Below, piece after piece: positions 1-64,000 of a stretch of 64,000 nt of DNA. Source of the DNA: an uncultured Bacilli bacterium (GTDB taxonomy: Bacteria; Bacillota_I; Bacilli_A; RF39; UBA660); contig CALVRH010000001.1 in the NCBI GenBank assembly GCA_944358535.1, positions 23,708 through 87,707 on the forward strand, written 5' to 3'. Under the pieces are notes generated by a model. That model did not search any database, was not told the DNA's origin, and worked only from the letters and a program-made list of their open reading frames with translations. The position numbers and the translations under genes were made by a program. Numbering within the stretch: position 1 is the first letter of the stretch; each line of letters starts with the position of its first letter.

Positions 1-670
1 TTACTTTATCAAATTTTTCTTCTTGATATTTTTCAGCATTGAAGGCTCTAACTACTCTAATGCCGGTTAGATTTTCTCTAGCTATTCCATTGATTTTATC
101 AATTAATTTTTGAACGAGTTTAAATCTTGGAATAACGATAAGCATAAGGGTTGTAATGACACCCAATAAGATTAATACAGCTATACCAGTGATTGCACTC
201 CACTGCCAACCTTTGTTTAATATTTTGGTAATAGCCCATACCGCTGTTATAGGTGCTTTGACTAGTAGTTGCAATCCCATAGCGATTAACATTTCTATTT
301 GGGTAACATCATTAGTTGTTCTAGTTATTAAACTACTTGTTTGAAATTCTTTGATTTCTTCAGTATCAAGGTTTTGAACTTTATTAAAAATTTGTTTTCT
401 TGTGTTTTTAGAAAATTCTGATGCAATATAAGCGGCAAAATATCCAGCACTAGCGGCGAATATTAAACTGCCTAAAGCGCATAAAACCATATATACGCCA
501 TTTTGAACTATGTCAGACATTTTACTACCTTCTGTTTGAACAAGTACAGTTATTTCAGACATATAATCTGGAATTTTTAGTTCTAGCCATACTTGGCAAA
601 CAATTAAAATTACACAAAATAGTGCATAAAGCCATTCTTTTTTTGTAAGATTTTTTATTAATTTTAGCAT
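1..670 (-). CDS. ABC type-I exporter, N-terminal transmembrane domain (partial; gene continues past window start)
   Basis: Minus-strand frame from ATG at 670-668 stays open to position 1 (absent from ORF track because partial). Translation MLKLIKNLTKKEWLYALFCVILIVCQ... has multiple TM helices and the ...GIRVVRAFNAEKYQEEKF... segment typical of ABC exporter TMDs. Immediately downstream of a MarR regulator. Confidence 0.55.
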   Translation of the reverse strand, partial: MLKLIKNLTKKEWLYALFCVILIVCQVWLELKIPDYMSEITVLVQTEGSKMSDIVQNGVYMVLCALGSLIFAASAGYFAAYIASEFSKNTRKQIFNKVQNLDTEEIKEFQTSSLITRTTNDVTQIEMLIAMGLQLLVKAPITAVWAITKILNKGWQWSAITGIAVLILLGVITTLMLIVIPRFKLVQKLIDKINGIARENLTGIRVVRAFNAEKYQEEKFDKV

Positions 671-674
671 ATGT

Positions 675-1112
675 TCATCCTTTCGTTTTTATATTTTCTT
701 TCATTTTATTAATAATTTTGAAAAAAAGTTCTAAATCTTCTTTTTTGATGCCACTAGTAATAACTTTTTCGGCTTCGTTTAATTTGTCTTTTACAATTTG
801 AAAGTTATTTTTAGCGGTTTCACTAATGATTATTTCTTTTTTTCTAGTATCAATTTGATCTTTAATTCTAAAAATTAGGTCGTTTTTTTCCATTGTTTTT
901 AGAATCTCAGAGAGGGTTGCTCTTCTTAGATTTAGAGCGTTTCCTATGTCTTTTTGATATATTTTTTCATTTTGTTTGGAAATTATAAAGTGCAGGATTT
1001 GCATTTGAGCTGGTGTTGGCATTTTTTGTTTGTCAATATCAGCTATACAAATGTATCTTATAATTTCATGGTTTAAATCTTTTATTAGATAGGTTACTCT
1101 TTTGTTTTCCAT
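675..1112 (-). CDS. MarR-family transcriptional regulator
   Basis: 145 aa with winged-helix core (...QMQILHFIISKQNEKIYQKDIGNALNLRRATLSEILKTMEKNDLIFR...). Positioned directly upstream of the ABC exporter. Confidence 0.8.
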   Translation of the reverse strand: MENKRVTYLIKDLNHEIIRYICIADIDKQKMPTPAQMQILHFIISKQNEKIYQKDIGNALNLRRATLSEILKTMEKNDLIFRIKDQIDTRKKEIIISETAKNNFQIVKDKLNEAEKVITSGIKKEDLELFFKIINKMKENIKTKG

Positions 1113-1236
1113 TATTCACCTTCTTTATAACCTGCTAAAACATTTTAGTATAATTTTAAAATATTGTCAATACCCTAACAAAAATATTTTTAAATCACAT
1201 ATTTTCCCACAATTAAAAGATAAGTGGAACTTATCT

Positions 1237-2094
1237 TTAGTTATTTATATGATGATGTATTTGTGGTGTATTTTTTGTTATTTTGGCAAAAGTATACCCA
1301 TTTTCTTTAGCAAATTTTATAATGGCTGGCAAGGCTTCGACAGTAGTTCTTTTGTCGATTAAATCATGCATTAAGACGATATTTGTTCCATTATGTATTT
1401 TATGCACGACGTTATTATATATGCTTTCTTTTGTCTGCTGACCACTTGCATCATTACTGTCGACATTCCAGTCGAAATAATAGTAATCATTTTCGGTTAA
1501 TTTATTTGTTATTCTAGTTACAATACCTAAATTATATTTTCTAGATATGGTATTTGATGAACCACCTGGTAATCTTACAATACGTGATTTATGGCCAGTT
1601 ATATTATAAATTTGATTTCTTATTTGATTTAAATCATTAAAGTAATTTTCATCTTGGGAATAGATATAACTATAGTTGTGAGTTGATGTATGAAGAGCTA
1701 CTGTATGATTTTCTTCTTGCATTCTTTTAACAAGGCGTGAATATTTATCAATTTGTCTTGAGGTTAAGAAAAAAGTGGCAGGGATATTTTCTTCTTTTAG
1801 AATATTTAATATACTTTCGGTTAGAGCGCTTGGGCCATCATCAAAAGTTAGATAAATGGTTTTAGCTGATACGACTGAAGGGTTTATGTCTTTTGCTTTT
1901 ATTTTATTTGGTTTATAGTAGTTTATTTTTTGACTAAAGGCTACTTTTGGATTTATTTGTTTAAAGGTTTGTTTTGGGTTATTTATTTTGGTTATATAGT
2001 TTAAAATTATTAAAATATTGAATAAGATACATATTATGATTATAATAGGTACTTTATTTTTTAAAATGGTCTGTTTAATGTTTTTATGCAGCAT
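1237..2094 (-). CDS. Polysaccharide deacetylase (NodB/PgdA family), membrane anchored
   Basis: N-terminal TM helix, NodB motifs TFDDGP, HTSTH, RLPGGS, LMHD. About 55% identical over the catalytic domain to the 9068..10477 product. Confidence 0.8.
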   Translation of the reverse strand: MLHKNIKQTILKNKVPIIIIICILFNILIILNYITKINNPKQTFKQINPKVAFSQKINYYKPNKIKAKDINPSVVSAKTIYLTFDDGPSALTESILNILKEENIPATFFLTSRQIDKYSRLVKRMQEENHTVALHTSTHNYSYIYSQDENYFNDLNQIRNQIYNITGHKSRIVRLPGGSSNTISRKYNLGIVTRITNKLTENDYYYFDWNVDSNDASGQQTKESIYNNVVHKIHNGTNIVLMHDLIDKRTTVEALPAIIKFAKENGYTFAKITKNTPQIHHHINN

Positions 2095-2146
2095 ACTACC
2101 TCACCTATTAACATTATACCTTAAAATATAAGGAAAACCAAAGAAA

Positions 2147-3397
2147 TTAGTATTTTCCTTTGGTTTTTTTGCATATATTATTTCTTTCTATTATTAAATT
2201 TAGTATTTCGTTTATTTTTTCTTCAGTTGGATTATCCGCCGTTTTATTTAATTTTTCTAATATTGCTTCTTCACTTTCTTTTGTAAATTCAGATGATATA
2301 GGGTCTGAAAATTTGAGGGCTTCAACTAAGTCTTGATTGTTTATTTTTTTAGCTATGTTTAAAGCTTCTTCAATAAAATTTTGGATGTTATTTATTTTTT
2401 TATCATATTCTTTTAATCTATTTTTGACGAAATATAAAGGTAAGAATATGATAAAATATATGATAGTTGTAACTATAGTTATGATTAAAAGATTATTTAT
2501 ATTTAAGTAAGCATATATGTTTATAGCAAATAGATAAATGATGGATAAAATATATAAGAAAGTTATATATACTGTTTTATCTTGATTTTTCTTTTTATTT
2601 AGAATTAATATAATCAACAAGGTTATAATTAGGGCCACTAATTCTATTATAATGGCAAGATAAAAATTATTATTGATATTTTCGTCTATTATTTGATTTA
2701 TAGTTATAACAGACGAAGGAATATATATTTCGCTTGGCATTTTATCTAAATTCATAGAAATAGTGGTTACAGGAAGATTTTCAATGGTTTCTGGGATTAT
2801 AATTTGTTTTTCACTACCTTTATAACCAGTTACTTCTATTTGATTATTTTTGATGTTATAAGTGAAATTATCGTTACTTTTAAGTTCGTTTAGTTCACTA
2901 TCTGATATGTTTTGATAATTAAAATTGTTTTTTTCGGCATAGTTTTGAACATTTTGATTATTATGTGAGGTTAGTTTGATAGAGCTATTATTGATTGATT
3001 TTATATTTTCATCTATTATTTGATTTATGGTTATAACAGATGAAGGAATATATATTTCACTTGGCGCTTTATCTAAACTCATAGAAATAGTGGTTACAGG
3101 AAGATTTTCAATGGTTTCTGGTATTATTATTTGTTTTTCACTACCTTTATAACCAGTTATTTCTATTTGATTATTTTTGATATTATAAGTAAAATTATCG
3201 TTACTTTTAAGTTCGTTTAGTTCACTATCTGATATATTTTGATAATTAAAATTGTTTTTTTCGGCATAGTTTTGAACATTTTGATTATTATGTGAGGTTA
3301 GTTTAATGGAATTGTTATTAAACGGTTTATTTAGATAGGTTAGAGTTAAGAAAATGGTACTTATTAATATTATAATAACTGGAATGATTTTTTTCAT
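2147..3397 (-). CDS. Membrane protein with two near-identical 118-aa tandem repeats (BspA-like LRR fragments), 4 TM helices and a cytoplasmic coiled C-terminus
   Basis: 416-aa ORF. Repeat unit SIKLTSHNNQNVQNYAEKNNFNYQNISDSELNELKSNDNFTYNIKNNQIE[IV]TGYKGSEKQIIIPETIENLPVTTISM.LDK.PSEIYIPSSVITINQIIDENI occurs twice; the IPSSVITI segment resembles BspA-type LRRs. Start is 1 nt downstream of the SPFH gene stop. Confidence 0.5.
   Translation of the reverse strand: MKKIIPVIIILISTIFLTLTYLNKPFNNNSIKLTSHNNQNVQNYAEKNNFNYQNISDSELNELKSNDNFTYNIKNNQIEITGYKGSEKQIIIPETIENLPVTTISMSLDKAPSEIYIPSSVITINQIIDENIKSINNSSIKLTSHNNQNVQNYAEKNNFNYQNISDSELNELKSNDNFTYNIKNNQIEVTGYKGSEKQIIIPETIENLPVTTISMNLDKMPSEIYIPSSVITINQIIDENINNNFYLAIIIELVALIITLLIILILNKKKNQDKTVYITFLYILSIIYLFAINIYAYLNINNLLIITIVTTIIYFIIFLPLYFVKNRLKEYDKKINNIQNFIEEALNIAKKINNQDLVEALKFSDPISSEFTKESEEAILEKLNKTADNPTEEKINEILNLIIERNNICKKTKGKY
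2609..3316 (-). repeat. Two tandem ~354-bp near-identical direct repeats inside CDS 2147..3397
   Basis: DNA blocks ~2609-2962 and ~2963-3316 are almost identical (e.g. 'gataattaaaattgtttttttcggcatagttttgaacattttgattattatgtgaggttagttt' occurs twice), giving the two 118-aa protein repeats. Confidence 0.8.
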
Positions 3398-3398
3398 A

Positions 3399-4544
3399 TT
3401 ATTTTATTCTCCTTCCACATTTTGGACAAAATATGTTATCGGGTTCTAATTTATGATGGCAGTTTGGGCAGGTTAAATTATTTTCTAATGAGGTTCCACA
3501 TTTTTTGCAAAAGCTGTGATCTTTAGAGTTTGCAGTTCCACACTTTGGACATGTTTTAGTATTGTCAATATTAGCGATAACACCTTGAACATTATTTCCA
3601 ACTTTGTCGCCTAAAGTGGTACCTATTCCGCTCATGATACCAAGTCCTACTCCAACGTTAGCAAATTCGCCTACGCCTTCGTTAGCAGCCATTTTTTCTA
3701 AGGCATTATAAGATCTTTCTTCTTGATATGAGTAACCTTCTTGTTCACGTTTTTTAGCTTCGGCTTCAGAAGCAATGACTTTTTGTTTGGCTTTGGTTTC
3801 TTCATCAATAAGTTTTACTTTTTGTCTTAATTCGGCTTCAGCTACAGAAACGGTTTGTTTAAAATATAATTCTTTAAATTCTAAGTATTGTTTATCATCC
3901 TCTGGTTTTAATATGGTAGTTACAAAGAATTTATTTAGTTTAATGCCATAGTCTGCAAAGTCTTTATTTAAAAGTTTTTGAAGGGTATCACTAAAGTCGT
4001 TTAAGTATTTATCAACTTCAAAGATACATATTTTATTTTCGGTTATGATGTTTGCCATATAACTTTTAACTTTTGTTAATATGCATGATGTGAAGAAGTT
4101 ATCAATTGTTTCATTATCGATTGTTTTTTTGATTCCGACTAGTTTTATTAATAATTTTCTTGCGTCTTCGACAATGAAACGCATTTCACCGCAAGCTCCA
4201 ATTTGAATTGGGAAATTATATTTCGGGTCTAGAAATTCAATTTTACTACTGGTTCCCCATTTACTATTTTTTTCGGTTTTATCGATAAAATATACTTCAC
4301 ACTGAAAGGGACTTCTAAAACCGGTTGGAATATTTAAAAATGTTTTTAGAAGTGGAATATTATTGGTGGTTAAGGTATATTTACCTGGTCCAAATAAATC
4401 TAAAGCTTTACCATTTGAGAAAAATAAGGCTTCTTGTGACTCATGGACTATTAACTGCGACATTGTGTTAAAATTTGTTTTAGGATATCTCCATACTAGA
4501 TTATCGTCGGCTTTTACTTTTTTTATTACTTCAAATATTGCCAT
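3399..4544 (-). CDS. SPFH/band-7 domain protein with C-terminal double zinc ribbon
   Basis: 381 aa. N-terminal ~270 aa match the SPFH fold family often annotated 'virion core protein-like' in Firmicutes, followed by a coiled segment. C-terminus has CPKCG...CKKCG and CPNCH...CPKCG zinc-ribbon pairs. Start is 9 nt downstream of the TIR gene stop. Confidence 0.65.
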   Translation of the reverse strand: MAIFEVIKKVKADDNLVWRYPKTNFNTMSQLIVHESQEALFFSNGKALDLFGPGKYTLTTNNIPLLKTFLNIPTGFRSPFQCEVYFIDKTEKNSKWGTSSKIEFLDPKYNFPIQIGACGEMRFIVEDARKLLIKLVGIKKTIDNETIDNFFTSCILTKVKSYMANIITENKICIFEVDKYLNDFSDTLQKLLNKDFADYGIKLNKFFVTTILKPEDDKQYLEFKELYFKQTVSVAEAELRQKVKLIDEETKAKQKVIASEAEAKKREQEGYSYQEERSYNALEKMAANEGVGEFANVGVGLGIMSGIGTTLGDKVGNNVQGVIANIDNTKTCPKCGTANSKDHSFCKKCGTSLENNLTCPNCHHKLEPDNIFCPKCGRRIK

Positions 4545-4553
4545 AATTTACCT

Positions 4554-6401
4554 CTACTTTCTTTTTGGAATATATTTTGAATATGCATATTCTCCATTTT
4601 GTGATTTATATCCAGAGTATACATAACCTGTTTTGTTTGGTATATATTCTATTTTATACCAAAGACCATCTTTATTTGGACAGTTATCTATATTTTTACA
4701 TGACACTATTTCTAGTACATTATAATAATTTCCTGAAAAGATATAATCTTGTTTTTGGCTACTGCTATCTGGATTTTTTCTAACATTTATATAATCGATT
4801 GTTACTAATATTTGGTTTTCATTTGTGTTTTTTGCGCCTATATTTTTTGGTTTCATGAATACGATGAATATTAAGGTGATTGATAATACTATAGCAAGTA
4901 TATAGGCAATTATTGGCGTTTTAGTATGTGGGTTATCTTCAAAATTTTTCTTTGTTTCTTTTTGTAATTGTTTAATTTCTTCAGCGTACTGTTTTTTGAT
5001 AAGGGTTGTTTCGGCTTTTAATTGCCATTTAGAGTTCATTAATATTAGTATGATAGTGAATATGTAAATACCTAGTATAGATGAGTTAAAAGTTAAGTTA
5101 TATTCTTTATATATAAAGACTGAAAATAGTAAGAATATAAATAGATTTATAATATATAGATATTTAGATATTCTTCGGCTTTTTCGGCTACTAAAACCTA
5201 GTATATAAGCTATAAAATATATTATAGATGTCGTGCCAAAGATTATCACGAGTTGGTCAGATAATAGTTTTATATATAAAGTTGGATTGTTTGAAACAAA
5301 AACAGAATTACTAATTAATATAATATAGAAAGTGGCTACTACAGCGGAGAGTAAAAATGTGATGATGCTATAACTTTTTGGGCATTTTTCTTTGTATATT
5401 TTAACTTCTACGCCTCTTTCTTCTTCCTCTCTTTTTAATTCTTCCTGTTTTAACATTTCTTTGAATTTATTGAATAATTCATCAGATATTTCTTCGTTTT
5501 TTGGTGTTTTTTTGATTATTTTAGTAATACCTCTTATTAAATCTTGAATAGCACCTATTTTATTTAGGTCTTGTCCTTGAAGAAGAATAAATTCTTCAGG
5601 TAAGTCAGAGGCTGTCATGCCATAAAAACAAGGAATTAAGGTTTTATTTTTGTCTTTTTTCATGATGTCTAAGTAACGACTCCACTCATTTTTGACCCAA
5701 ACTGAGTTCATGTTTTTTTGAGATGTTCCAATTACCAACATTACTTTTGAGGATTTTAGTGCTGAATAGATATATGGTTCATATTCTGAGCCTATTTTAT
5801 CTTCTAGAGTAATTCTAGAGAAGAATACTTTATAGTTTAATTTAGTTAATTCGTTATATATTTCTTGGGCTATTACGGAATCTTTGGTTCGTCCACCATT
5901 TTTTTCGTCGGTTTCTTTATAACATATGAATATATCATATGGGCTTTCTTTTTCAGATATTTCTAATATTCCTTTTTGAATTCTATTAATTTCTTTAGCT
6001 TCTTTTTCATAGAGTTCTAATGTTTTACCATAAGCATTTTTTACGATATGTTTATACTCTTGAGTAGTTAAAATTGATTCTTTATTAGTTCTATGACAAG
6101 TAGGAATTTTTTTATTTGTTTTAGGGTCATCGACATATTCGACGCCGTATTTACAAAGAAGAATACCCCACTGCGCTTCTAACTGAGTGTTATCAAGATT
6201 TAATATAGATTCATATAGTCCTTGCGCTTTATCAAACTCATTAGATTGTCTTAATTCGTTTGCTCTATTATAAAGGTTGATTATTTTTTCATTATCAGAG
6301 TTTGGCAAGGTCATAGTACTTTTACAGTATAGACATTTACCGGTATTAGTACCTTTAATTGGCTCAATATCGCCGCCACACATTTTACATTTAAAGGTCA
6401 T
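4554..6401 (-). CDS. TIR-domain membrane protein (Zn-ribbon - TPR-like - TIR - 5 TM - SH3b)
   Basis: 615 aa. N-term CKMCGG...CLYCKS zinc ribbon. TIR core YDIFICYKETD...KVFFSRITLEDKIGSEYEPYIYSALKSSKVMLVIGTSQKNMNSVWVKNEWSRYL (DIFISY-like beta-A strand, SxWxxxE catalytic-type glutamate). Five hydrophobic helices. C-terminal SH3b-like ...INVRKNPDSSS...WYKIEY...GYVYSGY. Confidence 0.75.
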   Translation of the reverse strand: MTFKCKMCGGDIEPIKGTNTGKCLYCKSTMTLPNSDNEKIINLYNRANELRQSNEFDKAQGLYESILNLDNTQLEAQWGILLCKYGVEYVDDPKTNKKIPTCHRTNKESILTTQEYKHIVKNAYGKTLELYEKEAKEINRIQKGILEISEKESPYDIFICYKETDEKNGGRTKDSVIAQEIYNELTKLNYKVFFSRITLEDKIGSEYEPYIYSALKSSKVMLVIGTSQKNMNSVWVKNEWSRYLDIMKKDKNKTLIPCFYGMTASDLPEEFILLQGQDLNKIGAIQDLIRGITKIIKKTPKNEEISDELFNKFKEMLKQEELKREEEERGVEVKIYKEKCPKSYSIITFLLSAVVATFYIILISNSVFVSNNPTLYIKLLSDQLVIIFGTTSIIYFIAYILGFSSRKSRRISKYLYIINLFIFLLFSVFIYKEYNLTFNSSILGIYIFTIILILMNSKWQLKAETTLIKKQYAEEIKQLQKETKKNFEDNPHTKTPIIAYILAIVLSITLIFIVFMKPKNIGAKNTNENQILVTIDYINVRKNPDSSSQKQDYIFSGNYYNVLEIVSCKNIDNCPNKDGLWYKIEYIPNKTGYVYSGYKSQNGEYAYSKYIPKRK

Positions 6402-6505
6402 TTAAAACACACTCCCACTACTTTTTCTATTATGATTTTATCATATTTGTTTTTTTAAAACAATGATTTATAAAAGTACGGTCAAAATACAAATATTGTT
6501 ATAAT

Positions 6506-8350
6506 TTATTTTTTTTCTAATTTTTTAACATATTCATTGTTATCTCCACTATATACATACCCTATTACTCCTTTGCCAGTTTTAATTTTATACCAATAAG
6601 TACTATAATCGTCATATTCGTCTTCTTCGATGGCTTCTAATATTGTATATATTTCACCTTTTTTTACTTCGCCTAAAATATGAGTATTATTATATGTATT
6701 AGTTTCTTGTCTAATTCTAAGGTATTCTGTAATTATTTCTATTTGCTCTTTAGTATCATCGCGTTTATTTGTTTGTTCATTATTTAATGATGTGGCTGTT
6801 TTTATGATAAATAACAAGATGGTTATTATAACAATTATGAGTATTATTTTTTTTCCTTTAGTTTTTTCTTTTGTTTTAAAATTTTCCTTAATATATTTAT
6901 TTTTCTTTAACTGGTTATCTTTTTCTTCGGTAGTCATTATCGATTTAGTACTAGAGTTTAATGTCCAAGATGGATTTAATAATGAAGATATAACTTGAAC
7001 TATAATTATAAAACTATTTATAAGTATTAATTCAAAATTGCCTATCACAATGTTTTCGACGGCTCTAAAATTTTTGTCAGCGAAGTTATCAACGACAGCA
7101 CAAAAAACGTTATTAAACTGTAATATTAATAAAGCTATAGAGAGCGCTGTGAGCAAACTTTTATATTTATATGTTTTTCTTTTGAAGCAAAATATAAATG
7201 ATAAAATAAAGAATATTAAAGATAAGATTATTAATATATAGCTGGATAGTTCAGTATAGTTAATGTCTAACAGTAATAGATAACAAATGCTAGCTATAAA
7301 AATTATTCCTACTTGAATTAAATAGTACCATATTGGAAGATTTTCTTTTAATATAGTAACTTCATATTTACCATTTCCTAAGTTTTTGGCTTCGTCTAAA
7401 ACATTTTGAACTTTAGCAATGGTTTCTTTATCTATGCCTTCAATGTCGTCTACTTTAGTTTCTTCAATTATTTTTTTAACGCCTCTTGTTAAATCTTGCA
7501 TGGCGCCAACTTTATCCATTGATTGAGCTTGAAGCATGGCAAATTCTTCCGGAAGTTTATAGGCGTCTATTTTACTATATACGGGTATTAAAACTTTTGA
7601 TTTGTCCTGATGCATCATTTCTAAAAATCTATTCCACTCGTTTTTGACCCATACAGCACTAAAGTTTTCTTCGCTGGTTCCAACTACGAGCATTACTTTT
7701 GATGTTTTTAAAGCTGAGTAGATATATGGTTCATATTCTTTTCCAAGTTTATTTTCTAAGGTTATTTTAGAGAAAAACACTTTAAATCCAAGATTTGTTA
7801 GTTTATCATAGATATCTTCGGCAATGACAGAGTCATGGGTACGATTTCCTTGTTTATCGGTTTCTTTATAACAAATGAAAACATCATAAGGCTTTTCTTT
7901 TGAAGAAATTGATAGAATATTTTTTTGAATTTCATCGATTTGTTTAGCTTCTTTTTCGTAAAGTTTTAGAGCATCACCATACGAATTTTTTTTGATATAT
8001 TTAAAATCATTATCTAGTAAGATTGAGTAGTCATTTGTTCTATGACATGTTGGTATTTTTTTATTTGTTTTTGGGTCGTCGACGTATTCGACGCCGTATT
8101 TACAAAGAAGGATACCCCAGTGAGCTTCTGTTTGAGTGTTATCTATTTTTAATATGGTTTCATATATTTCTCTTGATTTATCAAATTCATTATTTAATCT
8201 TAAGTCATTGGCTCTATTATATAGGTTTAATATTCTTTCATTATCGATATTAGGCAAGGTCATTATACTTTTACAGTATAGACATTTACCGGTATTAGTG
8301 CCTTTAATTGGCTCGATATCGCCACCACACATTTTACATTTAAAGGTCAT
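6506..8350 (-). CDS. TIR-domain membrane protein, paralog of 4554..6401
   Basis: 614 aa with the same architecture. First ~100 aa ~75% identical (MTFKCKMCGGDIEPIKGTNTGKCLYCKS...). TIR core YDVFICYKETDKQGNRTHDSVIAEDIY...SAVWVKNEWNRFL. C-terminal SH3b ...WYKIKTGKGVIGYVYSGD. Its 5' leader is near-identical to that of the other copy. Confidence 0.75.
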   Translation of the reverse strand: MTFKCKMCGGDIEPIKGTNTGKCLYCKSIMTLPNIDNERILNLYNRANDLRLNNEFDKSREIYETILKIDNTQTEAHWGILLCKYGVEYVDDPKTNKKIPTCHRTNDYSILLDNDFKYIKKNSYGDALKLYEKEAKQIDEIQKNILSISSKEKPYDVFICYKETDKQGNRTHDSVIAEDIYDKLTNLGFKVFFSKITLENKLGKEYEPYIYSALKTSKVMLVVGTSEENFSAVWVKNEWNRFLEMMHQDKSKVLIPVYSKIDAYKLPEEFAMLQAQSMDKVGAMQDLTRGVKKIIEETKVDDIEGIDKETIAKVQNVLDEAKNLGNGKYEVTILKENLPIWYYLIQVGIIFIASICYLLLLDINYTELSSYILIILSLIFFILSFIFCFKRKTYKYKSLLTALSIALLILQFNNVFCAVVDNFADKNFRAVENIVIGNFELILINSFIIIVQVISSLLNPSWTLNSSTKSIMTTEEKDNQLKKNKYIKENFKTKEKTKGKKIILIIVIITILLFIIKTATSLNNEQTNKRDDTKEQIEIITEYLRIRQETNTYNNTHILGEVKKGEIYTILEAIEEDEYDDYSTYWYKIKTGKGVIGYVYSGDNNEYVKKLEKK

Positions 8351-8438
8351 TTAAAACTCACTCCCACTATTTTCTATTATGATTTTATCATATTTGATTT
8401 TGAAAAGCAAATGAAAAATTGGCGTTGTTTTGACCAAT

Positions 8439-9053
8439 TTATTTATTTTCTAGATATTCATTTTGCTCTTTTAAAATTTGTTTTGCTTTATTGTTATCTA
8501 TTACTTTATAGATTTCATATCTAATTTGCTGAAGGGTTTTATATTGACTTTTTTCTTTTTTTGTTGGTTTTTCTATTGTTTTAAATTTTTCTAGATTTTC
8601 TTCAGTGTTAGTTAGTATTATATTTAATTCATTATTATTAAATGTTTTATTAGAAATATAATCTTGGTATAAAGTAGTTACAATGTCTAGGCTTTCTAAT
8701 TTATAAAAATAGTTATTAAATTCATCTTGGTATTTATCATATGCTTTATTTTTTAATAAGGCATTAAAATACCATACGGTGTAAATGGAATATTCTTTTT
8801 CGGCGTCTTTACTATCTTTTCTTTCCTTTATGAAATTATCTTTTTCTTTCAACAATTGACTATAGTATTTTATTTGTTTACTATAGTTTTTTGTTCCATA
8901 GAGATTACGACATAGTGTGATTAGATCATTATAGTCTTTGGTTTTGTTATATTTTTGTTCTAGATGTTTTGGGAGGTTTTGATCCCAACAATAAGAAAAT
9001 GTGAGTGTAATAGCTATAACTATTAATAAACTTACAATGATTTTTTTGATCAT
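8439..9053 (-). CDS. Hypothetical membrane-anchored protein
   Basis: 204 aa, single N-terminal TM helix (IIVSLLIVIAITLTF) then a K/Y/N-rich soluble domain. No recognisable motifs. Confidence 0.35.
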   Translation of the reverse strand: MIKKIIVSLLIVIAITLTFSYCWDQNLPKHLEQKYNKTKDYNDLITLCRNLYGTKNYSKQIKYYSQLLKEKDNFIKERKDSKDAEKEYSIYTVWYFNALLKNKAYDKYQDEFNNYFYKLESLDIVTTLYQDYISNKTFNNNELNIILTNTEENLEKFKTIEKPTKKEKSQYKTLQQIRYEIYKVIDNNKAKQILKEQNEYLENK

Positions 9054-9067
9054 GATATCATCTCCTA

Positions 9068-10477
9068 TTAATTATTTACTCCATGGGTGACCATTGGGGT
9101 ACTCATGGTTATTTTATCAAAACTATAACCATTATTTTTACCAAATTGAATAATACTTTTTAGGGCATCTCTAGTTTGGGGTTTTATATCGTGCATTAAA
9201 ATGACATTGGCTCTATTTTTGCTTAGGTTTTTAACAACATTATTGTATACGGTTTTAGAGCTTCTAGCGCTTCCTGCGTCGTCACTATCAACATTCCAGT
9301 CAAAGTAATGATAGCCTTTATTTACAACGTCTTTTGTAAGAGTAGTCATGATACCTTTTGAGTATTTTTTTGAAATGGTATTGGATGAACCTCCTGGAAA
9401 TCTAATTATTTTTGATTCATATCCAGTTATTCTTTTAACTCTATTTTGGACTTGTAATAGGTCATTATAATAATTATTTACTGAACTATAAACTGTTGAA
9501 TAGTTATGAGTTGCAGTGTGAAGTCCAACGGTATGTCCTTCATTATATTCTCTTTTTATTAGAGAATCTGGACCACTATTAGTGACAAAGAATGTGGCTT
9601 TGACATTTTCTTCTTTTAAAATATCTAAAATAACGTTTGTCGTGCCTTCTTTTGGGCCATCGTCGAAGGTTAGATAAATGATACCTTTATTAACCGTGGA
9701 ATTATTTTTTACAGGTTTATTTATTACTTTTACAGTTCTATCTATACTAAAGGTATTACTGGTAGAATCTTTAACTGTATAATTTATTTTGTATGTGCCT
9801 ACTTTATTGGTATTTACGCTTCCGGATGTTATGACTTTACTAGTTAAATCATTATCACAATTATCAGCTGCAGTATAACCTGGTTCTTTCCAAGATTCAC
9901 CAATATATATGGTTTGAGACTGATTTCCTTTTAAGGTTATTGTTGGACTGGTTTTATCTTCTTTAGTGATGGTTCTAGTTAGTTCAGTTTTATTACCTGA
10001 CGAATCTTCTACTTTATATGTTATGATATTGTTTTTAGTAATAACTTGAACTTTGCTTGTGATGTCACCATCATAATTATCTATTGCTTTATAACCTTCT
10101 TCTTTATATTCTTTATTTGGACATATGGTTATATTTTGATTTCCTGTTAAAGTTATTTTTGGCTTTTCTTTATCTATTAGTTTAACTTTTCTTATTTGTT
10201 TAAATGTTAATCCGTTTATTTTTACTTGATATATTATGTCATATGTACCTAGTTTGTTTTTATTGATTTTATTAGTTATTTTTACATTTTTTGAATAATC
10301 ATGGCCAAATTTTGTTACTTTATAACCTGGTTCTTTATATTTTTGACCATATTTTAAGGTTATGTTTTGTCCTTTAGTTAATTCAAATTTTGGCGGCCAA
10401 AAAAATAAAACTACTAGGCTAATTAATAATAAAATAATTATAATTATAATTATACTAATAACGTACTTCTTTTTCAT
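9068..10477 (-). CDS. Polysaccharide deacetylase (PgdA-like) with three N-terminal Ig-like (DUF5011-type) domains
   Basis: 469 aa. TM anchor, three repeats of the ...G.Q.ITI..GE.WKEPGY.A.DN.D.D.TSKV... type, then NodB domain (LTFDDGP, HTATHNY, RFPGGS, LMHD). Confidence 0.8.
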   Translation of the reverse strand: MKKKYVISIIIIIIILLLISLVVLFFWPPKFELTKGQNITLKYGQKYKEPGYKVTKFGHDYSKNVKITNKINKNKLGTYDIIYQVKINGLTFKQIRKVKLIDKEKPKITLTGNQNITICPNKEYKEEGYKAIDNYDGDITSKVQVITKNNIITYKVEDSSGNKTELTRTITKEDKTSPTITLKGNQSQTIYIGESWKEPGYTAADNCDNDLTSKVITSGSVNTNKVGTYKINYTVKDSTSNTFSIDRTVKVINKPVKNNSTVNKGIIYLTFDDGPKEGTTNVILDILKEENVKATFFVTNSGPDSLIKREYNEGHTVGLHTATHNYSTVYSSVNNYYNDLLQVQNRVKRITGYESKIIRFPGGSSNTISKKYSKGIMTTLTKDVVNKGYHYFDWNVDSDDAGSARSSKTVYNNVVKNLSKNRANVILMHDIKPQTRDALKSIIQFGKNNGYSFDKITMSTPMVTHGVNN

Positions 10478-10485
10478 ATTTTCTC

Positions 10486-11118
10486 CTATTTATTTTGATA
10501 TTCTAGGGCTTCTTTTAGTGAGTATTTACAACCACAATATTTTTGACGATAAAGGTTATATTTGGCGGCGAGTTCGTTACTTCTTTTATATCCTTCTTTC
10601 TTTTTGAAGTCGGAGTACAAGTATTTGATACCATATTTTTCAGATAAAACCTCACCTATTTTGTTTAATTTTTCACTATTTTTATAAGGACTTACTGATA
10701 AAGTGGTAGTAAAGTAATCAAAGTTATGTTTTTTGGCTAGTTTAGCGGTTTTTTCTAATCTTAGATAAAAACATTTGGTACATCTTTCGCCACCTTCTTT
10801 TTCGTTTTCCAAGCCTTTAGCGATAGATTTGAATTCTTTACTTTCGTAACCTATTTCTAATATTTTTATTTTGAATTTCATTTTTAGGATTATTTCTTTT
10901 AGGGTATCAAATCTTTTTAAGTATTCTTCTTCTGGATATATGTTTGGATTATAGTACAAAATGGTGACATCAAAAAAAGGATAAAGCCTTTCTATAACTG
11001 AACTACTGCATACTCCGCAGCAAGCGTGAAGTAATAGTTTGGGTTTACCTTTTAAATTTGTTATAGTTTCTTCCATTATTTGATTATAATTTGTTTTCAT
11101 AATTTCACCTTTATTCAA
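10486..11118 (-). CDS. queH: Epoxyqueuosine reductase QueH (DUF208 family)
   Basis: 210 aa. LLLHACCGVCSS Fe-S motif near N-terminus and C-terminal ...YRQKYCGCKYS, characteristic of QueH. Confidence 0.7.
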   Translation of the reverse strand: MNKGEIMKTNYNQIMEETITNLKGKPKLLLHACCGVCSSSVIERLYPFFDVTILYYNPNIYPEEEYLKRFDTLKEIILKMKFKIKILEIGYESKEFKSIAKGLENEKEGGERCTKCFYLRLEKTAKLAKKHNFDYFTTTLSVSPYKNSEKLNKIGEVLSEKYGIKYLYSDFKKKEGYKRSNELAAKYNLYRQKYCGCKYSLKEALEYQNK

Positions 11119-11137
11119 GGATATTATAACACAAATA

Positions 11138-12625
11138 TTACATAATTAAAACATCGCCAGTCATTTCTTTAGGAATTGTTAATCTAAGAACTGTTAATAC
11201 AGTTGGTGCGATATCTGATAATTTGCCATTTTTAAGTTTGATGTTTTCTTTAGTGATTAAAAAAGGTACGGGATTTATAGAATGGGAAGTAATGATATTC
11301 CCTTCATTATCTTGCATATAATCGCAATTTCCGTGATCGGCGGTAACGATTAATGTGCCATTTAGTTTTTTTATTTCTTTATAAATTTTACCAACACATT
11401 TATCTACTGCTTCAAGAGCTTGTACAGTGGCTTCGAAGTTACCGGTATGTCCGACCATATCACCGTTAGCAAAGTTTAAGATTATGACATTATAGTCTTT
11501 TAGTTTTGGAATTAAGGTTTTAGTTATTTCATATGCGCTCATTTCTGGTTTTAAGTCATATGTGGCGACTTTTGGTGAAGGTACTAGTATTTGGTCACAA
11601 TGACTTAGATTATCTTTATTTTCACCATCAAAGAAGTATGTAACATGGGCATATTTTTCCGTTTCTGCAATTCTTAATTGAGATAATTGGCTTTTTTCTA
11701 AAACTTCTCCTAAATAGTTGGTTATTTTAGGATGAGTGAATAGGTTTGTACATATTACATTTTTATCAACGGGAAGCATAGTAATGAGTTTTAAATTTGG
11801 GATGAATTCTCTTTTAAATTCTTTAAAGTTTTCATTTGTTAAGGCTGTAAATAGTTCTCTTAAGCGGTCAGGTCTAAAGTTAAAGACAATAATACCATCA
11901 TTTTCTTTGATAATGCCATTAGTATGAGTGAATGGAACAATAAATTCATCGGTAATTTTATGTTTATAACTATCTTTTATTTTCTTTTTTATGTCATATG
12001 TTTTGGTTATTTCGGTCATTTCTTTATAGGCTTTTTTAATGCGATTCCATCTATTGTCTCTATCCATGGAATAATATCGGCCTGAAACTGTAGCTATTTC
12101 GCCAGTGTTTGTACTTTTAATTTTATCTTCTAATATTTCTATAAATTTTAAAGCTTCTTCTGGCTTAGTGTCTCTACCGTCGGTAAAGATATGATAGTAA
12201 ATATGATTGATGTTTTCATTTTTTAAAATATCGATTAAACCTAGTAAGTGATTAATATGGGAGTGAATACCACCATCACTTAATAGTCCACATACATGTA
12301 AATCTGAGTTATATTTTTTCAGATGTTTGATGAGACTTTTATATTCTTTGTTTTTAGGTATTTCTCCATTTTCAATAGCTTCGGTGACTATGTCTAGGGA
12401 TTGTTTTGGTATTCTACCTGTTCCAATGTTTATATGTCCTACTTCGCTATTACCCATTTGGCCTTCTGGTAAGCCAACTGATGGGCCACTTGCTTCTAGA
12501 GTGGTATGAGGATATTTACTAAATAACATGTCTAAATTTGGTGTACTAGCGGCGCTTAAGGCATTTCCGTGAGTGTTTGGTCTAATCCCGACTCCGTCTA
12601 AAATACATAATAATAATGGTTTCAT
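11138..12625 (-). CDS. gpmI: 2,3-bisphosphoglycerate-independent phosphoglycerate mutase
   Basis: 495 aa. N-terminal LLCILDGVGIRP...GNSEVGHINIG and C-terminal ...TADHGNCD... metal-binding motifs of iPGM. Confidence 0.9.
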   Translation of the reverse strand: MKPLLLCILDGVGIRPNTHGNALSAASTPNLDMLFSKYPHTTLEASGPSVGLPEGQMGNSEVGHINIGTGRIPKQSLDIVTEAIENGEIPKNKEYKSLIKHLKKYNSDLHVCGLLSDGGIHSHINHLLGLIDILKNENINHIYYHIFTDGRDTKPEEALKFIEILEDKIKSTNTGEIATVSGRYYSMDRDNRWNRIKKAYKEMTEITKTYDIKKKIKDSYKHKITDEFIVPFTHTNGIIKENDGIIVFNFRPDRLRELFTALTNENFKEFKREFIPNLKLITMLPVDKNVICTNLFTHPKITNYLGEVLEKSQLSQLRIAETEKYAHVTYFFDGENKDNLSHCDQILVPSPKVATYDLKPEMSAYEITKTLIPKLKDYNVIILNFANGDMVGHTGNFEATVQALEAVDKCVGKIYKEIKKLNGTLIVTADHGNCDYMQDNEGNIITSHSINPVPFLITKENIKLKNGKLSDIAPTVLTVLRLTIPKEMTGDVLIM

Positions 12626-12639
12626 TTTATCAACTCCTT

Positions 12640-13401
12640 TTATTTATATAGGCTTATTATGGTATCTAAGTTTATTTGCAGTAGTAATAGTAATGTGGCT
12701 CCAGCTACAAGAAATGGTCCAAATGGAATTATATTATCTTTTTTCTTTAATAAAATAATTAAGGCGATTGGAAGACCAATTAATGAGCCAATAAATATTG
12801 ATAATATTGCGATGGGATAAGTTAGAACCATACCGAAGACAAATAATAATTTAATATCTCCTCCGCCCATTGATTCTTTTTTAAATATAAAGTCTCCAAA
12901 TTTTTTTAGTAGAAACATGGTTAAGAATGCAAAAAAACCATTTAACAGTGAATTGAGTGCTGGCTTTAAGCCATCTATAGCAAGTATTTCTACGAATAAG
13001 ATAATTGCGAAAGTTATTAGTACTTCATCAGAAATTATGAGATAATGATAGTCGCTGACGACTATGATGATCATCATTGAAACAAAGGTTAAGGCAATTA
13101 TTAATTTTGGAGTTAGTCCAAAGGAAATATAACATAGGACAAAAAGGATACCGGTTAGTAGTTCAAAAATTGGATAAAATAAAGATATTTTTTGATGGCA
13201 ATGTTTACATTTTCCTTTTTGAAATATATATGACAATATAGGTATTAATTCTATGTTTGTTAACCTATGATTGCAATTTGTACAATGGCTTGGGGGAAAG
13301 ACGATTGATTCACCTTTTGGAAGTCTATAGCCAACTACATTGTAAAAGGAACCAAAAATAGTTCCTATTATGAATATAAATATACCAATGATTATTTCCA
13401 T
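12640..13401 (-). CDS. Prepilin peptidase (A24 family, PilD/ComC-like)
   Basis: ORF 12640..13452. Start trimmed to ATG at 13401 (MEIIIGIF...) with AGGTGA RBS and no overlap with the upstream gene. N-terminal Cys tetrad (C..C...C..C), multiple TM helices and the conserved ...GGGDIKLL... aspartyl region. Confidence 0.75.
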   Translation of the reverse strand: MEIIIGIFIFIIGTIFGSFYNVVGYRLPKGESIVFPPSHCTNCNHRLTNIELIPILSYIFQKGKCKHCHQKISLFYPIFELLTGILFVLCYISFGLTPKLIIALTFVSMMIIIVVSDYHYLIISDEVLITFAIILFVEILAIDGLKPALNSLLNGFFAFLTMFLLKKFGDFIFKKESMGGGDIKLLFVFGMVLTYPIAILSIFIGSLIGLPIALIILLKKKDNIIPFGPFLVAGATLLLLLQINLDTIISLYK

Positions 13402-13411
13402 ACCATCACCT

Positions 13412-15142
13412 TTATGCTTGAATTTGACCGTACATTGAGAACATTGGTACAACGATTGATAAAACTATGATTCCAACCATAACGGTTAATAAGATGATTA
13501 AGGCTGGTTCCACAAATGTTTTAATACGTGTTACTGAATTTTTATGTAGGTCTTGATAATATAGGGCAATTTTATTCATCATTTCTGGAAGCTGGCCAGT
13601 TCTTTCTCCTGTTACAATCATTTCGTATGCTGGAATTGGAAATGCCCATTGATCTTTAAAGGCAGATGAAATTGATTTACCTTGAGCAATGTTGTTAATG
13701 GCATCATATATTAAGGATCTATATATTTCGTTATTTGTTACTTTATCTAATATTTCCATACTATCTGTTATGAATACATTATGTGATAGTAATGAGGAAA
13801 ATGTTTTTGAAAATGTTGTTACTTCTTTATATATGATTACATCACCAAATACAGGTAAGTGCATTAATGTCCATTGAATGGTTCTTCTAAATGATTTAAC
13901 ATTTTTATATAGATAAATACATAATACTAAGATTACAACAACACTAATACCTATATATATTATATATTTTTGTAAGAAGTTACTTACAGCTAAAACAGCT
14001 AAGGTAATACCTGGTATTTCGGCATTATCCATAGAATTATATATTTCAATAAATTTAGGAACGACATATAGCATTATGAAAGTTCCAACGCCAATAGCAA
14101 TAACAAAAATTATTGTTGGATAAAGCATTGCGGTTACCATGGCTTTTCTGGTGGCTTCAATTTCTGAAAAGTATTCTTCCATGTCATCTAATGTTTCTGG
14201 TAGTTCTCCAGTCATTTCAGCTGTTTTAACCATATTTGTTAAGATTGACGGAAATGCATTTTCTTGTTTTTCGAGCGCTTCACTAAAGCTTTTTCCAATT
14301 GATAAATCATAGTTTAAAGTAGATAAAATTCTTTTATATTTTTTATTTTTAAATTGTTTAGATAAGATATTTATTGCTTCGGCAAGTGGCATTCCGACTT
14401 TTAAGTACGTAGATACTTGAGCTAGGAAAAAGATTAAATCTTTTGTTTTGAATTTATCGTGTGATCCACCTACACTACCATACATGGCATTTATCCATCT
14501 ATTTGTTCTAATACTATAGACGATGTTGCCTTGACTTTTTAAATATGAATGTACTTCCACTAAGGAAAAGGCTGAGAAGTATCCTTTAATTACTTTTCCT
14601 TCAGGATTTCTAATTATATATTCATAAGTTTGTTTTTCTTTTGTTTTTTGGGCTTCTGGTCCTTCATAGTTGATGGTCATTTCTTCAGCATTTTGATATT
14701 TATCTTTGATTTGACCAAGTCCAAGGACATTTTTAATTTTATCTGAAAAACTTAATACTTCTGTTCCGAATTGATCTAATTTTTCACTAGCTGTTTTATC
14801 TTCTAATTTTGAGCTATCTTGAATATAGTCGTTTAATCTTCTTTGGGCTTTCTTTTCTTCTTTTTCTTGTAATTTCTGTCTAGTTTCTTCTTCTTTTTGT
14901 TTTTTTAATGCCTTTTCTTGTTCGTGCTGGGCTAATAAGATATCTGTTTTTTTATAAATATTTTCGGTTTTTTGAGAATTTATGGTTACTTTATCTTTTT
15001 TATCTTTAGCAAATAATTTTACAAGCATTGCCATTAATGCAACTATTCCCAAAAAAACGTATTTTATAAATGAAAAAAATATTTTTATAACGACTAAAAG
15101 ACCTTCAAAAATATATTTAAATGGTGAAAGTACTGTTTTCAT
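13412..15142 (-). CDS. Type II secretion/type IV pilus platform protein (GspF/PilC family) with long N-terminal extension
   Basis: 576 aa. Two T2SSF-type segments (...FLAQVSTYLKVGMPLAEAINIL... and ...PEMMNKIALYYQ...) in the C-terminal 400 aa. An extra ~170 aa N-terminal region has a TM helix and a charged coiled-coil (KKQKEEETRQKLQEKEEKKAQRRL). Confidence 0.75.
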   Translation of the reverse strand: MKTVLSPFKYIFEGLLVVIKIFFSFIKYVFLGIVALMAMLVKLFAKDKKDKVTINSQKTENIYKKTDILLAQHEQEKALKKQKEEETRQKLQEKEEKKAQRRLNDYIQDSSKLEDKTASEKLDQFGTEVLSFSDKIKNVLGLGQIKDKYQNAEEMTINYEGPEAQKTKEKQTYEYIIRNPEGKVIKGYFSAFSLVEVHSYLKSQGNIVYSIRTNRWINAMYGSVGGSHDKFKTKDLIFFLAQVSTYLKVGMPLAEAINILSKQFKNKKYKRILSTLNYDLSIGKSFSEALEKQENAFPSILTNMVKTAEMTGELPETLDDMEEYFSEIEATRKAMVTAMLYPTIIFVIAIGVGTFIMLYVVPKFIEIYNSMDNAEIPGITLAVLAVSNFLQKYIIYIGISVVVILVLCIYLYKNVKSFRRTIQWTLMHLPVFGDVIIYKEVTTFSKTFSSLLSHNVFITDSMEILDKVTNNEIYRSLIYDAINNIAQGKSISSAFKDQWAFPIPAYEMIVTGERTGQLPEMMNKIALYYQDLHKNSVTRIKTFVEPALIILLTVMVGIIVLSIVVPMFSMYGQIQA

Positions 15143-15250
15143 CTTGACACCTTCCTATTCTCATACACTAAAAATATTATAACATATTATGTTTTAAAAT
15201 AAAACTTTTTTTAGTTAAAACATATAATATTTTAGAAAGGGGCATAAATC

Positions 15251-15598
15251 ATGAATTATTATAATCCCTATTATTATATGATGCCTACTGTAAGTTCTGG
15301 CTTGGGACGTGGGTTATTTGGAAATACTTTACGTAGTGGAATTAATTGGTCGACTATTTTGAATGGTGCTCAAAGAACATTAAATCTTGTTAATCAGGCG
15401 ATTCCGATTGTTAAACAGGCGGCTCCAATGATGAGAAATGCGAAGACAATGTTTAAGGTAATGAATGAGTTTAAAAAGGTAGAGACACCTTCAAGCAATG
15501 ATTCTAATAATGTTAGTTCAAGTGTGAGTTCTGAAAATATGACTAATGAAAATGCCCAAGTTATTTATAGTAGTGGTGGACCAACATTTTTTGCTTAG
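15251..15598 (+). CDS. Small YqfQ/VrrA-like protein
   Basis: 115 aa. Y/P-rich N-terminus (MNYYNPYYYMMP) and a central ...TILNGAQRTLNLVNQAIPIVKQAAPMMRNAKTMFKVMNEF... segment resembling the B. subtilis YqfQ family. Followed by a strong terminator. Confidence 0.4.
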   Translation: MNYYNPYYYMMPTVSSGLGRGLFGNTLRSGINWSTILNGAQRTLNLVNQAIPIVKQAAPMMRNAKTMFKVMNEFKKVETPSSNDSNNVSSSVSSENMTNENAQVIYSSGGPTFFA

Positions 15599-15599
15599 A

Positions 15600-15640
15600 A
15601 AACGTTAGATTTTTTTTCTAACGTTTTTAAGATTATGTTT
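15600..15640. terminator. Bidirectional rho-independent terminator
   Basis: aaaacgttaga-tttttttt-ctaacgtttt: perfect 9-10 bp inverted repeat with A/T runs on both sides, between convergent genes. Confidence 0.75.
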
Positions 15641-15641
15641 T

Positions 15642-16613
15642 TTATATATTGCCTTCAATTCTATATGGGTTATTTATTGTTCCATTTCCAACTAAATTAA
15701 TATGTGAAGATATGTAAACTACTGGCATAACATAATAAGGAGTGTAACTTTTTAGTGGTGTAGATAGAGTGCCAGTTGCGTTTTCAGTAACTATATATGC
15801 GGTACGACCCGAGCTGTCGTTTGGCTCAGTCATGGTCCATGACCCTCCACCATATAAATCTGTTAAAGGTGTGTATAACCAATTTTTTGTTTTGCATATT
15901 TCATAGTTATCTTTATCAAGTTCGATAGTTCCACAATTTATATAATCAGAATTTGCTTTTAAATATTCTGATACTGTTATTAATCCCATATATCCATTCC
16001 ATTGAACTGATTTTTCATCTTTAATTAATTGACCTAGATAGCTAGTACTGTCATTACTTATTAATTTTCCTGCATTCCAAGCATGGGAAATAACTTTTTC
16101 TTTATCACGCGCTAATAAACCATTATACTTGTTTGGCAAAACACTTTTAACTAATGAGGATTCTGCCCAATTTGTTTCATAATCCCCCCATATCGTTCTG
16201 CTATTGGCTTTAGTATTAATATCAGTATCTATCAATTTAATTGTTTCGTCTGATTCAAAAGATAATATTCGCCAATTTTCATCATTAAATCTAATATAAT
16301 TTTTGGGTGATGTTCCTCTATAGATATATTTACCTTCTTCATATTCATCTTTATATAGTCCATCACCTGAAGTAACAATTTCTATTGGATTATTATTAGC
16401 TATAGGAGTATCTGGTTTTGAACATTTTACATATAACTCGTCAATTGCGCTTTGGACATCGTTGCTTTTTAAACCACTATTTGTATTATCATAAGTCACG
16501 TCATTACTTGGAAAATAGGTAGCAGCTGTAACACCGGCTGTTCCAGCGATAAAAATGCCAAGCATAAAAATAAATATTCTGTTTTTAATTATTTTCTTAA
16601 TTTTATGTTTCAT
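15642..16613 (-). CDS. TM-anchored surface protein, 'ATYFPS-DVTYDNT / W-T-S-P ... VRP' paralog family (member A1)
   Basis: 323 aa. N-terminal TM helix, conserved ...AATYFPSNDVTYDNTNSGLKSNDVQSAIDELYVKC..., C-terminal ...NWLYTPLTDLYGGGSWTMTEP...YYVMPVVYISS. About 40% identical to the 50843..51772 product. Confidence 0.5.
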   Translation of the reverse strand: MKHKIKKIIKNRIFIFMLGIFIAGTAGVTAATYFPSNDVTYDNTNSGLKSNDVQSAIDELYVKCSKPDTPIANNNPIEIVTSGDGLYKDEYEEGKYIYRGTSPKNYIRFNDENWRILSFESDETIKLIDTDINTKANSRTIWGDYETNWAESSLVKSVLPNKYNGLLARDKEKVISHAWNAGKLISNDSTSYLGQLIKDEKSVQWNGYMGLITVSEYLKANSDYINCGTIELDKDNYEICKTKNWLYTPLTDLYGGGSWTMTEPNDSSGRTAYIVTENATGTLSTPLKSYTPYYVMPVVYISSHINLVGNGTINNPYRIEGNI

Positions 16614-16725
16614 AATTTACCTCTCTTTTTCGACAATTTCTTTACTATTTTATGGTTACAATTTTATTATATGTCTTTATTGCAGACATGTCAAGCATAA
16701 ATTGTCTTATTTTGAGATAATTTGG

Positions 16726-16974
16726 ATGGTGATAAATATGATAGGAAATGTGCTTAGATATATGAGACGGAAAAATAAATATAAACAAGGTCAAATAAGC
16801 AGAATTGTTGGAGTTGCTAGAAATACTATATCACAGTATGAAACAGAGACAATTCAGCCTACTTTTGATATGATTGAAAAAATTGCTCATAATTGTGGTT
16901 ATAAAATTTACTTTGAGAGTTTAGATGGAAAAGACAGATTTCAAAGTAAAGATATTAGTAGAAAAGAATTGTAA
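16726..16974 (+). CDS. XRE-family helix-turn-helix transcriptional regulator
   Basis: ORF 16555..16974 trimmed to ATG at 16726 because the 5' part overlaps the convergent minus-strand gene. ...LRYMRRKNKYKQGQISRIVGVARNTISQYETETIQPTFDMIEKIAH... is a typical HTH_3 domain. Confidence 0.6.
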   Translation: MVINMIGNVLRYMRRKNKYKQGQISRIVGVARNTISQYETETIQPTFDMIEKIAHNCGYKIYFESLDGKDRFQSKDISRKEL

Positions 16975-16995
16975 AAAAAAATAACGTTTTAGGCG

Positions 16996-18597
16996 TTATT
17001 TTTCATTTATATTTTCATATTTTTGCAAGTACTCTTCATATGTCATTTGTTTATCTATATATGATCCGTCTTCTTTAATTAATATTACTCTATTAGCTAA
17101 TGTGGTTGTTAGTTCTGTATCATTACTCGTGAAAACGATTGGACCATCAAATTTATTTAAACCATTATTTAAAGCTGTTATTGATTCAATATCTAAGTGA
17201 TTTGTTGGCTCATCTAGTAATAATACATTACCTTTATTTAACATCATTTTGGCAAACATGCATCTAACTTTTTCCCCACCTGATAGAACGTTTACTTTTT
17301 TTAAGGCTTCATCAGCAGAAAAAAGCATTCTTCCTAGAAAACCTCTTACAAAGGCGTCCTCTTTATTTTCTGAATATTTTCTTAACCATTCGATTAGATT
17401 TTCATCGGTATTAAAATATTTATCATGATTTTTAGGATAATAAGAAGTTATAACGGTGGTTCCTAATTTGATTTCTCCACTATCTGGTTTTTTCTTTCCG
17501 GCTAATATTTGTAGTAAAGTAGTTTTTGCAAGTTCGTTTTCACCGATTAGGGCGATTTTATCGTCTTTTTTTATGTTTAGGGTAAAGTTTTTTAATACTG
17601 TTTTATCGTTAATTTTGACATTTATTTTGCTTAAGGTTATGATTTCTTTACCTAGTCTTTTTTCATAATCGAAGTTAATATAAGGATATTTTCTTGATGA
17701 TGGCTTTAATTCATCTAAGGATATTTTTTCTAGTAGTTTTTTTCTTGAAGTTGCCTGTTTTGATTTTGAGGCATTGGCAGAGAATCTTGCAATAAATTTT
17801 TCTAATTCTTTTATTTTTTCTTCTTTCTTTTTATTTGTTTGTTTAATTTGCTTTTGCATAAGTTCGTTTGACTGATACCAAAAGTCATAATTTCCAATAG
17901 TTATTTGTATTTTTTCTCTATCGATATCGACCATATGAGTACAGACGGTATTTAGAAAATGTCTATCATGTGATACTAGAATTATTGTTCCTTTATAGTC
18001 TTCTAAAAAGTTTTCTAACCACATTTTACTTTGAATATCTAGGCCGTTAGTTGGCTCATCTAATAATAAAATATCTGGATCACCAAATAGTGCTTGGGCA
18101 AGAAGAACTTTAACTTTATCTTTATCTTTTAAGTTTTTCATTTTTTGGTCAAATAGTTTATTTGGGACACCTAGTCCAGCTAGTAAAATTGAAGCATTAC
18201 TTTCAGCTTCCCAACCATTTAAGGCCTCAAATTCGGCTTCTAACTCACCTACTTTAATGCCATCTTCGTCGGTAAAGTTTTCTTTGGTGTATAAGGCTTC
18301 TTTTTCTTGCATGATTTGATATAATTTATCATTACCCATGATTACAGTATCTAAAACGGTATAATCGTTATACAAATTATGATCTTGTTTTAAATATGAT
18401 AATCTTTCACCTTTATCTTTTATTACTTCTCCAGTAGTACTATCTAATTGACCTGTTAATATTTTAAGTAATGTACTTTTACCGGCTCCATTAGCACCAA
18501 TAACACCATAGCAGTTTCCTTCACTAAATTCTAAGTTTACATTTTCAAATAGAATTCGTTTTCCATAACGAACAGATAAGTTTTGGACTTTAAGCAT
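16996..18597 (-). CDS. ABC-F family ATPase (two tandem ABC domains, no TMD)
   Basis: 533 aa. Walker A GANGAGKST and second GENELAKTT, signature LSGGEK, inter-domain K/E-rich linker (KQTNKKKEEKIKELEKFIARF). Ribosome-associated ABC-F type. Confidence 0.85.
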   Translation of the reverse strand: MLKVQNLSVRYGKRILFENVNLEFSEGNCYGVIGANGAGKSTLLKILTGQLDSTTGEVIKDKGERLSYLKQDHNLYNDYTVLDTVIMGNDKLYQIMQEKEALYTKENFTDEDGIKVGELEAEFEALNGWEAESNASILLAGLGVPNKLFDQKMKNLKDKDKVKVLLAQALFGDPDILLLDEPTNGLDIQSKMWLENFLEDYKGTIILVSHDRHFLNTVCTHMVDIDREKIQITIGNYDFWYQSNELMQKQIKQTNKKKEEKIKELEKFIARFSANASKSKQATSRKKLLEKISLDELKPSSRKYPYINFDYEKRLGKEIITLSKINVKINDKTVLKNFTLNIKKDDKIALIGENELAKTTLLQILAGKKKPDSGEIKLGTTVITSYYPKNHDKYFNTDENLIEWLRKYSENKEDAFVRGFLGRMLFSADEALKKVNVLSGGEKVRCMFAKMMLNKGNVLLLDEPTNHLDIESITALNNGLNKFDGPIVFTSNDTELTTTLANRVILIKEDGSYIDKQMTYEEYLQKYENINEK

Positions 18598-18658
18598 AAT
18601 TCATCACCTTCTTTACATTATACAGTAAATATTGATTTTTTCAAAGAAAAAGAAGAAA

Positions 18659-21598
18659 TTATTCGATTTCTTCTAACTTAACACTAACTAATTTACTAAC
18701 TCCTGATTCTTGCATGGTTATACCATATAAAATATCGGTATATTCCATTGTTTTCTTTTTATGTGTTATGATTATAAATTGTGATTTTTCTTTTAATTTT
18801 TCGACATATTTACCAAAAGTATCTACATTAGCTTCATCTAAGGCTGCTTCAACTTCATCTAGTACACAAAATGGTGATGGTTTTGATTTGATTATAGCAA
18901 ATAATAGACTTATGGCGGTTAATGTTTTTTCTCCTCCCGAAAGCAAGGTGATACTACTTAATTTTTTTCCTGGAGGTGAAGCAATGATTTCGATACCTGT
19001 TTCTAAAATATTATTTGGTTCAGTTAATTTTAACTCGGCATGACCACCTTTAAATAATTCTCTAAAGGTTTCAGTAAAGTTGGTATTTACAGTTTTAAAT
19101 GTTGATTGAAATTCGCTAATCATAACTTTGTCCATTTCATCGATTATTTCAAGTAAGGTGTTTTCGGCTTCAGTTAGGTCATTTATTTGTTTAGTTAAAA
19201 ATGTATATCTATCGTTTACTTCGTTATATTCTTCTGGGGCAGTTAAGTTGACTACACCTAGGTCTTTGATTTTTTTCTTTAGTTTATTTACTTCTATTTT
19301 AGCTTGATTGAAATCAATATCTAATTTATAGTTTTCTTTAGCTTTTTCATAAGTCATGCTATAATTTTCAGTTAGAGTATTTAGCAAGTTATCTAGTTTT
19401 ACTTCTAATCTACTAGCTTTTATTTCTAAATCTTTTAGTTCATTTGATTTAGTGTTATATATATTATTTTCCTTTTTTAGTGAGGCTTCATAATCTTCCA
19501 ATGATTCATTTAGGTTTTGTTTTTCTTTATTTAAACTAGATAGCTCTTGTTCAGCTTCGGTTTTTGTTTTTAAGGCTGCGTAGTATTTATTTAAGATTTC
19601 TTCTTCTTCGGATGATAATTGTCCATTTAAAATTTTGTTATTACTATTTATGTCAAAGGTTATTTGTTCTAATTCTAAGTTTAAGTGGTTTATTTGATTT
19701 TTTTTGGACTTTATTTCTTCTTCTTTTAGCATTTTATCTTTATTTAAAAGATATATTTTATCTTCTTTGGCTTTTAAATTATAATCTATTTCATTTATTT
19801 GGTTTTCAATTTCTTTTATTTTATATATAATAATTTCTTTATTCTTAAGATTATTTTCGAGTTCATATTTATCACTAATGATATTTCTTGTTTTATTTTG
19901 TTTGCCTCCAGTCATGGAACCACCAACATGGATTATTTCACCATCTAAGGTAACGATTCGATAGTGGTTGTTTATTAGTTTACTTATGTTTGTTGCAGAG
20001 TCAATATCTTTTGTGACAATTATATTTCCAAGTTGGTTTAGGATTATATTTTGGTATTTACTATCATATTTTACTAAATTACTGGCTATATCAATATAAC
20101 CGTTACAACTTTTTATTTTATTTAGTGTTTCATTATCAATATATTTTGGTCTTATGATGTTTAAAGGGAAAAAAGTGGCACGACCAATGGTTTTTAGATA
20201 ATTAATGGCTTCTTTTGCGGATTTTTCATCTGATGTTATGATGTTATTTGTATTAAAGCCAAGGGCGGTAGTGATAGCTAAAGCATAGTTTTCATCTGTT
20301 TCGATTAAATTTCCTAAAGCATTATGAATACCTCTTAATTTTGGATTATTTAAAACACTCCTAACAGGAAGTGGTAAAGAGCCACCATTTTCAATGTTTG
20401 TTTTTAAAGTTTCAATTTTAAATTCTAGGCCTTTATTTTCTCTAATTAAATTAGTTAGTTTTAGTTCTAGGTCGTTTTTATTTTGTTTTATTTTATTTTG
20501 ACTATTTTCTTCATTAGTTATTTTATCTATAAGTTTATTTAATTCGCTTTTTAAGTGATGGAGTAAGCCATTTATTTCATCTATATTATTTTTAGTAGTT
20601 AGTTCTTTTTCTTTGAGTTCTAATATATTTTGATGTAGTTTATAGTCTTCAGTTTGGTTTTTCTTTCTTTCTTCGATTAGGATTTTTTTACTGTTTAATC
20701 TTTCTGATAAAGTTGTAAGTTCTAAGATTTTATTTTGCATGGTTTTTATTTGCTCATCTATGGCGGCAATATCATTACGATATTTTTCAATTTTGGCTTC
20801 ATTTTGATTTCCGGTAGTCATGAGCTCTATTACTTCTTTATTTAATGAGTCAATTTTATTTTTACTATTTTGGTATTCAAAGTTTATGTTAGTAATGTCT
20901 TCGGTGATGAGCGCTAATTCGAGATTTTCTAGTTTTTTATTAGTTTCGTTATATTCTATGGCTTTATTTTTAGCTTCTTTTAGTGGGGTTAATCTATCTT
21001 CTAATTCTTTTACAATATCATTAATTCTATTTTTGTTGTCATGAGTTTTATCTAGTTTTTTTAAGGCATCTTCTTTTCTTCTTTTGTATTTTAAAACACC
21101 AGCAGCCTCTTCAAATATGACTCTTCTATCTTGGGGTTTACTAGAGATGATACTTTCGATTTTTCCTTGAGAGATAATATTGAAACTTTCTTTTGCAATA
21201 TTACTATCTAGAAGAAGATTGGTTAAGTCTTTAAGTCTTACTCTTTCACCATTTAAGTAATATTCATTAGTACCATCTTTATAAACTCTTCTTTTAATTT
21301 CTATTTCGTCATAATCTAAAGGTAAATAGTGGTCTTTATTATCAAACATTAGGGAAACTGAGGCAATGTTCATGGCATTTCTGGATTTGCTACCAGAAAA
21401 AATAACATCGCTCATAGTTTCGGCTCCTCTTAATGATTTTACTGATTGTTCGCCTAGTACCCATCTGATGGCATCAACAACATTACTTTTACCAGAACCA
21501 TTGGGCCCAACAATACCATTTATTCCTTTAGTAAATTCTAAATTTGTTTTATCAGCAAAAGATTTAAATCCATGAGCTTTTAACGATTTTAAGTACAT
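18659..21598 (-). CDS. smc: Chromosome segregation protein SMC
   Basis: ORF to 21607 uses an alternative GTG. First ATG at 21598 gives MYLKSLKAHGFKSFADKT...GPNGSGKSN (Walker A). Long coiled coils, hinge, C-terminal LSGGEK...D-loop. About 980 aa, shorter than typical SMC. Confidence 0.85.
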   Translation of the reverse strand: MYLKSLKAHGFKSFADKTNLEFTKGINGIVGPNGSGKSNVVDAIRWVLGEQSVKSLRGAETMSDVIFSGSKSRNAMNIASVSLMFDNKDHYLPLDYDEIEIKRRVYKDGTNEYYLNGERVRLKDLTNLLLDSNIAKESFNIISQGKIESIISSKPQDRRVIFEEAAGVLKYKRRKEDALKKLDKTHDNKNRINDIVKELEDRLTPLKEAKNKAIEYNETNKKLENLELALITEDITNINFEYQNSKNKIDSLNKEVIELMTTGNQNEAKIEKYRNDIAAIDEQIKTMQNKILELTTLSERLNSKKILIEERKKNQTEDYKLHQNILELKEKELTTKNNIDEINGLLHHLKSELNKLIDKITNEENSQNKIKQNKNDLELKLTNLIRENKGLEFKIETLKTNIENGGSLPLPVRSVLNNPKLRGIHNALGNLIETDENYALAITTALGFNTNNIITSDEKSAKEAINYLKTIGRATFFPLNIIRPKYIDNETLNKIKSCNGYIDIASNLVKYDSKYQNIILNQLGNIIVTKDIDSATNISKLINNHYRIVTLDGEIIHVGGSMTGGKQNKTRNIISDKYELENNLKNKEIIIYKIKEIENQINEIDYNLKAKEDKIYLLNKDKMLKEEEIKSKKNQINHLNLELEQITFDINSNNKILNGQLSSEEEEILNKYYAALKTKTEAEQELSSLNKEKQNLNESLEDYEASLKKENNIYNTKSNELKDLEIKASRLEVKLDNLLNTLTENYSMTYEKAKENYKLDIDFNQAKIEVNKLKKKIKDLGVVNLTAPEEYNEVNDRYTFLTKQINDLTEAENTLLEIIDEMDKVMISEFQSTFKTVNTNFTETFRELFKGGHAELKLTEPNNILETGIEIIASPPGKKLSSITLLSGGEKTLTAISLLFAIIKSKPSPFCVLDEVEAALDEANVDTFGKYVEKLKEKSQFIIITHKKKTMEYTDILYGITMQESGVSKLVSVKLEEIE

Positions 21599-21692
21599 AA
21601 TTATCACACCCTACACTATATTTAATTATACATTAATTTGACGTTTTGCGCAATTAATGAAAGAAAAAAGTCCCAAGTTCTATCTTGAAACT

Positions 21693-21926
21693 TTAACGTT
21701 TTTTATTTTTTGCTTGGGCATGCTTAATCATTGTTTCGACTTTTTTAATTAGGTTATTTGCTTCTTCCTCGGAAATTTCTGTTAATGAATCTAGATGTCC
21801 TAAAAGTTCTTGAAGCTCTGGTATACCATACCAACGCTGTTCTAGAAAACTATATTGATATATTAATCCATTATCATTTTTTAAAAGAACTAATTTTGTT
21901 TGATCAATATAATAATTTTTATTCAT
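21693..21926 (-). CDS. Hypothetical small protein
   Basis: 77-aa ORF overlapping the upstream ORF by 8 nt. No recognisable motif. Confidence 0.3.
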   Translation of the reverse strand: MNKNYYIDQTKLVLLKNDNGLIYQYSFLEQRWYGIPELQELLGHLDSLTEISEEEANNLIKKVETMIKHAQAKNKKR

Positions 21927-22224
21927 TTTTGCCCCCTTTAATTATTTTTAATGGATTATCTAGAGCTATTTTTTTCATTAAAATTTTTCCTTTTGAGTTT
22001 TGCTTTGGTTGATAAAAATTTTCGCTCGCTGTTTCTAATATAGCATTTATTATTTTTGATTCACCAGTAACTACAATTATATTTTCAGTACTTAATTCTA
22101 ATTTGGTTCCATCTTCTAAAATTATAGTAACAATATTATCGTTTAAATTGTGATGAAAATTTATTATTCGAACAACAAAGTGGCTATCACCAATGGTAAT
22201 TATCGCGTGTTTTTCTTCTTTCAT
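21919..22224 (-). CDS. Hypothetical protein downstream of rpoC
   Basis: 101 aa. Occupies the position held by the L7Ae-like ybxF in Bacillus but shows no L7Ae motifs. Confidence 0.35.
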   Translation of the reverse strand: MKEEKHAIITIGDSHFVVRIINFHHNLNDNIVTIILEDGTKLELSTENIIVVTGESKIINAILETASENFYQPKQNSKGKILMKKIALDNPLKIIKGGKNE

Positions 22225-22274
22225 AACAAACTCCTTCCTTTTTTATTTTATCATAAAATAGAAAAAAGAACTAA

Positions 22275-25200
22275 TTAATCCATTAGTTCTTGTTCTAGAG
22301 CTTCTAAAGGCTCTTCATTTAACATTTCGTTTTCTAAGGTATATTCAACATCACGATATTCTCTAGCTCCAGTACCAGCTGGGATTAATTTACCGATTAT
22401 AACGTTTTCTTTTAATCCAGTTAAGTGATCTATTTTTCCATGAACAGCAGCATCTGTTAAGATTCTAGTTGTTTCTTGGAATGAAGCCGCTGATAAGAAG
22501 CTTTCAGTTTCAAGTGATGCTTTTGTAATACCAAGTAATACTGGTTTACCAGTTGATGGACGTTTTCCTTCTAAAATTAGTTTCTTATTTTCTTCAGTAA
22601 ATTTATTGATGTTTACCATTGTTCCAGGTAAGAATAGAGAATCACCTGAATCAATAATTCTAATTTTAGAAATCATTCTACGAGCCATAATTTCAACGTG
22701 TTTATCAGAAATATCAACACCTTGAGAACGATATACTTTTTGAATTTCAAATAAGATGTACTCTTGAACTGTGATTGGGTCAGTGACAACTAATAACTCT
22801 TTTGGCGAAATAGCACCATGAGTAAGTCTCCAGCCTGCTTTAACTTCTTCACCTTTTTCGACAGCAAGTTTAGCGCCGTAGTTAGAAGTATGCTCACGAG
22901 TTTCAACATCGTTTTTAACATATATTTTATAAGTTCCATTATCTTCTTCAATCTTAGATACGACACCATTAATCTCAGAGATGGTAGCTTTACCTTTAGG
23001 GTTACGAGCTTCAAAGATTTCAGTAACACGTGGAAGACCTTGAGTAATATCGTCTCCACCGGCAACTCCACCAGTGTTGAAGTTTCTCATGGTAAGCTGT
23101 GTACCAGGTTCACCGATTGATTGAGCGGCCATGATACCAACAGCTTCGCCAATTTCAACTTCTGAACCAGTAGCTAAGTTACGTCCATAACATTTGCGGC
23201 AAACTCCGTGGTCTGTTTTACATGTTAGAACGCTTCTAATTGGAACTTTAGTAATTCTAGCTTTTGTGATTTTTTCAGCAACTTGTTCAGTAATATATGT
23301 GTTTTTATCAAACAATACTTCATTCGTTTTTGGGTCTAGGAGTTTTCTACTAGTATATCTACCAACAATTCTGTCTTCTAATGATTCAATTAAAGTACCA
23401 TCAGTATTATAGAAGGCTTCTACTACTACACCTTGATCAGTACCACAGTCATCCTCCTTAACAATAACATCTTGAACAACATCAACAAGTCTTCTTGTTA
23501 AGTAACCAGCATCGGCTGTTTTAAGGGCTGTATCTACGGCACCTTTACGAGTTCCGTGTGTAGATGTGAAGAATTCTGATACAGTAACACCTTCTGATAA
23601 TGAAGATAAAATTGGAATTTCAACATAATCTCCATTTGGTTTACTCATAATACCACGCATACCAGCCATTTGTCCATATTGATCGATAGATCCACGGGCT
23701 TTAGAATCGATCATCATAGTGATAGAAGATTCTGGGTTGGCTTTTAATCTTTGATCTAAGTCATCATAGATTTTAGCTTTGGCATCAAACCAAGTTTGAA
23801 TAACGTTGTCATATCTTTCTTTATCAGTTATTAAACCACGTTTAAATTGTTTAGTGATTGTTTCAATTTTCTTATTAGCTTCTTCGATGATGTCTTTTTT
23901 TACTGGACTTTCTTGGATGTCATCAATTGAAATACTAATACCAGATAAGGTTGAATATTTAAAGCCTAAATCTTTAATAGCATCAAGCATAACTGAAGTT
24001 TCAGTTGTGTGATAACGTTTATAGATTTGAGCGATTAATCTTACGATTGCGCCTTTATTTAAGGCTTTAACTAGAGGCATTTTTTCGATTTCTTCTTTGA
24101 TATTTTTACCTTTATCGATAAAGTATTTAGAAGGTGTACATTTAACTGCATTATCAACACTACTATCATTTATATATTGGAATGTATCTGGGAAAACTTC
24201 ATTAAAGATAATTTTACCAGGAGTAGTTACTAAATATTTATCCATGTATTTATCTGGAAATATTTTATGTTTAAATGATTTTACAGGTAAGGCAATACGA
24301 GTGTGTAATGTAATTTCTCTTCTTTCGTAAGCCATAACAACATCGTTTGAATTTCTAAATACTCTACCTTCGCCTTCTAATCCAGCTTTTTCCATAGTTA
24401 GATAATAGTTACCTAATACCATGTCCTGGCCTGGGGTAGCGATTGGTGAACCATCTTTTGGTGATAAGATGTTGTTAGCACCTAACATTAAAAGTCTAGC
24501 TTCAGCTTGGGCAGCTTCACTAATTGGTACGTGAACAGCCATTTGGTCACCATCGAAGTCGGCGTTGAAGGCTGGACATACTAATGGGTGAAGTCTAATA
24601 GCTTTACCTTCAATTAATTTTGGCTCAAATGCTTGAATACCAAGTCTATGTAAGGTTGGAGCACGGTTAAGTAATACTGGGTGCTCTTTAATAACTTCTT
24701 CGACAATGTCCCATACGCGTTCATCTTGATTTTCAATCATTCTTTTAGCGGCTTTGATGTTGCTGGCAATTTCTTTAGAAACGAGTCCATGAATAACATG
24801 TGGTTTAAATAATTCTAGAGCCATTTCTTTTGGAATACCACACTCATACATTTTAAGTGATGGTCCAACAACGATAACTGAACGGCCTGAATAGTCAACA
24901 CGTTTACCAAGTAAGTTTTGGCGGAAACGACCTTGTTTACCTTTTAACATACTTGATAGTGATTTTAATGGTCTATTACCAGGTCCAGTGATATTTTTAC
25001 CACGTCTACCATTATCGAATAAGGCATCAACAGCTTCTTGTAACATTCTTTTTTCGTTTTGAATGATAATAGAAGGGGCACCTAAATCAATTAATTTTTT
25101 AAGTCTATTATTACGATTAATTACACGTCTATATAAATCATTTAAATCAGAAGTGGCAAATCTACCACCATCTAGTTGAATCATTGGTCTAAGTTCTGGT

Positions 25201-25910
25201 GGTATAACTGGAAGGGCTGTTAAAATCATCCATTCTGGCCTATTTCCTGATTCTAGAAATGCATCTAATACATCTAATCTTTTGATTAGACGAATACGCT
25301 TTTGACTAGATGAATCTTTAATTTCGGCAATTTCCTTTTTGATTTCGTCAACTTCTTTTTGTAAATCGACTTCCTTTAAAAGTTCTTCTATGGCTTCTGC
25401 ACCCATACCAACTCTAAAGGTATTTCCATATTTTTCATAATAACTTCTATATTCTTTATCGCTAATAGTTTGTTTTTTTTCAAGTGGAGTATCACCTGGA
25501 TCTAGAACAACGTATGATACAAAGTATAGTACTTCTTCTAAATCTCTTGGTGACATGTCAAGAACTAGTCCCATTCTTGATGGTACACCTTTGAAGAACC
25601 AGATATGTGATACTGGTGTGGCTAGTTCTATATGACCCATACGTTCACGTCGAACTTTAGATTTAGTAACTTCGACACCGCAACGGTCACAAATAATATT
25701 TTTATATCTTAATCTTTTATATTTACCACAAGCACATTCAAAATCTTTAGTTGGTCCGAATATTTTTTCACAAAATAGTCCGTCACGTTCTGGTTTTAAA
25801 GTACGATAATTCATGGTTTCGGCTTTTTTAACTTCACCATATGACCAAGAACGAATTTTTTCTGGTGAGGCAATGGCTATTCTAATTCCTTCAAAACTAT
25901 TTGCATCCAT
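22275..25910 (-). CDS. rpoC: DNA-directed RNA polymerase subunit beta'
   Basis: 1211 aa. Zn-binding CxxC...CxxC near N-terminus, NADFDGD catalytic motif, bridge helix and trigger loop regions. ATG overlaps the rpoB stop by 1 nt. Confidence 0.97.
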
Positions 25911-28900
25911 TAATTATCCTCCCCTTCCAAATTTTTTAAATCTTCTTCAGTTGGTTCTTCATCTTCATCATTATCTTCATTTTCATCAAAATCATTTAAT
26001 TCGGTTTCAAGTTCGCCAGTGATTTCATTAACTTTAGACTCGTTTTGAGCTTTATCTTTTAAGATTTCACTTTCTAAGTCACTATCTGGAACATAAGAAT
26101 CTTTTTCAGCTTCTTCTAGTTCTTTTAATTCAACGAATTCTCCATCCTTATTTAAAACGGTGATATCTAAACCTAAAGCTTGGAATTCTTTAATTACAAC
26201 TCTAAAGCTTTCTGGTACACTTGGTTTAGGTAATTCTTCGCCTTTGACTAAGGCTTCATAAACTCTAACACGTCCAGTTACGTCGTCTGATTTAACAGTC
26301 ATCATTTCTTGTAAGATATGGGCAGCACCATAGGCATATAGTGCCCAAACTTCCATTTCTCCGAAACGTTGACCACCAAATTGTGCTTTACCACCTAGAG
26401 GTTGCTGAGTAACTAATGAGTATGGTCCAGTAGATCTAGCATGTAATTTATCGTCAACCATGTGGTCTAGTTTAATCATGTACATAACACCAACACTAAT
26501 TCGGTTATCGAATCTTTCACCTGTTCTTCCATCATATAGCCACATTTTACCATCTTTATCTAAACCTGCTTCAGTTAAAGCATCGACAATTTCTTCTCTT
26601 GTTGCACCATCGAATACTGGAGTGGCAATGTGAATACCAAGTGATTTAGCAGCCATACCTAAATGTAATTCTAGAATCTGGCCTAAATTCATACGAGATG
26701 GTACTCCTAGTGGGTTAAGTAGGATATCAACAGTTCTTCCGTTTTTATCATATGGCATATCTTCTTCAGGAAGAACTAGAGAAACGACACCTTTGTTTCC
26801 GTGACGACCTGAGATTTTATCACCAACGCCTATTTTACGCTTTTGAGCAATATAGACTCTAACTTTTTTACTTACACCAGCTGGAAGTTCGTCACTATCT
26901 TCTTTAGATAGTATTTGAACATCATGGACGATTCCACCGCCACCATGTTGAACACGAAGTGAAGTATCTCTAACTTCTCTGGTTTTTTCACCAAATATAG
27001 CATGTAATAATTTTTCTTCTGAAGTGAGTTCGGCCATACCTTTAGGGGTTACTTTACCAACTAAAATATCGTCATCTTTAACTTCGGTACCAATTCTAAT
27101 AATACCGTTTTCATCAAGGTTTTTGCGGGCTTCTTCAGATACATTTGGGATATCTCTAGTAAATTCTTCTGATCCTAATTTGGTATCACGACACTCAATT
27201 TCATAATCTTTAATATGAATTGAGGTAAAGACATCATCATTAACTAATCTTTCGTTTAAGATTACAGCATCTTCATAGTTATAACCATCATAGTTAACAA
27301 AGGCAATGGTTAAGTTTTTACCTAGGGCCATTTCACCTTGATCGGTTGATGGTCCATCGGCGATTACATCGCCAACTTTTACTTTGTCACCTTTTCTGAC
27401 GATTGGTTTTTGATGATAGCATGTTCCCATGTTACTTCTTTCAAAACCTTCTAGATAATATGTGTCAGTACCTTTAGCATTTTTTACGATTATTTTTCTA
27501 GCGTCAACATAGTCAACAATTCCATCGGCTTTGGCACATATAACAACACCTGAGTCTTTGGCTGCAATTGCTTCAATCCCAGTTCCAACATAAGGAGCTT
27601 CGGCTTCTAATAGAGGTATTGCTTGACGTTGCATGTTAGCACCCATTAAAGCTCTTTTACCATCATCGTGCTCGAGGAATGGAATTCCACTAGTTGTAAT
27701 TGAAATAATTTGTTGTGGTGAAACATCCATATAATCTATTTTTTCTTTTTCGATGATTAAGTTATCATTTTGATATCTAACTGGGACTTTATCTTCAATA
27801 ATTACACCTTTAGAATCAGTTTTAACGGTTGCTGGGGCAATATAGTATTCTAATTCTTCATCGGCAGTCATATATCTTATTTCATCAGTTAATTTATAAT
27901 TTTCAATTTTACGATATGGTGTAGTTATAAAACCATATTCATTGACTTTAGCATAGCTAGCTAAAGAAGTAATTAATCCAATGTTTGGACCTTCTGGAGA
28001 TTCAACTGGGCAAAGTCTTCCATAGTGTGATGGATTAACGTCACGAACTTCCATTCCAGCTCTATCTTTAGATAGACCGCCAGGTCCTAATGAAGATAAT
28101 CTTCTTTTATGTGTAAGTTCAGCAATTGGGTTAATTTGGTCCATGAACTGTGATAATTGAGATGAACCAAAGAACTCTTTGATTGCAGCTGTAAGAGGTC
28201 TTATGTTTATTAAACTTTTTGGTGTTACTTCAGCGATATCTTGAGTACTCATTCTATCTCTTATCATTCTTTCAATACGACTAATACCAATTCTAAATTG
28301 ATTTTGAAGTAATTCTCCTACTTGTCTAACACGTCTATTTGATAGATGGTCAATTTCATCAAATGAGCCAATACCATCTAATAGGTTTAAATAATATGAA
28401 AGTGATGCATAAATATCTGATACTGTTAGACGTTTAATATCGATATTTTGATCATTACCAATGATTTTAACAATTTTGTCTGGGTTTGTTTTTGAATATA
28501 CTTTGACAATTTGAACATCACCATAAGTGTCTAGTTCTCTATTGATTAATGTTTCTTTTTTGCCATAACCATTTTTAAAGACTGGCTTTAATTTTTCTGA
28601 TAATTCTTTGGTGATGATATCTCCATTTTTGGCAATGATTTCGCCATCAACTTTGATATCTTCAGCTAAGCGACAACCTAAAAGTCTATCAATGATATTT
28701 AATTTTTTATTAAATTTATATCGTCCAACTTTGGCCAAATCATATCTGAATGCATCAAAGAATCTAGTAATTAATTGGTTTTTTGCACTTTCTAAAGTAC
28801 TAGGTTCACCTGGTCTTAATTTTGAGTGAATATCGATTAAAGCTTCATCGGTGTTCTTATTAGTATCTTTTTCGATAGTCTTAATTATGTAGTCATTTTC

Positions 28901-29539
28901 ACCAAATAAATCTAAGATATCACTATCACTAGATAAGCCAATTGCTCTAAGTAAAGTGGTTACTGGGACTTTTCTAGTACGATCAATTCTGACATAAATA
29001 ATATCTCTAGCATCTGTTTCGAATTCAAGCCAAGTACCTCTAGTTGGAATAATTTGAGCTCCAACAGTAACTTTACCATTTTTCTTGTCAATTTCTTTGC
29101 CAAAATAAACTGATGGTGAACGTACTAATTGTGATACAATAACACGTTCAGCACCGTTGATAATGAAAGCTCCACTATCGGTCATGATAGGCATATCGCC
29201 TAAATAAATTTCTTGTTCTTTAACTTCACCAGTTTCAACATTGAAAAGTCTTGCTTCTACTTTTAGTGGCGCAGCATAAGTAGTATAGCGTTCTTTACAT
29301 TGTTTAATGGTGTGTCTTGGTTCATCAAAACTGTATTCGCCAAATTCTAATGACAAATTACCAGTGAAACTCTCCACTGGAAAAATGTCATCAAAAACTT
29401 CTTTGATACCTTCGGTTATGAACCAATTATAAGAATCTTTTTGAATTTCTAATAAATTGTTTAATTCGATTGCATTTTTTGTTTTACCGTAATTTCTTCT
29501 CTCTCTTTTTCCGTTAATTTTCTGTATTTTGTATGCCAA
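25910..29539 (-). CDS. rpoB: DNA-directed RNA polymerase subunit beta
   Basis: About 1210 aa with conserved beta-subunit regions throughout. ORF track extends to 29548 using GTG. Start proposed at TTG 29539 (as in B. subtilis rpoB), preceded by AGGGGTG SD with 6-nt spacer. The exact start is uncertain (29539 or 29548). Confidence 0.95.
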
Positions 29540-29584
29540 GTTTTTCACCCCTATAGACTAGTTTTTCGGATTTTTCATGTACTT

Positions 29585-29606
29585 TCAAGAGTACATGTCG
29601 CCAATT
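29585..29606 (-). promoter_or_regulatory. Perfect 8-bp stem hairpin in the rpoB 5' leader (possible attenuator)
   Basis: catgtact-ttcaag-agtacatg between the methyltransferase gene and rpoB. Position analogous to the rplL-rpoB attenuator of other bacteria. Confidence 0.4.
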
Positions 29607-29635
29607 TATAATTATAAAGGTTTTGCCCTCAAAAG

Positions 29636-30220
29636 TCAACGCTTTTTAGCGCATATTATATAAAAACCTTTATTTTTTGTAACGATTATTACATCGTAAT
29701 CTTTTTCCAAGTCTTTAGTTAAAGATTTGGCCCCACTATTTTTATTTATTACAAGCCAAAGTTGTCCATTATCTTTTAAATACTGTTTGGCTTTAAATAA
29801 AATTTCGTATAATACTTTTTTACCCACTCTAATTGGTGGATTAGTTACAATTATGTTATATTTTTTATTAATGTTTTCATATATATTACTTTTAAAAATA
29901 TTTACTTTGACATTGTTTAAAGTAGCGTTTTTTTTTGCTAATTTAAGGGCTCTTTCGTTAATATCTATCATATCAATGTTTGCGTTTGTTATTTTTTTTA
30001 AATAGATTCCAATCGGCCCATAACCACAACCGAAATCGAGAACATCACCTTTTACTTCATTTAAATTAATATTTTCCAAAAGAGTTCTAGTTCCAAAATC
30101 TAAACCTTTTTTGGAAAATACCCCATTATCAACAATAAATTTTAATTTAATATCATTTATTATTACATTTATGCTTTTTTCTTCGCTTTTAACATAATCG
30201 TTTGTAAAATAATGTGACAT
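29636..30220 (-). CDS. Class I SAM-dependent methyltransferase (YbxB/RsmC-like small MTase)
   Basis: 194 aa. SAM motif VLDFGCGYGPIG and TNPP motif (IIVTNPPIRVG) of N-methyltransferases. AAGGAGA RBS. Sits between rplL and rpoB as ybxB does in Bacillus. Confidence 0.75.
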   Translation of the reverse strand: MSHYFTNDYVKSEEKSINVIINDIKLKFIVDNGVFSKKGLDFGTRTLLENINLNEVKGDVLDFGCGYGPIGIYLKKITNANIDMIDINERALKLAKKNATLNNVKVNIFKSNIYENINKKYNIIVTNPPIRVGKKVLYEILFKAKQYLKDNGQLWLVINKNSGAKSLTKDLEKDYDVIIVTKNKGFYIICAKKR

Positions 30221-30292
30221 TTTCTTCTCCTTTTAATAAATGGGTAAAGCCCACACTATTTTTGATAGTGCAGGCTCTTTTCATTTTAGTAA

Positions 30293-30661
30293 TTATTTAA
30301 CTTCAACAGTTGCGCCAGCTTCTTCTAATTTAGCTTTTAATTCATCAGCTTCTGAAGATGGAATGTTTTCTTTAATAGCTCCACCGTTATCAGCGATAGC
30401 TTTAGCTTCTTTTAATCCCAAACCAGTAACTTCTTTAATTAATTTAATAACTGGTAATTTATTAGGTCCAGCAGATGTTAAAGTAACAGTTACTGTAGTT
30501 GGTCCAGCGGCTTCTTCTGAGGCAGCAGGTGCAGCAGCTACAGCTACAGCACTTGGATCAACACCAAATTCCTCCTTCATTGCGTCTACTAATTCCATAA
30601 CTTCAAGCATAGTCATTTCTTTAAGACCAGCGATAAATTCATCTTTATTAATTTTTGCCAT
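30293..30661 (-). CDS. rplL: 50S ribosomal protein L7/L12
   Basis: 122 aa. N-terminal dimerisation helix, Ala/Pro-rich hinge (AVAVAAAPAASEEAAG), C-terminal ...GLGLKEAKA...KAKLEEAGATVEVK. Confidence 0.95.
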   Translation of the reverse strand: MAKINKDEFIAGLKEMTMLEVMELVDAMKEEFGVDPSAVAVAAAPAASEEAAGPTTVTVTLTSAGPNKLPVIKLIKEVTGLGLKEAKAIADNGGAIKENIPSSEADELKAKLEEAGATVEVK

Positions 30662-30676
30662 TTATATCATTCCTTT

Positions 30677-31180
30677 CTAATTTTCTTCTTTTTCTTTTAA
30701 ATCTTTTGCATATAAGTCTAAGCAAATAGATAGACTCTTAAGTGGATAGATAAGACCACTTGCAAGCATTGTAAGTAATCCATCTCTTGATGGTAATTTT
30801 GATAATTCAGATAATTTAGCTTCATCAGTTTTTTCACCATCGATTAACCCAACTTTAACAATTAAGGCCGGATGTTTTTTAGCAAAGTCGTATAAAACTT
30901 TAACTGGAGCTACAGGATCTTGTCCGAAAGCCATAGCTTTTGGGCCTTTTAAATCGTCAGTTAAATCGATTTTTAATGAGTCGAACGCTCTTTTAACTAA
31001 TGTGTTTTTATAAATCTTAAATTCTGAATCATTTTCTTTTAAAGCTCTTCTTAGTTCGTTTGTTTCATCAACAGTTAATCCTTGATATTCAAAAAGTACT
31101 GTTGCGGTTGCATTTTTAGTTTTGTCAGCAATTTCGTCGATGATTTCTTGTTTTTTATCTAAGATTTTTTGATTAGCCAA
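30677..31180 (-). CDS. rplJ: 50S ribosomal protein L10
   Basis: 167 aa, MANQKILDKKQEIIDEIADK...TVDE..ELRR... typical L10. Confidence 0.95.
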   Translation of the reverse strand: MANQKILDKKQEIIDEIADKTKNATATVLFEYQGLTVDETNELRRALKENDSEFKIYKNTLVKRAFDSLKIDLTDDLKGPKAMAFGQDPVAPVKVLYDFAKKHPALIVKVGLIDGEKTDEAKLSELSKLPSRDGLLTMLASGLIYPLKSLSICLDLYAKDLKEKEEN

Positions 31181-31184
31181 CTTC

Positions 31185-31335
31185 TAGCACCTCTCTTTCT
31201 GTTTGCCGTTAAAAAAGCTCTGGGTATTATGCCAGAGCTAAAAGACTTTATTAAATGTCTCGGTAGGAAATTAAGCTTATTAGCACCTACTGTCTACGGC
31301 ATAATCAAATTACTAATTCATTATATCATAGCTTT
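31185..31335 (-). promoter_or_regulatory. Probable ribosomal protein L10 leader (autoregulatory 5' UTR of rplJ-rplL)
   Basis: 150-nt untranslated gap between rplA and rplJ with GC-enriched hairpins (e.g. gctctgg-gtattatg-ccagagc). Matches the position of the L10(L12)4-binding leader in Firmicutes. Not verified against a covariance model. Confidence 0.45.
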
Positions 31336-31337
31336 GG

Positions 31338-32033
31338 CTATTTGTCAAAGCTTGTTACGTCTACTTTAATTCCTGGACCCATGGTTGCTGATAGGGAAAT
31401 GTTTTTAACATAAGTTCCTTTAACAACACTTGGTTTAGATTTAATAATTAAAGTAACAAAGGTATTTAAGTTATCTAATAAATCTTCATCACTAAATGAA
31501 ACTTTACCGATTAAAGCATGAATGTTTCCATAAGAATCTGTACGATATTCAATACGACCTTTTTTAACTTCTTCAACAGCTTTTTTAGTATCTACTGTAA
31601 CAGTACCAGTTTTAGGGTTTGGCATTAAACCTTTTGGACCTAAAATACGTCCAATTTTACCTAAAGCAGGCATCATATCTGGAGTAGCAATTAAGCTATC
31701 GAAATCAAACCAGTTTTCCTTTTGGATTTTTTCAATCATGTCAGTATCTCCAACGTAATCAGCGCCGGCTTCTTTAGCTGCTTTAGCAGCATCACCTTTA
31801 GCGATAACTAAAACTTTTTTGGTTTTACCAGTTCCATGTGGTAAAACTACGGCTCCTCTTAATTGTTGATCTGCTTTTTTAGTATCTAAGTTTAAGTGCA
31901 TAGCTACTTCAACTGATGCGTCGAAACTGGTATAAGAAGTTTCTTTAACTAGTTTAATAGCTTCTTCTTTAGTGTAAAGTTTATGCTTGTCAAGCTTTCC
32001 AGCTTCAGCTAAATACTTTTTACCTTTTTTCAT
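31338..32033 (-). CDS. rplA: 50S ribosomal protein L1
   Basis: Start trimmed to ATG at 32033 ([13 protein letters not shown]...) with AGGAGGT RBS and 7-nt spacer. ORF track start at 32075 is an alternative-codon extension. Confidence 0.92.
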
Positions 32034-32088
32034 ATTTCTTACCTCCTTGTGGTTTTTGCGGATTATTCCTCCCACATAGCATGGGGTT

Positions 32089-32523
32089 TTAGTCTTCGAT
32101 TTTAACGCCCATATTTAAAGCTGTTCCTTCGATGATTTTCATTGCGTCTTCGACAGTATAACAGTTTAAATCTGGAAGTTTTGTTTCAGCAATTTCTCTT
32201 AGTTTATCTTTAGATAGGGTTGCGACAGTTTCATTTTTACCATTGACTGAACCTTTTTTAATTCCGCAAGCTTTTTTGATCAAGAAAGCTGCTGGTGGAG
32301 TTTTAACTACAAAGCTAAAACTTCTGTCTTCATTAACAGTAATTTCGACTGGTAAAATGTCTCCCATCTTGTCTCTTGTTGCTTCATTAAATTGATTACA
32401 AAAATCTCCTAAATTGATTCCGGCAGGTCCTAAAGCTGTACCAACTGGTGGAGCTGGTGTTGCTTTTCCAGCAGGAATTTGGATTTTGATTTTCTTAATT
32501 TTGTTAGTTGCATCTTTTGCCAC
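32089..32523 (-). CDS. rplK: 50S ribosomal protein L11
   Basis: GTG start at 32523 ([28 protein letters not shown]...) with AGGAGGTG SD 9 nt upstream. Aligns with B. subtilis L11 from its Met-Ala-Lys N-terminus. Confidence 0.92.
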
Positions 32524-32746
32524 GAAAAACACCTCCTAATATTTTTTTCGTGGGTGGTTCCAATGATTATCCGCTTTTAATTTTCTCAATTGGTAATCTC
32601 CCACTTTTTCTATATCAAAAATAATATAGCGTATTAATAATAACACATTTTAAGATAATTGTAAATGTTTTGTTCTTTTATTATTTATGAATTATTTTTC
32701 TATTATATGAAATTAATAAATGGAAAAGTAATATTTATGTATTACT

Positions 32747-33271
32747 TTAGGCTTTTGATATTTGTGATAGTTCAAGTTCAACTGTTGTTTCTTGACCGAA
32801 TAAGTCGATTGAAACTTCTAATTTAGCTTCTTTTAAGTTAACATTTTTAATGATGCCATACATACCTTCGAATGGTCCAGAGATAACTTTAACTTTTTCT
32901 CCTTCTTTAAGATCGTTTTCAGCATCTAATCTACTCATGCCCATTGAACCTAAGATTTTATCAACTTCAGCTGGCGTTAATGGAAAAGGCTTTGCTCCTT
33001 TACCAGATGAACCGATAAATCCTGTAACACCCGGGGTGTTTCTGACTATAAACCAGGCTTCATCAGTCATGACCATTTCAACTAAAATATAACCTGGGAA
33101 AAGTTTTACTTTTTTTTCTTTTCCGTTAGCATCTACAACGGTTTCTTCCGGAACTACTACTCTTAAAATATAGTCTTCCATGCCCATAGAGCTAGCACGC
33201 ATTTCTAACTTTTCTTTCACCTTATTTTCATGACCAGAATATGTGTTTACTACATACCACTTTTTTTCCAT
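32747..33271 (-). CDS. nusG: Transcription termination/antitermination factor NusG
   Basis: 174 aa. NGN domain (WYVVNTYSGHENKV...) and C-terminal KOW (KVISGPFEGMYGIIKNVN). Confidence 0.92.
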   Translation of the reverse strand: MEKKWYVVNTYSGHENKVKEKLEMRASSMGMEDYILRVVVPEETVVDANGKEKKVKLFPGYILVEMVMTDEAWFIVRNTPGVTGFIGSSGKGAKPFPLTPAEVDKILGSMGMSRLDAENDLKEGEKVKVISGPFEGMYGIIKNVNLKEAKLEVSIDLFGQETTVELELSQISKA

Positions 33272-33274
33272 TAA

Positions 33275-33472
33275 TTACCCCTCCAATAATGTCCTTATAG
33301 CAGCTATAATAACGTCTGATAACATGAAAAATAGTGCAAATACAACGATGCATATTAGAACAGCTAGTGAATATTTGAACATTTCTTTTTTCTTTGGCCA
33401 TCTAACTTGTTTAAATTCACTACGAAGGCCACCTAAAAATTTCTTTTTTTCTTTCTTTTCTTTTTTTGCCAT
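33275..33472 (-). CDS. secE: Preprotein translocase subunit SecE
   Basis: 65 aa. Lys-rich N-terminus, ...FKQVRWPKKKEMFKYSLAVLICIVVFALFF... single TM. Immediately upstream of nusG. Confidence 0.85.
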   Translation of the reverse strand: MAKKEKKEKKKFLGGLRSEFKQVRWPKKKEMFKYSLAVLICIVVFALFFMLSDVIIAAIRTLLEG

Positions 33473-33582
33473 CTAACTCACCTACTTAAAAAATTGTAAA
33501 TAAAAAACACTTTTGTGTGTCTATAAATAAGTTATCACAATAAGTGTTTTATGTCAAGATTTTTTTCTCGTCTCAAGGAATT

Positions 33583-35457
33583 CTACCAAGATCCTCCTCC
33601 GCCACCTCCAGATCCGCCGCCGGCAAATCCGCCACCAGTAGATGAGGAATTTGAAGAGGCGTTCATAGCAGTATTAGCTGAAGTCATAGCTGAGTCCATA
33701 AATATTCCAAAGGCAACTATATTAAATGGTCCTGTTCCATCATACCAACTAGGAGCTTCTAAAGTGATTTTTTCAAATTTATTAATCCATTTATCAGAAA
33801 CACCTAGAACATAAGCATATGGCAAGATATCATAAAAATAATTAGGATTTTCTAAAACCATAGTTTCTAGTTTACTTTTTTCAGCTGTTTCTAAGTATGT
33901 TTTAAAACCTTTTATTTTACCTAATAATTCTAAGCCATATTGGGTTCTTTTTGGCAAATATTTTAAACTTATATTCATTCCAATTATAGAAATAACCCCT
34001 ATTAAATAGCCTATTAGATAAAATGTTTCTTGGGCTATTATGGGTAAAATCATAGTAAGCCACGGAATCCCTCCGAACATTAAGCCCCAAATGATTCCAA
34101 ATATTTTAGTAAATTTAGGAGTTTTACCAAAAACCATGGCACATGTAACGGTGAAACCAATACCTGGAAATATCAAAGCAAAAATAAGTGATTCGGCATC
34201 CCCATAAGTTAAAATTGGAATAGCGGTAATTATGATATAAGAAATAATCATCATGAGTATAATGAATCTTTTTTTATTTAAAGATGATTTTTCAAAAATT
34301 TTTTGTTTGTTTTCTTTACTATTTATATTTTTTAATATTTCCTTAACGGTTATATAAAAATTGTTATAGAGTTCTGATAAAGTTACTTCATTATCGGAAT
34401 TTTTAAACAATCCTTCTAGAAAAAGGCGTTCGTTTGCGTTATTACCACCATATTCTTTTAGTTTGGTTATTTTAAAACTTTTAGATTTAGCAAATAATGA
34501 TTTTTCTTCTATTTCAGTTATTTTAATATATCCTTTATCAGCTAAATATATCAAAAGTGATGTGACATCAGTACTTTTAGCTTTGCCTTTATAAAGAAAG
34601 CCTATTTCTAAACTATTAAAATCTTTTGGGGGATAAAATTCAACTGTTTCGATGATTTTTTTATCTCTTCCAAATAGATACCATAAAATTAATGAAATAA
34701 TTAATCCGGCAATAGGCACTATATAGATTAAATAATCTGTGAGATTAATTATATTTTGGGCTTTAGAAAAGTAGTCTTCGGGAAGTTCTGTTCTTATTGT
34801 TAAAGCTTCACCAACATTTAAAATGCCATTATAACTGCCTGATATTGTATTTTTATTAACTGTATAATTTATTTTATCGCTTGAGATCGAACCATTTTCC
34901 CCGTGTGAAAAGCCTAGTTTACTAGAATCAAATTCTTTAGGCATTTTAATATTAAAAGTGACATTACCGATGAGTGTATCCCATTCGTTACCTATAATAT
35001 TATAGTATAATTCATCATAATTTTTTATTGGATCTTTACCTATGTTATATGTATATTTAATGACATAGGTTTGTTTTCCGGTTATTGTCTTATTAGTGTC
35101 TCCTATTTGAATATTGTAATTACCATTTGCTTTTGATAGTTTATATTTGTTATTAACGCTCAAATTTGAAATCTGAGTTCGATTTTTCGATGTAGTACCA
35201 TCTAATCTTGTTATTTTATTTCTGATAGGTATTTTTCTATAAATTCCATGTTTAGGTGTGTTAAAATATGCAGTAATGGTTTCGGTAATATCAAAGGTAT
35301 TATTTTCATTTACAGACATATTTATATCATAAGCGTCAATGACATATTCATACTTATTATAATAGGTTTCACTTGGGATACTTAAAGCTCTAACTTTAGG
35401 TATAATGGTGATTAAAAAAAATATAATTGATAAAGTTAAAAAAGATTTTTTATTCAT
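33583..35457 (-). CDS. DUF2207-domain membrane protein with Gly-rich C-terminal tail
   Basis: 624 aa. Signal/TM, ~230-aa extracytoplasmic N-domain, TM, cytoplasmic region, multi-TM C-terminal half, ending ...SSTGGGFAGGGSGGGGGGSW. Architecture typical of DUF2207 proteins that partner LemA. Confidence 0.7.
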   Translation of the reverse strand: MNKKSFLTLSIIFFLITIIPKVRALSIPSETYYNKYEYVIDAYDINMSVNENNTFDITETITAYFNTPKHGIYRKIPIRNKITRLDGTTSKNRTQISNLSVNNKYKLSKANGNYNIQIGDTNKTITGKQTYVIKYTYNIGKDPIKNYDELYYNIIGNEWDTLIGNVTFNIKMPKEFDSSKLGFSHGENGSISSDKINYTVNKNTISGSYNGILNVGEALTIRTELPEDYFSKAQNIINLTDYLIYIVPIAGLIISLILWYLFGRDKKIIETVEFYPPKDFNSLEIGFLYKGKAKSTDVTSLLIYLADKGYIKITEIEEKSLFAKSKSFKITKLKEYGGNNANERLFLEGLFKNSDNEVTLSELYNNFYITVKEILKNINSKENKQKIFEKSSLNKKRFIILMMIISYIIITAIPILTYGDAESLIFALIFPGIGFTVTCAMVFGKTPKFTKIFGIIWGLMFGGIPWLTMILPIIAQETFYLIGYLIGVISIIGMNISLKYLPKRTQYGLELLGKIKGFKTYLETAEKSKLETMVLENPNYFYDILPYAYVLGVSDKWINKFEKITLEAPSWYDGTGPFNIVAFGIFMDSAMTSANTAMNASSNSSSTGGGFAGGGSGGGGGGSW

Positions 35458-35468
35458 ATAGCCTCTAT

Positions 35469-36017
35469 TTAAAACGATACTTTAACATTTTCTCGTTCAT
35501 TGTTTTCGGTTTCAAACATTGATTTTGATTTATATCCAAATATTTTTGCAAAAATATTGCTTGGAAACATTTCAACTTTATTATTAAACATTTCGACAGT
35601 TCCATTATAATATTTTCTCGAATTTGCGATGTCTTCTTCTACTTTTGATAATTCCCTACTTAAATCTTGAAAGTTACTGCTTGCTTTTAAATCTGGATAA
35701 TTTTCAGCGATAAGCATAATTTTATTAATGTCTTTTGAAATAGCTTGATTAGCTTTAACTTTTTCATCTAAAGACATGCTATCATAACTACTTCCTCTTA
35801 GTTCAACAATTTCTTTTAGAGTGTTTTCTTCATGTTTAACATATCCTTTAACTGTTTCAACAATATTTGGTATTAGATCCCATCTTTTCTTTAGATAAAC
35901 ATCCATAGTTGAAAATGCCTCTTGAACCATATTTTTAAGCTTTATAAAATTATTATAAGTTACAAGTGCATATATAATAATTATTAATAAAATTCCTACT
36001 ACAATATAAATCCACAT
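35469..36017 (-). CDS. lemA: LemA family protein
   Basis: 182 aa. N-terminal TM then ...YNNFIKLKNMVQEAFSTMDVYLKKRWDLIPNIVETVKGY...NYPDLKAS.NF..L..EL...E..I...R..YN..V..FN. Confidence 0.85.
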   Translation of the reverse strand: MWIYIVVGILLIIIIYALVTYNNFIKLKNMVQEAFSTMDVYLKKRWDLIPNIVETVKGYVKHEENTLKEIVELRGSSYDSMSLDEKVKANQAISKDINKIMLIAENYPDLKASSNFQDLSRELSKVEEDIANSRKYYNGTVEMFNNKVEMFPSNIFAKIFGYKSKSMFETENNERENVKVSF

Positions 36018-36138
36018 AATTTTTCCTCCTCCTTATTTTTTAAATTAATTTTTTTCTTTTTTTAGCACCTCCTATATTCTAAATTAATTATAGCATATTT
36101 TTTTCATTTAGATTTTGAAAGTGAGGTTTCTTTGATAT

Positions 36139-36807
36139 TTATTTAAATTTCTTTTTGATTTTTAAAACTTTATTTTGCAAAGCTATATTTTCGCTGTTTA
36201 ATATAAGCGGTAGAACTTGCCCTTCTAGAATATCAAATATGCTTAGTTGAGCAGAATTTTCTTCATATAATTTTACATTTTTTAAAGAGTAAAATAAAGA
36301 ATTGACGGACAAAAGTAAGTTATATTCTTTATCATAATACCATTTAATTGGAATTACTGGGCGAAATTTATCGTTAAAAAGAACATATCTTTTATTATCT
36401 GATTCAAATTCTAGTCCCATTTTCGTTTCACCAATTGGGTAACTTCTGCCTGTAAAAGATAAATTTATGGGGTTATTTAATTGGGTAGTATTAGAACTAT
36501 ACCAGCTTCCAAATTCGATTATGAGAATTCCTTGTTCATTTACATAGTAATTACTATTTTGAATTATATTGGACATATTTTTTGCTTTTATTAATGGCCT
36601 TACTCCACTATTACTATCTACATTTTTAGCCATTATATTTCCAAATATATTAACATTAAGTACTGAACTTTTGTTATCAGAAGTCCAATAATCTGTTAAA
36701 TCATTATTTAAATCTTTGCATTTAATACCTATTTTTTTAATTAATTTAGAGTTTTTTAAATATTCGGTTGATGGTAAAGATATTTTAAAATCTTCTTTGT
36801 TATACAT
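36139..36807 (-). CDS. Hypothetical protein, 'ITLPS-EYL / DYWTS / GVRP' paralog family (member B1)
   Basis: 222 aa. Shares with B2 and B3 the N-terminal E[IV][ST]LPS.EYL..S.LI.KIG, DYWTSD, GVRPLIKA and WYYDKEYNLLLSVNSLF motifs. Confidence 0.45.
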   Translation of the reverse strand: MYNKEDFKISLPSTEYLKNSKLIKKIGIKCKDLNNDLTDYWTSDNKSSVLNVNIFGNIMAKNVDSNSGVRPLIKAKNMSNIIQNSNYYVNEQGILIIEFGSWYSSNTTQLNNPINLSFTGRSYPIGETKMGLEFESDNKRYVLFNDKFRPVIPIKWYYDKEYNLLLSVNSLFYSLKNVKLYEENSAQLSIFDILEGQVLPLILNSENIALQNKVLKIKKKFK

Positions 36808-36827
36808 AAGTACTTCCTTTCAAATTA

Positions 36828-37616
36828 TTATTTTAAAATTTTTATTTTTTGATTAGATATTTCTTGGATTTCATTTAATCTTTTAATATTTTCTTTGAGT
36901 TTTTCATTTTCTTCTAGTAATTCATTTATTTTAGCAATTAAATCATTTGTTGGATATGAATTTTCTTGGTTAATATTTTCTAATAGGCATGAGAGAAATT
37001 CATTATTTAAGCTTTTATATAAACTAGTAGTTTTAAAATCTCCTAAAAATGGATTTTTCTCATCAGATAAAGTTGAATTAAATAAAGTGTGTTCTGATAA
37101 TAATAGGTTATTTTCTTCATCATAATACCAGTTAATGGGCACTACTTTATGAATTTCAGTATTTGTTATAGCAAATACTCCGTTAATAGTGTTTATTTCA
37201 AAACCGATTTCCTTTTGATTTGCTTTAAAGCATTTGTTTTTAAATAAAAATGAAGGTTCTAAATTAGCAATTTTTACAGAATTTGGAGTATACCATTTGC
37301 CAAGTTCTATCATAATAAAACCCTTTTTATATGTTTTAAAAGGACTGGATTTAACAATATCTTCTAGATTAGCAGCTTGGATGATTGGTCTTACACTGTA
37401 TGTTTCACCGGCTTTTGTATGACAAAATTGCCCGTCAGATGACATTCTAAATTGATATGAGCAATCATTATTAATATATGAATAAGAACTAGTCCAATAA
37501 TCCGTTTCTTTATTATCTAAGTTTTTTCCTATATATCCAATTTTTCTTATGAGGGATGATTTTTCTAAATATTCTTTTGATGGTAATGTTATTTCGATAT
37601 CTTCTTTATTTATCAT
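36828..37616 (-). CDS. Hypothetical protein, same paralog family (member B2) with C-terminal coiled coil
   Basis: 262 aa: ...ITLPSKEYLEKSSLIRKIGY..., DYWTSS, SVRPIIQA, NWYYDEENNLLLSEHTLF, ending in heptad-rich LLEENEKLKENIKRLNEIQEISNQKIKILK. Confidence 0.45.
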   Translation of the reverse strand: MINKEDIEITLPSKEYLEKSSLIRKIGYIGKNLDNKETDYWTSSYSYINNDCSYQFRMSSDGQFCHTKAGETYSVRPIIQAANLEDIVKSSPFKTYKKGFIMIELGKWYTPNSVKIANLEPSFLFKNKCFKANQKEIGFEINTINGVFAITNTEIHKVVPINWYYDEENNLLLSEHTLFNSTLSDEKNPFLGDFKTTSLYKSLNNEFLSCLLENINQENSYPTNDLIAKINELLEENEKLKENIKRLNEIQEISNQKIKILK

Positions 37617-37631
37617 ATTTTCACTTCTTTC

Positions 37632-38162
37632 TTAGTTTATCAACAAATCAGTAATTATATTGGCGGCATCACTACTAAAATCTTTTATTTTATAAAGCGT
37701 GTCTTTGAAAAAATGATTTTTTGTGTTTTTGTTATTTATTTTCATGATAAAGTTATCGTTATCTTTAGTTATTTTGATATCATTTGTATATCTTTGATAT
37801 TTTTGTTTTAGATTTTCTAAATCGTTTTTATTTCCATATATATATAAGGTATCTTTATTTAAGTAAATACTATTTGGAATGAATGATCTATAAAATTGTT
37901 TTATTGTGTCATAGTTAACAATTATATTATCTAGGGATTTTTTTTTGAAATATTTTTTTATTTTTTTTATGTTTATTTTTTTGTTTTTACCACGTTTGGT
38001 GATGCTGAATTTTTTCCCCGTTAAGCTTATATTATTTAACAAATAGCAGGTATTAATATTATTATTTTGTTCAATTGCATCGAGAAATGTATTATCATTT
38101 AGACCAATACCTAGTAGCGATCCTTTTAAATTATTAATTATTTCTAATATTTGTTTATTCAT
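37632..38162 (-). CDS. Hypothetical protein (8-nt overlap, likely translationally coupled, with upstream ThiF-family gene)
   Basis: 176 aa, N/K-rich, no recognisable motif. Start codon overlaps the stop region of the 38155..38832 gene. Confidence 0.35.
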   Translation of the reverse strand: MNKQILEIINNLKGSLLGIGLNDNTFLDAIEQNNNINTCYLLNNISLTGKKFSITKRGKNKKINIKKIKKYFKKKSLDNIIVNYDTIKQFYRSFIPNSIYLNKDTLYIYGNKNDLENLKQKYQRYTNDIKITKDNDNFIMKINNKNTKNHFFKDTLYKIKDFSSDAANIITDLLIN

Positions 38163-38832
38163 GTTTTTCCTCCAGTAGTTTATTTATAACATAACTTGCC
38201 GCTATTAAACCAGCAGTTGCTGGAACAAATGCATTTGAACCAATTTTACCTTTGACTAATGGTTTTTCTTTGGAAAATATAACAGGAATATTTCCTTTAA
38301 TTTTTTCATCTTTAACCATTTTCCTAATTATTTTAGCAATGGGGTCATATTCGGTTTTTCTAATATCGTCTATTTTTAATAATTCGGGATGCATTTTATT
38401 ACCTGTTCCCATTACTGAGACAAAAGGTATTTTCTCGTTTAAACATTTTTTGATAATTAATTTTTTAGTATCAATGGTATCAATTGCATCAATAACAAAG
38501 TCTATTTTTATATTGAAAAGACTATCAATATTTTCTTTATTCAAAAATAGTTTTATATCTTTAATTTTACAATTGGGATTTATATTTTGAGCCATTTTTT
38601 TAGCAACTTCGACTTTTGATTTACCAATAGTTTCTTTATATGCAAGGGCTTGCCTATTTAAATTTGTTATTTCTATTATATCACAATCTATAACGATAAT
38701 ATTTTCAATACCACTTCTAACTAAAGCTTCAAAGGCGTGTCCACCTACTCCACCTAAACCAATTACCATTATGGTTTTATTTTTTAAAGTGTCTATTTTG
38801 TTTCCTATTAAAATTTTTAAACGGTCGAACAT
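38155..38832 (-). CDS. ThiF/MoeB-family E1-like enzyme, TcdA (tRNA threonylcarbamoyladenosine dehydratase)-like
   Basis: 225 aa. Rossmann GLGGVGG nucleotide-binding motif, ...NLNRQ... and overall size/shape of TcdA/YrvM-type stand-alone E1-fold proteins. No C-terminal rhodanese or Cys-rich extension. Confidence 0.55.
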   Translation of the reverse strand: MFDRLKILIGNKIDTLKNKTIMVIGLGGVGGHAFEALVRSGIENIIVIDCDIIEITNLNRQALAYKETIGKSKVEVAKKMAQNINPNCKIKDIKLFLNKENIDSLFNIKIDFVIDAIDTIDTKKLIIKKCLNEKIPFVSVMGTGNKMHPELLKIDDIRKTEYDPIAKIIRKMVKDEKIKGNIPVIFSKEKPLVKGKIGSNAFVPATAGLIAASYVINKLLEEKHE

Positions 38833-38881
38833 TTTACCACCTATTTATGATTATACTATATTTTTTCAGAAGAAAAAAGCT

Positions 38882-39898
38882 TTAAGATTGGATTTTGTAA
38901 CCATTTCTTAAAACTTTTGTTTTGGCTTTTTTATCTATTTCACTAAAATGTGCCGATTGAAAATGAGTTAATGTATCGATAGCGCTTTCATCAATAGTAA
39001 TGCAGGCTATACGTCCTGAGTTTTGATATGAAAGTTTCCATTTGTTTTCTGGTAATATTTCATTTAAAGCTTCTGCATAGTTTATTTTTATTTTTTTAGG
39101 GTCTAAATATTCATTGGTACAGAAATTATAAATATGACCATTAATACTTGCAATAAAATTAGCGGTAATAGCATCTTTTTTTATTTCTGTGTTCCAATAT
39201 GCGTCTAAGTCTTTCTTAGCCAATTTTTTGAAATTGTTTATGAATTCTACTTTTGTTATGCTATCTGGTAATTTTAATTCTTCACTATCAATCATGCTTT
39301 CTAGTATTTTAGCTGATGTGTTTATTCCTTCATAAGTAATATCAATTAAGTTTTGGCTTTTTTGATAGCCATTTGAAACTTGGATATTGATATTTTCTAA
39401 AATTGCTAAGAAAATATTAGTACCGTTTATGTCTTTTAAGTTTTTTTGATTTAAGTAATTTATTTTTTTAAATTTATGGGTTATATAACCATTTTTTAAA
39501 ATCTGTTCTTCTGCATTTTCTTCAATTTTTCCTTTATAAAATTCTTCGAAGTTTTCAACTAAATAAGATTTATAATCATCAATATCAACGGTTATTATAT
39601 CATGGCTTACAATATAAACTAGTCTCCAAATTGAATTTGGCATAATGTCAGAAAAGGCTCTAGCAAATAAAATTTCAGAATTATCATTTATAAATTTATG
39701 GGTATTAAAGTTATATATGCGCCCATCAATAGCACTAAGACAGCTAAGAGTAGTTTGATTATTTTCTTTTAAAAATGCTAAAAATAAATTATCGCCATTT
39801 AAATTTTCTAAATCTTTTGCATTTAAACGATCAATGTTATCATATAAGTAGTCAGCGTCACCAATATTAAAATATTCATTTTTCATAATAAATTTCAT
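38882..39898 (-). CDS. Hypothetical protein with internal duplication
   Basis: ORF to 39937. Likely start MKFIMKNEYF... Two related halves (...DLENLNGDNLFLAFLKENN...IDGRIYNFNTHKFI... and ...NLKDINGTNIFLAILENIN...INGHIYNFCTNEYL...). No known domain recognised. Confidence 0.35.
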   Translation of the reverse strand: MKFIMKNEYFNIGDADYLYDNIDRLNAKDLENLNGDNLFLAFLKENNQTTLSCLSAIDGRIYNFNTHKFINDNSEILFARAFSDIMPNSIWRLVYIVSHDIITVDIDDYKSYLVENFEEFYKGKIEENAEEQILKNGYITHKFKKINYLNQKNLKDINGTNIFLAILENINIQVSNGYQKSQNLIDITYEGINTSAKILESMIDSEELKLPDSITKVEFINNFKKLAKKDLDAYWNTEIKKDAITANFIASINGHIYNFCTNEYLDPKKIKINYAEALNEILPENKWKLSYQNSGRIACITIDESAIDTLTHFQSAHFSEIDKKAKTKVLRNGYKIQS

Positions 39899-40018
39899 TC
39901 CTTTTACTTTGTTCAAGGCACACATAGTCATGAACAATATAATTATTTTTCATACTATTTTCCTTTACAAGTTAATGATAACATGTTTATAGAAAAAAAT
40001 CTAGAATAATTTCTAGAT

Positions 40019-40927
40019 TTACAAATGTAATGTTTTTTGATGACCGTGATTTTGTATATCTAGAACAATTTTATCTATCTCATCATTTAATTTTTTATTT
40101 TGTAATCTTAATGCTTCATTTTCTTTAGTCAGTTCTTTTAATTTTTCAAGTAATTCTTTTTTTCTTTGGATATCAGGTTTTAAACTCTCATTTTCTGATA
40201 TTATTGTTTGCATATAATTTTCATCCTCTGAAATGTTTATTTTTGAAATTTCTTTATCAGTGATATCTACATTAATGAGAAGATCTTTTATAAATTCCTT
40301 ATTCAAAAAACGATATAACTGAGAATTTTTGAAATCATTATCATAATCGTTATTATATTCAGAATCTTTGACGTTTATTGGTGATTCAAATAAGACGCCT
40401 ACAGATATTAACATATTATTTTCCCTATCAACATAAAACTTAGCTGGTTTTAATGGATAATAACAACCTCGCAATTTAATAATCTCTTGATTGTTATAAA
40501 TATATGTTTGACAGTTATACCACTGAAATATATTTGACTTATCAATCATAGATATAGCAGGAATATGATATCTATAGTACTGGGGTTTAAAAGTGTGAGA
40601 ATAATCAACATTTAATTTTTTGCTTAAATCAGGATATGTTCCAAGTTCTATAATTTGAATGCCATTTTTAAATTTTCTTGGACAATTTTTAATTAATTCG
40701 TATAGACTATCTGTTTTTAAAACAGGGCGTACACCACAGTTATAATGTATTTGATGATAGTGTATATACCCAAAAATATCAACCACTCCGGCAAAATCTT
40801 TTAAAATTGTATCACTTGTCCAATAAATTTTTTTACATCCTGGTCCGATTTTTTGTAAGACTTTAGATTTTTCTTCTATTTCTTCTCTTGATAATAAAGT
40901 TACTTCTATATTAGGTTTTTCACTCAT
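40019..40927 (-). CDS. Hypothetical protein, same paralog family (member B3) with C-terminal coiled coil
   Basis: 302 aa: ...IEVTLLSREEIEEKSKVLQKIGP..., KIYWTSD, GVRPVLKTD, C-terminal ...KKELLEKLKELTKENEALRLQNKKLNDEIDKIV. Confidence 0.45.
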   Translation of the reverse strand: MSEKPNIEVTLLSREEIEEKSKVLQKIGPGCKKIYWTSDTILKDFAGVVDIFGYIHYHQIHYNCGVRPVLKTDSLYELIKNCPRKFKNGIQIIELGTYPDLSKKLNVDYSHTFKPQYYRYHIPAISMIDKSNIFQWYNCQTYIYNNQEIIKLRGCYYPLKPAKFYVDRENNMLISVGVLFESPINVKDSEYNNDYDNDFKNSQLYRFLNKEFIKDLLINVDITDKEISKINISEDENYMQTIISENESLKPDIQRKKELLEKLKELTKENEALRLQNKKLNDEIDKIVLDIQNHGHQKTLHL

Positions 40928-40992
40928 GAGTTTTCCTCCTCAAACGATATAAATATTATAACATTAATTAGATTTGTAAACAATTTAAAAGC

Positions 40993-42324
40993 CTAGTTTT
41001 CGCTAGACTTATCGTTTTTTTCGTCATGTTTTTCATGATATTTATTTATATAATCTTGTTCAAAGGAAATTAAATCATTTGGACTCATAAATAGTAATAC
41101 TGAATTTTCATAATTTAATAATTTATCTATTTCATCTTCTCCAATATGTTCAGCATTTGGAATTGCTTTAATGATGTCATTGATATCAATTTCGTGTTCG
41201 TCGTTTTCTCTTGCTCCATATATATCCATAACATAAGCTTTATCAACGGTTTTTAATATTTCAATGTATTCGTCTTTAAATGCTTTAGTTCTAGAGTATG
41301 TATGCGGGCCCCAAATAACAACTAGTTTTTTATCTGGGTATTTTTGTCTTGCAGATTTAATTGTACATTTAAGTTCTGTTGGATGATGAGCGTAATCATC
41401 TATTACGACGTTTGTTCCAACTTCTGTTTCGTTAAATCTTCTTCTAGCGGCATGAAATTCTTTTAGAATTTTAGAAACTTCTTTAGCATCAAATCTTTCA
41501 TAATAACAAAGACTAATTACAGCTAAAGCGTCTAAAAGCATGTGTTTGCCATAAAGTGGTAAGTCAAAGTGTCCATAATAGTTATCTTCGACGAAGACAT
41601 CAAAGGTTACGCCATTTTCAGTATATTCAACATCTTTAGCAATGATATCATTATCATCATCTAGTCCGTAATAGAAAATTGGTTTATTGATTTCTAGGCT
41701 ATGGGTATAAGGATCATCACCACATGCGATAACCATTTTTTCAGCATTGTTGGCATATTCAGTGAAAGCATCGATGACATCATCAATATCTTTATAATAG
41801 TCAACATGATCTAGTTCGATATTGGTAATTATGGCATAATAAGGTATATATTCTAGAAAATGCCTTTTATATTCACAGGCTTCTAGGACAAAGTATTTAT
41901 TTTCTTTATTTGCGATACCTGTACCATCGCCAATTAGACAATTAGCTCCTTTCAAAGCGTTTAGTACCTGATAGGCCATGGTAGATGTGGTTGTTTTTCC
42001 ATGACATCCAGCTACGGTTATTGTCATAAACATTTTGGTTAGCTTAGCTATCATTTCTTCATATGTATAAATTTTTAAATTTAGTTCATTTGCTTTAACG
42101 AGTTCTGGATGATCATCTTTTATGACATTACCTTTTATGATAACCATATCTTTTGTTATGTTTCTTTCATTATAAGGTAATATTTCGATATTTCTTTCAT
42201 TTAGGCCTTTTTCAGTGAAGAAATGTCTTTCGACATCGCTACCTTTAATTTCGTAACCAAGGTCATTCAAGAAGCAAGCTAGAGCACTCATGCCAGTTCC
42301 TTTTATTCCAATAAAATAATACAT
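40993..42324 (-). CDS. murC: UDP-N-acetylmuramate--L-alanine ligase
   Basis: 443 aa: MYYFIGIKGTGMSALA (Mur ligase N-domain), ...VAGCHGKTTTSTM... ATP-binding, ...DDYAHHPTE... C-domain. Confidence 0.9.
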   Translation of the reverse strand: MYYFIGIKGTGMSALACFLNDLGYEIKGSDVERHFFTEKGLNERNIEILPYNERNITKDMVIIKGNVIKDDHPELVKANELNLKIYTYEEMIAKLTKMFMTITVAGCHGKTTTSTMAYQVLNALKGANCLIGDGTGIANKENKYFVLEACEYKRHFLEYIPYYAIITNIELDHVDYYKDIDDVIDAFTEYANNAEKMVIACGDDPYTHSLEINKPIFYYGLDDDNDIIAKDVEYTENGVTFDVFVEDNYYGHFDLPLYGKHMLLDALAVISLCYYERFDAKEVSKILKEFHAARRRFNETEVGTNVVIDDYAHHPTELKCTIKSARQKYPDKKLVVIWGPHTYSRTKAFKDEYIEILKTVDKAYVMDIYGARENDEHEIDINDIIKAIPNAEHIGEDEIDKLLNYENSVLLFMSPNDLISFEQDYINKYHEKHDEKNDKSSEN

Positions 42325-42335
42325 TGATGTTCCCC

Positions 42336-43037
42336 CTAACTAATAAATTCAATCAAATATGGTCCAAGTATTAAAACTAAAATTAATGGAACAATAAATA
42401 GCACTGAGATGATACTAACTTTATTTGGAATTTTGTTTATTTGTTCTTTAGTGGTTAGAACTTCTTTATCCCTTAAAAAATCTACTTCATTATAAAGGGT
42501 ATCTAAAATGCTATTTCCAAATCTATTTGTTTGAATTATATTTAATATTATGTTATTAATAATATCTGATGATATACGGTTTTTTAAATCACTAAGTGCT
42601 TCAATTAATGATTTTCCATAATTCATTTCTTCTAGAGCCTCTTTAAATTCTTTAGAAATTTCTGAATCGACATTTTCACAAGTAACTTTTAAAGCGTTTT
42701 CTAGGTTACGCCCGGATTCTAAAGTTAGTGTTAGAATTTCAAAGAAGTATAGAGCTTGATGTTCTAAACGTCTATTCCGTATTTTTAGTTTTTTAGTTAT
42801 ATTTATGTAATAGAACAGATAGTAACAAGCAATGGCAACAAATGGGGCATAAATATAACCCATGTCTGTGATTAGTATTATTAAGATAAACGATATAACT
42901 GTGATTGTTAATCTTGAAAGGCAGAAGGTTGTGACAGTGTATTTTGTATCGCTACCTAGACATTTTAATTTGGTTTCAATTTCGTTTAGTTCCTTTTTGC
43001 TATATATTTTTTCAATGAATTTGGTTTGCTCTACCAT
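42336..43037 (-). CDS. Tad/Flp pilus assembly membrane protein, TadC-like (T2SSF domain)
   Basis: 233 aa. Two N-terminal TM helices, a central helical T2SSF-like segment, C-terminal TM. 1-nt overlap with the upstream TadB-like gene. Confidence 0.55.
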   Translation of the reverse strand: MVEQTKFIEKIYSKKELNEIETKLKCLGSDTKYTVTTFCLSRLTITVISFILIILITDMGYIYAPFVAIACYYLFYYINITKKLKIRNRRLEHQALYFFEILTLTLESGRNLENALKVTCENVDSEISKEFKEALEEMNYGKSLIEALSDLKNRISSDIINNIILNIIQTNRFGNSILDTLYNEVDFLRDKEVLTTKEQINKIPNKVSIISVLFIVPLILVLILGPYLIEFIS

Positions 43038-44530
43038 TAAATCACCACCTTCATTACTTTACGAACTACTACCACAAAAATTATATAGTAAATTATCATA
43101 AATATCAAGAGGATACGTCCAATATCGGTAGTGATAAATGGTAAAAAGTAACCTGGATTTATTAAACTAATGACTAAGACGAAGAAAAATGGAATTCCAA
43201 GTAATACATAAACGATGATTCGACTACCACTAGTTAAACTTTTTAATTCTAATCTAAGTTTACGTTTATCGAAAAGATTTCTTTCGATTGATGTAAATAC
43301 TTTGATGATATCACCACCGGTTTTATTTAAAATTGTTAAAGAGGCGGTTAAGTAAGTTGCTTCTTCTAATTTTACTCTTTCGGAAAATCGTTTGAATACT
43401 TTGCCAATATCGAGTCCATATAATAATTCTAAATTCATTCTTTTGAATTCTGCGCCTATTGTTCCACCTACTTCAGTAGAGACTATTTCGATGGCTTGGG
43501 TAATACTTCTTCCGGATTTAAAGGAGTTATTCATGATGGTGATAGCTGCAATAAAATCGCTTTCTAGATTAATTCTAAAGACTTTATACTTAGCAAATAA
43601 GTATATATCTAGAACAAAAAATCCTAAAACAAAGATGCTTAATGTTTCTGCACTACTTAATAATTTAAATTGAAAGGCTTTAATAATGATGGCTAAAAGT
43701 GTTAAAAGACAGGCGACGATTATTTTTCCACTTAAAATGTCAAATCCAGTTTTATGAGTTTTACTGACAACAGTATATTTTTCTAATTTTTTAGCATATT
43801 TTGTGGCAACTTCTGATTTTTTTAGTTTATTATTAAACATTTCGAGATATTTTCTATATAGCCTTTTTAATTTTTCTGAAGTGCTTAAGGTATCATTTTT
43901 TAATGGTTTTATGACATATGGTTCTAATCTTTCTTCTAGTTTTACTACTTTAAATAATTTGATCACTCTAATAATTAATAAGAAGATGATAAGAAAACAA
44001 ATTATTTGAATAAAGTAAATTGAGGTACTATGAGGTTCAATATATATATTGGCATTTTTGGTAGAAGTATTGCCGGCTTCATCTTGGACTGTACAGGTAT
44101 ATGTATAACTTCCTGTTTTGTTTAATGATAATTCATTAATATTGCTTTGAATTTTATTGGTTAAATTTCCATCATAGTTATCAGTGGCTGTACATGATAT
44201 TAGATTTTTATCGTTTGTTGGGGTGGTTTTAATTTCATCTGATGAAATGTTTATTTGTGGGGCTTCTTTATCTATAATATATTGACCACTATTTATAATA
44301 TCCGCTGCTTCATTTATTAAGTTTACTTGAACAGCTATTTTATAGATTCCTGTTTCGGTTAATTGAATAGTGGCATTAGTGGCTTCAGAAATTTCAGTTT
44401 GACTAATTAAAATATCATTTTTGTAAATTTGATAAGTATAAGAGATGACGTTTTGAGATGGTGAAAAAACGACAGTTATATCATGATTTACGGGTTTTTC
44501 TATGCTTTCAATATCGAATTTTCCATTCAT
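43037..44530 (-). CDS. TadB-like pilus assembly membrane protein with N-terminal Ig-like extracellular domains
   Basis: 497 aa. N-terminal ~170 aa has Ig-like repeats (..TATDNYDGNLTNKI.. resembling the DUF5011 repeats of 9068..10477), then TM. T2SSF-type segment ...GRSITQAIEIVSTEVGGTIGAEFKRMNLELLYGLDIGKVFKRFSERV..., two C-terminal TM helices. Confidence 0.55.
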   Translation of the reverse strand: MNGKFDIESIEKPVNHDITVVFSPSQNVISYTYQIYKNDILISQTEISEATNATIQLTETGIYKIAVQVNLINEAADIINSGQYIIDKEAPQINISSDEIKTTPTNDKNLISCTATDNYDGNLTNKIQSNINELSLNKTGSYTYTCTVQDEAGNTSTKNANIYIEPHSTSIYFIQIICFLIIFLLIIRVIKLFKVVKLEERLEPYVIKPLKNDTLSTSEKLKRLYRKYLEMFNNKLKKSEVATKYAKKLEKYTVVSKTHKTGFDILSGKIIVACLLTLLAIIIKAFQFKLLSSAETLSIFVLGFFVLDIYLFAKYKVFRINLESDFIAAITIMNNSFKSGRSITQAIEIVSTEVGGTIGAEFKRMNLELLYGLDIGKVFKRFSERVKLEEATYLTASLTILNKTGGDIIKVFTSIERNLFDKRKLRLELKSLTSGSRIIVYVLLGIPFFFVLVISLINPGYFLPFITTDIGRILLIFMIIYYIIFVVVVRKVMKVVI

Positions 44531-44545
44531 CTTAAGTCATCTCCT

Positions 44546-45874
44546 TTACTCTCCAAAGATATCTTTTAAATCATCAATACCTTTGGCTTTTATTTTTTGA
44601 TATACTTTAGGGATGTATTTGTGGAGTAAGAATTCTCCATCAACATCACCATTTGGTAAAACACCGGTTTGTCTAAATTTGAAAATTTCTTTTTGTTTTA
44701 TTTCTCCGTTTTCCATACCAATTATTTCATTAATACTACTAACTCTTCTACGTCCATCAGATAGTCTTTTGACTTGAACGACGATTTGGATGGCACTTTC
44801 AATGTATTCTCTAATAGCTGTTACTGGTATTTCGACACCGTTCATTAGGACCATGGTTTCCAATCTATTTAAAGCATCAGTAGGACCATTGGCATGCATG
44901 GTTGTCATACTTCCTTCGTGTCCTGTATTCATGGCTTGAAGCATGTCAAAAGCTTCTTTTCCCCTAACTTCTCCAACGATTATTCTATCTGGCCTCATTC
45001 TAAGTGAGTTAATGACTAAGTCCCTAATTGTAATGGCACCTTCTCCTTCATAATTGGTGGTTCTAGTTTCTAATGATATAACATGTTCTTGTTTTAATTT
45101 TAATTCAGCTGCGTCTTCAATAGTGATAATACGGTCATTTGGATCACAGAATGATGATAAAACGTTTAATAATGTTGTTTTACCGGCACCTGTTCCACCT
45201 ACTACTAGGATGTTTAATTTAGCATGAACACAAGCTTCTAAGAATCTTGCCATATAAGGGGTTAGGGTTCCAGTTCTTAGTAAGTCTTCAATGTTGGCAA
45301 GTTCACTTTTGAATTTTCTTATTGTAACTACTGGACCATTTAAGGAAAGTGGTGGCAAGATAGCATTTAGTCTTGATCCATCTTCTAGTCTTGCATCGAC
45401 CATTGGATGAGCGATGTCGATTGTTTTTCCGATTGGTTGGATTAATCTTTGAACTACTCTGACTATATGATCATCGTTAATAAAACTGACACTATCGTCT
45501 TTAATAACTTTACCGTCTAATTCTATGTATATTTCGTTTGGAGAATTAACCATGATTTCTGTTAGTTCTTTATCTTTTAAAAGTTCGGTTAGGGGTCCAT
45601 ATCCGTTTACTTCATTATCGATTAAGTTATATATATAACTACGTTCTTCGTTGGTTAAATCATAACCTTCGATGGATTTATCGATTTCGTCTTTGATAAA
45701 GTCTTTCATGTCTTCGTTTGTTTTATTTTTATTATCAATGATATTCTGAATAATTTTATTTCTGAGTTCGTCTAGTAAAATTTTATTTGGAAATTCATCA
45801 TAATCATCGATTTCTTTTACAATTTGAGACTCATTTGTTTGGGCGAATTCATCAACAAAGCGTTTAGTTTCCAT
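44546..45874 (-). CDS. CpaF/TadA-family pilus assembly ATPase (VirB11-like)
   Basis: 442 aa. Walker A VVGGTGAGKTTLLNVL, Asp box, ...RPDRIIVGEVRG... Walker B/His box region typical of CpaF. Confidence 0.85.
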   Translation of the reverse strand: METKRFVDEFAQTNESQIVKEIDDYDEFPNKILLDELRNKIIQNIIDNKNKTNEDMKDFIKDEIDKSIEGYDLTNEERSYIYNLIDNEVNGYGPLTELLKDKELTEIMVNSPNEIYIELDGKVIKDDSVSFINDDHIVRVVQRLIQPIGKTIDIAHPMVDARLEDGSRLNAILPPLSLNGPVVTIRKFKSELANIEDLLRTGTLTPYMARFLEACVHAKLNILVVGGTGAGKTTLLNVLSSFCDPNDRIITIEDAAELKLKQEHVISLETRTTNYEGEGAITIRDLVINSLRMRPDRIIVGEVRGKEAFDMLQAMNTGHEGSMTTMHANGPTDALNRLETMVLMNGVEIPVTAIREYIESAIQIVVQVKRLSDGRRRVSSINEIIGMENGEIKQKEIFKFRQTGVLPNGDVDGEFLLHKYIPKVYQKIKAKGIDDLKDIFGE

Positions 45875-45886
45875 GGTTTTCCTCCT

Positions 45887-46627
45887 TTATTTTAGGATTT
45901 TATCTAATAGGTTTGTGAGTGTTAAAGTGGTTTTATCTTTTTGATAATTTTTTTCTAAGGTAATAATTTTGCCTTCCATTAATAGGTTTCGCATGTTTTT
46001 AATGTAAGAATTTGCTGGCAAAATATAGTTAATTTCTTTTTCTAAGAATGATGTTACTTCATATAGGCTAATATGATCTTTGGAAAGGGCGTCATTTAAA
46101 ACGATGGTGTATTTAGTTAGTTTCATGTCTTTGTAGATTGCTAACATGGTTTTCATATTTTTTAAATCCATGAGGTCGCTTGTTATTATGTAAATTATAT
46201 AATCACTATTATCAAAAGTTACTAGGTTTATGTTATCAATTATATGGTTAGTATCTATTAAAATAACATCATATTTATATTTTAGTTTTTTTATTAGAAT
46301 GTCTATATATTGAGAACTGATTTTTCCGACTTGTCTAGGGTCTTTAGGTGCTGAAAGAACATCAATATAGTCATTATATTTAACGATATATTCATCTAAA
46401 TCTTTTAGCCCATGATTCATATAGTCATTAATTAAAGTATAGATATCTTTATTTACTTTTAGATTTAATGAGGCCGCAATAACTCCTGAATGCAGATCCA
46501 TATCAAGAATTATGGTTTTTAATTTTTTGTTTGATAGTATTCCTGCAAGTGATAAGGCGACGGTGCTTTTTCCTGTTCCGCCTTTAACTGATGTTACAGT
46601 GATTACTTTTGCTTGTTTTATGGCCAT
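45887..46627 (-). CDS. ParA/MinD-like ATPase, probable TadZ/CpaE pilus localisation protein
   Basis: 246 aa. Deviant Walker A VTSVKGGTGKSTVA. Located between TadE-like and CpaF genes as in tad loci. Confidence 0.55.
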   Translation of the reverse strand: MAIKQAKVITVTSVKGGTGKSTVALSLAGILSNKKLKTIILDMDLHSGVIAASLNLKVNKDIYTLINDYMNHGLKDLDEYIVKYNDYIDVLSAPKDPRQVGKISSQYIDILIKKLKYKYDVILIDTNHIIDNINLVTFDNSDYIIYIITSDLMDLKNMKTMLAIYKDMKLTKYTIVLNDALSKDHISLYEVTSFLEKEINYILPANSYIKNMRNLLMEGKIITLEKNYQKDKTTLTLTNLLDKILK

Positions 46628-46636
46628 TTTATCCCT

Positions 46637-47008
46637 CTATTCTTTTTTGATAATTATTTGATTGTTTTCTTTATATCCAATATAGGTTAAATCAATGTCA
46701 AATTTATTATTAAAGATACTATTATATAAAGTGTTATATTTTTGTTTAACATTTATTTTAATATAGTTATTTATTTCTATGTTAATATCACCTTTAACGT
46801 TAGCTTTTAATAAGTTTGTTAAAATTAGTTCAAGATTATTTTCTTCTTGATGATTTAGACCATATTCAATGGTGTCTTTAATAGCTGTTTCATATTTGTT
46901 TATTGTTATTTGTAGATTTCCTATTTCCCAGATTAAAGCGATTAATAATAGTAAAATGGGGAGAACTAAGACGAATATTACTAGAGTTTGACCTTTGTTA
47001 TTCACCAT
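46637..47008 (-). CDS. TadE/TadG-like pseudopilin
   Basis: 123 aa: MVNNKGQTLVIFVLVLPILLLLIALIWEIG (TadE-like N-terminal segment). AGGAGGG RBS. Confidence 0.55.
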   Translation of the reverse strand: MVNNKGQTLVIFVLVLPILLLLIALIWEIGNLQITINKYETAIKDTIEYGLNHQEENNLELILTNLLKANVKGDINIEINNYIKINVKQKYNTLYNSIFNNKFDIDLTYIGYKENNQIIIKKE

Positions 47009-47354
47009 TAAGCCCTCCTAGGTCTTCATAGATGACTTTGGATGAGGTAACTTCATAGTTTTCGCCTAAAATACTAGATAGTATTGGGGCATTTATTTCG
47101 ATATGTTTTTTTATGGTTAAGGTAGTCATTCCATTTTGGGTTTTATCATCTAATGTGAGGTTTTCGTTAGCGAGATATGTCCCTAAGTTTTTTAAATCAC
47201 TATTTTGATATAAATTTGTTACTGTGTCTAAGTCATTATTTAAAGTGTATTTTGTCAAAAAAATATTACCAATATCGATTATTGCCATGAGTATTAATAG
47301 CAAAACTGGTAATATAAGTATGAATTCTACTAATGCTTGCCCCTTTTTATTCAT
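46998..47354 (-). CDS. TadE/TadG-like pseudopilin
   Basis: ORF to 47408 trimmed to ATG at 47354: MNKKGQALVEFILILPVLLLILMAIIDIGN (TadE-like). Confidence 0.5.
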   Translation of the reverse strand: MNKKGQALVEFILILPVLLLILMAIIDIGNIFLTKYTLNNDLDTVTNLYQNSDLKNLGTYLANENLTLDDKTQNGMTTLTIKKHIEINAPILSSILGENYEVTSSKVIYEDLGGLNGE

Positions 47355-47442
47355 ATTATCACGCTTTCCTATTATATAAATTATATCAAAAAATAAATGC
47401 AATAACAATAATTTGAAATATATTTTATATGATTAGACGCAA

Positions 47443-47470
47443 AAGAAACATTATTTTAATGTTTCTTTTA
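47443..47470 (-). terminator. Rho-independent terminator downstream of mutS
   Basis: aaagaaacatta-tttt-aatgtttcttt inverted repeat with flanking A/T runs. Confidence 0.6.
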
Positions 47471-47596
47471 AGCCTAAATACACTTTTAAAATAATATATG
47501 TTATGGCTATTTCTTGACGTACTATTAAGTGTATCACATTTTTTTTAACATGTATATATGTTTTTTTTAATTGATTTTATTTAATGTAAAAATGTG

Positions 47597-50134
47597 TTAA
47601 ATATTTTTTAATTTATATAAGATGTTTAGAGCTTCTATAGGAGTAAGTTCTAGTGGATCAATTTTTTCTAATTCTTCTTCAACTTTTGATTTTTTAGGCA
47701 TTAATTCATCGATTGGTAAGGCTTCTTGTACTTTGATATCGCGTTTTTTTTCTTTGTCTTCGTAGACTTGCAATATTTCTGAGGCTCTTTTTATTACGGA
47801 GTCTGGAAGGTTTGCAAGTTTAGCAACATGAATACCATAACTTTTATCGACACTGCCTTCTTTTATTTTATGAAGGAAGGTTATTTTTCCTTCTTCTTCA
47901 TAAGCACTGACATGAATGTTTTTTAAGTGTTTTAGATTTTTATCTAAATCAGTCAGTTCGTGATAATGGGTTGAGAAAAATGTTTTACCTTTTATATTTT
48001 GATGAATATATTCGATGATTCCTTGAGCGAGGGCCATCCCATCAAATGTTGCTGTTCCTCTACCAAGTTCGTCGAATAAAAGTAAGCTTTTATCTGTAGC
48101 ACTAGTGATGGCAGTAGCTGCTTCGGTCATTTCAACCATGAAGGTTGATTCTCCACTGACTAGGTCATCTGAGGCCCCAATTCTCGTATAGATGGCGTCA
48201 AAAATTGGAAGTTTTGCTTCTTGGGCTGGTACAAATGAGCCTATTTGGGCCATGATAGCTATGATGGCCATTTGCCGCATATATGTTGATTTACCGGCCA
48301 TGTTAGGGCCTGTTATTAATAGAATATTAGTGTTTTTATCCATGATGATGTCATTTGATACGAATTCACTTTTAATGACTTTTTCGACAACTGGGTGGCG
48401 AGAGTCTTTAATGTATATTTCATTTTCAGTTATTGCTGGCCTTACATAGTTATTTTCTTCAGCGATGGTGGCAAATGAGGCCAAAACATCAATTTCACTA
48501 ATTATTTTAGCGGTTTCTTGAAGTTTTGGAATATATTTTTTTACTTCATCTCTAATTTCGCAAAACAAGTTATATTCTAGTTCAATAATTTTTTCTTCGG
48601 CGTTTAAGATTAAGGCTTCTTTTTCTTTTAAAACAGGACTTATATATCTTTCGCAGTTAGTTAGAGTTTGTTTTCTTTGATAACCCCATTCATCTTTAAC
48701 TAAGTTTGTATTACCTTTACTTATTTCAATATAATAACCAAAGACACGATTATAGCCAACTTTTAGGTTTTTAATGCCTGTTTTTTCTCTTTCATCATGT
48801 TCAAATTTGGCGACAAAGTCTTTACCACCTTTTCTTAAGTTTTTAAGTTCATCTAGTTCAACATTATATCCATCTTTGATTAGATAACCTTCTTTAGTGG
48901 TTATTGGTGGATTTTCATAGATGCTGTTTTCTAGCAGGCCATATAGTTTACTAAAATCATATAATGGTTTATGGTAGTTTATTTTGATTAAGATTTCTGA
49001 TATTTTTGGGAAAACTTTAAGGGATGATTTTAATTGAAGCAAATCTTTTCCATTGGCATTACCAAAGGCAATTTTACCGCTTAGTCTTTCAAGGTCATAG
49101 ACTTCTGTTAAGTATTTTTCAAGGTCACTTTTTAAGATGAATTCTTTGAGTAAGGTGTCTACTGTGTCATATCTTTTTTCAATTTCCTTTTTATCGACTA
49201 ATGGGTTTAGCAAATATGTTTTTAATAGTCTAGCTCCCATGGCAGTTTTGGTTTTATCTAAAAGCCAAATTAATGAATAGTTTCTTTGTTTTAGTCTTAA
49301 TGTTTCGACTAGTTCTAGGTTTCTTTTAGTATGAACGTCCATTCTTAAGTGATCTTTAGTTTCTTTGATTTCAAGTTTCTTTAGATGATCTAGACTACGC
49401 TTTTGATTATGAATAATATAAGCTAGTAAATGTTTTACGGAATTTATATATCTTTGGTCGATGATGTCTTCATATATGTTAGAGTATTCATCTGAAAGTT
49501 CATCTGTAATTGTAACTGTTATATGAAATTGATTTTTTAAAATAGAATAAACATTTTTGTCGGTTTTGCTATCTAAAATAACTTCTTTAACGCCAAGATT
49601 GATGACTTCAGAAATTAGTTTGGTTTGGTTATGTTCTAGTAAAAAAGCATAAATTTCGCCGGTTGAGACATCAGCATAACTAACAGCATAACCATGTTTA
49701 AAATCAGTAATAGATGCTATGAAGTTAAAATCATCAGCTTTTAGTGTGTCGGTGTCCATGATTGTTCCTGAACTAATGATTTGTATAATACCTCTTTTAA
49801 CGATTCCTTTGGCACTTTTTGGATCTTCTAATTGTTCGACAATACCTATTTTATGACCGTTTGCGATTAGTTTGTCAATATAAGAGCTGGCAGCATGATA
49901 AGGAATACCACACATGGGTATTCTTTCATCTAGACCGGCTGATTTACCTGTTAAAGTAAGTTCTAGTTCGTGACTGACTTTTTCAGCGTCATCAAAAAAC
50001 ATTTCGTAAAAATCACCTAATCTAAAAAATATAATTAGGTCTTCGTTTTCGTTTTTTATTTCTAAATATTGCCTCATCATTGGGGTTACTTTATTTATAT
50101 CTACGTCTTTTCTTTCCAATGCTATCACTTCCAT
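47597..50134 (-). CDS. mutS: DNA mismatch repair protein MutS
   Basis: Start trimmed to ATG at 50134 (MEVIALERKD...MMRQYLEIKNENEDLIIFFRLGDFYEMFFDDA mismatch-binding domain). Walker A GPNMAGKST and ...STFMVEM..., C-terminal dimerisation region. Confidence 0.9.
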   Translation of the reverse strand: MEVIALERKDVDINKVTPMMRQYLEIKNENEDLIIFFRLGDFYEMFFDDAEKVSHELELTLTGKSAGLDERIPMCGIPYHAASSYIDKLIANGHKIGIVEQLEDPKSAKGIVKRGIIQIISSGTIMDTDTLKADDFNFIASITDFKHGYAVSYADVSTGEIYAFLLEHNQTKLISEVINLGVKEVILDSKTDKNVYSILKNQFHITVTITDELSDEYSNIYEDIIDQRYINSVKHLLAYIIHNQKRSLDHLKKLEIKETKDHLRMDVHTKRNLELVETLRLKQRNYSLIWLLDKTKTAMGARLLKTYLLNPLVDKKEIEKRYDTVDTLLKEFILKSDLEKYLTEVYDLERLSGKIAFGNANGKDLLQLKSSLKVFPKISEILIKINYHKPLYDFSKLYGLLENSIYENPPITTKEGYLIKDGYNVELDELKNLRKGGKDFVAKFEHDEREKTGIKNLKVGYNRVFGYYIEISKGNTNLVKDEWGYQRKQTLTNCERYISPVLKEKEALILNAEEKIIELEYNLFCEIRDEVKKYIPKLQETAKIISEIDVLASFATIAEENNYVRPAITENEIYIKDSRHPVVEKVIKSEFVSNDIIMDKNTNILLITGPNMAGKSTYMRQMAIIAIMAQIGSFVPAQEAKLPIFDAIYTRIGASDDLVSGESTFMVEMTEAATAITSATDKSLLLFDELGRGTATFDGMALAQGIIEYIHQNIKGKTFFSTHYHELTDLDKNLKHLKNIHVSAYEEEGKITFLHKIKEGSVDKSYGIHVAKLANLPDSVIKRASEILQVYEDKEKKRDIKVQEALPIDELMPKKSKVEEELEKIDPLELTPIEALNILYKLKNI

Positions 50135-50459
50135 TTTTTTGGTTATATTATAACATTTCGTTTTTTCATTTTCAAGAATCTTACAAGTGACAGCATGAAA
50201 AAATCTCTTGTTTGAACAAAATGCCAAAATAAATTTTGTTTGTAATTATCTCACGGTGGGCTTTTCGCTTTTCATAAGAATCTTAGAATTTTCCATAGAC
50301 TATCACTATTGCAACAACTATATCACGAATAGTTATATTTACAAATAGTTTTAATTAACATTTTCGTGCTATTTGAAAAATACACTTTATATATGAACAA
50401 AATTGTTAAAAACAATATCAAAAAATACTGAAATTTTTAATGTTCAGCATTTTTTAAAA

Positions 50460-50840
50460 TTTGAATATCTTCTTTTGTTAGACCTGTAATTTCTGAAATA
50501 TCTTCTATGTTCATTTTCTTTTTAAGCATATTTTTTGCTCATTCAAGTTCATTATGTTTAACTAAAGCATCCATCTTATCTTTCTGCCATTCATGAATAA
50601 TAAACTCATATTGATAACCGCCTCCATTAATTTTTGTGCTTTCTTTTCATCAAGTACTTTTTTAGCTAGTTTATATAACTAACTAAATGTTTCTGCTATA
50701 AGTAATGTATGCCTATTTGAATTATATATCCTATGAGTCTTTAATCTAGTATTACTCAATATACTACTCAAAAATAAATTTTTTGCCCAGTTATCAAACT
50801 CAAGCAGGAGTTTGCAAAAATGTTCTACCTACTATTTTAT
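50460..50840 (-). pseudogene. Decayed remnant resembling the C-terminus of an Rpn/YhgA-like (transposase_31, PD-(D/E)XK) recombination-promoting nuclease
   Basis: Minus-strand reading gives ...EWQKDKMDALVKHNELE*AKNMLKKKMNIEDISEITGLTKEDIQILKNAEH* plus frame-shifted upstream pieces (LAKKVLDEKKAQKLMEAVINMS...). The ...IEDISEITGLTKEDIQIL... tail is typical of that family. Multiple stops and frameshifts. Confidence 0.3.
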
Positions 50841-50842
50841 AC

Positions 50843-51772
50843 TTAGCCAAAGGTATAAGGATTTGACTCTGTTCCTGTTCCTCCTGTGATTTGGACTTCA
50901 GAAGAAAGAGTTATGGCAGGCCTGACCACATAGTTCGTACGGCTCGCGTTGATGTAGGTCACGCCGCCATTGTTAAGCACGATGAACACATAGTAAGAGT
51001 AGCCAGAATGGGGCGACAAGGTCCACCAATTAATATTTGAATCATACATCCACGTGGTACGTCTACATGTACCATAATTATTATTAATTGAAACAAATGA
51101 TTTGCAGTTTGAATTTGAATTCGTTCTTAGATATTCACTTACTGTTGGTAATGCTATTTTTCCATTCCATGTTGTTCTATTTTCATAATTGACTATATCG
51201 GCCAAATAATTACTGTCTTCTTCATTCGCACCTATACTAAAATCAGATGCAACTATTTGACCTTGTGCTTCACTACTTAAACTATTTAAATATGTTCCAT
51301 TTAAATATGTATTTAAACTAGCTGGTCTAGCCCAATTATTATTTCCATAACTACCAGATGTATCCCATGCTAAAGTATAGCTTGTATTTATATTTGCTGT
51401 TTTCATTATCTTTATAGTTCCATCACAACCTACAGAAATAATTCTCCAGCCTGCTGTTTCTCCATTAAAGGTTACATAATTATTTGGGTTTGCTCCTGTA
51501 AAGAAATATCTACACTCATACAGATCTTTTTCTAAGCCATTATCTTCTATTATTTGGTCACCTGCTGGTGGTTCAGCTGTACATACTCCATACAGTTCAT
51601 CTATTGCCCCTTGTACATTGTTTGATTGTAAGCCACTCGCAGTATTATCGTATGTAACATCTTTACTTGGAAAATATGTTGCTGCTATTACTCCTATAGT
51701 TCCACATGCTATTATTCCTAATATTAATCCTACTAAATAACTCTTTGCAAACTCTTTTATTTTTTCTTTCAT
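50843..51772 (-). CDS. TM-anchored surface protein, paralog family member A2
   Basis: ORF to 51829 runs through a poly(A) tract (MFFFFF...). Real start ATG at 51772 (MKEKIKEF...) with AGGAGA RBS. ...AATYFPSKDVTYDNTASGLQSNNVQGAIDELYGVC...NWWTLSPHSGYSYY...NYVVRPAITLSS. Confidence 0.5.
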   Translation of the reverse strand: MKEKIKEFAKSYLVGLILGIIACGTIGVIAATYFPSKDVTYDNTASGLQSNNVQGAIDELYGVCTAEPPAGDQIIEDNGLEKDLYECRYFFTGANPNNYVTFNGETAGWRIISVGCDGTIKIMKTANINTSYTLAWDTSGSYGNNNWARPASLNTYLNGTYLNSLSSEAQGQIVASDFSIGANEEDSNYLADIVNYENRTTWNGKIALPTVSEYLRTNSNSNCKSFVSINNNYGTCRRTTWMYDSNINWWTLSPHSGYSYYVFIVLNNGGVTYINASRTNYVVRPAITLSSEVQITGGTGTESNPYTFG

Positions 51773-51808
51773 TTTGACATCTCCTATCTTATCCATATTC
51801 AAGATATC

Positions 51809-51824
51809 ATAAAAAAAAAAAAAA
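51809..51824. repeat. Poly(A)16 / poly(T)16 homopolymer tract
   Basis: 16 consecutive A on the plus strand, about 35 nt upstream of the 50843..51772 start codon (5' UTR/promoter region), and just downstream of the ylbL-like gene stop. Confidence 0.9.
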
Positions 51825-51872
51825 AACAAGTAATATTTTTGTTAGATAACTTGTTTTTTTGAACAAAAATTC

Positions 51873-52886
51873 TTAATCTTGATTTTCTAAATAGTTTAAA
51901 GCCTGTTCAAATGTTTCTACTGGAACAAGGTCAATTTCATAGCCACGTTCTTTTTTTATTTTTTTTGCTTCATTATAGTTATCTCCTTTTGGAACAATGA
52001 AAACATCCGCGCCTTTATTGACAGCTCCTATTAATTTATATTTAATTCCACTGATTTCGCCGACGTTACCATTTATGTCGATGGTACCAGTTCCGACGAT
52101 TGTTTTGCCACCTGTTAGATCTATTTTATTTAAGTGACTATATATTGTTAAGGTAAGCATTAGACCACCAGAAGAGCCGGATTCACTTTCTTTGAAGTTA
52201 AAGGTTATTTGTTTACTTGATTTAACATCAAATGTTTCTGTTATGACTGCTCCTATTTTTGGCACATCTAAAAGATTTATTAAGGTAGCTATTCTTGTTT
52301 TAGTTTTACCGTCAATATCCTTAACTTCTAATGTGACTTTATCATTAATGTTTTTAGATGCAATGTAGGCAAACAGTTCTGTTTTATCTTTTATTTCTTG
52401 GTCATCTACTTTCAAAATTTGGTCGCCTATTTTTAAATCGGTTTTGGCTATTTCATCGATATATGTGACATATACTTTATTGTTAGTTATAGTATAGTCG
52501 ATATCAGAATGTTTATAAGCTACTAATAAAGCAGTATCATTAGCTTCTTCTAAAAGCATTTTATTACGGTAGTTTTTTTCTTCTATTGTTTCATTGTCAT
52601 TTTTTACTTCTTCTTCTTTTTCGGTATCCCAATCTTTATTTAAAGCTGAATAAATTAATGTGGGAATGGTGGCATGAATTTCTGAAACATAGGCCATATT
52701 TAGAGTTCCAGACAGTTTAAAGTTATCTTCGGTTGATATTTTGCCTTCTGTATTAATGAGGCCTCCTGGAGCAGAAATATAGTATGGTAATTCGATAAGA
52801 AAGACAGCTAAAATGATGATGTAGACTAATATTATTTTATAATATTCCTTGACATATTTTTTTACGGTTTTAAGTAATTTTTTCAT
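51873..52886 (-). CDS. YlbL/SepM-family protease (PDZ domain + Lon-like S16 C-terminal domain)
   Basis: 337 aa. N-terminal TM, PDZ segment (...KIGDQILKVDDQEIKDKTELFAYIA...), Lon C-terminal catalytic region (...GSSGGLMLTLTIYS...). Confidence 0.8.
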   Translation of the reverse strand: MKKLLKTVKKYVKEYYKIILVYIIILAVFLIELPYYISAPGGLINTEGKISTEDNFKLSGTLNMAYVSEIHATIPTLIYSALNKDWDTEKEEEVKNDNETIEEKNYRNKMLLEEANDTALLVAYKHSDIDYTITNNKVYVTYIDEIAKTDLKIGDQILKVDDQEIKDKTELFAYIASKNINDKVTLEVKDIDGKTKTRIATLINLLDVPKIGAVITETFDVKSSKQITFNFKESESGSSGGLMLTLTIYSHLNKIDLTGGKTIVGTGTIDINGNVGEISGIKYKLIGAVNKGADVFIVPKGDNYNEAKKIKKERGYEIDLVPVETFEQALNYLENQD

Positions 52887-52932
52887 ATATTACTCCTTTC
52901 AATAATAGATTTATTTAATAGTGGGTGAAATT

Positions 52933-53910
52933 ATGCGCAGATGGATGAGTGTCTTTATAATGGGTGTGTTATTATTTTTTGTATATGAAATTTTAACGGA
53001 ATCAGAAAGTATTTTAAATTCTGTTGATTTTTCACTTAATGTATTTAAAAACAATGTGTTTCCATCATTATTTCCCTTTTTTGTGCTTTCAAATATTTTG
53101 ATTAAATGTGGGCTTCCCGAGTTTATGGGGAATTTATTCAAGGGAGTTATGAACCGAGCATTTAAGATTAAAGGGATATGTGCTTTTATCTTTTTCATGA
53201 GTATTATATCAGGAAATCCTGCAAATGCAAAGTATACGAGAGAACTTTATTTAGGAGGAAGGATAAACAAATATGAAGCAACCAAGATTTTATGTTTTAC
53301 TTGTTTTTCTAATCCTTTATTTATTTTGGGAACAGTATCAATACTTTTTTTAAACAACAAGGATGCAGGATTACTTATTTTACTTTGTCATTATTTAGGC
53401 AATTTAATTATTGGGTTTGGTATGCGAAATTATCATCCAAGTGAAAAAGAAAAATCAAAGGTTAGTTTAAAAAAGGCTTTAGATGAAATGCATATGAAAA
53501 GAATTAGTAATAAAGAAAGTTTTGGAGAGATGATTACAAATTCTTTAATTAGTAGTATTGATACTTTACTTTTGATTTTAGGGGTTATTACGATTTGTTT
53601 AGTAGTGACGACGATTATTGATAATAATTTAAATTTAAATAGTGTTTTAGGAAGTGTTTTAAATGGGTTTGTGGAAATGACGCAAGGACTTAAATATATA
53701 AGTTTAGAAGCGATTCCCCTTAAATTAAAATGTGTACTTACGGTAATGATTTTATCTTTTGGAGGGTTATCTGTACATATGCAGATTATGGGAATTTTAA
53801 GCGATACAGATATTAAGTATTTGCCATTTTTATGTGCGAGGGTATGTCATGCAATAATTTCTTCTTTAGTTATGTTTTTACTTTTTGATTTTTGGATAGG
53901 TTTGACATAA
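52933..53910 (+). CDS. Nucleoside-recognition (Gate) domain membrane protein, YlbJ-like
   Basis: Polytopic membrane protein, MRRWMSVFIMGVLLFF.... Divergently adjacent to the ylbL-like gene as in Bacillus ylbJ-ylbL. Assignment by architecture and synteny only. Confidence 0.45.
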   Translation: MRRWMSVFIMGVLLFFVYEILTESESILNSVDFSLNVFKNNVFPSLFPFFVLSNILIKCGLPEFMGNLFKGVMNRAFKIKGICAFIFFMSIISGNPANAKYTRELYLGGRINKYEATKILCFTCFSNPLFILGTVSILFLNNKDAGLLILLCHYLGNLIIGFGMRNYHPSEKEKSKVSLKKALDEMHMKRISNKESFGEMITNSLISSIDTLLLILGVITICLVVTTIIDNNLNLNSVLGSVLNGFVEMTQGLKYISLEAIPLKLKCVLTVMILSFGGLSVHMQIMGILSDTDIKYLPFLCARVCHAIISSLVMFLLFDFWIGLT

Positions 53911-54028
53911 GTCTTGTTTTTTTACTTATTTTACTTTTTTTGCGATTGTTTTTATTTTCAAAGTATTATATAATAGTTTTAGGATAGATACTGGTCCTAT
54001 AAAAGATAAGAAAAGGAGCAAGATTTAT

Positions 54029-55498
54029 ATGATGAGAACATTTGACTTTGCAAAAGTACCAATTGTCGATATAATTAATGATATTTTAGTGGATTCTTCT
54101 AAAAAAGGTGCGAGTGATATTCATTTTGACCCATATGAAGATCATTTGCTTATTAGAATTAGAATTGATGGACTTTTAATGGATTATGCGACAGTGCCAG
54201 AGGAATATCGTGATTATTTAATTACCCGTATTAAAACGATTTCTAAAATGAATATTACAGAATCTAGATTACCACAAGATGGTGCTATTAAAGAAACGCT
54301 TGAGGGAATTGATTTAGATTTACGTGTTTCTTCACTTCCAGTTAGTACAGGTGAAAAAATTGTTATTCGTATTTTAGATTATACACGTAGTATGGCTGGT
54401 TTAGGTGAACTTGGCTTTAGTGAAGAAAATTATAAAAAGGTATTAGAGATGCTTAGTGTTCCTAATGGTATTATTTTAGTTACTGGTGCTACTGGTAGTG
54501 GTAAATCAACAACAGTTTATTCAATGCTTCAACAATTAAATACATCTGAGACAAATATTATTACGGTTGAAGATCCTATTGAGATGGATATTACTGGAAT
54601 TAACCAAGTTCAAACGAATCCTAAGATTGGCTTGACTTTTGCTTCTGCGCTTAGGAGTATTTTAAGACAAGACCCAAATATTATAATGATTGGTGAAATA
54701 AGAGATACTGAGACAGCAAAGATTGCGGTACGTGCCTCAATTACAGGTCATTTAGTACTTTCGACATTACATACTAATACTTCACTTAATACTATTGAAC
54801 GCTTGATTGATATGGATGTTCAAAGATATTTGTTAGCATCGGCTTTGGAAGGAGTAATTTCTCAAAAACTAGCTAGACAGTTATGTCCACATTGTAAAAA
54901 GCTTAGAAAAACTAGTGAGTATGAAAAATCTGTATTTAAAACTGTTTTGAATAAAGATATTGAAGAAATTTACGATGCTGAAGGGTGTGAGGAATGTCAT
55001 GATGGTTACAAGGGACGAATGGCAATTCATGAAGTGTTACGTATTAATCAACAAATTCGCGACGCTTTGAGTAATAATAAGCCTAAAGAGACTATTAGAG
55101 ATTTGGTTTATGGTAGTGGTAATGTGATTACTATGCTTCAAGATGGGCTTGAAAAGGTTATTAAAGGCTATACAACTTTTGAAGAAATTCTTAAGTTGAT
55201 TGAACTTGAAGATGATGATAAGATTAGTTCTGACAGTTCTTTATCAGAAGCTATTATGGAGACTAAGGAAGCATTAGCTGCTAGAGAACAAGGTGAGGGT
55301 GAATATATGGGAGTTAGACCAGAGCTTGTTACTGCTGGTCAGAATATAGTCACACCTACTAGTGGTTTTCAAGATATGAATAATACTTTAAATGAATATG
55401 CTATTAATTCTTCTCAAGATACAAATCAACAAGATTTAAATTTAGTAAATAATGGACAAACTATGGTTCAAAATAATATTGAAAGTTTAGACATTTAA
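54029..55498 (+). CDS. GspE/PilB-family type IV pilus / competence assembly ATPase
   Basis: 489 aa. Walker A GATGSGKSTT, Asp box, tetra-Cys zinc motif CPHCKK...CEECHDGYKG. AAGGAG RBS. Unusual ~100-aa polar C-terminal extension (...LEDDDKISSDSSLSEAIMETKEALAAREQGEGEY...). Confidence 0.85.
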   Translation: MMRTFDFAKVPIVDIINDILVDSSKKGASDIHFDPYEDHLLIRIRIDGLLMDYATVPEEYRDYLITRIKTISKMNITESRLPQDGAIKETLEGIDLDLRVSSLPVSTGEKIVIRILDYTRSMAGLGELGFSEENYKKVLEMLSVPNGIILVTGATGSGKSTTVYSMLQQLNTSETNIITVEDPIEMDITGINQVQTNPKIGLTFASALRSILRQDPNIIMIGEIRDTETAKIAVRASITGHLVLSTLHTNTSLNTIERLIDMDVQRYLLASALEGVISQKLARQLCPHCKKLRKTSEYEKSVFKTVLNKDIEEIYDAEGCEECHDGYKGRMAIHEVLRINQQIRDALSNNKPKETIRDLVYGSGNVITMLQDGLEKVIKGYTTFEEILKLIELEDDDKISSDSSLSEAIMETKEALAAREQGEGEYMGVRPELVTAGQNIVTPTSGFQDMNNTLNEYAINSSQDTNQQDLNLVNNGQTMVQNNIESLDI

Positions 55499-55499
55499 A

Positions 55500-55530
55500 A
55501 AAGCGTAGCTTATCTAGCTACGCTTTCATA
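55500..55530. terminator. Bidirectional rho-independent terminator
   Basis: aaaaaagcgtagct-tatc-tagctacgcttt: 10-bp perfect stem flanked by A and T runs between convergent genes. Confidence 0.8.
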
Positions 55531-55992
55531 TGCAGCAATTTCTTTTGTTGTGGCATTGGAAAATTTACCTTTTGTAACAGCAGTTATTGTTCTTGTTTCA
55601 TTTGGGGCTAGTGGCTCACCAATATTACCACGTAAGGTAATAATTTCACTTCCATTTTTATCTTTTAAAATGATGTTAACATCGGAAATCGTACTATTAG
55701 TTGTTGTAGTATTGGTAACATCAGCTGAAAATGTACTATAACCATTTTCAGATATTAATGAAATGTTAGAAAATTGTAGACCCTCATAGGTTGTTTCACT
55801 AATAATGCCTTGATTAGTGTTAGCAACCATTCCTTCTTCTTCGTTTTTAGTGATGTTATCAGATTTACCACCAATATTAAACGAAACAATTAAACCAATA
55901 ATTAAGGCAACAATTACCACTAAAAATATTATCAAAGGTATTTTATTCCTTTTTATAAAATCAATTGCTTTTGCTTTGTCAAATTTTTTCAT
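55510..55992 (-). CDS. Hypothetical membrane-anchored protein
   Basis: 160 aa. N-terminal TM (IPLIIFLVVIVALIIGLIV) then Thr/Asn-rich beta-like domain. Confidence 0.4.
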   Translation of the reverse strand: MKKFDKAKAIDFIKRNKIPLIIFLVVIVALIIGLIVSFNIGGKSDNITKNEEEGMVANTNQGIISETTYEGLQFSNISLISENGYSTFSADVTNTTTTNSTISDVNIILKDKNGSEIITLRGNIGEPLAPNETRTITAVTKGKFSNATTKEIAAYESVAR

Positions 55993-56048
55993 TTATTCCC
56001 CTACTTTCTTTATTTTTATTATAAATTATTTTAGGGAAAAATTCAATA

Positions 56049-56486
56049 CTATAAATAAACTTTTAATTTTTCTATGTACTCTTCACCAAATTTTCTTAGA
56101 TTTTTAGCTATAGCAATTATTTTTTTATCAGCAGTTTTTTCATAATTATCAATATGTTTAGTTAATTCTAAGTTACCCATGGTTAGACCTTGAATTAACA
56201 TATCGGCGATATTGGCATCACTATTATCACTTATCATTTCTTTACTAATACTCATTTTAGACATAGCTTTAGCCATCATTCCAATTGGTTTAGCTTTTAG
56301 ATCTTTTTTATTTAATAATTTTTCAGTTTCTTTAGCGTATTTTTCATAATTTTTTTCAATTTCTTCAACTAGTTTTTTTATTTTGTTATCTTTTCCTTTT
56401 AAACTATTTATTAAATCTTTAGTACTTTGCATACCCATGTTGCTTGTTTGATAAATATACTCTAATATTTCTTCATTTTCATTCAT
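56049..56486 (-). CDS. Hypothetical protein
   Basis: 145 aa, K/E-rich helical protein. No motif recognised. Confidence 0.35.
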   Translation of the reverse strand: MNENEEILEYIYQTSNMGMQSTKDLINSLKGKDNKIKKLVEEIEKNYEKYAKETEKLLNKKDLKAKPIGMMAKAMSKMSISKEMISDNSDANIADMLIQGLTMGNLELTKHIDNYEKTADKKIIAIAKNLRKFGEEYIEKLKVYL

Positions 56487-56545
56487 TTTATCATTCCTTT
56501 CAGCTTTATTATGTGTTTAGTTTACTGTTTTATACAAAAAAACAA

Positions 56546-56890
56546 TTACTTTTCGCGAGTAATTGTTAAAGTGCATGGTTTAGATTCTTTTCTATTTCGA
56601 GTTATTTCAATTTTGTTACCGGTTATTTTTATTTGGTAATCTTTTGAATTAGAATAATTATTTTTTATTTTTTCTTTTAATTTGTTTATAAAAGTATTTC
56701 CATCAGAAATATGCGTATTAAAGTGTCTTATGAAATTAGTTTGAAAAACATATATATCCATAGCAAGGGTTTCTTCGTTATCAATATTTTTATTTATAAA
56801 TTTTATTAGACCACCAGTTACTCTACCATCTGATGATATTTGGTCAATATATTCGGTAGTTAAGTTAATTATTTTATTTATATTATCCAT
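56546..56890 (-). CDS. Hypothetical protein
   Basis: ORF to 56965 trimmed to internal ATG (MDNINKIINL...) to limit overlap with the upstream tag gene. Unknown function. Confidence 0.3.
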   Translation of the reverse strand: MDNINKIINLTTEYIDQISSDGRVTGGLIKFINKNIDNEETLAMDIYVFQTNFIRHFNTHISDGNTFINKLKEKIKNNYSNSKDYQIKITGNKIEITRNRKESKPCTLTITREK

Positions 56891-57437
56891 TTTGATTTCC
56901 TTTCTTATATTTAAAACAGTTTTCATCATGAGAGTTGACGATGCCGATGGCTTGTAAGTAAGCATATATTATAGTTGTCCCAACGAAGGTCATACCTCTT
57001 TTTTTTAAATCTTTAGATATTTTATCAGATAACTCTGATGAAGTTTTACCTATTTCATATATTATTTTATTATTGGTGAAACCCCAAATATATTTAGAAA
57101 AAGATTCATATTCTTTTTTTATTTGTTTAAATATTTTAGCATTATTAATAGATGCTTTTATTTTTAATTTATTTCTAATTATACCTTTATTTTCTTTTAA
57201 TTCATTTATTTTTGTTTCATCATAACAAACTATTTTATCAATATCAAAATTATCATAAGCATGTCTAAAATTTTCTCTTTTATTTAAAATACATTCCCAA
57301 GATAGTCCTGCTTGAAATGATTCTAAAATTAAAAGTTCGAACAGTTCTTTATCATCATAAGTTGGTTCTCCCCACTCTTCATCGTGGTATTTAACATAAA
57401 GCGGATTATCTAAATTACACCATTTACATCTTTGCAT
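56883..57437 (-). CDS. tag: DNA-3-methyladenine glycosylase I
   Basis: 184 aa: CKWCNLDNPLYVKYHDEEWGEP...ESFQAGLSW... typical Tag zinc/HhH motifs. Confidence 0.85.
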   Translation of the reverse strand: MQRCKWCNLDNPLYVKYHDEEWGEPTYDDKELFELLILESFQAGLSWECILNKRENFRHAYDNFDIDKIVCYDETKINELKENKGIIRNKLKIKASINNAKIFKQIKKEYESFSKYIWGFTNNKIIYEIGKTSSELSDKISKDLKKRGMTFVGTTIIYAYLQAIGIVNSHDENCFKYKKGNQNG

Positions 57438-57951
57438 ATTTTTCTCCTTTTGGTATTTTGTATTTTGTTATATCTAATCCTTCTAATTTTAATAATTTTA
57501 TTTTAACATCTATTCCACCAGTAAAACCGGTTAGATTGTTATTAGTACCTACTACTCTATGACAAGGGATAATGATGGGAATGGGATTATGGCCGATTGC
57601 ACCACCTACAGCTCTAGCTGATGTTTTAGAGTTTATTTTTTGGGCTACAAAACCATAGGTTACAGTTTGACCATAGGAAATAGTTTTTAATGCATTCCAA
57701 ACTTTTATTTGAAATGGTGTGCCTTCTAGTTTTAATTTTAAGTCATCTATATTGGGTTTTTCTTTATTAAAATATTTATCCAACCAAGTTTTGGTTTGTT
57801 TAAATATCTCTAGGTTATCGTTTGTTTTTGCATCTTTTTTTATATTTTGATAGTATGATTCTTTTTCTAATATAACATGAGTTAGATTTGTTCCATCACT
57901 TATTAAAGTTAGATTACCAATTGGCGATGGATAATTAGCTTTATATTTCAT
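57424..57951 (-). CDS. ogt: Methylated-DNA--protein-cysteine methyltransferase
   Basis: 175 aa: ...IPCHRVVG... active-site motif and HTH-like C-domain. Overlaps tag by 14 nt. Confidence 0.85.
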   Translation of the reverse strand: MKYKANYPSPIGNLTLISDGTNLTHVILEKESYYQNIKKDAKTNDNLEIFKQTKTWLDKYFNKEKPNIDDLKLKLEGTPFQIKVWNALKTISYGQTVTYGFVAQKINSKTSARAVGGAIGHNPIPIIIPCHRVVGTNNNLTGFTGGIDVKIKLLKLEGLDITKYKIPKGEKYAKM

Positions 57952-58019
57952 ATAAGCACCTCAAATAAATAATATGAAATTTTATAATTAATGTCAAGAA
58001 AAGCATCTTTTTTAGATGC

Positions 58020-58847
58020 TTAACCAATGTTTATATCTCCATATTTAGTTTTTGCGGTTAAGGTGTAATTGCCTAAATTAGATGAATTATTTATTTTTAT
58101 TTCACCCCATTTGGTATCACCTAAGGCTTTACCGTTTGAAAGTTTTTCGGCAGTAATTTCCCCATATTTTGTTTCTAATTTTGAATTGTTTGTTAGAAAT
58201 ATGTTATTAATTTTTATATCTCCATAAGTGGTTTTAATAGAGGTATAACCATTAATAGTACTAGCTTTTACTTCACCATAAGTATTTTTTACGGTTAAAA
58301 CGTTTGCGTTTTCCGTTAAAACATCACCATAGGTTGTTTCAATATTAATTCTATTTGCTTTATTTACAGTAATATCTCCAGTAGTAGATTTAACATTAAT
58401 GTTGCCGTTTGTTTTTGCAATTTCTATATCACCATTATTATTTTTAACATTTAACTTTTTACTAAATGTTTCTGGTATATATATGATTAGATGTGGGCTT
58501 TTTTGAAGGCATATACCAAAACATTTTTGCGCATCAAATTCAATGTTTAAGGTGTTTTCTTTTTGATTTATTTTAGGTTTTTCTTTTTCACTATAAACAT
58601 CTATTTTTATTTTATCATCTGAAGAGTTTTTAAATTCAATATCAGTATTTGTGATGTCTAGTTTAATTTCATTAAATATATTATCATAAGTTTTAGATAG
58701 AGTTAGGTTATCGCTTTGCCCCATGCTTATAAATTTAACATTAATTAATGAGGGATTTAAGATTCCCCATATCATTATAGCTAGTAAACTTATAGTGCAT
58801 AAAGATAAAAGGATTATTGATACGATGATTAATTTTTTATTCTTCAT
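58020..58847 (-). CDS. DUF4097-type beta-strand repeat protein (putative adhesin/stress-response module)
   Basis: 275 aa. N-terminal TM, repeated ...T.YGDI.IN.../TKYGDINIG beta-solenoid-like units. Confidence 0.65.
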   Translation of the reverse strand: MKNKKLIIVSIILLSLCTISLLAIMIWGILNPSLINVKFISMGQSDNLTLSKTYDNIFNEIKLDITNTDIEFKNSSDDKIKIDVYSEKEKPKINQKENTLNIEFDAQKCFGICLQKSPHLIIYIPETFSKKLNVKNNNGDIEIAKTNGNINVKSTTGDITVNKANRINIETTYGDVLTENANVLTVKNTYGEVKASTINGYTSIKTTYGDIKINNIFLTNNSKLETKYGEITAEKLSNGKALGDTKWGEIKINNSSNLGNYTLTAKTKYGDINIG

Positions 58848-59466
58848 CTACGTCATTTCCTTTTAAGTTAAAAACTAGTTTTATTATTTGCATAATTAAA
58901 GCATAAATAATCCACATTATCCAGGTTATGTGCCAAGCCATGGTTAAAAAACTAATAAACATATAAATGATGAGAGTTAGGAGCGCGAGTGCTTCATCGA
59001 TGGTTTTATATAAGTTATTTTCTTTTGTTTTTATTTTAATTTTTTTAGTTTCTTTATTATCATAAACCATGCTTGTATAAATGATTATGCCAGTTGCGAT
59101 GGCGATAGTGATTAAGAATAAACAAATACCTAATATTTCTAAATTTTTTATGTTACCAAAGATAATTACAAATACAACTGATAAAATATATAGACTTACT
59201 GATATGGAATACATGAAAGCTTTTTTCTTTTGAATTTCTCTTTTAAATTCATGAGGAGTTTGCTCTTTTTTATTGCCTGTTAATAGTTCATCAGTAGTTA
59301 TTCCATATAAGTTACATAGCGGAACTATTTTATCAAAGTCTGGGGTTGTCCCACCTGTTTCCCACTTACTAACTGTTTGCCGGCTAACATTTAATATATT
59401 AGCTACTTCTTCTTGTGATAGATTTTTTTCTTTTCTTAGTTCATATAATTTTTCTCCTAATTTCAT
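58837..59466 (-). CDS. Membrane-anchored XRE-family HTH regulator
   Basis: 209 aa. N-terminal HTH_3 (LRKEKNLSQEEVANILNVSRQTVSKWETGGTTPDFDKIVPLCNLYGI) then 3-4 TM helices. Overlaps the DUF4097 gene by 11 nt. Confidence 0.7.
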   Translation of the reverse strand: MKLGEKLYELRKEKNLSQEEVANILNVSRQTVSKWETGGTTPDFDKIVPLCNLYGITTDELLTGNKKEQTPHEFKREIQKKKAFMYSISVSLYILSVVFVIIFGNIKNLEILGICLFLITIAIATGIIIYTSMVYDNKETKKIKIKTKENNLYKTIDEALALLTLIIYMFISFLTMAWHITWIMWIIYALIMQIIKLVFNLKGNDVDEE

Positions 59467-59581
59467 TTTTTCACCTCGAGATAATTTTATAATGAAAAGT
59501 GTTTACAATACTAGCATTTTCGCTTTGCAATTTGTCAACTAGGTTTAACATTGTTTGTTTTTCCTTTAAATATAAGGTATT

Positions 59582-61159
59582 TTATGCTCTTAATTTAAAG
59601 GTTTTTGGAGCTTTATTATAAACTAAAATTAAAGCAATTATACAGTACAAAATACTAAATATGATGGTTGCTAGTCCAAAATAAAAGGTTGGTAGTTTTT
59701 CTCCGATGAAGAAATAACATACAAAGTAAGTTAATCCTTGGACTAGTGAATAAGTACTACTTTTCATTTCTGTGTTTACGTTATATGGCTGTAAAAGATA
59801 ATACATAACTAAGTAATGGACTGAGAAAAAGATACTCATGGCTAAGATAGATACAAATATGATGACATAGTTTAATGGTTCAGCCACTCCTCCAGATAAA
59901 TATAGAAGTAAGGTTAATCCCCCACCGATTAAGAGTGCTGGAATTAGATTTAAGGAAATTAAAGTTTTTAATCTTTCTTTAAAGACACCTAATATTACTT
60001 TTGGGGTTCTATAAATTCTATATGTCAGCATACTATGATCACAGTTCATAAACATAGCCTCTGTTACAGTGGTTCCGCGGTTTAAGATATACATAACAAA
60101 GACAAAGTATGGCAAATAAACTAGTAATAAGGCATTTAGGCCTTCGGCTACTGTTTTATTTTTTAAGGTGAGAACTATCAAAATAGCAAATATTAAAGTG
60201 ATAACAATGGATTGTTTTTTGATAGCTTTAGTTAATATTTTGCTATGTCTTTTAACAAATAGTTCATGGAAGTAGGCAAATCCATGTTTATTACTTTTAA
60301 AGTTTTTGTCTAGCTCGATTTGCTTAGAAACATTTTCTTTAATGGCTTTTGTACTACTAGCATTTTCGACTGCATATACATTTTCGTTTGTTAAGATTTG
60401 TTTATACATTTGTTTATATTTATCAAATGAATTGATTACTTTAATACTTAAAAGGCCAGTGATTAAACTTATGATAAAACAAATAGTGAAGATGAATGGA
60501 TTAATTATAATTTTAAAATATGGCATTCCATAAGCACATAAAAGTAATATTCCAATTACTAGCCAAGTTAGTTTATTTAATAAGTTTTCATTTTTAGCTA
60601 TTTTAGTTTTTTTAAAATCGGTTATAACATAGGCACTGAAAGTTATTTTTACCATAACGACAAAAATAGGCATAATTATGCATAGCCAAAGTGGAACTTT
60701 TAACATTAAACCAAAGATTATGGTAAAGGGCATAAAACCGATGAAGGTTTTTAGCATGGCATATATATAATTAGACAATGTGTATTTTTTGGCATCCATA
60801 TTCATAATCATCATAGCATAATATTTATCTTTAGTTGGGTTAAACATATAAGTGTTCATAATGCCACCAATGATGGTTAAAAATAAGAATATATGTATAA
60901 AAGTATTGGCATTATTTAGTTTAAATACTGGAAGCATGGCAAAGATGCAGAAGAATATGTATAGAAATTTACCTAAGAAAATTGTGCATAATTCCATAAT
61001 TATACTGACAATATTACCAATGATTTTTAAGGCTTTATTTTTATATAAGCTTTCTGGTAATATTTTTCTTATTATTGGCAACTGTTTAATCGAATAAATA
61101 ACACTATTGACACGGTAGGTATTTTTTAATTTAAAGGAAGTAATAAATGCCTCTAACAT
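59582..61159 (-). CDS. ABC-2-type polytopic membrane permease
   Basis: 525 aa, ~12 predicted TM helices. 1-nt gap to the upstream ABC ATPase. Confidence 0.55.
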   Translation of the reverse strand: MLEAFITSFKLKNTYRVNSVIYSIKQLPIIRKILPESLYKNKALKIIGNIVSIIMELCTIFLGKFLYIFFCIFAMLPVFKLNNANTFIHIFLFLTIIGGIMNTYMFNPTKDKYYAMMIMNMDAKKYTLSNYIYAMLKTFIGFMPFTIIFGLMLKVPLWLCIIMPIFVVMVKITFSAYVITDFKKTKIAKNENLLNKLTWLVIGILLLCAYGMPYFKIIINPFIFTICFIISLITGLLSIKVINSFDKYKQMYKQILTNENVYAVENASSTKAIKENVSKQIELDKNFKSNKHGFAYFHELFVKRHSKILTKAIKKQSIVITLIFAILIVLTLKNKTVAEGLNALLLVYLPYFVFVMYILNRGTTVTEAMFMNCDHSMLTYRIYRTPKVILGVFKERLKTLISLNLIPALLIGGGLTLLLYLSGGVAEPLNYVIIFVSILAMSIFFSVHYLVMYYLLQPYNVNTEMKSSTYSLVQGLTYFVCYFFIGEKLPTFYFGLATIIFSILYCIIALILVYNKAPKTFKLRA

Positions 61160-61160
61160 A

Positions 61161-61856
61161 TTATTCCTCCTTTAGGGCTTCAATTATTTTATTTTTGAAG
61201 CTTTCAGTGTCTAGATTATCTTTGGTTATCTCTTTTAAAATGCCTTTATTTAAAACAACTATTTCATCACATAAGTCTAAAGCTAGTTCCATAATATGGG
61301 TTGAGAAAATAATGATATGATCTTTTTTTATATTTTTAAACATCTGTTTCATTTCTTCTTGGGCTACAACATCAAATGATGTTAATGGTTCATCTAACAG
61401 TAAAATATTTGGTCCAGCTATGATGTTTACTAACATCTGCATTTTGTTTTTCATGCCGTGAGAGTAATCTTTCATAAGTTTGTCTCTATCTTCTTTTTCT
61501 ATCTGCATGAAATCAAAGTATTCATCAATATCTTTTTCATTTTGAATATGATTTTTATTTATTTCGATGAAGAATTTTAAGAATTCTCTTCCGGTTAAGA
61601 ATTCTGGAACATTGGGTGTAGATAAAACATAACCAATATCTTCTGGTTTAATTTTTCTATCTACTTCATCGTTTATATAAAATTCGCCACCATCTAACTC
61701 TAAGTCTTCATTTAGACAGTTAAATAAGGTGGTTTTACCGGCACCGTTTCGGCCAAGTAAACCATAGATTTTTCCTTTTTCAAATTCAAAGTTTATATCT
61801 TTTAAAACTTCTTTTTTTTCAAAACTTTTCTTTAAATGTTTGATAACTAATTTCAT
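61161..61856 (-). CDS. ABC transporter ATP-binding protein
   Basis: 231 aa. Walker A GRNGAGKTT, signature-like SHGMKNKM, Walker B ILLLDEP. Confidence 0.85.
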   Translation of the reverse strand: MKLVIKHLKKSFEKKEVLKDINFEFEKGKIYGLLGRNGAGKTTLFNCLNEDLELDGGEFYINDEVDRKIKPEDIGYVLSTPNVPEFLTGREFLKFFIEINKNHIQNEKDIDEYFDFMQIEKEDRDKLMKDYSHGMKNKMQMLVNIIAGPNILLLDEPLTSFDVVAQEEMKQMFKNIKKDHIIIFSTHIMELALDLCDEIVVLNKGILKEITKDNLDTESFKNKIIEALKEE

Positions 61857-61957
61857 GTGTACCTCCTACTATTTCACATCTATTTCATTATACATTATGG
61901 GTATATGTTTGACAATAATTTTTGATAAGAAAAAAATTCTAGGTTTTTTCTAGAATT

Positions 61958-62689
61958 TTAATTAAAACTATTTTCATAAATATCTAAAAACGCGCTGACA
62001 AATCTTGCCTCTTCTTTTGCTTTTTTTGTTCCTTTAGTTACTTGCCAGCCATAGGTTTTATAATCTTTATAGGTGAAGTTAGTAAGCGGGAGTAAATTGA
62101 ATTCATCTTTAATTAATTTAATACCTTCAGAATAATCTTTTTTTAGTCTAACAAAGGCTTTACTTGGGTTTTTGAAAACAGCCATGCCATATTTATTAGC
62201 TCCTATATCGAAGTCGATACTTATTTTACCAAATTCATTTATGTCGACATCACCTTTTATGTTACTTTCACCACTGATGTAAACCTGAGTGTATTTTAAA
62301 TTATCGTCATAGGCAAAGCCGTATTTTACGAGTAACATTTTACCAATTATTATAAGAAAGAATGTTATCAATATAATAACGATTGTGATAAGAATTTTTC
62401 TTTTACTTTTACCTTTATAATTTATTTTTAGAAGTTCTAAAAGATTGTTTTCAGATTCTTTTTTTATATCTTTTTCTTTGATTTTCTCACCAGCAAAAAG
62501 TTCATTTAAAGAAATACCTAAAATATTACATAGATCTTGCATAATGGAAATATCGGGCATACTTCTTCCGTTTTCCCACTTACTAACTGCTTTATAGGAT
62601 ACATTTAATTTTTCTCCGAGCTTTGCTTGGGTTAAATTTTTTTCTTTTCGGCTCCTTGCAATAAACCTACCTATTTTTTCTTGATTCAT
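61958..62689 (-). CDS. Membrane-anchored XRE-family HTH regulator with extracytoplasmic domain
   Basis: 243 aa. HTH_3 (RSRKEKNLTQAKLGEKLNVSYKAVSKWENGRSMPDISIMQDLCNILGI), single TM, ~110-aa C-terminal beta-rich domain. Confidence 0.65.
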   Translation of the reverse strand: MNQEKIGRFIARSRKEKNLTQAKLGEKLNVSYKAVSKWENGRSMPDISIMQDLCNILGISLNELFAGEKIKEKDIKKESENNLLELLKINYKGKSKRKILITIVIILITFFLIIIGKMLLVKYGFAYDDNLKYTQVYISGESNIKGDVDINEFGKISIDFDIGANKYGMAVFKNPSKAFVRLKKDYSEGIKLIKDEFNLLPLTNFTYKDYKTYGWQVTKGTKKAKEEARFVSAFLDIYENSFN

Positions 62690-62930
62690 AGTCCTCTCTC
62701 CTTTTGACTACATTATAAAACAGTTTTGATATTTTGAACACCTACTGGTGGTAGAGTTTAATTAAATAAGCTTTTCTCTATTAAGTATATTACACTATTT
62801 GTTTAAATTAGGTAAAGTATATGCATAATATTATAGAAAAAGCATATAATAGTATTGATATTATATTGAAAACGTATTGACATATTTTTTTGAGTGTGTT
62901 AATATGTTGATAGAAAAGGAGATGGTTGAT

Positions 62931-63209
62931 ATGGCTTCTAATGCAATTAATATGAGCTTTAGGGTTGATAAAAATTTAAAAAAGCAAGCTGATGAATTAT
63001 TTAAAAAATTAGGTTTAAATACAAGTGTGGCTTTAAATATGTTTTTAACTCAAAGTGTAAGAGAACAAAGTATTCCATTTGTTCCAACGATGAATGTTCC
63101 AAACGAAAAACTTTTAACTGCCTTAAAAGAAGTTCAAGATATTGAAGATGGAAAAATTAGTGCAAAGCGCTACAAAACATTTGAAGAAGCATTAAAGGAT
63201 ATTGATTAA
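62931..63209 (+). CDS. Type II antitoxin, DinJ/RelB family
   Basis: ORF trimmed to ATG 62931 with AAAGGAG RBS. MASNAINMSFRVDKNLKKQADELFKKLGLNTSVALNMFLTQSVREQSIPF matches the DinJ fold. Confidence 0.75.
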   Translation: MASNAINMSFRVDKNLKKQADELFKKLGLNTSVALNMFLTQSVREQSIPFVPTMNVPNEKLLTALKEVQDIEDGKISAKRYKTFEEALKDID

Positions 63210-63478
63210 TGAAATACGAAATTATTCTTACTTCCGTTTTCAAAAAAGAATTAAAGCAAATTAAAAAAAGACACAAAGATTTAGAAAAATTAACTAAAGT
63301 TGTTAATGATCTTGCAAATGATGTGATTTTAGATGCAAAATATAAGGACCATGCTTTGGTTAATGGTCCAAGATTTATGGGATGTAGAGAATGTCATATC
63401 GAACCTGATTGGCTACTTGTGTACAAAAAAAGTAAACAGGTACTCATAGTGATTTATTTTAATAAAACGAAAACTTGA
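63209..63478 (+). CDS. Type II toxin, YafQ/RelE-family mRNA interferase
   Basis: 89 aa. TAATG overlap with the antitoxin. ...FKKELKQIKKR...KYKDHALVNGPRFMGCRECHIEPDWLLVYKK... has the YafQ motif. Confidence 0.7.
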   Translation: MKYEIILTSVFKKELKQIKKRHKDLEKLTKVVNDLANDVILDAKYKDHALVNGPRFMGCRECHIEPDWLLVYKKSKQVLIVIYFNKTKT

Positions 63479-63515
63479 TTAAAATGATTTAATCGAGTTT
63501 TTTTGTTTCTTCCAA
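63473..63515 (+). terminator. Rho-independent terminator after the toxin-antitoxin pair
   Basis: cttgattaaa-atga-tttaatcgag followed by ttttttt. Confidence 0.55.
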
Positions 63516-63726
63516 TATAGTAATTGCCATAAATATCCTTTTATTGATTTTGGTGTTTATAATACTATTTAAATAGAAAAAACCACCTAACTCATCCGGC
63601 GATGATTTAGGCGCATACCCAAAATGGTTGCGTTCAACATTGCGTATTGAACATTCCTTTTTTATTATATGAGATTTCTCTCATCTATATTCATTTTATC
63701 ATAGTTTTTTATTTATGACAAATGAT

Positions 63727-64000
63727 TTATTCTTTGCTTTTTATTTTATCAAAATATATATCACTGCTATTTTGATGTTTGGTTTTAATAACTTCTATAA
63801 ATTTTTCTTTACTAGTTTCATTAAAACCACTGAAAGAAACATCTCCTATAACTGTATAAGGAACTCCTTTAGCTTCTTCTCCTAAAGCAGTAGCGAATCT
63901 ATTCATAATTTCAGCATTTTCTTGGTTTTCCCAAACTTCATAAGTATATAAATTGTAATAATCACCATATTCTTCTTTTATTTCATCAAAGAAAGCGAAT
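63727..64000 (-). CDS. Thioredoxin-fold (DsbA/BdbD-like?) protein, C-terminal part (partial; start beyond window end)
   Basis: Open minus-strand frame to window end ending ...EVWENQENAEIMNRFATALGEEAKGVPYTVIGDVSFSGFNETSKEKFIEVIKTKHQNSSDIYFDKIKSKE*. The GVPYTVIGD segment resembles the cis-Pro loop region of DsbA-like proteins. Weak. Confidence 0.3.
   Translation of the reverse strand, partial: FAFFDEIKEEYGDYYNLYTYEVWENQENAEIMNRFATALGEEAKGVPYTVIGDVSFSGFNETSKEKFIEVIKTKHQNSSDIYFDKIKSKE

Follow-up and report, generated by a model that had tools for sequence, protein, structure and literature searches.

A TIR-SPFH gene cluster in an uncultured Bacilli bacterium as a putative copy of a conserved three-part Firmicutes membrane module

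Layout and conservation of the gene cluster

Do three tightly spaced genes, encoding a TIR-domain protein, an SPFH protein with zinc ribbons and a membrane protein with duplicated repeats, belong together as a unit in this uncultured Bacilli bacterium, and what might such a unit do at the cell envelope? Within the window (the whole 64,000-nt stretch of DNA analyzed), all three lie on the minus strand: the gene for the TIR protein (TIR-A, 615 aa; ORF, Pfam and AlphaFold2 model) at 4554..6401, the SPFH-zinc-ribbon gene (381 aa; ORF and Pfam) at 3399..4544, and the third gene, for a membrane protein of a family designated C2 (416 aa; ORF and AlphaFold2 model), at 2147..3397. The gaps are 9 nt between TIR-A and SPFH (4545-4553) and 1 nt between SPFH and the third gene (3398), and ORFs and spacings alike match exactly what an earlier, sequence-only reading had given, with Shine-Dalgarno-like GAGG/GGAGA motifs found within or just past the 3' end of the preceding gene. 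That reading had counted a single TIR gene and overlooked a paralogue, TIR-B (6506..8350, minus strand, 614 aa; ORF and Pfam), which lies just upstream of TIR-A. A 204-aa ORF further upstream (8439..9053) was considered as a module member and rejected, as its conservation does not extend beyond the closest relatives and a lineage with 49% identity lacks it.

A promoter-like element (TTGTTT, 17 nt, TAAAAT, with a TG extension) stands upstream of TIR-A at 6423..6463 on the minus strand, and another (TTGCTT, a 17-nt spacer with TG, TAAAAT) upstream of TIR-B at 8370..8410, also on the minus strand; the two form a 41-nt direct repeat, 90% identical, the promoter scan marked hexamers of promoter type in the latter, and the former is, as far as its sequence goes, the likely start of a TIR-A/SPFH/C2 transcript. 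The earlier reading had named a terminator between the genes as evidence that would speak against an operon; the terminator scan places no terminator-like hairpin between the three genes and one, followed by a T-rich tract, over the stop of the last (2134..2167, minus strand; scan and sequence), with a weak, AT-rich stem, promoter and terminator scans being uninformative in this AT-rich DNA, where matches fall at or under shuffle expectation (e.g., 66 promoter-like matches observed vs. 72 expected from shuffled sequence). An Rfam search of positions 1-12000 found no known RNA element.

The comparison of gene neighbourhoods that had been proposed as a check covered 79 loci in genomes of Clostridia and Bacilli, among which only three families recur: the zinc-ribbon-TIR proteins, the SPFH-zinc-ribbon proteins and the ~230-aa four-helix C2 proteins. 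Their genes share one strand, separated by median gaps of 2-18 nt (18 nt from TIR to SPFH, 16 nt from C2 to TIR), and the flanking genes differ between loci. Of the 79 loci, 49 have an SPFH homologue and 43 a member of the C2 family; TIR and SPFH are encoded on the same strand in 77/78 pairs, and C2 is adjacent to and follows SPFH in all 40 same-strand pairs (median gap 2 nt). Where at least 5 kb is available on both sides (n = 20), 16 loci have an SPFH gene and four have none nearby, and loci seeded with C2 contain SPFH together with one or more TIR genes in 7/7 cases. The 49%-identity relatives have the same TIR-SPFH-membrane protein trio elsewhere, between rpoC and ffh. Chance falls far short of explaining the arrangement, as dozens of species have the same gene set amid unrelated neighbours. 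The conserved pairing supports the putative operon that had been proposed from spacing, strongly so at the level of gene order, and the region appears, by homology, to be one copy of a conserved Firmicutes three-part membrane module that hundreds of gut species possess. Its carriers are abundant gut Clostridia and small-genome Bacilli, the culturable ones including Blautia, Ruminococcus, Pseudoflavonifractor and Eubacterium isolates, which makes experiments feasible.

The proteins of the cluster

The domains assigned before, that is, TIR_2 and SH3b in the TIR protein, a Band_7_1 SPFH domain with two zinc ribbons, and a membrane protein with a duplicated repeat of 105 aa, were all recovered, and the C4 zinc ribbons at the start of the TIR protein and the end of the SPFH protein are both real. 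TIR-A matches Pfam TIR_2 (7.6e-11, aa 157-271) and SH3_3 (4.7e-07, aa 538-598), and TIR-B, with a zinc-ribbon-TPR-TIR-5TM-SH3b architecture, matches the same two families (5.4e-11 and 7e-06, respectively); the paralogues are 70.6% identical over aa 1-300 and 29.4% over the remainder, and close relatives have 1 to 3 of them. The AlphaFold2 model of TIR-A has a mean pLDDT of 79 (84-94 over aa 1-300). Its N-terminal C4 zinc ribbon (6309..6401, minus strand, aa 1-31), whose cysteines C5, C8, C23 and C26 are invariant among aligned relatives, weakly resembles the first ribbon of YdjG from B. subtilis (44% probability over 41 columns in hhalign). The TIR domain (5511..5939, minus strand, aa 155-297; TIR_2 and Foldseek) includes a W235-x-x-x-E239 motif, reading W235-V-K-N-E239, whose glutamate is invariant in A1, A2 and A4, and which, following published TIR work, we take to be the catalytic one; in alignments, conservation of E239 and W240 is at least 98% across 75 family members, and a set of 63 representatives shows no exception at either position. 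Foldseek matches of the fold comprise plant TIRs, SPARTA TIR-APAZ, AbTir (7uxu, TM 0.76, normalised to the target), SARM1 and MyD88, and since enzymatic as well as adaptor TIRs are thus the closest, structure alone does not decide between these roles.

Beyond the TIR domain, hydropathy and the AlphaFold2 model indicate a five-helix TM region (4857..5378, minus strand, aa 342-515; helices 342-364, 382-401, 406-434, 440-454 and 497-515), followed by an SH3b domain (4569..4814, minus strand, aa 530-611; SH3_3 and Foldseek matches to the SH3b-containing peptidase structures 3npf and 4r0k), and the predicted topology is N-in, C-out, which would leave the TIR head in the cytoplasm and the SH3b outside. 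The TIR family is large, matching 3,878 clusters (50% identity clustering, E <= 1e-30) with lengths of 432-2363 aa, and its C-terminal outer domains include SH3_3 (SH3b), BspA LRR (LRR_5), DUF6273 and RCC1, with a TIR head that is 55-60% identical across classes; a crude hydropathy test detected no TM segment in 50/149 representatives.

The SPFH protein consists of Band_7_1 (1.4e-40, aa 17-221), a coiled coil, a Gly/Met-rich low-complexity stretch and two C4 zinc ribbons (3408..3554, minus strand, aa 331-379; CPKC...CKKC and CPNC...CPKC; DZR 4.2e-11 and Zn_Ribbon_1 8.1e-14, Pfam matches at aa 332-378). At least two ribbons are present in 44/49 family members, and no TM or hydrophobic segment was found in the window protein nor in any of the 49. 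It aligns with B. subtilis YdjI at 22% identity over 361 columns (blastp E 6.7e-18, aa 13-366 vs. 19-322; phmmer 9.4e-19), which identifies it, by sequence comparison, as a distant full-length homologue of YdjI/SamI, a known SPFH family.

The third protein (AlphaFold2 model, pLDDT 79) has an N-terminal TM helix, two ~105-aa repeats, three further TM helices and a helical tail. The repeats, presumed extracellular, are encoded by a tandem duplication (2673..3299, minus strand) with copies at 2673-2972 and 3000-3299, 300 nt each, 95% identical as DNA and spaced 327 nt, and relatives have alleles with one repeat (307 aa) or two (416 aa); a 311-aa version in one locus (L001) was dismissed as an artefact of a 100-N run in the scaffold. 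The repeats had been called BspA-like, of which the duplication stands and the BspA likeness is weakly supported: Pfam LRR_5 gives no match at E <= 0.01, distant sequence matches with E values from 5.6e-12 to 1e-7 reach LRR_5 (PF13306) proteins, and in Foldseek the fold comes closest to T. pallidum TpLRR (E 1.9e-3, probability 0.97). Nor are these surface repeats, after which the earlier reading had named the third member of the trio, its conserved part, which is a 4-TM core and a cytoplasmic tail: the third protein clusters with the ~230-aa four-helix C2 proteins that come after the SPFH gene in 43 loci, and its conserved C2 core (2150..2683, minus strand, aa 239-416) comprises the three TM helices and the helical cytoplasmic tail, with the tail motifs FSDPIS (nt 2294-2311) and ERNNICK (nt 2168-2188), a [YF]SDP motif being present in 39/43 C2 proteins, 47-60 residues from the C-terminus. 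The BspA-LRR-like repeats, together with the N-terminal TM helix, are, on this comparison, a lineage-specific addition. No Pfam family matches the C2 proteins, and Foldseek with the third-gene model returned nothing for the TM core and tail.

Likeness to known systems

Searches of defence, structure and literature sources found no counterpart of the module as a whole. PADLOC (PADLOC-DB 2.0), run on the module and its clostridial versions, gave no system match and none at all for SPFH, C2 or the clostridial versions, the sole match being a weak one of TIR to the single-gene candidate PDC-S66 (1.9e-6), and an NCBIfam scan of the module and clostridial proteins gave nothing above threshold (ThcB4, 19.6-22.7 bits vs. 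a cut-off of 220). Module relatives were absent from 50,697 phage records and 72,556 plasmids (tblastn), and from IMG/VR contigs in a scan that was less sensitive because it used lineage-specific peptide patterns; a PDB sequence search with all three proteins gave no match. No published description was found in the full-text literature on TIR with SPFH/Band-7/flotillin or Band_7_1/PF13421, a body of text that leaves many subscription journals uncovered. The earlier claim of an undescribed trio is consistent, for the gene set, with the PADLOC, NCBIfam and literature results; the SPFH-zinc-ribbon protein itself is not new, belonging to the YdjI/SamI family.

That family offers one line of comparison, as YdjI has the same architecture as the window SPFH protein, with Band_7_1, no TM, a low-complexity stretch and C-terminal zinc ribbon(s) (PMC8581546, PMC11237479). 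In B. subtilis, YdjI requires the membrane proteins YdjG/YdjH to reach the membrane (PMC8581546), and SamI is a brake on SamGH (bioRxiv 10.64898/2026.02.06.704340). As in pspA-ydjGHI (samGHI), the SPFH gene is here accompanied by genes for membrane proteins, including one with a cytoplasmic zinc ribbon at its N-terminus, and in the clostridial modules the SPFH protein has N-terminal ribbons that resemble the YdjG ones (E 4e-8); however, the module partners, TIR and C2, are both absent from the Bacillus operon, and the gene order differs. Of a YdjG-type partner (two zinc ribbons, a YpeB/NTF2-like domain and a TM), only the N-terminal ribbon aligns (blastp E of at least 0.004), neither C2 nor any other protein encoded in the 79 loci resembles YdjH (TPM-domain; best E ~1), and no PspA (PspA/IM30) was found in the window cluster or the 79 loci (best E ~1). 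A plain SamGHI/Psp system was rejected on account of these missing counterparts, and the SamGHI analogy therefore rests on one shared component at 22% identity. SPFH-NfeD operons (QmcA-YbbJ, HflK/C-type) likewise have a small multi-pass membrane gene directly after SPFH, apparently translationally coupled to it, but the module SPFH has no membrane anchor, and its partner has an all-helical tail (AlphaFold2) and no NfeD Pfam match, NfeD being defined by a C-terminal OB-fold domain.

With Thoeris (ThsB), TIR-STING, SPARTA TIR-APAZ and the Pycsar/CBASS TIR effectors, the module shares the TIR fold and the conserved catalytic glutamate, and activation by self-association, as in these anti-phage systems, is plausible for its TIR. 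Unlike them, it has no ThsA-type effector, cyclase, Argonaute or SAVED/STING sensor, and its TIR is membrane-tethered with a predicted extracellular domain; for Thoeris in particular, there was no PADLOC match and no SIR2/SLOG/Macro gene in the window cluster (Pfam). Animal Toll-like receptors also combine an extracellular ligand-binding domain (LRR in some module TIRs, e.g., L062_10), a TM and a cytoplasmic TIR, and the pairing of module TIRs with an SPFH-family scaffold resembles the Toll-like receptor/flotillin layout, flotillins being described in the cited literature as modulators of animal TLR signalling. In the module, however, the TIR is N-terminal and the ectodomain C-terminal, there is an additional zinc-ribbon/TPR head, the window copies have SH3b rather than LRR, and there are no known adaptors or downstream pathway. 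The TLR likeness is best read as an analogy, with no demonstrated homology beyond the TIR fold.

Proposed mechanism, rival readings and significance

The reading that we favour, with a probability of about 0.5, is that within a conserved three-part Firmicutes membrane module an SPFH/C2 platform may restrain transmembrane TIR envelope sensors, a proposal drawing on sequence, structure models and analogy. The receptor part would be at least one protein in which a cytoplasmic zinc ribbon, TPR-like helices and TIR are TM-tethered to a variable outer domain (a peptidoglycan-binding-type SH3b here; BspA LRR, a DUF6273 lectin fold or an RCC1 propeller elsewhere); the scaffold would be the soluble YdjI/SamI-type SPFH with its C-terminal zinc ribbons, and the anchor the small 4-TM C2 with its conserved cytoplasmic tail, presumably translationally coupled to the SPFH gene. 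Transcribed jointly, we infer, from the promoter-like element upstream of TIR-A, these parts would interact physically: C2, and possibly also the receptors, would bring the soluble SPFH to the membrane, a step suggested by the need of B. subtilis YdjI for YdjG and YdjH, and the SPFH oligomer would corral and restrain the TIR heads much as SamI acts on SamGH. An outside change (a damaged cell wall, a bound ligand or contact with phage) or a membrane perturbation might then free or cluster the heads, which would self-associate and cleave NAD+, as the retained catalytic glutamate suggests, yielding a signal or growth arrest; no downstream effector that could read a TIR-made signal is obvious in the module. 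A bolder version, which we regard as tentative and rather doubtful, would see in gut Firmicutes a large bacterial "Toll-like" repertoire, with thousands of interchangeable outer domains on one zinc-ribbon-TIR head whose NAD+ cleavage is under the control of a flotillin-like SPFH cage with its 4-TM anchor.

Other readings of the same cluster have to be weighed against this one. That there is no functional unit, the spacing being mere gene packing in a small AT-rich genome with three independent genes, would fit the short intergenic gaps that are frequent throughout the window and promoter/terminator scans that carry no information, yet it is extremely improbable given that dozens of species, belonging to different families and classes, have the three gene families together on one strand, with all other neighbours changing. 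An uncatalogued anti-phage (abortive infection) system, in which the outer domains sense receptor-binding proteins of phages or damage from adsorption, NAD+ depletion by the TIR kills the infected cell, and SPFH/C2 block autoimmunity, would account for the conserved catalytic motif, the hypervariable sensor domains with 1 to 3 paralogues among close strains, the varied genomic contexts of the cassette, the occasional AbiH/SIR2_2-like, DUF2971 and recombinase neighbours, and the weak PDC-S66 candidate match. We nevertheless hold it to be unlikely: PADLOC and NCBIfam give no real defence match, relatives are absent from the phage records, plasmids and IMG/VR contigs searched, the head evolves slowly, as its identity across classes indicates, the window lineage has the module among core genes in a genome of ~1.4-1.5 Mb, and the defence-like neighbours occur in just 3-4 of the 79 loci, with scores under family cut-offs.

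Such strong conservation of the head, atypical for conflict systems, could reflect a non-enzymatic structural role, and would suit a protein-protein interface if the module were a surface-protein organiser whose TIR serves as a self-association or adaptor domain, gathering adhesin-like or wall-binding ectodomains into SPFH membrane patches without NAD+ chemistry. The ectodomains (SH3b, BspA LRR, lectin folds) are indeed typical of Gram-positive surface and adhesion proteins, SPFH proteins are established membrane-complex scaffolds in the cited literature, and the chromosomal position among core genes agrees with such a role; what makes it improbable is the near invariance, across more than 100 diverse members, of the catalytic Glu and the preceding Trp, which are not obviously needed structurally.

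To our knowledge, the bacterial TIR proteins that have been characterised are almost all cytoplasmic phage-defence enzymes or secreted virulence factors, and outside-in TIR signalling is so far known to us from animal Toll-like receptors. If the favoured reading of restrained envelope sensors is right, a widespread, chromosomally stable, membrane-spanning TIR family with swappable outer domains, its genes accompanied by those of an SPFH scaffold and a dedicated membrane partner, would point to bacterial outside-in TIR signalling, and the poorly understood YdjI/SamI SPFH class would gain a second, very different client, with which the idea of SPFH as a brake on membrane sensors could be tested afresh. 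Since the module is common in gut Clostridia and small-genome Bacilli, its function may bear on microbiome envelope biology, phage interactions or surface recognition; and were the "Toll-like" repertoire to prove true, it would be an outside-in innate sensing system that has so far escaped notice, equivalent in prokaryotes to flotillin-regulated TLR signalling.

The gene cluster and its flanks

The three minus-strand ORFs described by the sequence-only reading lie where it had placed them, at 4554..6401 (TIR-A, 615 aa), 3399..4544 (the SPFH gene, 381 aa) and 2147..3397 (the third gene, 416 aa), and are separated, as it had claimed, by 9 nt (TIR-A/SPFH) and 1 nt (SPFH/third gene), with ribosome-binding-site-like motifs at the 3' end of TIR-A and at that of the SPFH gene. 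The sole terminator-like hairpin found on this strand by the terminator scan (2167..2134, minus), whose matches in such AT-rich DNA are at or below shuffle expectation, overlaps the third gene's stop codon. The region has a GC content of 21-34%. Pfam recovers the domains called for TIR-A (TIR_2, 7.6e-11; SH3_3, 4.7e-07) and for the SPFH gene (Band_7_1, 1.4e-40, with a double zinc ribbon behind it). The topologies given by hydropathy and by AlphaFold2 models agree and place the zinc ribbon, helical region and TIR domain of TIR-A in the cytoplasm, followed by five predicted TM helices (aa 342-515) and an SH3b domain outside. For the third protein, the same approaches predict, from the N-terminus on, one TM helix, a pair of beta-rich repeats outside the cell, another three TM helices and a helical tail in the cytoplasm, and no TM segment is seen by hydropathy in the window's SPFH protein. 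The “BspA-like” label previously given to the third protein's repeats is weakly supported: they have no Pfam LRR_5 match, but LRR_5 is found in distant homologues and, by fold, T. pallidum TpLRR matches best.

Overlooked earlier was a second TIR gene directly upstream of TIR-A (TIR-B, 6506..8350, 614 aa), which has the same architecture and is 70.6% identical to TIR-A over the cytoplasmic head (the N-terminal ~300 aa: zinc ribbon, TPR-like helices and TIR) but 29.4% identical over the remainder. A near-identical 41-nt promoter-like element precedes each of them (8370..8410 for TIR-B, 6423..6463 for TIR-A), which indicates that the entire TIR gene, promoter-like element included, has been duplicated in tandem.

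The flanks consist of ordinary genes (phosphoglycerate mutase, QueH, competence-pilus genes and two polysaccharide deacetylases, with rpoBC further along). The deacetylases are PF01522 paralogues sitting on either side of the cluster (1237..2094 and 9068..10477), the upstream one having three bacterial Ig-like surface domains in addition; they do not belong to the module, since in relatives at 49% identity the TIR-SPFH-membrane trio is found elsewhere, between rpoC and ffh. The TIR genes are directly preceded by a 204-aa ORF (8439..9053) with an N-terminal TM helix and no match in Pfam, NCBIfam or PADLOC, which is kept in the closest relatives only (loci L023 and L024; 204-210 aa genes also in L001 and L006).

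Conservation of the module and its neighbours

Among genome records, the nearest are MAGs of uncultured Bacilli obtained from gut and faecal metagenomes, and related complete/near-complete chromosomes measure 1.39-1.52 Mb. Scanning one genome per species, at least 573 loci encode the N-terminal ~300 aa at 51-61% identity, and these span Lachnospiraceae, Oscillospiraceae, Ruminococcus, Blautia, Christensenellales, Erysipelotrichaceae and others. Carriers that can be cultured include Blautia sp. HCP3S3_H10_2, Ruminococcus sp. FC2018, Pseudoflavonifractor capillosus An827 and Eubacterium sp. MSJ-21. ORFs were called and clustered in the 79 loci returned by the scan, out of the at least 573, and only three families recurred, namely TIR (112 proteins, 72/79 loci), SPFH (49/79) and a ~230-aa four-helix membrane protein that we call C2 (43/79). 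In 77 of 78 pairs the TIR and SPFH genes are encoded on one strand, which, together with the 49 loci containing SPFH, supports the earlier operon inference through the kind of gene-neighbourhood check that had been suggested with it. Median gaps are 18 nt from TIR to SPFH, 2 nt from SPFH to C2 (40/40 at 50 nt or less) and 16 nt from C2 to TIR, and among the loci flanked on each side by 5 kb or more (n=20) an SPFH gene is found in 16 and SPFH plus C2 in 14. Searching in reverse, with a C2 profile, gave seven loci, in each of which a Band_7_1 gene stands upstream and one or more zinc-ribbon-TIR genes are found on its strand no more than 10 kb away. As the ORF calling was simple and the MAG contigs partly fragmented, all of these counts are lower bounds.

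Judged by sequence alignment, the window's third gene is itself a C2 member: its last 180 residues align with C2 proteins and contain both signature motifs, FSDPIS and ERNNICK. The conserved part of the third protein is its C2 portion, whereas the surface repeats, together with the N-terminal TM helix, are an addition confined to the window's lineage. C2 proteins belong to no Pfam family and carry no informative name in any source. The SPFH family shows a TM segment in none of 49 proteins, at least two zinc ribbons in 44/49 and N-terminal ribbons too in 21/49.

A small ribbon-helix-helix-like gene of ~60-120 aa often stands directly upstream of the module (L032, L056, L059, L068, L069, L077, L082, L084, L092, L096 3649-3840 and L098 6465-6656), with a weak RHH_1 match in two loci, and may be a dedicated transcriptional regulator; the window's lineage is without this gene. 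Defence-flavoured or recombinase genes are located beside TIR paralogues in some loci: AbiH/SIR2_2-like (L046, L059 and L073, with Pfam scores below gathering cut-offs), DUF2971 (L044, L052, L066 and L078, in the last of which it takes the position of C2), resolvase (L032, L037, L051, L081 and L100) and large serine recombinase (L019, L035, L048, L049 and L096). Two loci have a TIR-less beta-propeller protein between the SPFH and C2 genes (RCC1-like in L098, 8478-9986; LRP1-like in L101, 7544-9988), the adjoining TIR paralogues carrying RCC1 propellers. The module is also present in two MAGs labelled outside Firmicutes (L087, a planctomycete; L091, Tannerella), which could reflect mis-binning or horizontal transfer.

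Conserved TIR heads, variable ends and repeat number

The head is strikingly conserved. Across 63 diverse representatives, two of its four ribbon cysteines never vary and the other two are at least 90% conserved (closer relatives keep all four without exception); also kept are the TIR core and a stretch reading WG..LC.YG.EYV.DP...K..PTCHR. The W235-x-x-x-E239 helix is conserved, its glutamate, which we take to be the catalytic residue of NAD-cleaving TIRs, being present in at least 98% of 75 sequences and in every one of the 63 representatives; by structure comparison, the modelled TIR domain matches plant TIRs, SPARTA TIR-APAZ, AbTir, SARM1 and MyD88. The head alone, searched with HMMER against 1.84 billion cluster representatives, retrieves 3,878 clusters at E<=1e-30, and in all of the best 150 of these it is N-terminal, in proteins of 432 to 2,363 aa, so that the diversity lies in the part after the head. 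C-terminal domains among the 63 representatives include DUF6273 (13), RCC1 propellers (5), BspA LRR_5 (4) and SH3b (4), often preceded by TPR or coiled-coil linkers. At least one TM segment follows the TIR domain in about two thirds of 149 representatives (crude hydropathy test), with a median of 225 residues past the last TM segment. DUF6273, the commonest ectodomain here, is reported in the literature as a diversity-generating retroelement target domain in phage receptor-binding proteins.

Close relatives have one, two or three TIR copies (three in one genome at 95% identity) and one of them has a hybrid TIR gene (loci L006, L014, L022 and L023), a pattern that suggests that the conserved 5' halves of TIR genes often recombine unequally. 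Third-gene alleles among relatives encode one repeat (307 aa) or two (416 aa). The repeat at 2673..3299 is a recent duplication with DNA copies 95% identical and is polymorphic (proteins P0162-P0175), the one-repeat form occurring in relatives at 88-91% identity and three units in P0180 (507 aa) of another lineage. A 311-aa third gene called in L001, a metagenome scaffold identical to the window, was rejected as spurious: a 100-N run (L001 11254-11353) lies inside its repeat, and the call is an artefact that the tandem repeat produced in the assembly.

Likeness to known systems and possible purpose

Of the systems described, B. subtilis pspA-ydjGHI, now samGHI, comes closest. There, YdjI/SamI, a soluble Band_7_1 protein, has a low-complexity stretch and, C-terminally, a zinc finger, and its membrane localisation requires the membrane proteins YdjG and YdjH (PMC8581546; PMC11237479); SamI restrains SamGH signalling (bioRxiv 10.64898/2026.02.06.704340). 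The window's SPFH protein aligns full-length with YdjI (22% identity, E 6.7e-18), and the longer clostridial SPFH proteins have N-terminal ribbons like the double ribbon of YdjG (E 4e-8), to which the TIR proteins' N-terminal ribbon is only weakly similar (hhalign probability 44%); YdjH and PspA have no counterpart in the module. SamGHI and the module have a design principle and a single homologous component in common, but the module does not belong to SamGHI. Clostridial SPFH proteins of ~600 aa with YdjG-like N-terminal ribbons (L032, L044, L051 and others) suggest that, across Firmicutes, SPFH proteins and their membrane partners have exchanged domains. An SPFH-NfeD pair was ruled out because C2 ends in a helical tail (AlphaFold2 model) and not in an OB fold, and so were Thoeris and any catalogued defence system (PADLOC and NCBIfam scans without a match above threshold).

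The best-supported scheme that we infer beyond the anatomy has four steps: an SPFH oligomer would be anchored at the membrane by C2, perhaps by the receptors too; the SPFH assembly would corral and restrain the TIR heads; an extracellular or membrane event would alter their clustering, the SH3b domain of the window's proteins probably reading cell-wall state; and TIR domains would then self-associate and cleave NAD+. A non-catalytic, adaptor-type TIR is possible, but the near-invariant glutamate argues against it. As for what such a module is for, it may serve conflict/phage defence, given the variable sensor domains, TIR copy number differing between close strains, varied genomic contexts of the cassette and the AbiH/SIR2-like, DUF2971 or recombinase neighbours in a few loci, or it may serve a housekeeping role in envelope-stress signalling, with which slow head evolution, wide spread within Firmicutes, a setting among core genes in small genomes and the module not being found in phage and plasmid collections are consistent.

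With its outer recognition domain joined through a TM segment to a cytoplasmic TIR, and with a flotillin-family protein as partner, the layout is an intriguing analogue of Toll-like receptors, although the chain orientation is opposite and the evidence of homology is limited to the TIR fold. A TIR-SPFH association (TIR with SPFH, Band-7 or flotillin; Band_7_1/PF13421) is not described in the full-text literature searched, the coverage of which is incomplete, in keeping with the initial impression of an undescribed trio. What is new, then, would be a TIR client in an SPFH-scaffolded membrane sensor complex.

Follow-up and report, generated by a model that had tools for sequence, protein, structure and literature searches.

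Paired transmembrane TIR-domain proteins belong to a conserved TIR-SPFH-4TM gene cassette of gut Firmicutes

Introduction

Two adjacent genes of an uncultured Bacilli bacterium encode proteins that carry a TIR domain, five hydrophobic helices and an SH3b domain, raising the question of whether they form a stand-alone pair of sensors with an enzymatic TIR output or belong to a larger system. The original prediction from this DNA saw in them paralogous transmembrane sensors, each wired to an NAD+-cleaving TIR effector and reminiscent of TIR-based anti-phage or abortive-infection systems. We analyzed the genes within a 64,000-bp stretch of contig CALVRH010000001.1 (the window), their neighborhoods, and their relatives in other genomes. 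All coordinates are window positions, and all features described are on the minus strand.

Architecture of the paired TIR proteins

TIR-B (6506..8350, 614 aa) and TIR-A (4554..6401, 615 aa) are both intact open reading frames and share the domain order zinc ribbon, helical/hairpin region, TIR domain, five transmembrane (TM) helices and SH3b domain. In the highly conserved cytoplasmic head of ~300 aa, the C4 zinc ribbon is followed by the helical/beta-hairpin region and then by a TIR domain whose W-x-x-x-E motif is intact. The TIR domain spans residues 153–297 in TIR-A (5511..5945) and residues 153–296 in TIR-B (7463..7894). The Pfam TIR_2 profile matched residues 157–271 of TIR-A (E = 7.6e-11, 43.0 bits) and residues 157–274 of TIR-B (E = 5.4e-11, 43.5 bits), both exceeding the cut-off of 28 bits, and it matched all 60 of 60 diverse relatives. 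Fold searches with the AlphaFold2 model revealed a flavodoxin-like TIR fold that can be superposed on solved TIR domains, the matches including SARM1, SPARTA, TIR-SAVED, and TIR-STING, with ThsB and SpbK as further structural neighbors.

The zinc ribbon, which in TIR-A spans residues 1–33 (6303..6401), gave no Pfam match in either protein. Its four cysteines (C5, C8, C23, and C26, in the arrangement CxxC-x14-CxxC) were invariant or at least 90% conserved over the 60 diverse relatives, and the AlphaFold2 model places three short strands in this region. The pre-TIR region of TIR-A (5946..6296, residues 36–152) contains three TPR-like helices, a conserved beta-hairpin (GVEYVDDP...PTCHR), and two further helices, modelled at pLDDT 83–93. 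Nine of its residues (W78, C83, G86, E88, Y89, D92, P100, T101, and R104) were invariant in the alignment of the 60 relatives. The TPR_2 profile stayed below the Pfam threshold in both proteins (E = 0.036 for TIR-A and 0.0049 for TIR-B).

The W-x-x-x-E motif reads SVWVKNEW at residues 233–240 of TIR-A and AVWVKNEW at residues 232–239 of TIR-B. The putative catalytic glutamate of TIR-A is Glu239 (codon at 5685..5687), with Glu238 as its counterpart in TIR-B (7637–7639). Residues W235, V236, N238, E239, and W240 were invariant in 60 diverse representatives as well as in 23 loci, and the motifs W-V-x-N-E-W and D-x-F-x-C-x-K-E were strictly invariant in all members sampled. E239 aligns with the glutamates of the L6/L7 'SKWCLMEL' and TcpB 'WPAREL' motifs, which we take to be catalytic in those proteins.

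Taken together, the C4 zinc ribbon, the domain order, the TIR fold, and the retained glutamate, all read from the letters of the DNA in the original prediction (which quoted the motifs as SVWVKNEW and SAVWVKNEW), hold up against profiles, models, and alignments; of its 'TPR-like helices', the three-helix stretch is present in the model and the assignment to TPR by profile is not. It had also described a conserved N-terminal end and a diverging C-terminal end, and this pattern was recovered. TIR-A and TIR-B are 45% identical overall, with 94% identity in the zinc ribbon, 72% in residues 36–152, and 65% in the TIR domain, falling to 33% in the linker, 30% in the TM block, and 27% in the SH3b domain. 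For the whole N-terminal module the identity is 71%, slightly lower than the ~75% first estimated.

Membrane topology and the SH3b domain

Five hydrophobic helices were identified by hydropathy in the membrane blocks of both TIR-A (4854..5372) and TIR-B (6788..7327). In TIR-A, hydropathy and charge counts place them at approximately residues 345–363, 384–402, 411–429, 436–454, and 497–515, with a lysine-rich cytoplasmic loop at 455–496, and the helices of the AlphaFold2 model coincide with these segments. In both proteins, loops 2 and 4 carry four to eight lysines or arginines and loops 1 and 3 carry zero to two. Judged from hydropathy and charge, the TIR domain likely lies inside the cell and the SH3b domain outside, which is the topology first proposed for these proteins.

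The SH3b domain of TIR-A (4602..4814, residues 530–600) is predicted to be extracellular. SH3_3 matched residues 538–598 of TIR-A (E = 4.7e-7, 30.3 bits; Pfam cut-off 27), and the SH3b-like domain of TIR-B (6539..6718) scored marginally, just below the cut-off (residues 557–602, E = 7e-6, 26.6 bits). SH3_3 was found at E = 1.8e-12 in a close relative (P0140), and in a Foldseek search with the TIR-A model the SH3b region matched the SH3b-containing 5d74 and BT_1314. This putative extracellular domain would most likely bind peptidoglycan.

This topology bears on the suggestion that the proteins are host-directed effectors of the TcpB/BtpA or TirS type, which would mimic host TIR adaptors and dampen gut innate immunity. 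The carriers are animal-gut bacteria, and a weak sequence match to TcpB was found. However, the TIR domain is N-terminal, has no signal peptide, and lies upstream of five TM helices, so that it stays in the bacterial cytoplasm, and no secretion-system genes were present among the genes examined beside the cassette. We consider a host-directed role highly improbable.

Operon organization and partner proteins

The two genes do not stand alone, a point missed in the original prediction. They are the first two genes of a four-gene operon with the order TIR-B, TIR-A, SPFH gene, and 4-TM gene, separated by gaps of 104, 9, and 1 bp, and neighborhoods of 43 loci, together with four loci sampled via the 4-TM protein, place them in a conserved TIR(n)-SPFH-4TM cassette. 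A promoter-like element precedes TIR-B (8376..8404), with the palindrome TATGATAAAATCATA at 8378–8392, and is duplicated upstream of TIR-A (6429..6458), with TATGATAAAATCATA at 6431–6445; the palindrome-bearing element had two matches against 0.09 expected. A terminator-like hairpin (2134..2167), with a 13-bp stem and a T-rich tail, overlaps the stop codon of the 4-TM gene and likely marks the end of the operon.

The SPFH partner (3399..4544), whose gene starts 9 bp after TIR-A, is a soluble, flotillin-like protein of 381 aa consisting of a Band_7_1 domain (Pfam, E = 1.4e-40), a glycine-rich low-complexity linker, and a YdjI/SamI-like double zinc ribbon (Pfam DZR and Zn_Ribbon_1). It is 26% identical to Bacillus subtilis YdjI (E = 2e-18). 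The 4-TM partner (2147..3397), encoded 1 bp after the SPFH gene, is a membrane protein of 416 aa. Its core, as defined by the family alignment, has four TM helices and a helical tail in the cytosol in which the motifs S-D-P and ERNxxCK are invariant, and the copy in the window bears a duplicated 109-aa extracellular insert. The profile search gave no Pfam match for this protein, and the structure search with its model gave no significant match.

The SPFH partner invites comparison with the PspA-YdjGHI (SamGHI) system of B. subtilis. Like YdjI/SamI, it is soluble and runs from a Band_7_1 domain through a low-complexity linker to zinc ribbons at the C-terminus, and in both systems the SPFH gene is co-transcribed with genes for membrane proteins of two kinds, one kind having an N-terminal cytoplasmic zinc ribbon. 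YdjI/SamI, itself soluble, depends on partners in the membrane and keeps a membrane stress-sensor complex in check (PMC8581546; bioRxiv 10.64898/2026.02.06.704340). However, TIR-A is not homologous to YdjG (SamG), the best BLASTP segment (E = 0.06) covering only the zinc ribbon; the 4-TM partner is unrelated to YdjH (SamH), a TPM-domain (TPM_phosphatase) protein; and YdjGHI has no TIR domain. The analogy therefore rests on one component. Neither the operon nor the recurrent neighbors of the 43 loci include a PspA gene.

Recurrence of the cassette and spread of the family

Unbiased clustering of open reading frames from the 43 loci yielded only three families that recur in distant lineages: TIR (85 ORFs, with members at 43 of 43 loci), SPFH (27 of 43 loci), and 4TM (22 of 43 loci), all encoded on one strand. 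Where loci were sampled independently via the 4TM protein, the order TIR, Band_7_1, 4TM was found in four out of four. The triad recurs in Clostridia and Bacilli with one to four TIR paralogs per locus, the copy number varying from one to three among close relatives. Of 11 distant loci whose sequence extends 5 kb or more in both directions, four lacked the SPFH gene, so its adjacency is frequent but not obligatory, and orphan TIR paralogs without a nearby SPFH gene were found at loci L032, L034, L037, and L041 and in Lachnospira (Eubacterium) eligens.

The TIR-A/TIR-B family is very large and undescribed, and it is found in gut Firmicutes. At least 3,888 protein clusters contain the N-terminal module. 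The C-termini attached to the head are very variable (TPR, LRR, DUF6273, RCC1, and SH3b types), with Pfam domains LRR_5, LRR_8, DUF6273, RCC1, Flg_new, and SH3_3 among the relatives. A single TM helix followed by a large ectodomain was predicted for 74 of 149 representatives, and for roughly 30% no TM helix was predicted at all. The five-TM and SH3b layout, first presented as the architecture, is only a minor one of the hundreds of C-terminal architectures carried by this head.

Relation to defence systems and Toll-like receptors

Thoeris was considered and rejected. No ThsA-type partner (SIR2-SLOG or Macro-TM) is present, the neighbors being the SPFH and 4-TM genes; no PADLOC Thoeris model matched; and the NCBIfam ThcB4 model scored TIR-A and TIR-B at 19.6 and 22.7 bits, below its cut-off of 220 bits. 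The proteins are architecturally distinct from Thoeris, as had been proposed. The accompanying leaning towards anti-phage or abortive-infection functions found no tie to defence in PADLOC, plasmid, or phage searches. The TIR genes lie in the core chromosome. Against PADLOC-DB v2, TIR-A had one weak match (candidate PDC-S66, E = 1.9e-6), and TIR-B, the SPFH protein, and the 4TM protein had none at E ≤ 0.1. Among 148 neighboring proteins from 32 distant loci, PADLOC gave scattered generic matches with no consistent signal of a defence island. The module was absent from 72,556 plasmids and 50,697 phage records, and three matches were found among 2.9 million viral contigs.

These results weigh on two further explanations. 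Each TIR gene might be a self-contained abortive-infection or anti-phage sensor-effector, with the SPFH and 4-TM genes functionally unrelated to it. The orphan paralogs, the PDC-S66 match of TIR-A, and the varying TIR copy number among close relatives would suit such a unit. However, the SPFH and 4TM genes are the only neighbors conserved across orders and sit at 9-bp and 1-bp gaps in the window, TIR-B lacks any PADLOC match, and the surroundings are those of neither a defence island nor a mobile element of the plasmid or phage kind, which makes a single-gene unit decidedly doubtful. A little less improbable, yet still unlikely, is a Thoeris-like two-step signalling system, in which the TIR domain would make a cyclic-ADPR-type or related signal and the 4-TM (or SPFH) protein would be the effector that damages or seals the membrane. 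In AbTir, the tryptophan four residues before the catalytic glutamate influences product cyclisation, and the W-x-x-x-E motif is present in the TIR family. ThsB, SpbK, and TIR-SAVED are among the structural neighbors, and the strictly conserved cytosolic tail of the 4-TM protein (S-D-P, ERNxxCK) may be a ligand-binding or switch module. Against two-step signalling, searches of the SPFH and 4-TM partners turned up neither a SLOG, Macro, SIR2, or SAVED domain nor any other known nucleotide sensor, and the missing structural match of the 4-TM protein and missing PADLOC Thoeris match point the same way.

By architecture only, the family resembles Toll-like and IL-1 receptors in having a variable ectodomain, a membrane span, and a cytoplasmic TIR domain; some members have LRR ectodomains, and paralog arrays keep the TIR domain and diversify the ectodomain. 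The top PDB sequence-profile match was a TLR TIR domain (E = 6.8e-5). A Toll-like receptor architecture was nevertheless rejected for the proteins in the window. Their polarity is reversed, with an N-terminal TIR domain and an N-in/C-out orientation, and they are five-pass proteins with an SH3b ectodomain, whereas TLRs have N-terminal LRRs, a single TM helix, and a C-terminal TIR domain. The LRR ectodomains belong to other family members, neither an adaptor nor a kinase cascade accompanies the proteins, and nothing points to common descent of the whole architecture.

Is the TIR head an enzyme?

Compared with enzymatic TIR proteins (SARM1, plant NLR TIRs, AbTir/TcpB, ThsB, SPARTA TIR-APAZ, TIR-SAVED, and TIR-STING), the TIR-A/TIR-B family has a unique invariant N-terminal extension of zinc ribbon and helical/hairpin region and an invariant cysteine in beta-A (FICYKE). 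The TIR domains of the window are joined to TM helices and ectodomains, and their partners belong to the SPFH and 4TM families, not to SIR2, Macro, SLOG, Argonaute, or CD-NTase. NAD+ cleavage by TIR-A and TIR-B, as in the original prediction, is putative. TLR TIR domains act as scaffolds and are not known to be enzymes, and in our alignment they too have a glutamate at the E239 position, so the conserved glutamate is no proof of catalysis.

The only family member found with experimental data is L. eligens C4Z355 (EUBELI_RS07950), the BPPS 'Group_01' TIR of Weagley et al. 2022 (PMC9092222). When its isolated TIR domain was assayed in E. coli lysates, no NAD+ products were obtained (PMC9092222 Table S2); the authors caution that the assay can yield false negatives (PMC9092222). 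C4Z355 is a true member of the head family (MGALKCKMCG..., VWVKNEW), 40% identical to TIR-A over 302 aa. It differs in having 685 aa and a TPR-type tail, in departing from family-invariant positions (YISYRA for FICYKE, KTAVS for RTxDS), and in its orphan gene, which has neither an SPFH nor a 4TM gene within 10 kb.

A non-enzymatic scaffold is the main alternative at this point. The head would then be a docking or oligomerisation module, with TIR used as in TLR/MyD88, that anchors surface proteins in SPFH-organised patches and clusters their ectodomains (SH3b, BspA-type LRR, DUF6273, Flg_new, and other adhesin-like types). The identity of 50–60% between heads of Bacilli and Clostridia is unusually conservative for an immune effector and also fits a structural role. 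However, the invariance of W-V-x-N-E-W and D-x-F-x-C-x-K-E resembles an active site more than an interface, a surface-anchoring role could not be general given the representatives that lack predicted TM helices, and the inactive C4Z355 deviates from the family in the ways just described. A pure scaffold is somewhat unlikely, if the strongest of the alternatives.

Proposed function of the cassette

Our preferred reading, a tentative one, is that TIR-A and TIR-B form an array of receptors that faces the envelope, has the TIR domain as its output, and is organised by an SPFH scaffold. In this reading they are membrane receptors, each TIR copy bearing a different C-terminal sensing part, and the TIR gene is amplified one- to fourfold. 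The variable outer part of the TIR protein would signal an envelope cue. An SPFH oligomer, docked via the TIR proteins and/or the 4-TM partner, would keep the TIR heads in a controlled arrangement. The cue might then alter the clustering of the heads, and clustering would turn on NAD+ cleavage, which would either deplete NAD+ or produce a small-molecule signal. Cells might respond with growth arrest or an envelope-stress response. The scheme builds on the architecture, fold, conserved glutamate, likely topology, operon, and gene triad established above; contact of the TIR proteins with the SPFH protein, activation by clustering, NADase chemistry, and the kind of cue are inferred. Activation of TIR enzymes through oligomerisation is established for SARM1, SPARTA, TIR-SAVED, and TIR-STING.

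A bolder and rather unlikely extension is that the TIR(n)-SPFH-4TM cassette serves Firmicutes very widely as a transmembrane surveillance system not recognised before, and that it is the bacterial counterpart of arrays of Toll-like receptors. In it, the different ectodomains of tandem paralogs would sense surface threats and pass the signal to the invariant cytoplasmic zinc-ribbon/TIR head, an SPFH cage and the 4-TM protein would gate head clustering, and NAD+ cleavage would be the output. If true, SH3b, LRR, DUF6273, RCC1, and other ectodomains would watch the cell surface for cues such as phage adsorption, cell-wall damage, and competitor or host factors.

Domain architecture and divergence of the TIR paralogs

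The two TIR genes were intact open reading frames (ORFs) arranged head-to-tail on the minus strand, TIR-B at 6506–8350 (614 aa) and TIR-A at 4554–6401 (615 aa), with the end of TIR-B 104 bp upstream of TIR-A. Pfam searches recovered TIR_2 above its curated cut-off at residues 157–271 of TIR-A (E 7.6e-11) and 157–274 of TIR-B (E 5.4e-11), and the C-terminal SH3_3 domains scored 30.3 bits in TIR-A and 26.6 bits in TIR-B, the latter slightly under the cut-off of 27. No Pfam zinc-ribbon model matched either protein; the CxxC-x14-CxxC pattern (C5, C8, C23, C26) was invariant or almost so in every alignment that we made. In the AlphaFold2 model of TIR-A (mean pLDDT 78, residues 1–300 at 80–93), the ribbon had three strands and led into three TPR-like helices, a beta-hairpin and two long helices; the TIR fold came next and was joined by a disordered linker to five long helices and then a beta-barrel. 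The ORFs, Pfam domains, cysteines, hydropathy and structural model together confirmed the original prediction of a gene pair running from zinc ribbon through TIR and membrane helices to SH3b, with the TPR-like helices present in the model but reaching only sub-threshold TPR_2 matches in the profile search of both proteins.

Both proteins had five hydrophobic segments, and Lys and Arg were abundant in loops 2 and 4 and sparse in loops 1 and 3. Because this is the pattern expected of an N-in/C-out protein, the SH3b domain is predicted to lie outside the cell, where it had been placed originally. With the TIR head in the cytoplasm, the predicted topology is receptor-like. TIR-A and TIR-B were 45% identical overall. 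The ribbon was 94% identical, residues 36–152 were 72% identical and the TIR domain 65%, giving 71% for the whole head, while the linker, membrane block and SH3b domain were only 27–33% identical. The expected contrast between a conserved N-terminus and diverged membrane and SH3b parts was therefore found, with the head identity somewhat below the ~75% first claimed.

A conserved TIR–SPFH–4TM cassette

The TIR genes are followed on the minus strand by a gene for an SPFH protein (3399–4544, 381 aa), which starts 9 bp after TIR-A, and by a gene for a four-transmembrane (4-TM) protein (2147–3397, 416 aa), which starts 1 bp after the SPFH gene. A terminator-like hairpin with a 13-bp stem (2167–2134, minus strand) overlaps the stop codon of this third gene. 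The TIR, SPFH and 4-TM genes are co-transcribed as a predicted operon, and the triad is conserved.

A near-identical promoter-like stretch precedes each TIR gene and contains the perfect palindrome TATGATAAAATCATA (6431–6445 and 8378–8392, minus strand), which overlaps a −10-like element ~30–40 bp upstream of each start codon. The palindrome occurs exactly twice in the 64-kb window, compared with 0.09 occurrences expected by chance, and is also found upstream of two of the three TIR copies in the syntenic locus L002; a regulator could use it as an operator site. A general promoter scan of the AT-rich window found 60 sites where 63 were expected. A MarR-family gene is located at 675–1112.

To survey the neighbourhoods of homologs, 43 genomic loci were fetched through TIR-A and all of their ORFs were clustered without prior assumptions. 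Only three families recurred in distant lineages: the zinc-ribbon/TIR head (85 ORFs in 43/43 loci), the SPFH protein (27/43) and a 4-TM protein of ~240 aa (22/43). The three genes share a strand, with one to four TIR copies per locus, and the cassette was present in Lachnospiraceae, Oscillospiraceae, Acutalibacteraceae, Erysipelotrichaceae, Defluviitaleaceae and metagenome-assembled genomes (MAGs) labelled ‘Mollicutes’. Carriers available in culture included Blautia sp. HCP3S3_H10_2 (L014), Lachnospiraceae AC2031 (L016) and strain A65 (L029). As an independent sample, we inspected four diverse long-contig matches from a profile search with the 4-TM protein. All four had the order TIR_2 (with TPR, RCC1 or DUF6273), Band_7_1 with zinc ribbon, and 4-TM protein, and their flanks were unrelated. 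The TIR pair, first described as two adjacent genes, is thus part of a larger conserved cassette. The adjacency of TIR and SPFH genes is not absolute: of the 11 distant loci that extended 5 kb or more in both directions, seven had the SPFH gene and four had orphan TIR copies. Such orphans are what one would look for if each TIR protein were a stand-alone abortive-infection protein, a reading that the recurrent triad leads us to consider very unlikely.

The partner proteins and their relation to SamGHI

The SPFH protein matched Band_7_1 (E 1.4e-40); a Gly-rich linker of low complexity separates this domain from two zinc ribbons at the C-terminus. It belongs to the same Pfam family as Bacillus subtilis YdjI/SamI and has the same layout (26% identity, E 2e-18); for this comparison the B. 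subtilis YdjGHI operon was retrieved from a metagenome contig via a published primer. YdjI is soluble and requires YdjG and YdjH to arrive at the membrane, where it recruits PspA (PMC8581546), and its loss unbalances the SamG–SamH stress-sensor complex (bioRxiv 10.64898/2026.02.06.704340). By analogy, the soluble SPFH protein of the cassette may rely on the TIR proteins, the 4-TM partner or both for docking at the membrane. The likeness does not extend to the other components: the match of TIR-A to YdjG was confined to the ribbon and non-significant (E 0.06), the third gene is unrelated to YdjH, a TPM-domain protein, and, unlike the B. subtilis PspA system, the cassette lacks a PspA gene. Full SamGHI membership was therefore rejected, with only the SPFH component being homologous.

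Clostridial SPFH partners (L009 17848–19767, L010 12353–14266, L011 1819–3705, L021 5225–7147, L029 7459–9270) are ~600–660 aa long and carry, besides the C-terminal ribbons, an N-terminal extension of ~125 aa consisting of three extra CxxC...CxxC zinc ribbons, which the 381-aa protein of the window does not have.

The 4-TM partner matched no Pfam family, and Foldseek gave no significant structural match (best E 0.08). Its cytosolic helical tail was confidently modelled (pLDDT ~90) and has an invariant S-D-P, within Y-S-D-P-V-S in most members, and the C-terminus reads E-R-N-x-x-C-K with invariant R, N and K. In the window, the third gene contains a tandem duplication at 2676–3304 (327 bp, 1.9 copies, 95% identical) that doubles a ~109-aa extracellular unit opening with a BspA/LRR_5-like motif (ITGYKGSEKQIIIPETIENLPVTTI). 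One such unit is present in L002, L004, L006 and L007 (307–308 aa), and two are present in L001 and the window.

Family size, outer domains and invariant residues

An exhaustive HMMER search from residues 1–335, clustered at 50% identity, yielded 6,680 clusters at E ≤1e-3 and 3,888 at E ≤1e-30, and the family is frequent in gut Clostridia and Bacilli. The head, typically 50–60% identical to that of the window, nearly always lies at the extreme N-terminus, in proteins of 432–2,363 aa. Among 149 representatives, 74 had one predicted transmembrane segment and a large C-terminal domain, 46 had none and 29 had several, with the 5-TM and SH3b type forming a small branch. TPR repeats separate the TIR domain from the membrane segment in about half of the members, and other domains joined to the head include DUF6273, BspA-type LRR_5, LRR_8, RCC1, WG repeats, MORN, Flg_new, TM2 and SH3_3. 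Across cassettes, the sensing end is thus amplified and diversified. TIR copy number differs even among close relatives (one to three copies); such variation, with diversified outward domains, is as expected for recognition proteins under diversifying pressure.

Invariant residues were identified in 60 diverse members, numbered as in P0140, a close relative (the TIR-A number is one higher from residue 167 on). Before the TIR domain these were the ribbon cysteines, W78, C83, G86, E88, Y89, D92, P100, T101 and R104; within it they were D156, F158, C160, K162, E163, R170, T171 and S174 and, in a second block, W234, V235, N237, E238, W239 and R241. C83, C102 and H103 of TIR-A (6093–6155), all family-invariant or near-invariant, lie in the pre-TIR hairpin. 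In place of the Ser usual in TIR domains, strand beta-A (FICYKE) has the invariant C160 (5922–5924). These four residues could jointly form a second metal site bridging the pre-TIR and TIR domains.

The conserved glutamate and NADase activity

When 23 diverse TIR regions of the family were combined into a profile, the invariant naVWVkNEW aligned with SKWCLMEL of flax L6/L7 and WPAREL of TcpB, tryptophan to tryptophan and glutamate to glutamate, the aligned Glu being what we take to be the catalytic residue of these enzymes. The retention of an SxWxxxE-type glutamate, noted originally, was therefore upheld, with catalysis itself a prediction from sequence. TLR TIR domains, which act as scaffolds and are not known to be enzymes, also carry Glu at the position equivalent to E239 of TIR-A. 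A Glu at the catalytic position is necessary for NADase activity, yet does not prove it, because scaffold-type TLR TIRs have the same residue.

Weagley et al. (2022) expressed 152 gut-bacterial TIR domains in Escherichia coli and assayed the lysates by HPLC (PMC9092222). Table S2 of that study contains one true family member, Eubacterium (Lachnospira) eligens EUBELI_RS07950 (C4Z355), for which two constructs were assayed and both were scored ‘None’; the authors state that false negatives are possible in the assay (PMC9092222). We gave this result little weight because C4Z355 is only 40% identical to TIR-A, departs from family-invariant residues near beta-A (YISYRA for FICYKE, KTAVS for RTxDS) and is encoded by an orphan gene that has neither an SPFH nor a 4-TM gene within 10 kb. 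Current activity predictions that call the clade ‘inactive’ rest on this one atypical member. In L. eligens CP085938.1 (L053, 638777–660834), the C4Z355 copy is flanked by 3-hydroxyacyl-CoA dehydrogenase and YjbR-like genes, and a 1,336-aa DUF6273/Peptidase_M64 surface protein is encoded ~8 kb upstream; DUF6273 is also a frequent ectodomain of the family.

Motif matches in supplementary file 2 of PMC9092222 had suggested TcpF, an ADPR-producing TIR of Enterococcus faecalis, as a clade member. This link was dropped because TcpF itself (MSNGKKIFISHSS...) is unrelated and the ‘TIR domain sequence’ column of that file (Table S1 as stored) does not line up with the gene identifiers or the full-length sequences; motif searches there can therefore assign the wrong activity label to a sequence.

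The main rival to our preferred mechanism makes the head a docking module without catalysis that organises surface proteins in SPFH patches. We consider this rival improbable while keeping it seriously in view.

Genomic setting and the question of defence

In the window, the cassette lies between genes for two polysaccharide deacetylase paralogs (Polysacc_deac_1; 1237–2094 and 9068–10477), the larger of which additionally contains three Ig-like surface domains. Synteny extends to related MAGs (L002–L008). These flanking genes point to cell-wall modification, which is consistent with an SH3b ectodomain. Directly upstream of TIR-B, the ORF at 8439–9053 encodes a protein of 204 aa that has a hydrophobic segment at its N-terminus and matches no Pfam family; it is kept only in the close relatives L003, L007, L008 and L043 and is therefore placed outside the broadly conserved cassette. 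The window, from a small, low-GC (28%) genome, is core chromosome. By reading of ORFs, others resemble phosphoglycerate mutase or are rpoB/rpoC-sized, and translations at 12640–15142 and 15642–16613 gave prepilin peptidase-like and PilC/GspF-like ORFs and a possible pilin-like protein.

PADLOC returned one weak match, of TIR-A to the candidate PDC-S66 (E 1.9e-6), and none for TIR-B, SPFH or 4-TM proteins at E up to 0.1, and the NCBIfam ThcB4 scores of the TIR proteins were a tenth of the cut-off. Thoeris and other known defence systems were therefore rejected as assignments, which bears out the originally proposed distinction from Thoeris. We also regard a Thoeris-like division into signal and effector, with the 4-TM protein as effector, as unlikely. 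In a rough check made without a matched background rate, 148 non-cassette neighbours from 32 distant loci gave only scattered PADLOC matches of at most two proteins each (WYL, UvrD-like GajB, PD-T4-6 kinase, Fic, PDC-S04/PDC-S15 candidates and MADS models). The head had no tblastn match in 72,556 plasmids or 50,697 phage records and was found in 3 of 2.9 million IMG/VR viral contigs, so carriage by mobile elements was rejected. At one locus (L051, JGI Ga0131853_10001152), genes for HTH repressors, a Viral_Rep protein and a phage-type integrase adjoin the cassette, which, unlike at other loci, may be part of an integrated element or border on one. These checks revealed no sign of a defence role, and the anti-phage or abortive-infection association raised originally gained no support from the PADLOC neighbours, the plasmid and phage searches or the core-chromosome setting.

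Proposed mechanism and significance

Our preferred reading, which we hold tentatively, is that envelope-facing TIR receptors are arranged by the SPFH protein and cleave NAD+ upon clustering. The SPFH protein would control the arrangement of the TIR heads, a cue at the outer domain, most plausibly peptidoglycan state in the case of SH3b, would alter that arrangement, and clustered heads would switch on NAD+ cleavage, by analogy with SARM1, SPARTA, TIR-SAVED and TIR-STING.

Earlier work on bacterial TIR proteins has, to our knowledge, dealt with sensors or effectors that act in the cytoplasm (Thoeris, SPARTA, CBASS, retron-linked) and with virulence factors that are secreted. That the TIR protein is a host-directed effector would suit a family frequent in gut bacteria; with the head predicted to be cytoplasmic, we hold this to be highly improbable. 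A surface-sensing TIR head would share its logic with animal Toll-like receptors, and it is conceivable, if doubtful, that the cassette is a bacterial TLR-like surface-surveillance system with the SPFH scaffold as gate.

TIR and SH3b domains are already known, as are SamI-type SPFH proteins, and family members carry the annotation ‘TIR domain-containing protein’. Our full-text literature search found no account of a TIR–SPFH cassette, of the zinc-ribbon/TIR head as a defined family or system, of its receptor-like fusion to hypervariable membrane-anchored domains, or of a conserved zinc-ribbon/TIR operon with SPFH and 4-TM partners.

The family is large, with at least 3,888 clusters and often several copies per genome, and its constant partners are a flotillin-like SPFH protein and a membrane protein of no known family. 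Solving the cassette could give SPFH/SamI-type scaffolds a concrete client, and if the TIR is an active NADase, the cassette genes would be relevant to the NAD+ metabolism of gut communities. By coupling a TIR head across a membrane span to a hypervariable outer domain, such a family would extend TIR signalling to cell-surface sensing.

Follow-up and report, generated by a model that had tools for sequence, protein, structure and literature searches.

Gene organization of the locus

Within the 64-kb window, meaning the whole stretch of DNA that was analyzed, the original prediction had singled out a block of six genes on one strand between lemA/DUF2207 and murC. Six minus-strand ORFs were indeed confirmed between positions 36139 and 40927, with MurC flanking the block on one side and LemA and DUF2207 on the other. 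Almost all genes of the window lie on one strand, and co-orientation therefore carries no weight as evidence. Four of the ORFs, tcdA, u176, parB and parA, are packed closely, with gaps of -8, 15 and 20 nt. The only significant Pfam match among the six proteins was PF00899 in the ThiF protein (E = 7.8e-41).

The ThiF protein is TcdA-like

The ThiF protein is encoded on the minus strand at 38155-38832, and its proposed resemblance to stand-alone TcdA was borne out by profile searches and by sequence comparison with solved proteins. PRK15116 (TcdA) was the top NCBIfam model at 137.7 bits, below the equivalog cut-off of 304 bits, followed by ThiF PRK08644 at 107.9 bits. The closest solved relative was E. 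coli TcdA (4d7a; phmmer, E = 5e-33), which scored 118 bits compared to 66 for MoeB and 47 for ThiF. By our own count from the printed alignment, the two proteins share about 42% identity over 161 residues. Like E. coli TcdA/CsdL (ygdL) and its B. subtilis orthologue, the window protein carries a GxGGxG P-loop (G25-L-G27-G28-V-G30) in an E1-like Rossmann domain, together with the ATP-contact residues. T56, N57, R60, Q61, K73 and D118 align with E. coli T68, N69, R72, Q73, K85 and D130, and these E. coli residues have described roles in ATP contact (PMC4405576). In an alignment of 54 sequences, comprising the window protein and 53 orthologues, the P-loop, T56, N57, R60, K73 and D118 were at least 95% conserved. 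The Cys4 zinc motif of MoeB and ThiF is absent, as it is from E. coli TcdA; the only cysteines are C50, C88 and C130, and there is no CxxC pair.

The alignment with E. coli TcdA extends beyond the Rossmann fold into the TcdA-specific region, reaching residue 188 and picking up again at 238-262. The intervening segment (E. coli 189-237) is about 29 aa shorter in the window protein, which has 225 aa compared to 268 aa in E. coli, and the missing residues include the disordered basic loop that carries Cys220 and Cys234. Cys234 is also missing from yeast Tcds (PMC13139853). The shortened segment is free of cysteines, no conserved catalytic cysteine was found in the C-terminal part, and no conserved cysteine follows residue 140 in the 54-sequence alignment. 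The ThiF protein is a TcdA-like E1-fold enzyme and a putative dehydratase that would cyclize t6A37 to ct6A in ANN-decoding tRNAs at the expense of ATP. While E. coli TcdA resides in a csdA-csdE neighborhood, the window tcdA opens a gene pair and is coupled to the dedicated second gene that follows it.

u176 is predicted to adopt a class-I methyltransferase fold

This second gene, u176 (37632-38162, minus strand), encodes a basic protein of 176 aa (pI about 9.7), in which residues 43-80 carry a net charge of +13. It did not match any entry in Pfam, NCBIfam, PADLOC or PHROG, a PDB sequence search returned no match, and among 48 family members no consistent Pfam match was obtained at E<=5. At 90% identity this unannotated protein family forms 117 clusters, and at 50% it has 356 representatives; all are about 165-182 aa long. 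Strains differ at 16 synonymous and 4 non-synonymous sites, which points to purifying selection.

The AF2 model of u176 (pLDDT 85.8, pTM 0.81) shows a class-I methyltransferase fold: seven strands in an alpha/beta Rossmann-like arrangement, including a beta6-beta7 hairpin. Foldseek returned 142 PDB matches at E<=1e-3, with E about 3e-6 and TM about 0.6 at the top, and all of the best 50 of these 142 matches have the class-I SAM-methyltransferase fold. The small RNA methyltransferases Bud23, METTL5, TrmK, KsgA and MnmM share the fold, the hairpin and the size of about 175 aa with u176 (E 3e-6 to 7e-5, TM about 0.55-0.63), but identity is only 9-18% and there is no match at the level of sequence profiles. 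When u176 was compared by hhalign with the MTS-type methyltransferase encoded in the window, the probability was 0.75%. In contrast to these enzymes, u176 has a lysine-rich disordered insert in place of helix B, a long C-terminal helix, and a motif I that is cut down to G-x-x-x-G-I-G with a single invariant loop glycine. The motif I region reads GSLLGIGLND, where G14 and G20 are the sole invariant residues, and the canonical (E/D)xGxGxG is lacking. A conserved acidic residue after beta-2 is not found either, the family having N, S, E, D, K or T at this position. Methyl transfer by u176 is, thus, unproven. The best-conserved positions are loop residues where beta-1, beta-3, beta-4 and beta-5 end on their C-terminal side.

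TcdA and u176 form a conserved gene pair

The tcdA stop and the u176 start overlap by 8 nt, and a GGAGG is located 7 nt upstream of the u176 ATG. The translational coupling that had been proposed for this pair was supported, the overlap making it likely that the two proteins are produced together. We compared the locus with 69 related species loci from uncultured gut Bacilli with genomes of 1.3-1.5 Mb. Only the pair persisted as a recurrent part of the block: u176 directly follows TcdA in 54 of the 69 loci, the spacing ranging from -29 to +5 nt, and the -8 overlap is identical in 29 of these 54. The overlap is retained between species in which u176 is just 29-45% identical, and the pair occurs in several contexts, among them murC...secE and a position upstream of SMC, and including a minimal locus murC-tcdA-u176-secE in one relative (L058). 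A distant u176 member (P0288, locus L088) likewise has an overlapping TcdA upstream. Furthermore, an independent, TcdA-seeded metagenome scan recovered 13 TcdAs among the closest relatives with u176 downstream, at gaps of -17 to +16 nt. We conclude that, in this lineage, u176 is the partner with which TcdA has been conserved in evolution.

The association is not strict. u176 occurs without a TcdA within 10 kb in 15 of the 69 species loci and may therefore also act independently of TcdA. In one clade it lies directly between murC and secE-nusG with no adjacent TcdA. In two Mollicutes MAGs without adjacent TcdA, a PP-loop tRNA-modification enzyme of the TilS/TtcA type is encoded upstream of u176, which speaks for a tRNA-directed u176. 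No TcdA-u176 fusion protein was found among the u176 family clusters in either the 90% or the 50% identity set. TcdAs that are just as short (223-235 aa) also occur with no u176 downstream, arguing that u176 does not simply compensate for the shortened TcdA loop.

A rival possibility is that u176 is an independent tRNA/rRNA methyltransferase or RNA-binding protein that shares an operon with TcdA and has no physical or pathway link to it. Loci without adjacent TcdA, and the clade with u176 between murC and secE-nusG, would be expected in this case, and operon sharing could be explained by both genes being translation-related housekeeping genes; outside the lineage, TcdAs adjoin assorted housekeeping genes such as those for cyclophilin, MsrA and Pth. 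The conserved loops of u176 are also those expected for a retained ligand pocket. However, its SAM-binding motifs are degenerate, and an overlap that is kept at such low u176 identity and in several contexts exceeds what is usual for passive operon membership. We consider independence of the two proteins rather unlikely, although it is the most serious competitor to the reading we prefer, namely a tcdA-u176 bicistron with a tRNA-directed u176.

The remaining genes of the block are variable

In contrast to the pair, the three paralogs, u351 and LemA/DUF2207 come and go across the 69 species. The paralogs parA222 (36139-36807, 222 aa), parB262 (36828-37616, 262 aa) and parC302 (40019-40927, 302 aa), all on the minus strand, are supported as such by BLASTP for all three pairs (E = 2e-38, 5e-22 and 6e-19; 31-36% identity). 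The shared motifs of the original prediction are present with small deviations: parB262 has SVRP in place of GVRP, and in parC302, the most divergent paralog, the motifs are degenerate (VTLLSREEI, IYWTS, FYVDRENNMLIS). Two coiled-coil tails had also been proposed, and coiled-coil-like C-termini are found in parB262 and parC302, where weak matches of the leucine-zipper/DivIC type lie at residues about 224-259 and 251-288, respectively; parA222 is without a long coiled coil.

PF19789 (DUF6273) was matched by 13 of 23 paralog-family members at E<0.01 (best E 3.3e-7), and three members exceeded the gathering score of 23.5 bits (24.4, 26.5 and 30.8). The window paralogs lie below this score: parC302 reached 19.1 bits in a weak match (residues 187-221 against profile positions 20-55, E 1.3e-3), and parA222 and parB262 gave no match. 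In the family, residues about 23-85 correspond to profile positions 117-168 and residues about 165-225 to positions 2-62, and this reversed order indicates a circular permutation. The motif content L.S.EE, YWT/WW..S, GVRP, W..D.E.N.LLS and LN.EF is common to DUF6273 and the paralogs. Judged by sequence, the paralogs thus probably belong to DUF6273 in a circularly permuted form and would be C-type-lectin-like, a fold reported for DUF6273 (PMC10743442). They differ from the DUF6273 of phage tentaclins and DGR targets in segment order and in having a C-terminal coiled coil (parB262, parC302) instead of a signal peptide, Ig-like domain or DGR. Paralogs are present in 12 of the 69 species loci and are accessory. 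In one strain contig (L003) parC302 is a pseudogene, split into three ORFs (41, 136 and 64 aa), while the tcdA-u176 pair is kept.

u351 (ORF 38882-39937, minus strand, 351 aa) is internally duplicated as predicted, its halves aligning over about 90 aa with 30% identity (E = 4e-14). Translation probably begins at the ATG at 39886, which would place the gene at 38882-39886 and yield a protein of 334 aa, since public gene calls use this start and homologues begin at MK.EYFNI. The AF2 model (pLDDT 87.4, pTM 0.53) consists of two repeated beta-rich modules linked by a long helical hairpin, and searches of PDB and BFVD gave no fold match (best E 0.14 and 0.056, respectively). The family comprises 50 clusters, all of at least 45% identity, without Pfam domains except for one 550-aa apparent fusion (PF13393, PF03129). 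u351 occurs in 7 of the 69 species loci and is a lineage-restricted, accessory orphan.

DUF6273 is known as a C-type-lectin-like DGR target in receptor-binding proteins of gut phages (PMC10743442; bioRxiv 10.1101/2024.10.15.618418), and the paralogs and u351 could be remnants of a mobile or phage cassette, or DGR targets, that landed beside tcdA. Such an origin would fit the hypervariability of the slot between species, the slightly lower GC of the block (0.23-0.26 compared to about 0.28-0.33 in the flanks) and the elevated non-synonymous polymorphism (7 synonymous and 9 non-synonymous sites in parB262, 7 and 14 in u351). Against it, the 64-kb window contains neither a template/variable repeat pair nor a reverse-transcriptase-sized repeat partner, and its only repeats reflect ordinary parA/parB paralogy (72-75% nt identity). 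Strain SNPs are scattered rather than clustered in the YWTS...GVRP segment, tblastn against 50,697 phage records returned no homologue, and integrase, transposase and reverse-transcriptase domains are absent from the Pfam calls of the block and flanking genes. We regard a mobile or DGR origin as improbable.

As an alternative, the original prediction had considered an adenylation-dependent modification system. In this reading all six genes would act together in modification or conjugation, with the E1 enzyme activating one of the unknown proteins or a metabolite. Domain profile searches of the five neighbors revealed no ubiquitin-like/beta-grasp substrate, E2, JAB or defense partner, and neither u176 nor u351 is predicted to have a beta-grasp fold; the block thus differs from ThiS/MoaD-type, Cap2/CBASS-type, PRTRC and 6A-MBL systems in lacking a beta-grasp substrate with C-terminal GG, E2/JAB and conserved gene co-occurrence. 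Although four of the genes are tightly spaced and the ThiF domain matches defense-type E1-E2 profiles (E about 1e-17, only via the generic Rossmann part), this suggestion is very improbable and already contradicted by comparative genomics, because the six genes are not retained together across species, the E1 enzyme has TcdA-type residues and no conserved catalytic cysteine in its C-terminal part, and the paralogs probably fall into the unrelated DUF6273 family, one being pseudogenized in a strain that retains the pair. The E1 enzyme groups with TcdA and the paralogs with an unrelated domain family, which is the pattern that the original prediction had named as pointing to simple adjacency. 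The six-gene block is ordinary adjacency.

Discussion

Taken together, we favor with moderate confidence a composite locus, in which a housekeeping tcdA-u176 bicistron encodes a tRNA-directed u176 next to TcdA and the other four genes are lineage-specific variable insertions. The three paralogs, u351 and LemA/DUF2207 would have been inserted into a murC to secE slot. There is no demonstrable link of the paralogs and u351 to TcdA, and most likely they are accessory proteins, soluble and ligand-binding, that evolve under relaxed or diversifying selection.

Within the bicistron, u176 would be made together with TcdA and may act on the same tRNA substrates. It could be a non-canonical methyltransferase that targets the anticodon loop. 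Alternatively, it could be an RNA-binding subunit without catalytic activity that assists TcdA in recognizing tRNA. The latter role would resemble that of a module in yeast Tcd1 and Tcd2, whose HNH-like C-terminal domain is catalytically inactive and is required for tRNA binding and ct6A formation, and lineage-specific tRNA-recognition modules in Tcd enzymes have a precedent (PMC13139853). By analogy only, u176 is also a positively charged module with an enzyme fold that is genetically tied to a Tcd enzyme. Unlike the yeast domain, u176, as known here from sequence and model, is predicted to have a class-I methyltransferase fold instead of HNH, is a separate polypeptide and also occurs without adjacent TcdA.

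More tentatively, ct6A, or an undescribed t6A/ct6A derivative at position 37, might be made in this lineage by a two-protein enzyme consisting of a short TcdA and u176, where u176 would supply tRNA recognition or add a methyl group to the tRNA. The TcdA partner u176 is a modest new lead; if the two-protein enzyme is real, u176 would be the founding member of a new family of tRNA-modification proteins.

Anatomy of the block

Six ORFs occupy the minus strand between LemA/DUF2207 and MurC (window positions 36139-40927), exactly as the original prediction gave them. The proteins of 222, 262 and 302 aa had been described as paralogs, which is borne out by BLASTP (E = 2e-38, 5e-22 and 6e-19). The motifs that had been assigned to them are indeed common to all three, but the GVRP element reads SVRP in the 262-aa copy and the 302-aa copy carries degenerate forms. 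The C-terminal coiled coils expected in two paralogs correspond to heptad-rich tails on the 262- and 302-aa copies. Coupling of the ThiF-family gene (38155..38832, 225 aa) to the gene for a 176-aa protein, here termed u176 (37632..38162), was likewise found: the stop of the former overlaps the start of the latter by 8 nt, with GGAGG upstream. The internal duplication proposed for the 351-aa orphan, termed u351, holds, since its halves align with E = 4e-14; translation probably begins at the ATG at 39886, which would make the protein 334 aa long.

None of the six proteins contains a hydrophobic segment of the signal-peptide or membrane-helix type. No Rfam family and no tRNA was detected in the region. 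Scans for promoters (67 promoter-like sites where 65 were expected) and for terminators (0 found) were uninformative. Of the 46 ORFs in the whole window (1-64000) that reach 150 aa or more, 44 lie on the minus strand, and shared orientation is therefore no evidence of operon membership. Elsewhere in the window, adjacent minus-strand ORFs of 615 and 614 aa (4554-6401 and 6506-8350) are tandem paralogs marked by direct repeats D2/D3 (71-78% nucleotide identity, 1.95-kb spacing). A 300-nt direct repeat of 95% identity and 327-nt spacing (2673-3299) lies within a 416-aa ORF (2147-3397), a near-perfect internal duplication in a coding region.

The ThiF-family protein is TcdA-like

The ThiF-family protein matches the ThiF Pfam profile at 7.8e-41. 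As originally predicted, it most resembles TcdA. The best curated model is TcdA (137.7 bits, under the 304-bit equivalog cut-off), followed by ThiF (107.9 bits), and E. coli TcdA is by far the best solved relative (118 bits, E 5e-33), ahead of MoeB (66 bits) and ThiF (47 bits). Identity to E. coli TcdA is about 42% over 161 residues, as counted by hand from the printed alignment. The P-loop and the equivalents of E. coli Thr68, Asn69, Arg72, Gln73, Lys85 and Asp130 are all conserved; most of these residues contact ATP in E. coli TcdA (PMC4405576). Unlike MoeB and ThiF, and in line with TcdA, the protein lacks a Cys4 zinc motif. Compared with E. coli TcdA, it lacks about 29 residues of the segment 189-237 and any equivalent of Cys220/Cys234; Cys234 is likewise missing from the yeast Tcd enzymes (PMC13139853). 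The 54 orthologues linked to u176 measure 221-233 aa, with one exception of 185 aa that was excluded from the orthologue alignment. In this alignment conservation extends to the same TcdA residues but to no C-terminal cysteine. Based on the model and structure matches, the conserved residues, the missing Cys4 motif and the orthologue alignment, we treat the protein as a TcdA-type t6A dehydratase, with its activity predicted from sequence.

Scanning the six proteins against PADLOC and PHROG gave generic E1 matches, and these for the ThiF-family protein only. Phrog_37075, a group without known function, matches it over its full length (E 5.7e-69), and eight INPHARED records, such as Staphylococcus phage SA 1306 Kay, encode proteins 32-42% identical to it. 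TcdA-like genes thus circulate in phage-labelled records.

The tcdA-u176 pair recurs among relatives

The reproducible feature of the block is the tcdA-u176 bicistron. We gathered 69 species-level loci via u176 and mapped the genes of the window onto them. In 54 of the 69, the gene just upstream of u176 is tcdA (gap -29 to +5 nt), and the 8-nt overlap is identical in 29 loci. A remote database member of the u176 family, P0288, is likewise encoded with an overlapping TcdA. The pair changes genomic setting, lying between murC and secE, upstream of SMC or elsewhere, and hence moves as a unit; one relative has the minimal locus murC-tcdA-u176-secE. A separate scan, seeded with a TcdA profile, covered 80 TcdA loci and placed u176 downstream in 13, every one from the closest relatives. 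More distant TcdAs, including equally short ones, were followed by unrelated housekeeping genes (such as cyclophilin, MsrA and peptidyl-tRNA hydrolase). No TcdA is present within 10 kb of u176 in 15 of the 69 loci. Uncultured Bacilli MAGs, some of them closed chromosomes of 1.3-1.5 Mb, are the source of the related loci (Firmicutes bacterium CAG:822, Candidatus Coprosoma, Candidatus Faecisoma and "Mollicutes/Tenericutes" bins); they may belong to the RFN20-type reduced-genome lineage. Identical or near-identical copies occur on gut metagenome contigs.

Other neighbors were seen at individual loci. A YbaK/ProX-type aminoacyl-tRNA editing-domain protein (PF04073, 3.5e-23) lies between murC and tcdA in two of them (L029:8852-9328 and L041:8842-9327). 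In two Mollicutes MAGs (L081:755-1588 and L082:2405-3238) the place of TcdA directly upstream of u176 is taken by a 277-aa PP-loop ATPase of the TilS/TtcA tRNA-modification type, with an SGGKDS motif and a PF01171 match at 3.8e-18. In a clade where TcdA is not adjacent to u176, another conserved orphan separates u176 from secE (L015:8546-9055). The same orphan follows u176 in loci L036, L037, L039, L042, L043 and L045; it measures about 162-182 aa, carries the motifs YINWLE.Y and YKIGY, is 34-50% identical between species and has no Pfam match.

u176 has a methyltransferase-like fold

No match to u176 was found in Pfam, NCBIfam, PADLOC or PHROGs, and 48 relatives gave no consistent Pfam match. 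The family nevertheless consists of coherent, stand-alone proteins of about 165-182 aa, forming 117 clusters at 90% identity, with 356 representatives at 50% identity in a search of 1.8 billion proteins. Its members are named hypothetical by NCBI and have no cultured host. In one database protein, P0294 (254 aa), about 125 N-terminal residues of the u176 type are joined to a PHP domain (PF02811, 1.3e-15), probably a chimera of assembly or gene calling and not a real fusion.

The AlphaFold2 model of u176 is confident (pLDDT 85.8, pTM 0.81), and its PDB neighbors are uniformly class-I methyltransferases (E about 3e-6, TM about 0.6), among them spermidine synthase, Bud23, METTL5, TrmK, KsgA and MnmM. 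Its SAM signatures are degenerate, with GSLLGIG at motif I, a single invariant loop glycine there and no conserved acid in the family after strand 2. The best-conserved positions sit at the C-terminal ends of strands 1, 3, 4 and 5, where this fold places its ligand pocket, and a pocket may therefore persist. A lysine-rich disordered insert has a net charge of +13 across residues 43-80, and the family pI is about 9.7. By its sequence, u176 may be either an active methyltransferase or a pseudo-enzyme. Profile comparison with the MTS methyltransferase encoded in the window revealed no similarity. Profiles of u176, u351 and the paralog family gave nothing meaningful against sequences of solved structures.

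The accompanying genes are variable

Of the 69 loci, only 12 contain the paralogs and 7 contain u351; LemA/DUF2207 is present in some of them. Thirteen of 23 members of the paralog family match DUF6273 at E<0.01, three of them passing the gathering score. The match is permuted: the N-terminal YWTS...GVRP segment aligns with profile positions 117-168, and the later W.YD.E.NLLLS...LN.EF segment with positions 2-62. DUF6273 reportedly adopts a C-type-lectin-like fold and serves gut phages as a receptor-binding, DGR-diversified module (PMC10743442; bioRxiv 10.1101/2024.10.15.618418). DGR targeting of the paralogs was rejected, as no template/variable repeat was found in the window and no localized hypervariability among ten strain contigs. 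A phage origin was rejected for u176 and the 262-aa paralog, and no phage homologue of the paralogs was found by tblastn in 50,697 phage records. We infer that the paralogs are soluble ligand-binding proteins that oligomerize via their coiled coils. With them, a domain known elsewhere from phage receptor-binding proteins gains a permuted, apparently cytoplasmic form. At another locus (L050:3-680), a partial ORF that precedes u176 carries SASEYL...WWTISP...VFPVLYLK, a collinear, non-permuted set of the paralog motifs, and DUF6273-like domains may thus be common in the lineage.

Only close relatives carry u351 (50 clusters, at least 45% identity). AlphaFold2 models each repeat confidently and leaves the domain arrangement uncertain (pLDDT 87, pTM 0.53). 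Fold searches of PDB and of BFVD, which holds viral predicted structures, returned no significant neighbor, only insignificant PH-like hints.

Identity of the TcdA protein had been the criterion for selecting the ten strain contigs (98.9-100% identity), so that TcdA polymorphism is not scorable. Synonymous and non-synonymous differences, all small numbers, were 16 and 4 in u176, 7 and 9 in the 262-aa paralog and 7 and 14 in u351. In one strain of the window's species (L003:6768-7674) the 302-aa paralog falls into three ORFs of 41, 136 and 64 aa and is likely a pseudogene, while tcdA-u176 is intact.

The suggestion that all six genes form one adenylation-dependent modification system does not hold, because the ThiF-family protein groups with TcdA and the paralogs fall into an unrelated known family, the very outcome that the original prediction had named as grounds for its refutation. 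The original prediction is confirmed as an observation and partly supported as an interpretation. What was flagged as a block is ordinary adjacency and needs no new biology: a housekeeping tRNA-modification gene sits within a variable slot, and consequently the cluster is no novel E1-based system worth pursuing.

A candidate partner of TcdA

We consider a functional partnership of TcdA and u176 on tRNA the likeliest reading. It is favored because the overlap is conserved and u176 is RNA-binding in its predicted character, because a PP-loop tRNA-modification gene precedes u176 in the two Mollicutes MAGs without adjacent TcdA, and because the yeast Tcd enzymes also need an extra domain, an inactive enzyme fold required for tRNA recognition (PMC13139853). 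The chief reservation is the occurrence of u176 without TcdA within 10 kb in 15/69 loci. The more specific idea that u176 stands in for a tRNA-binding loop missing from the short TcdA is weakened by similarly short TcdAs that have no u176 downstream.

u176 represents an unannotated family genetically welded to TcdA and a clean comparative-genomic lead. In E. coli, CsdA and CsdE act as TcdA helpers. A partner family would be a modest, testable novelty, and a dedicated bacterial TcdA partner would bear on how TcdA recognizes tRNA and why helpers are needed.
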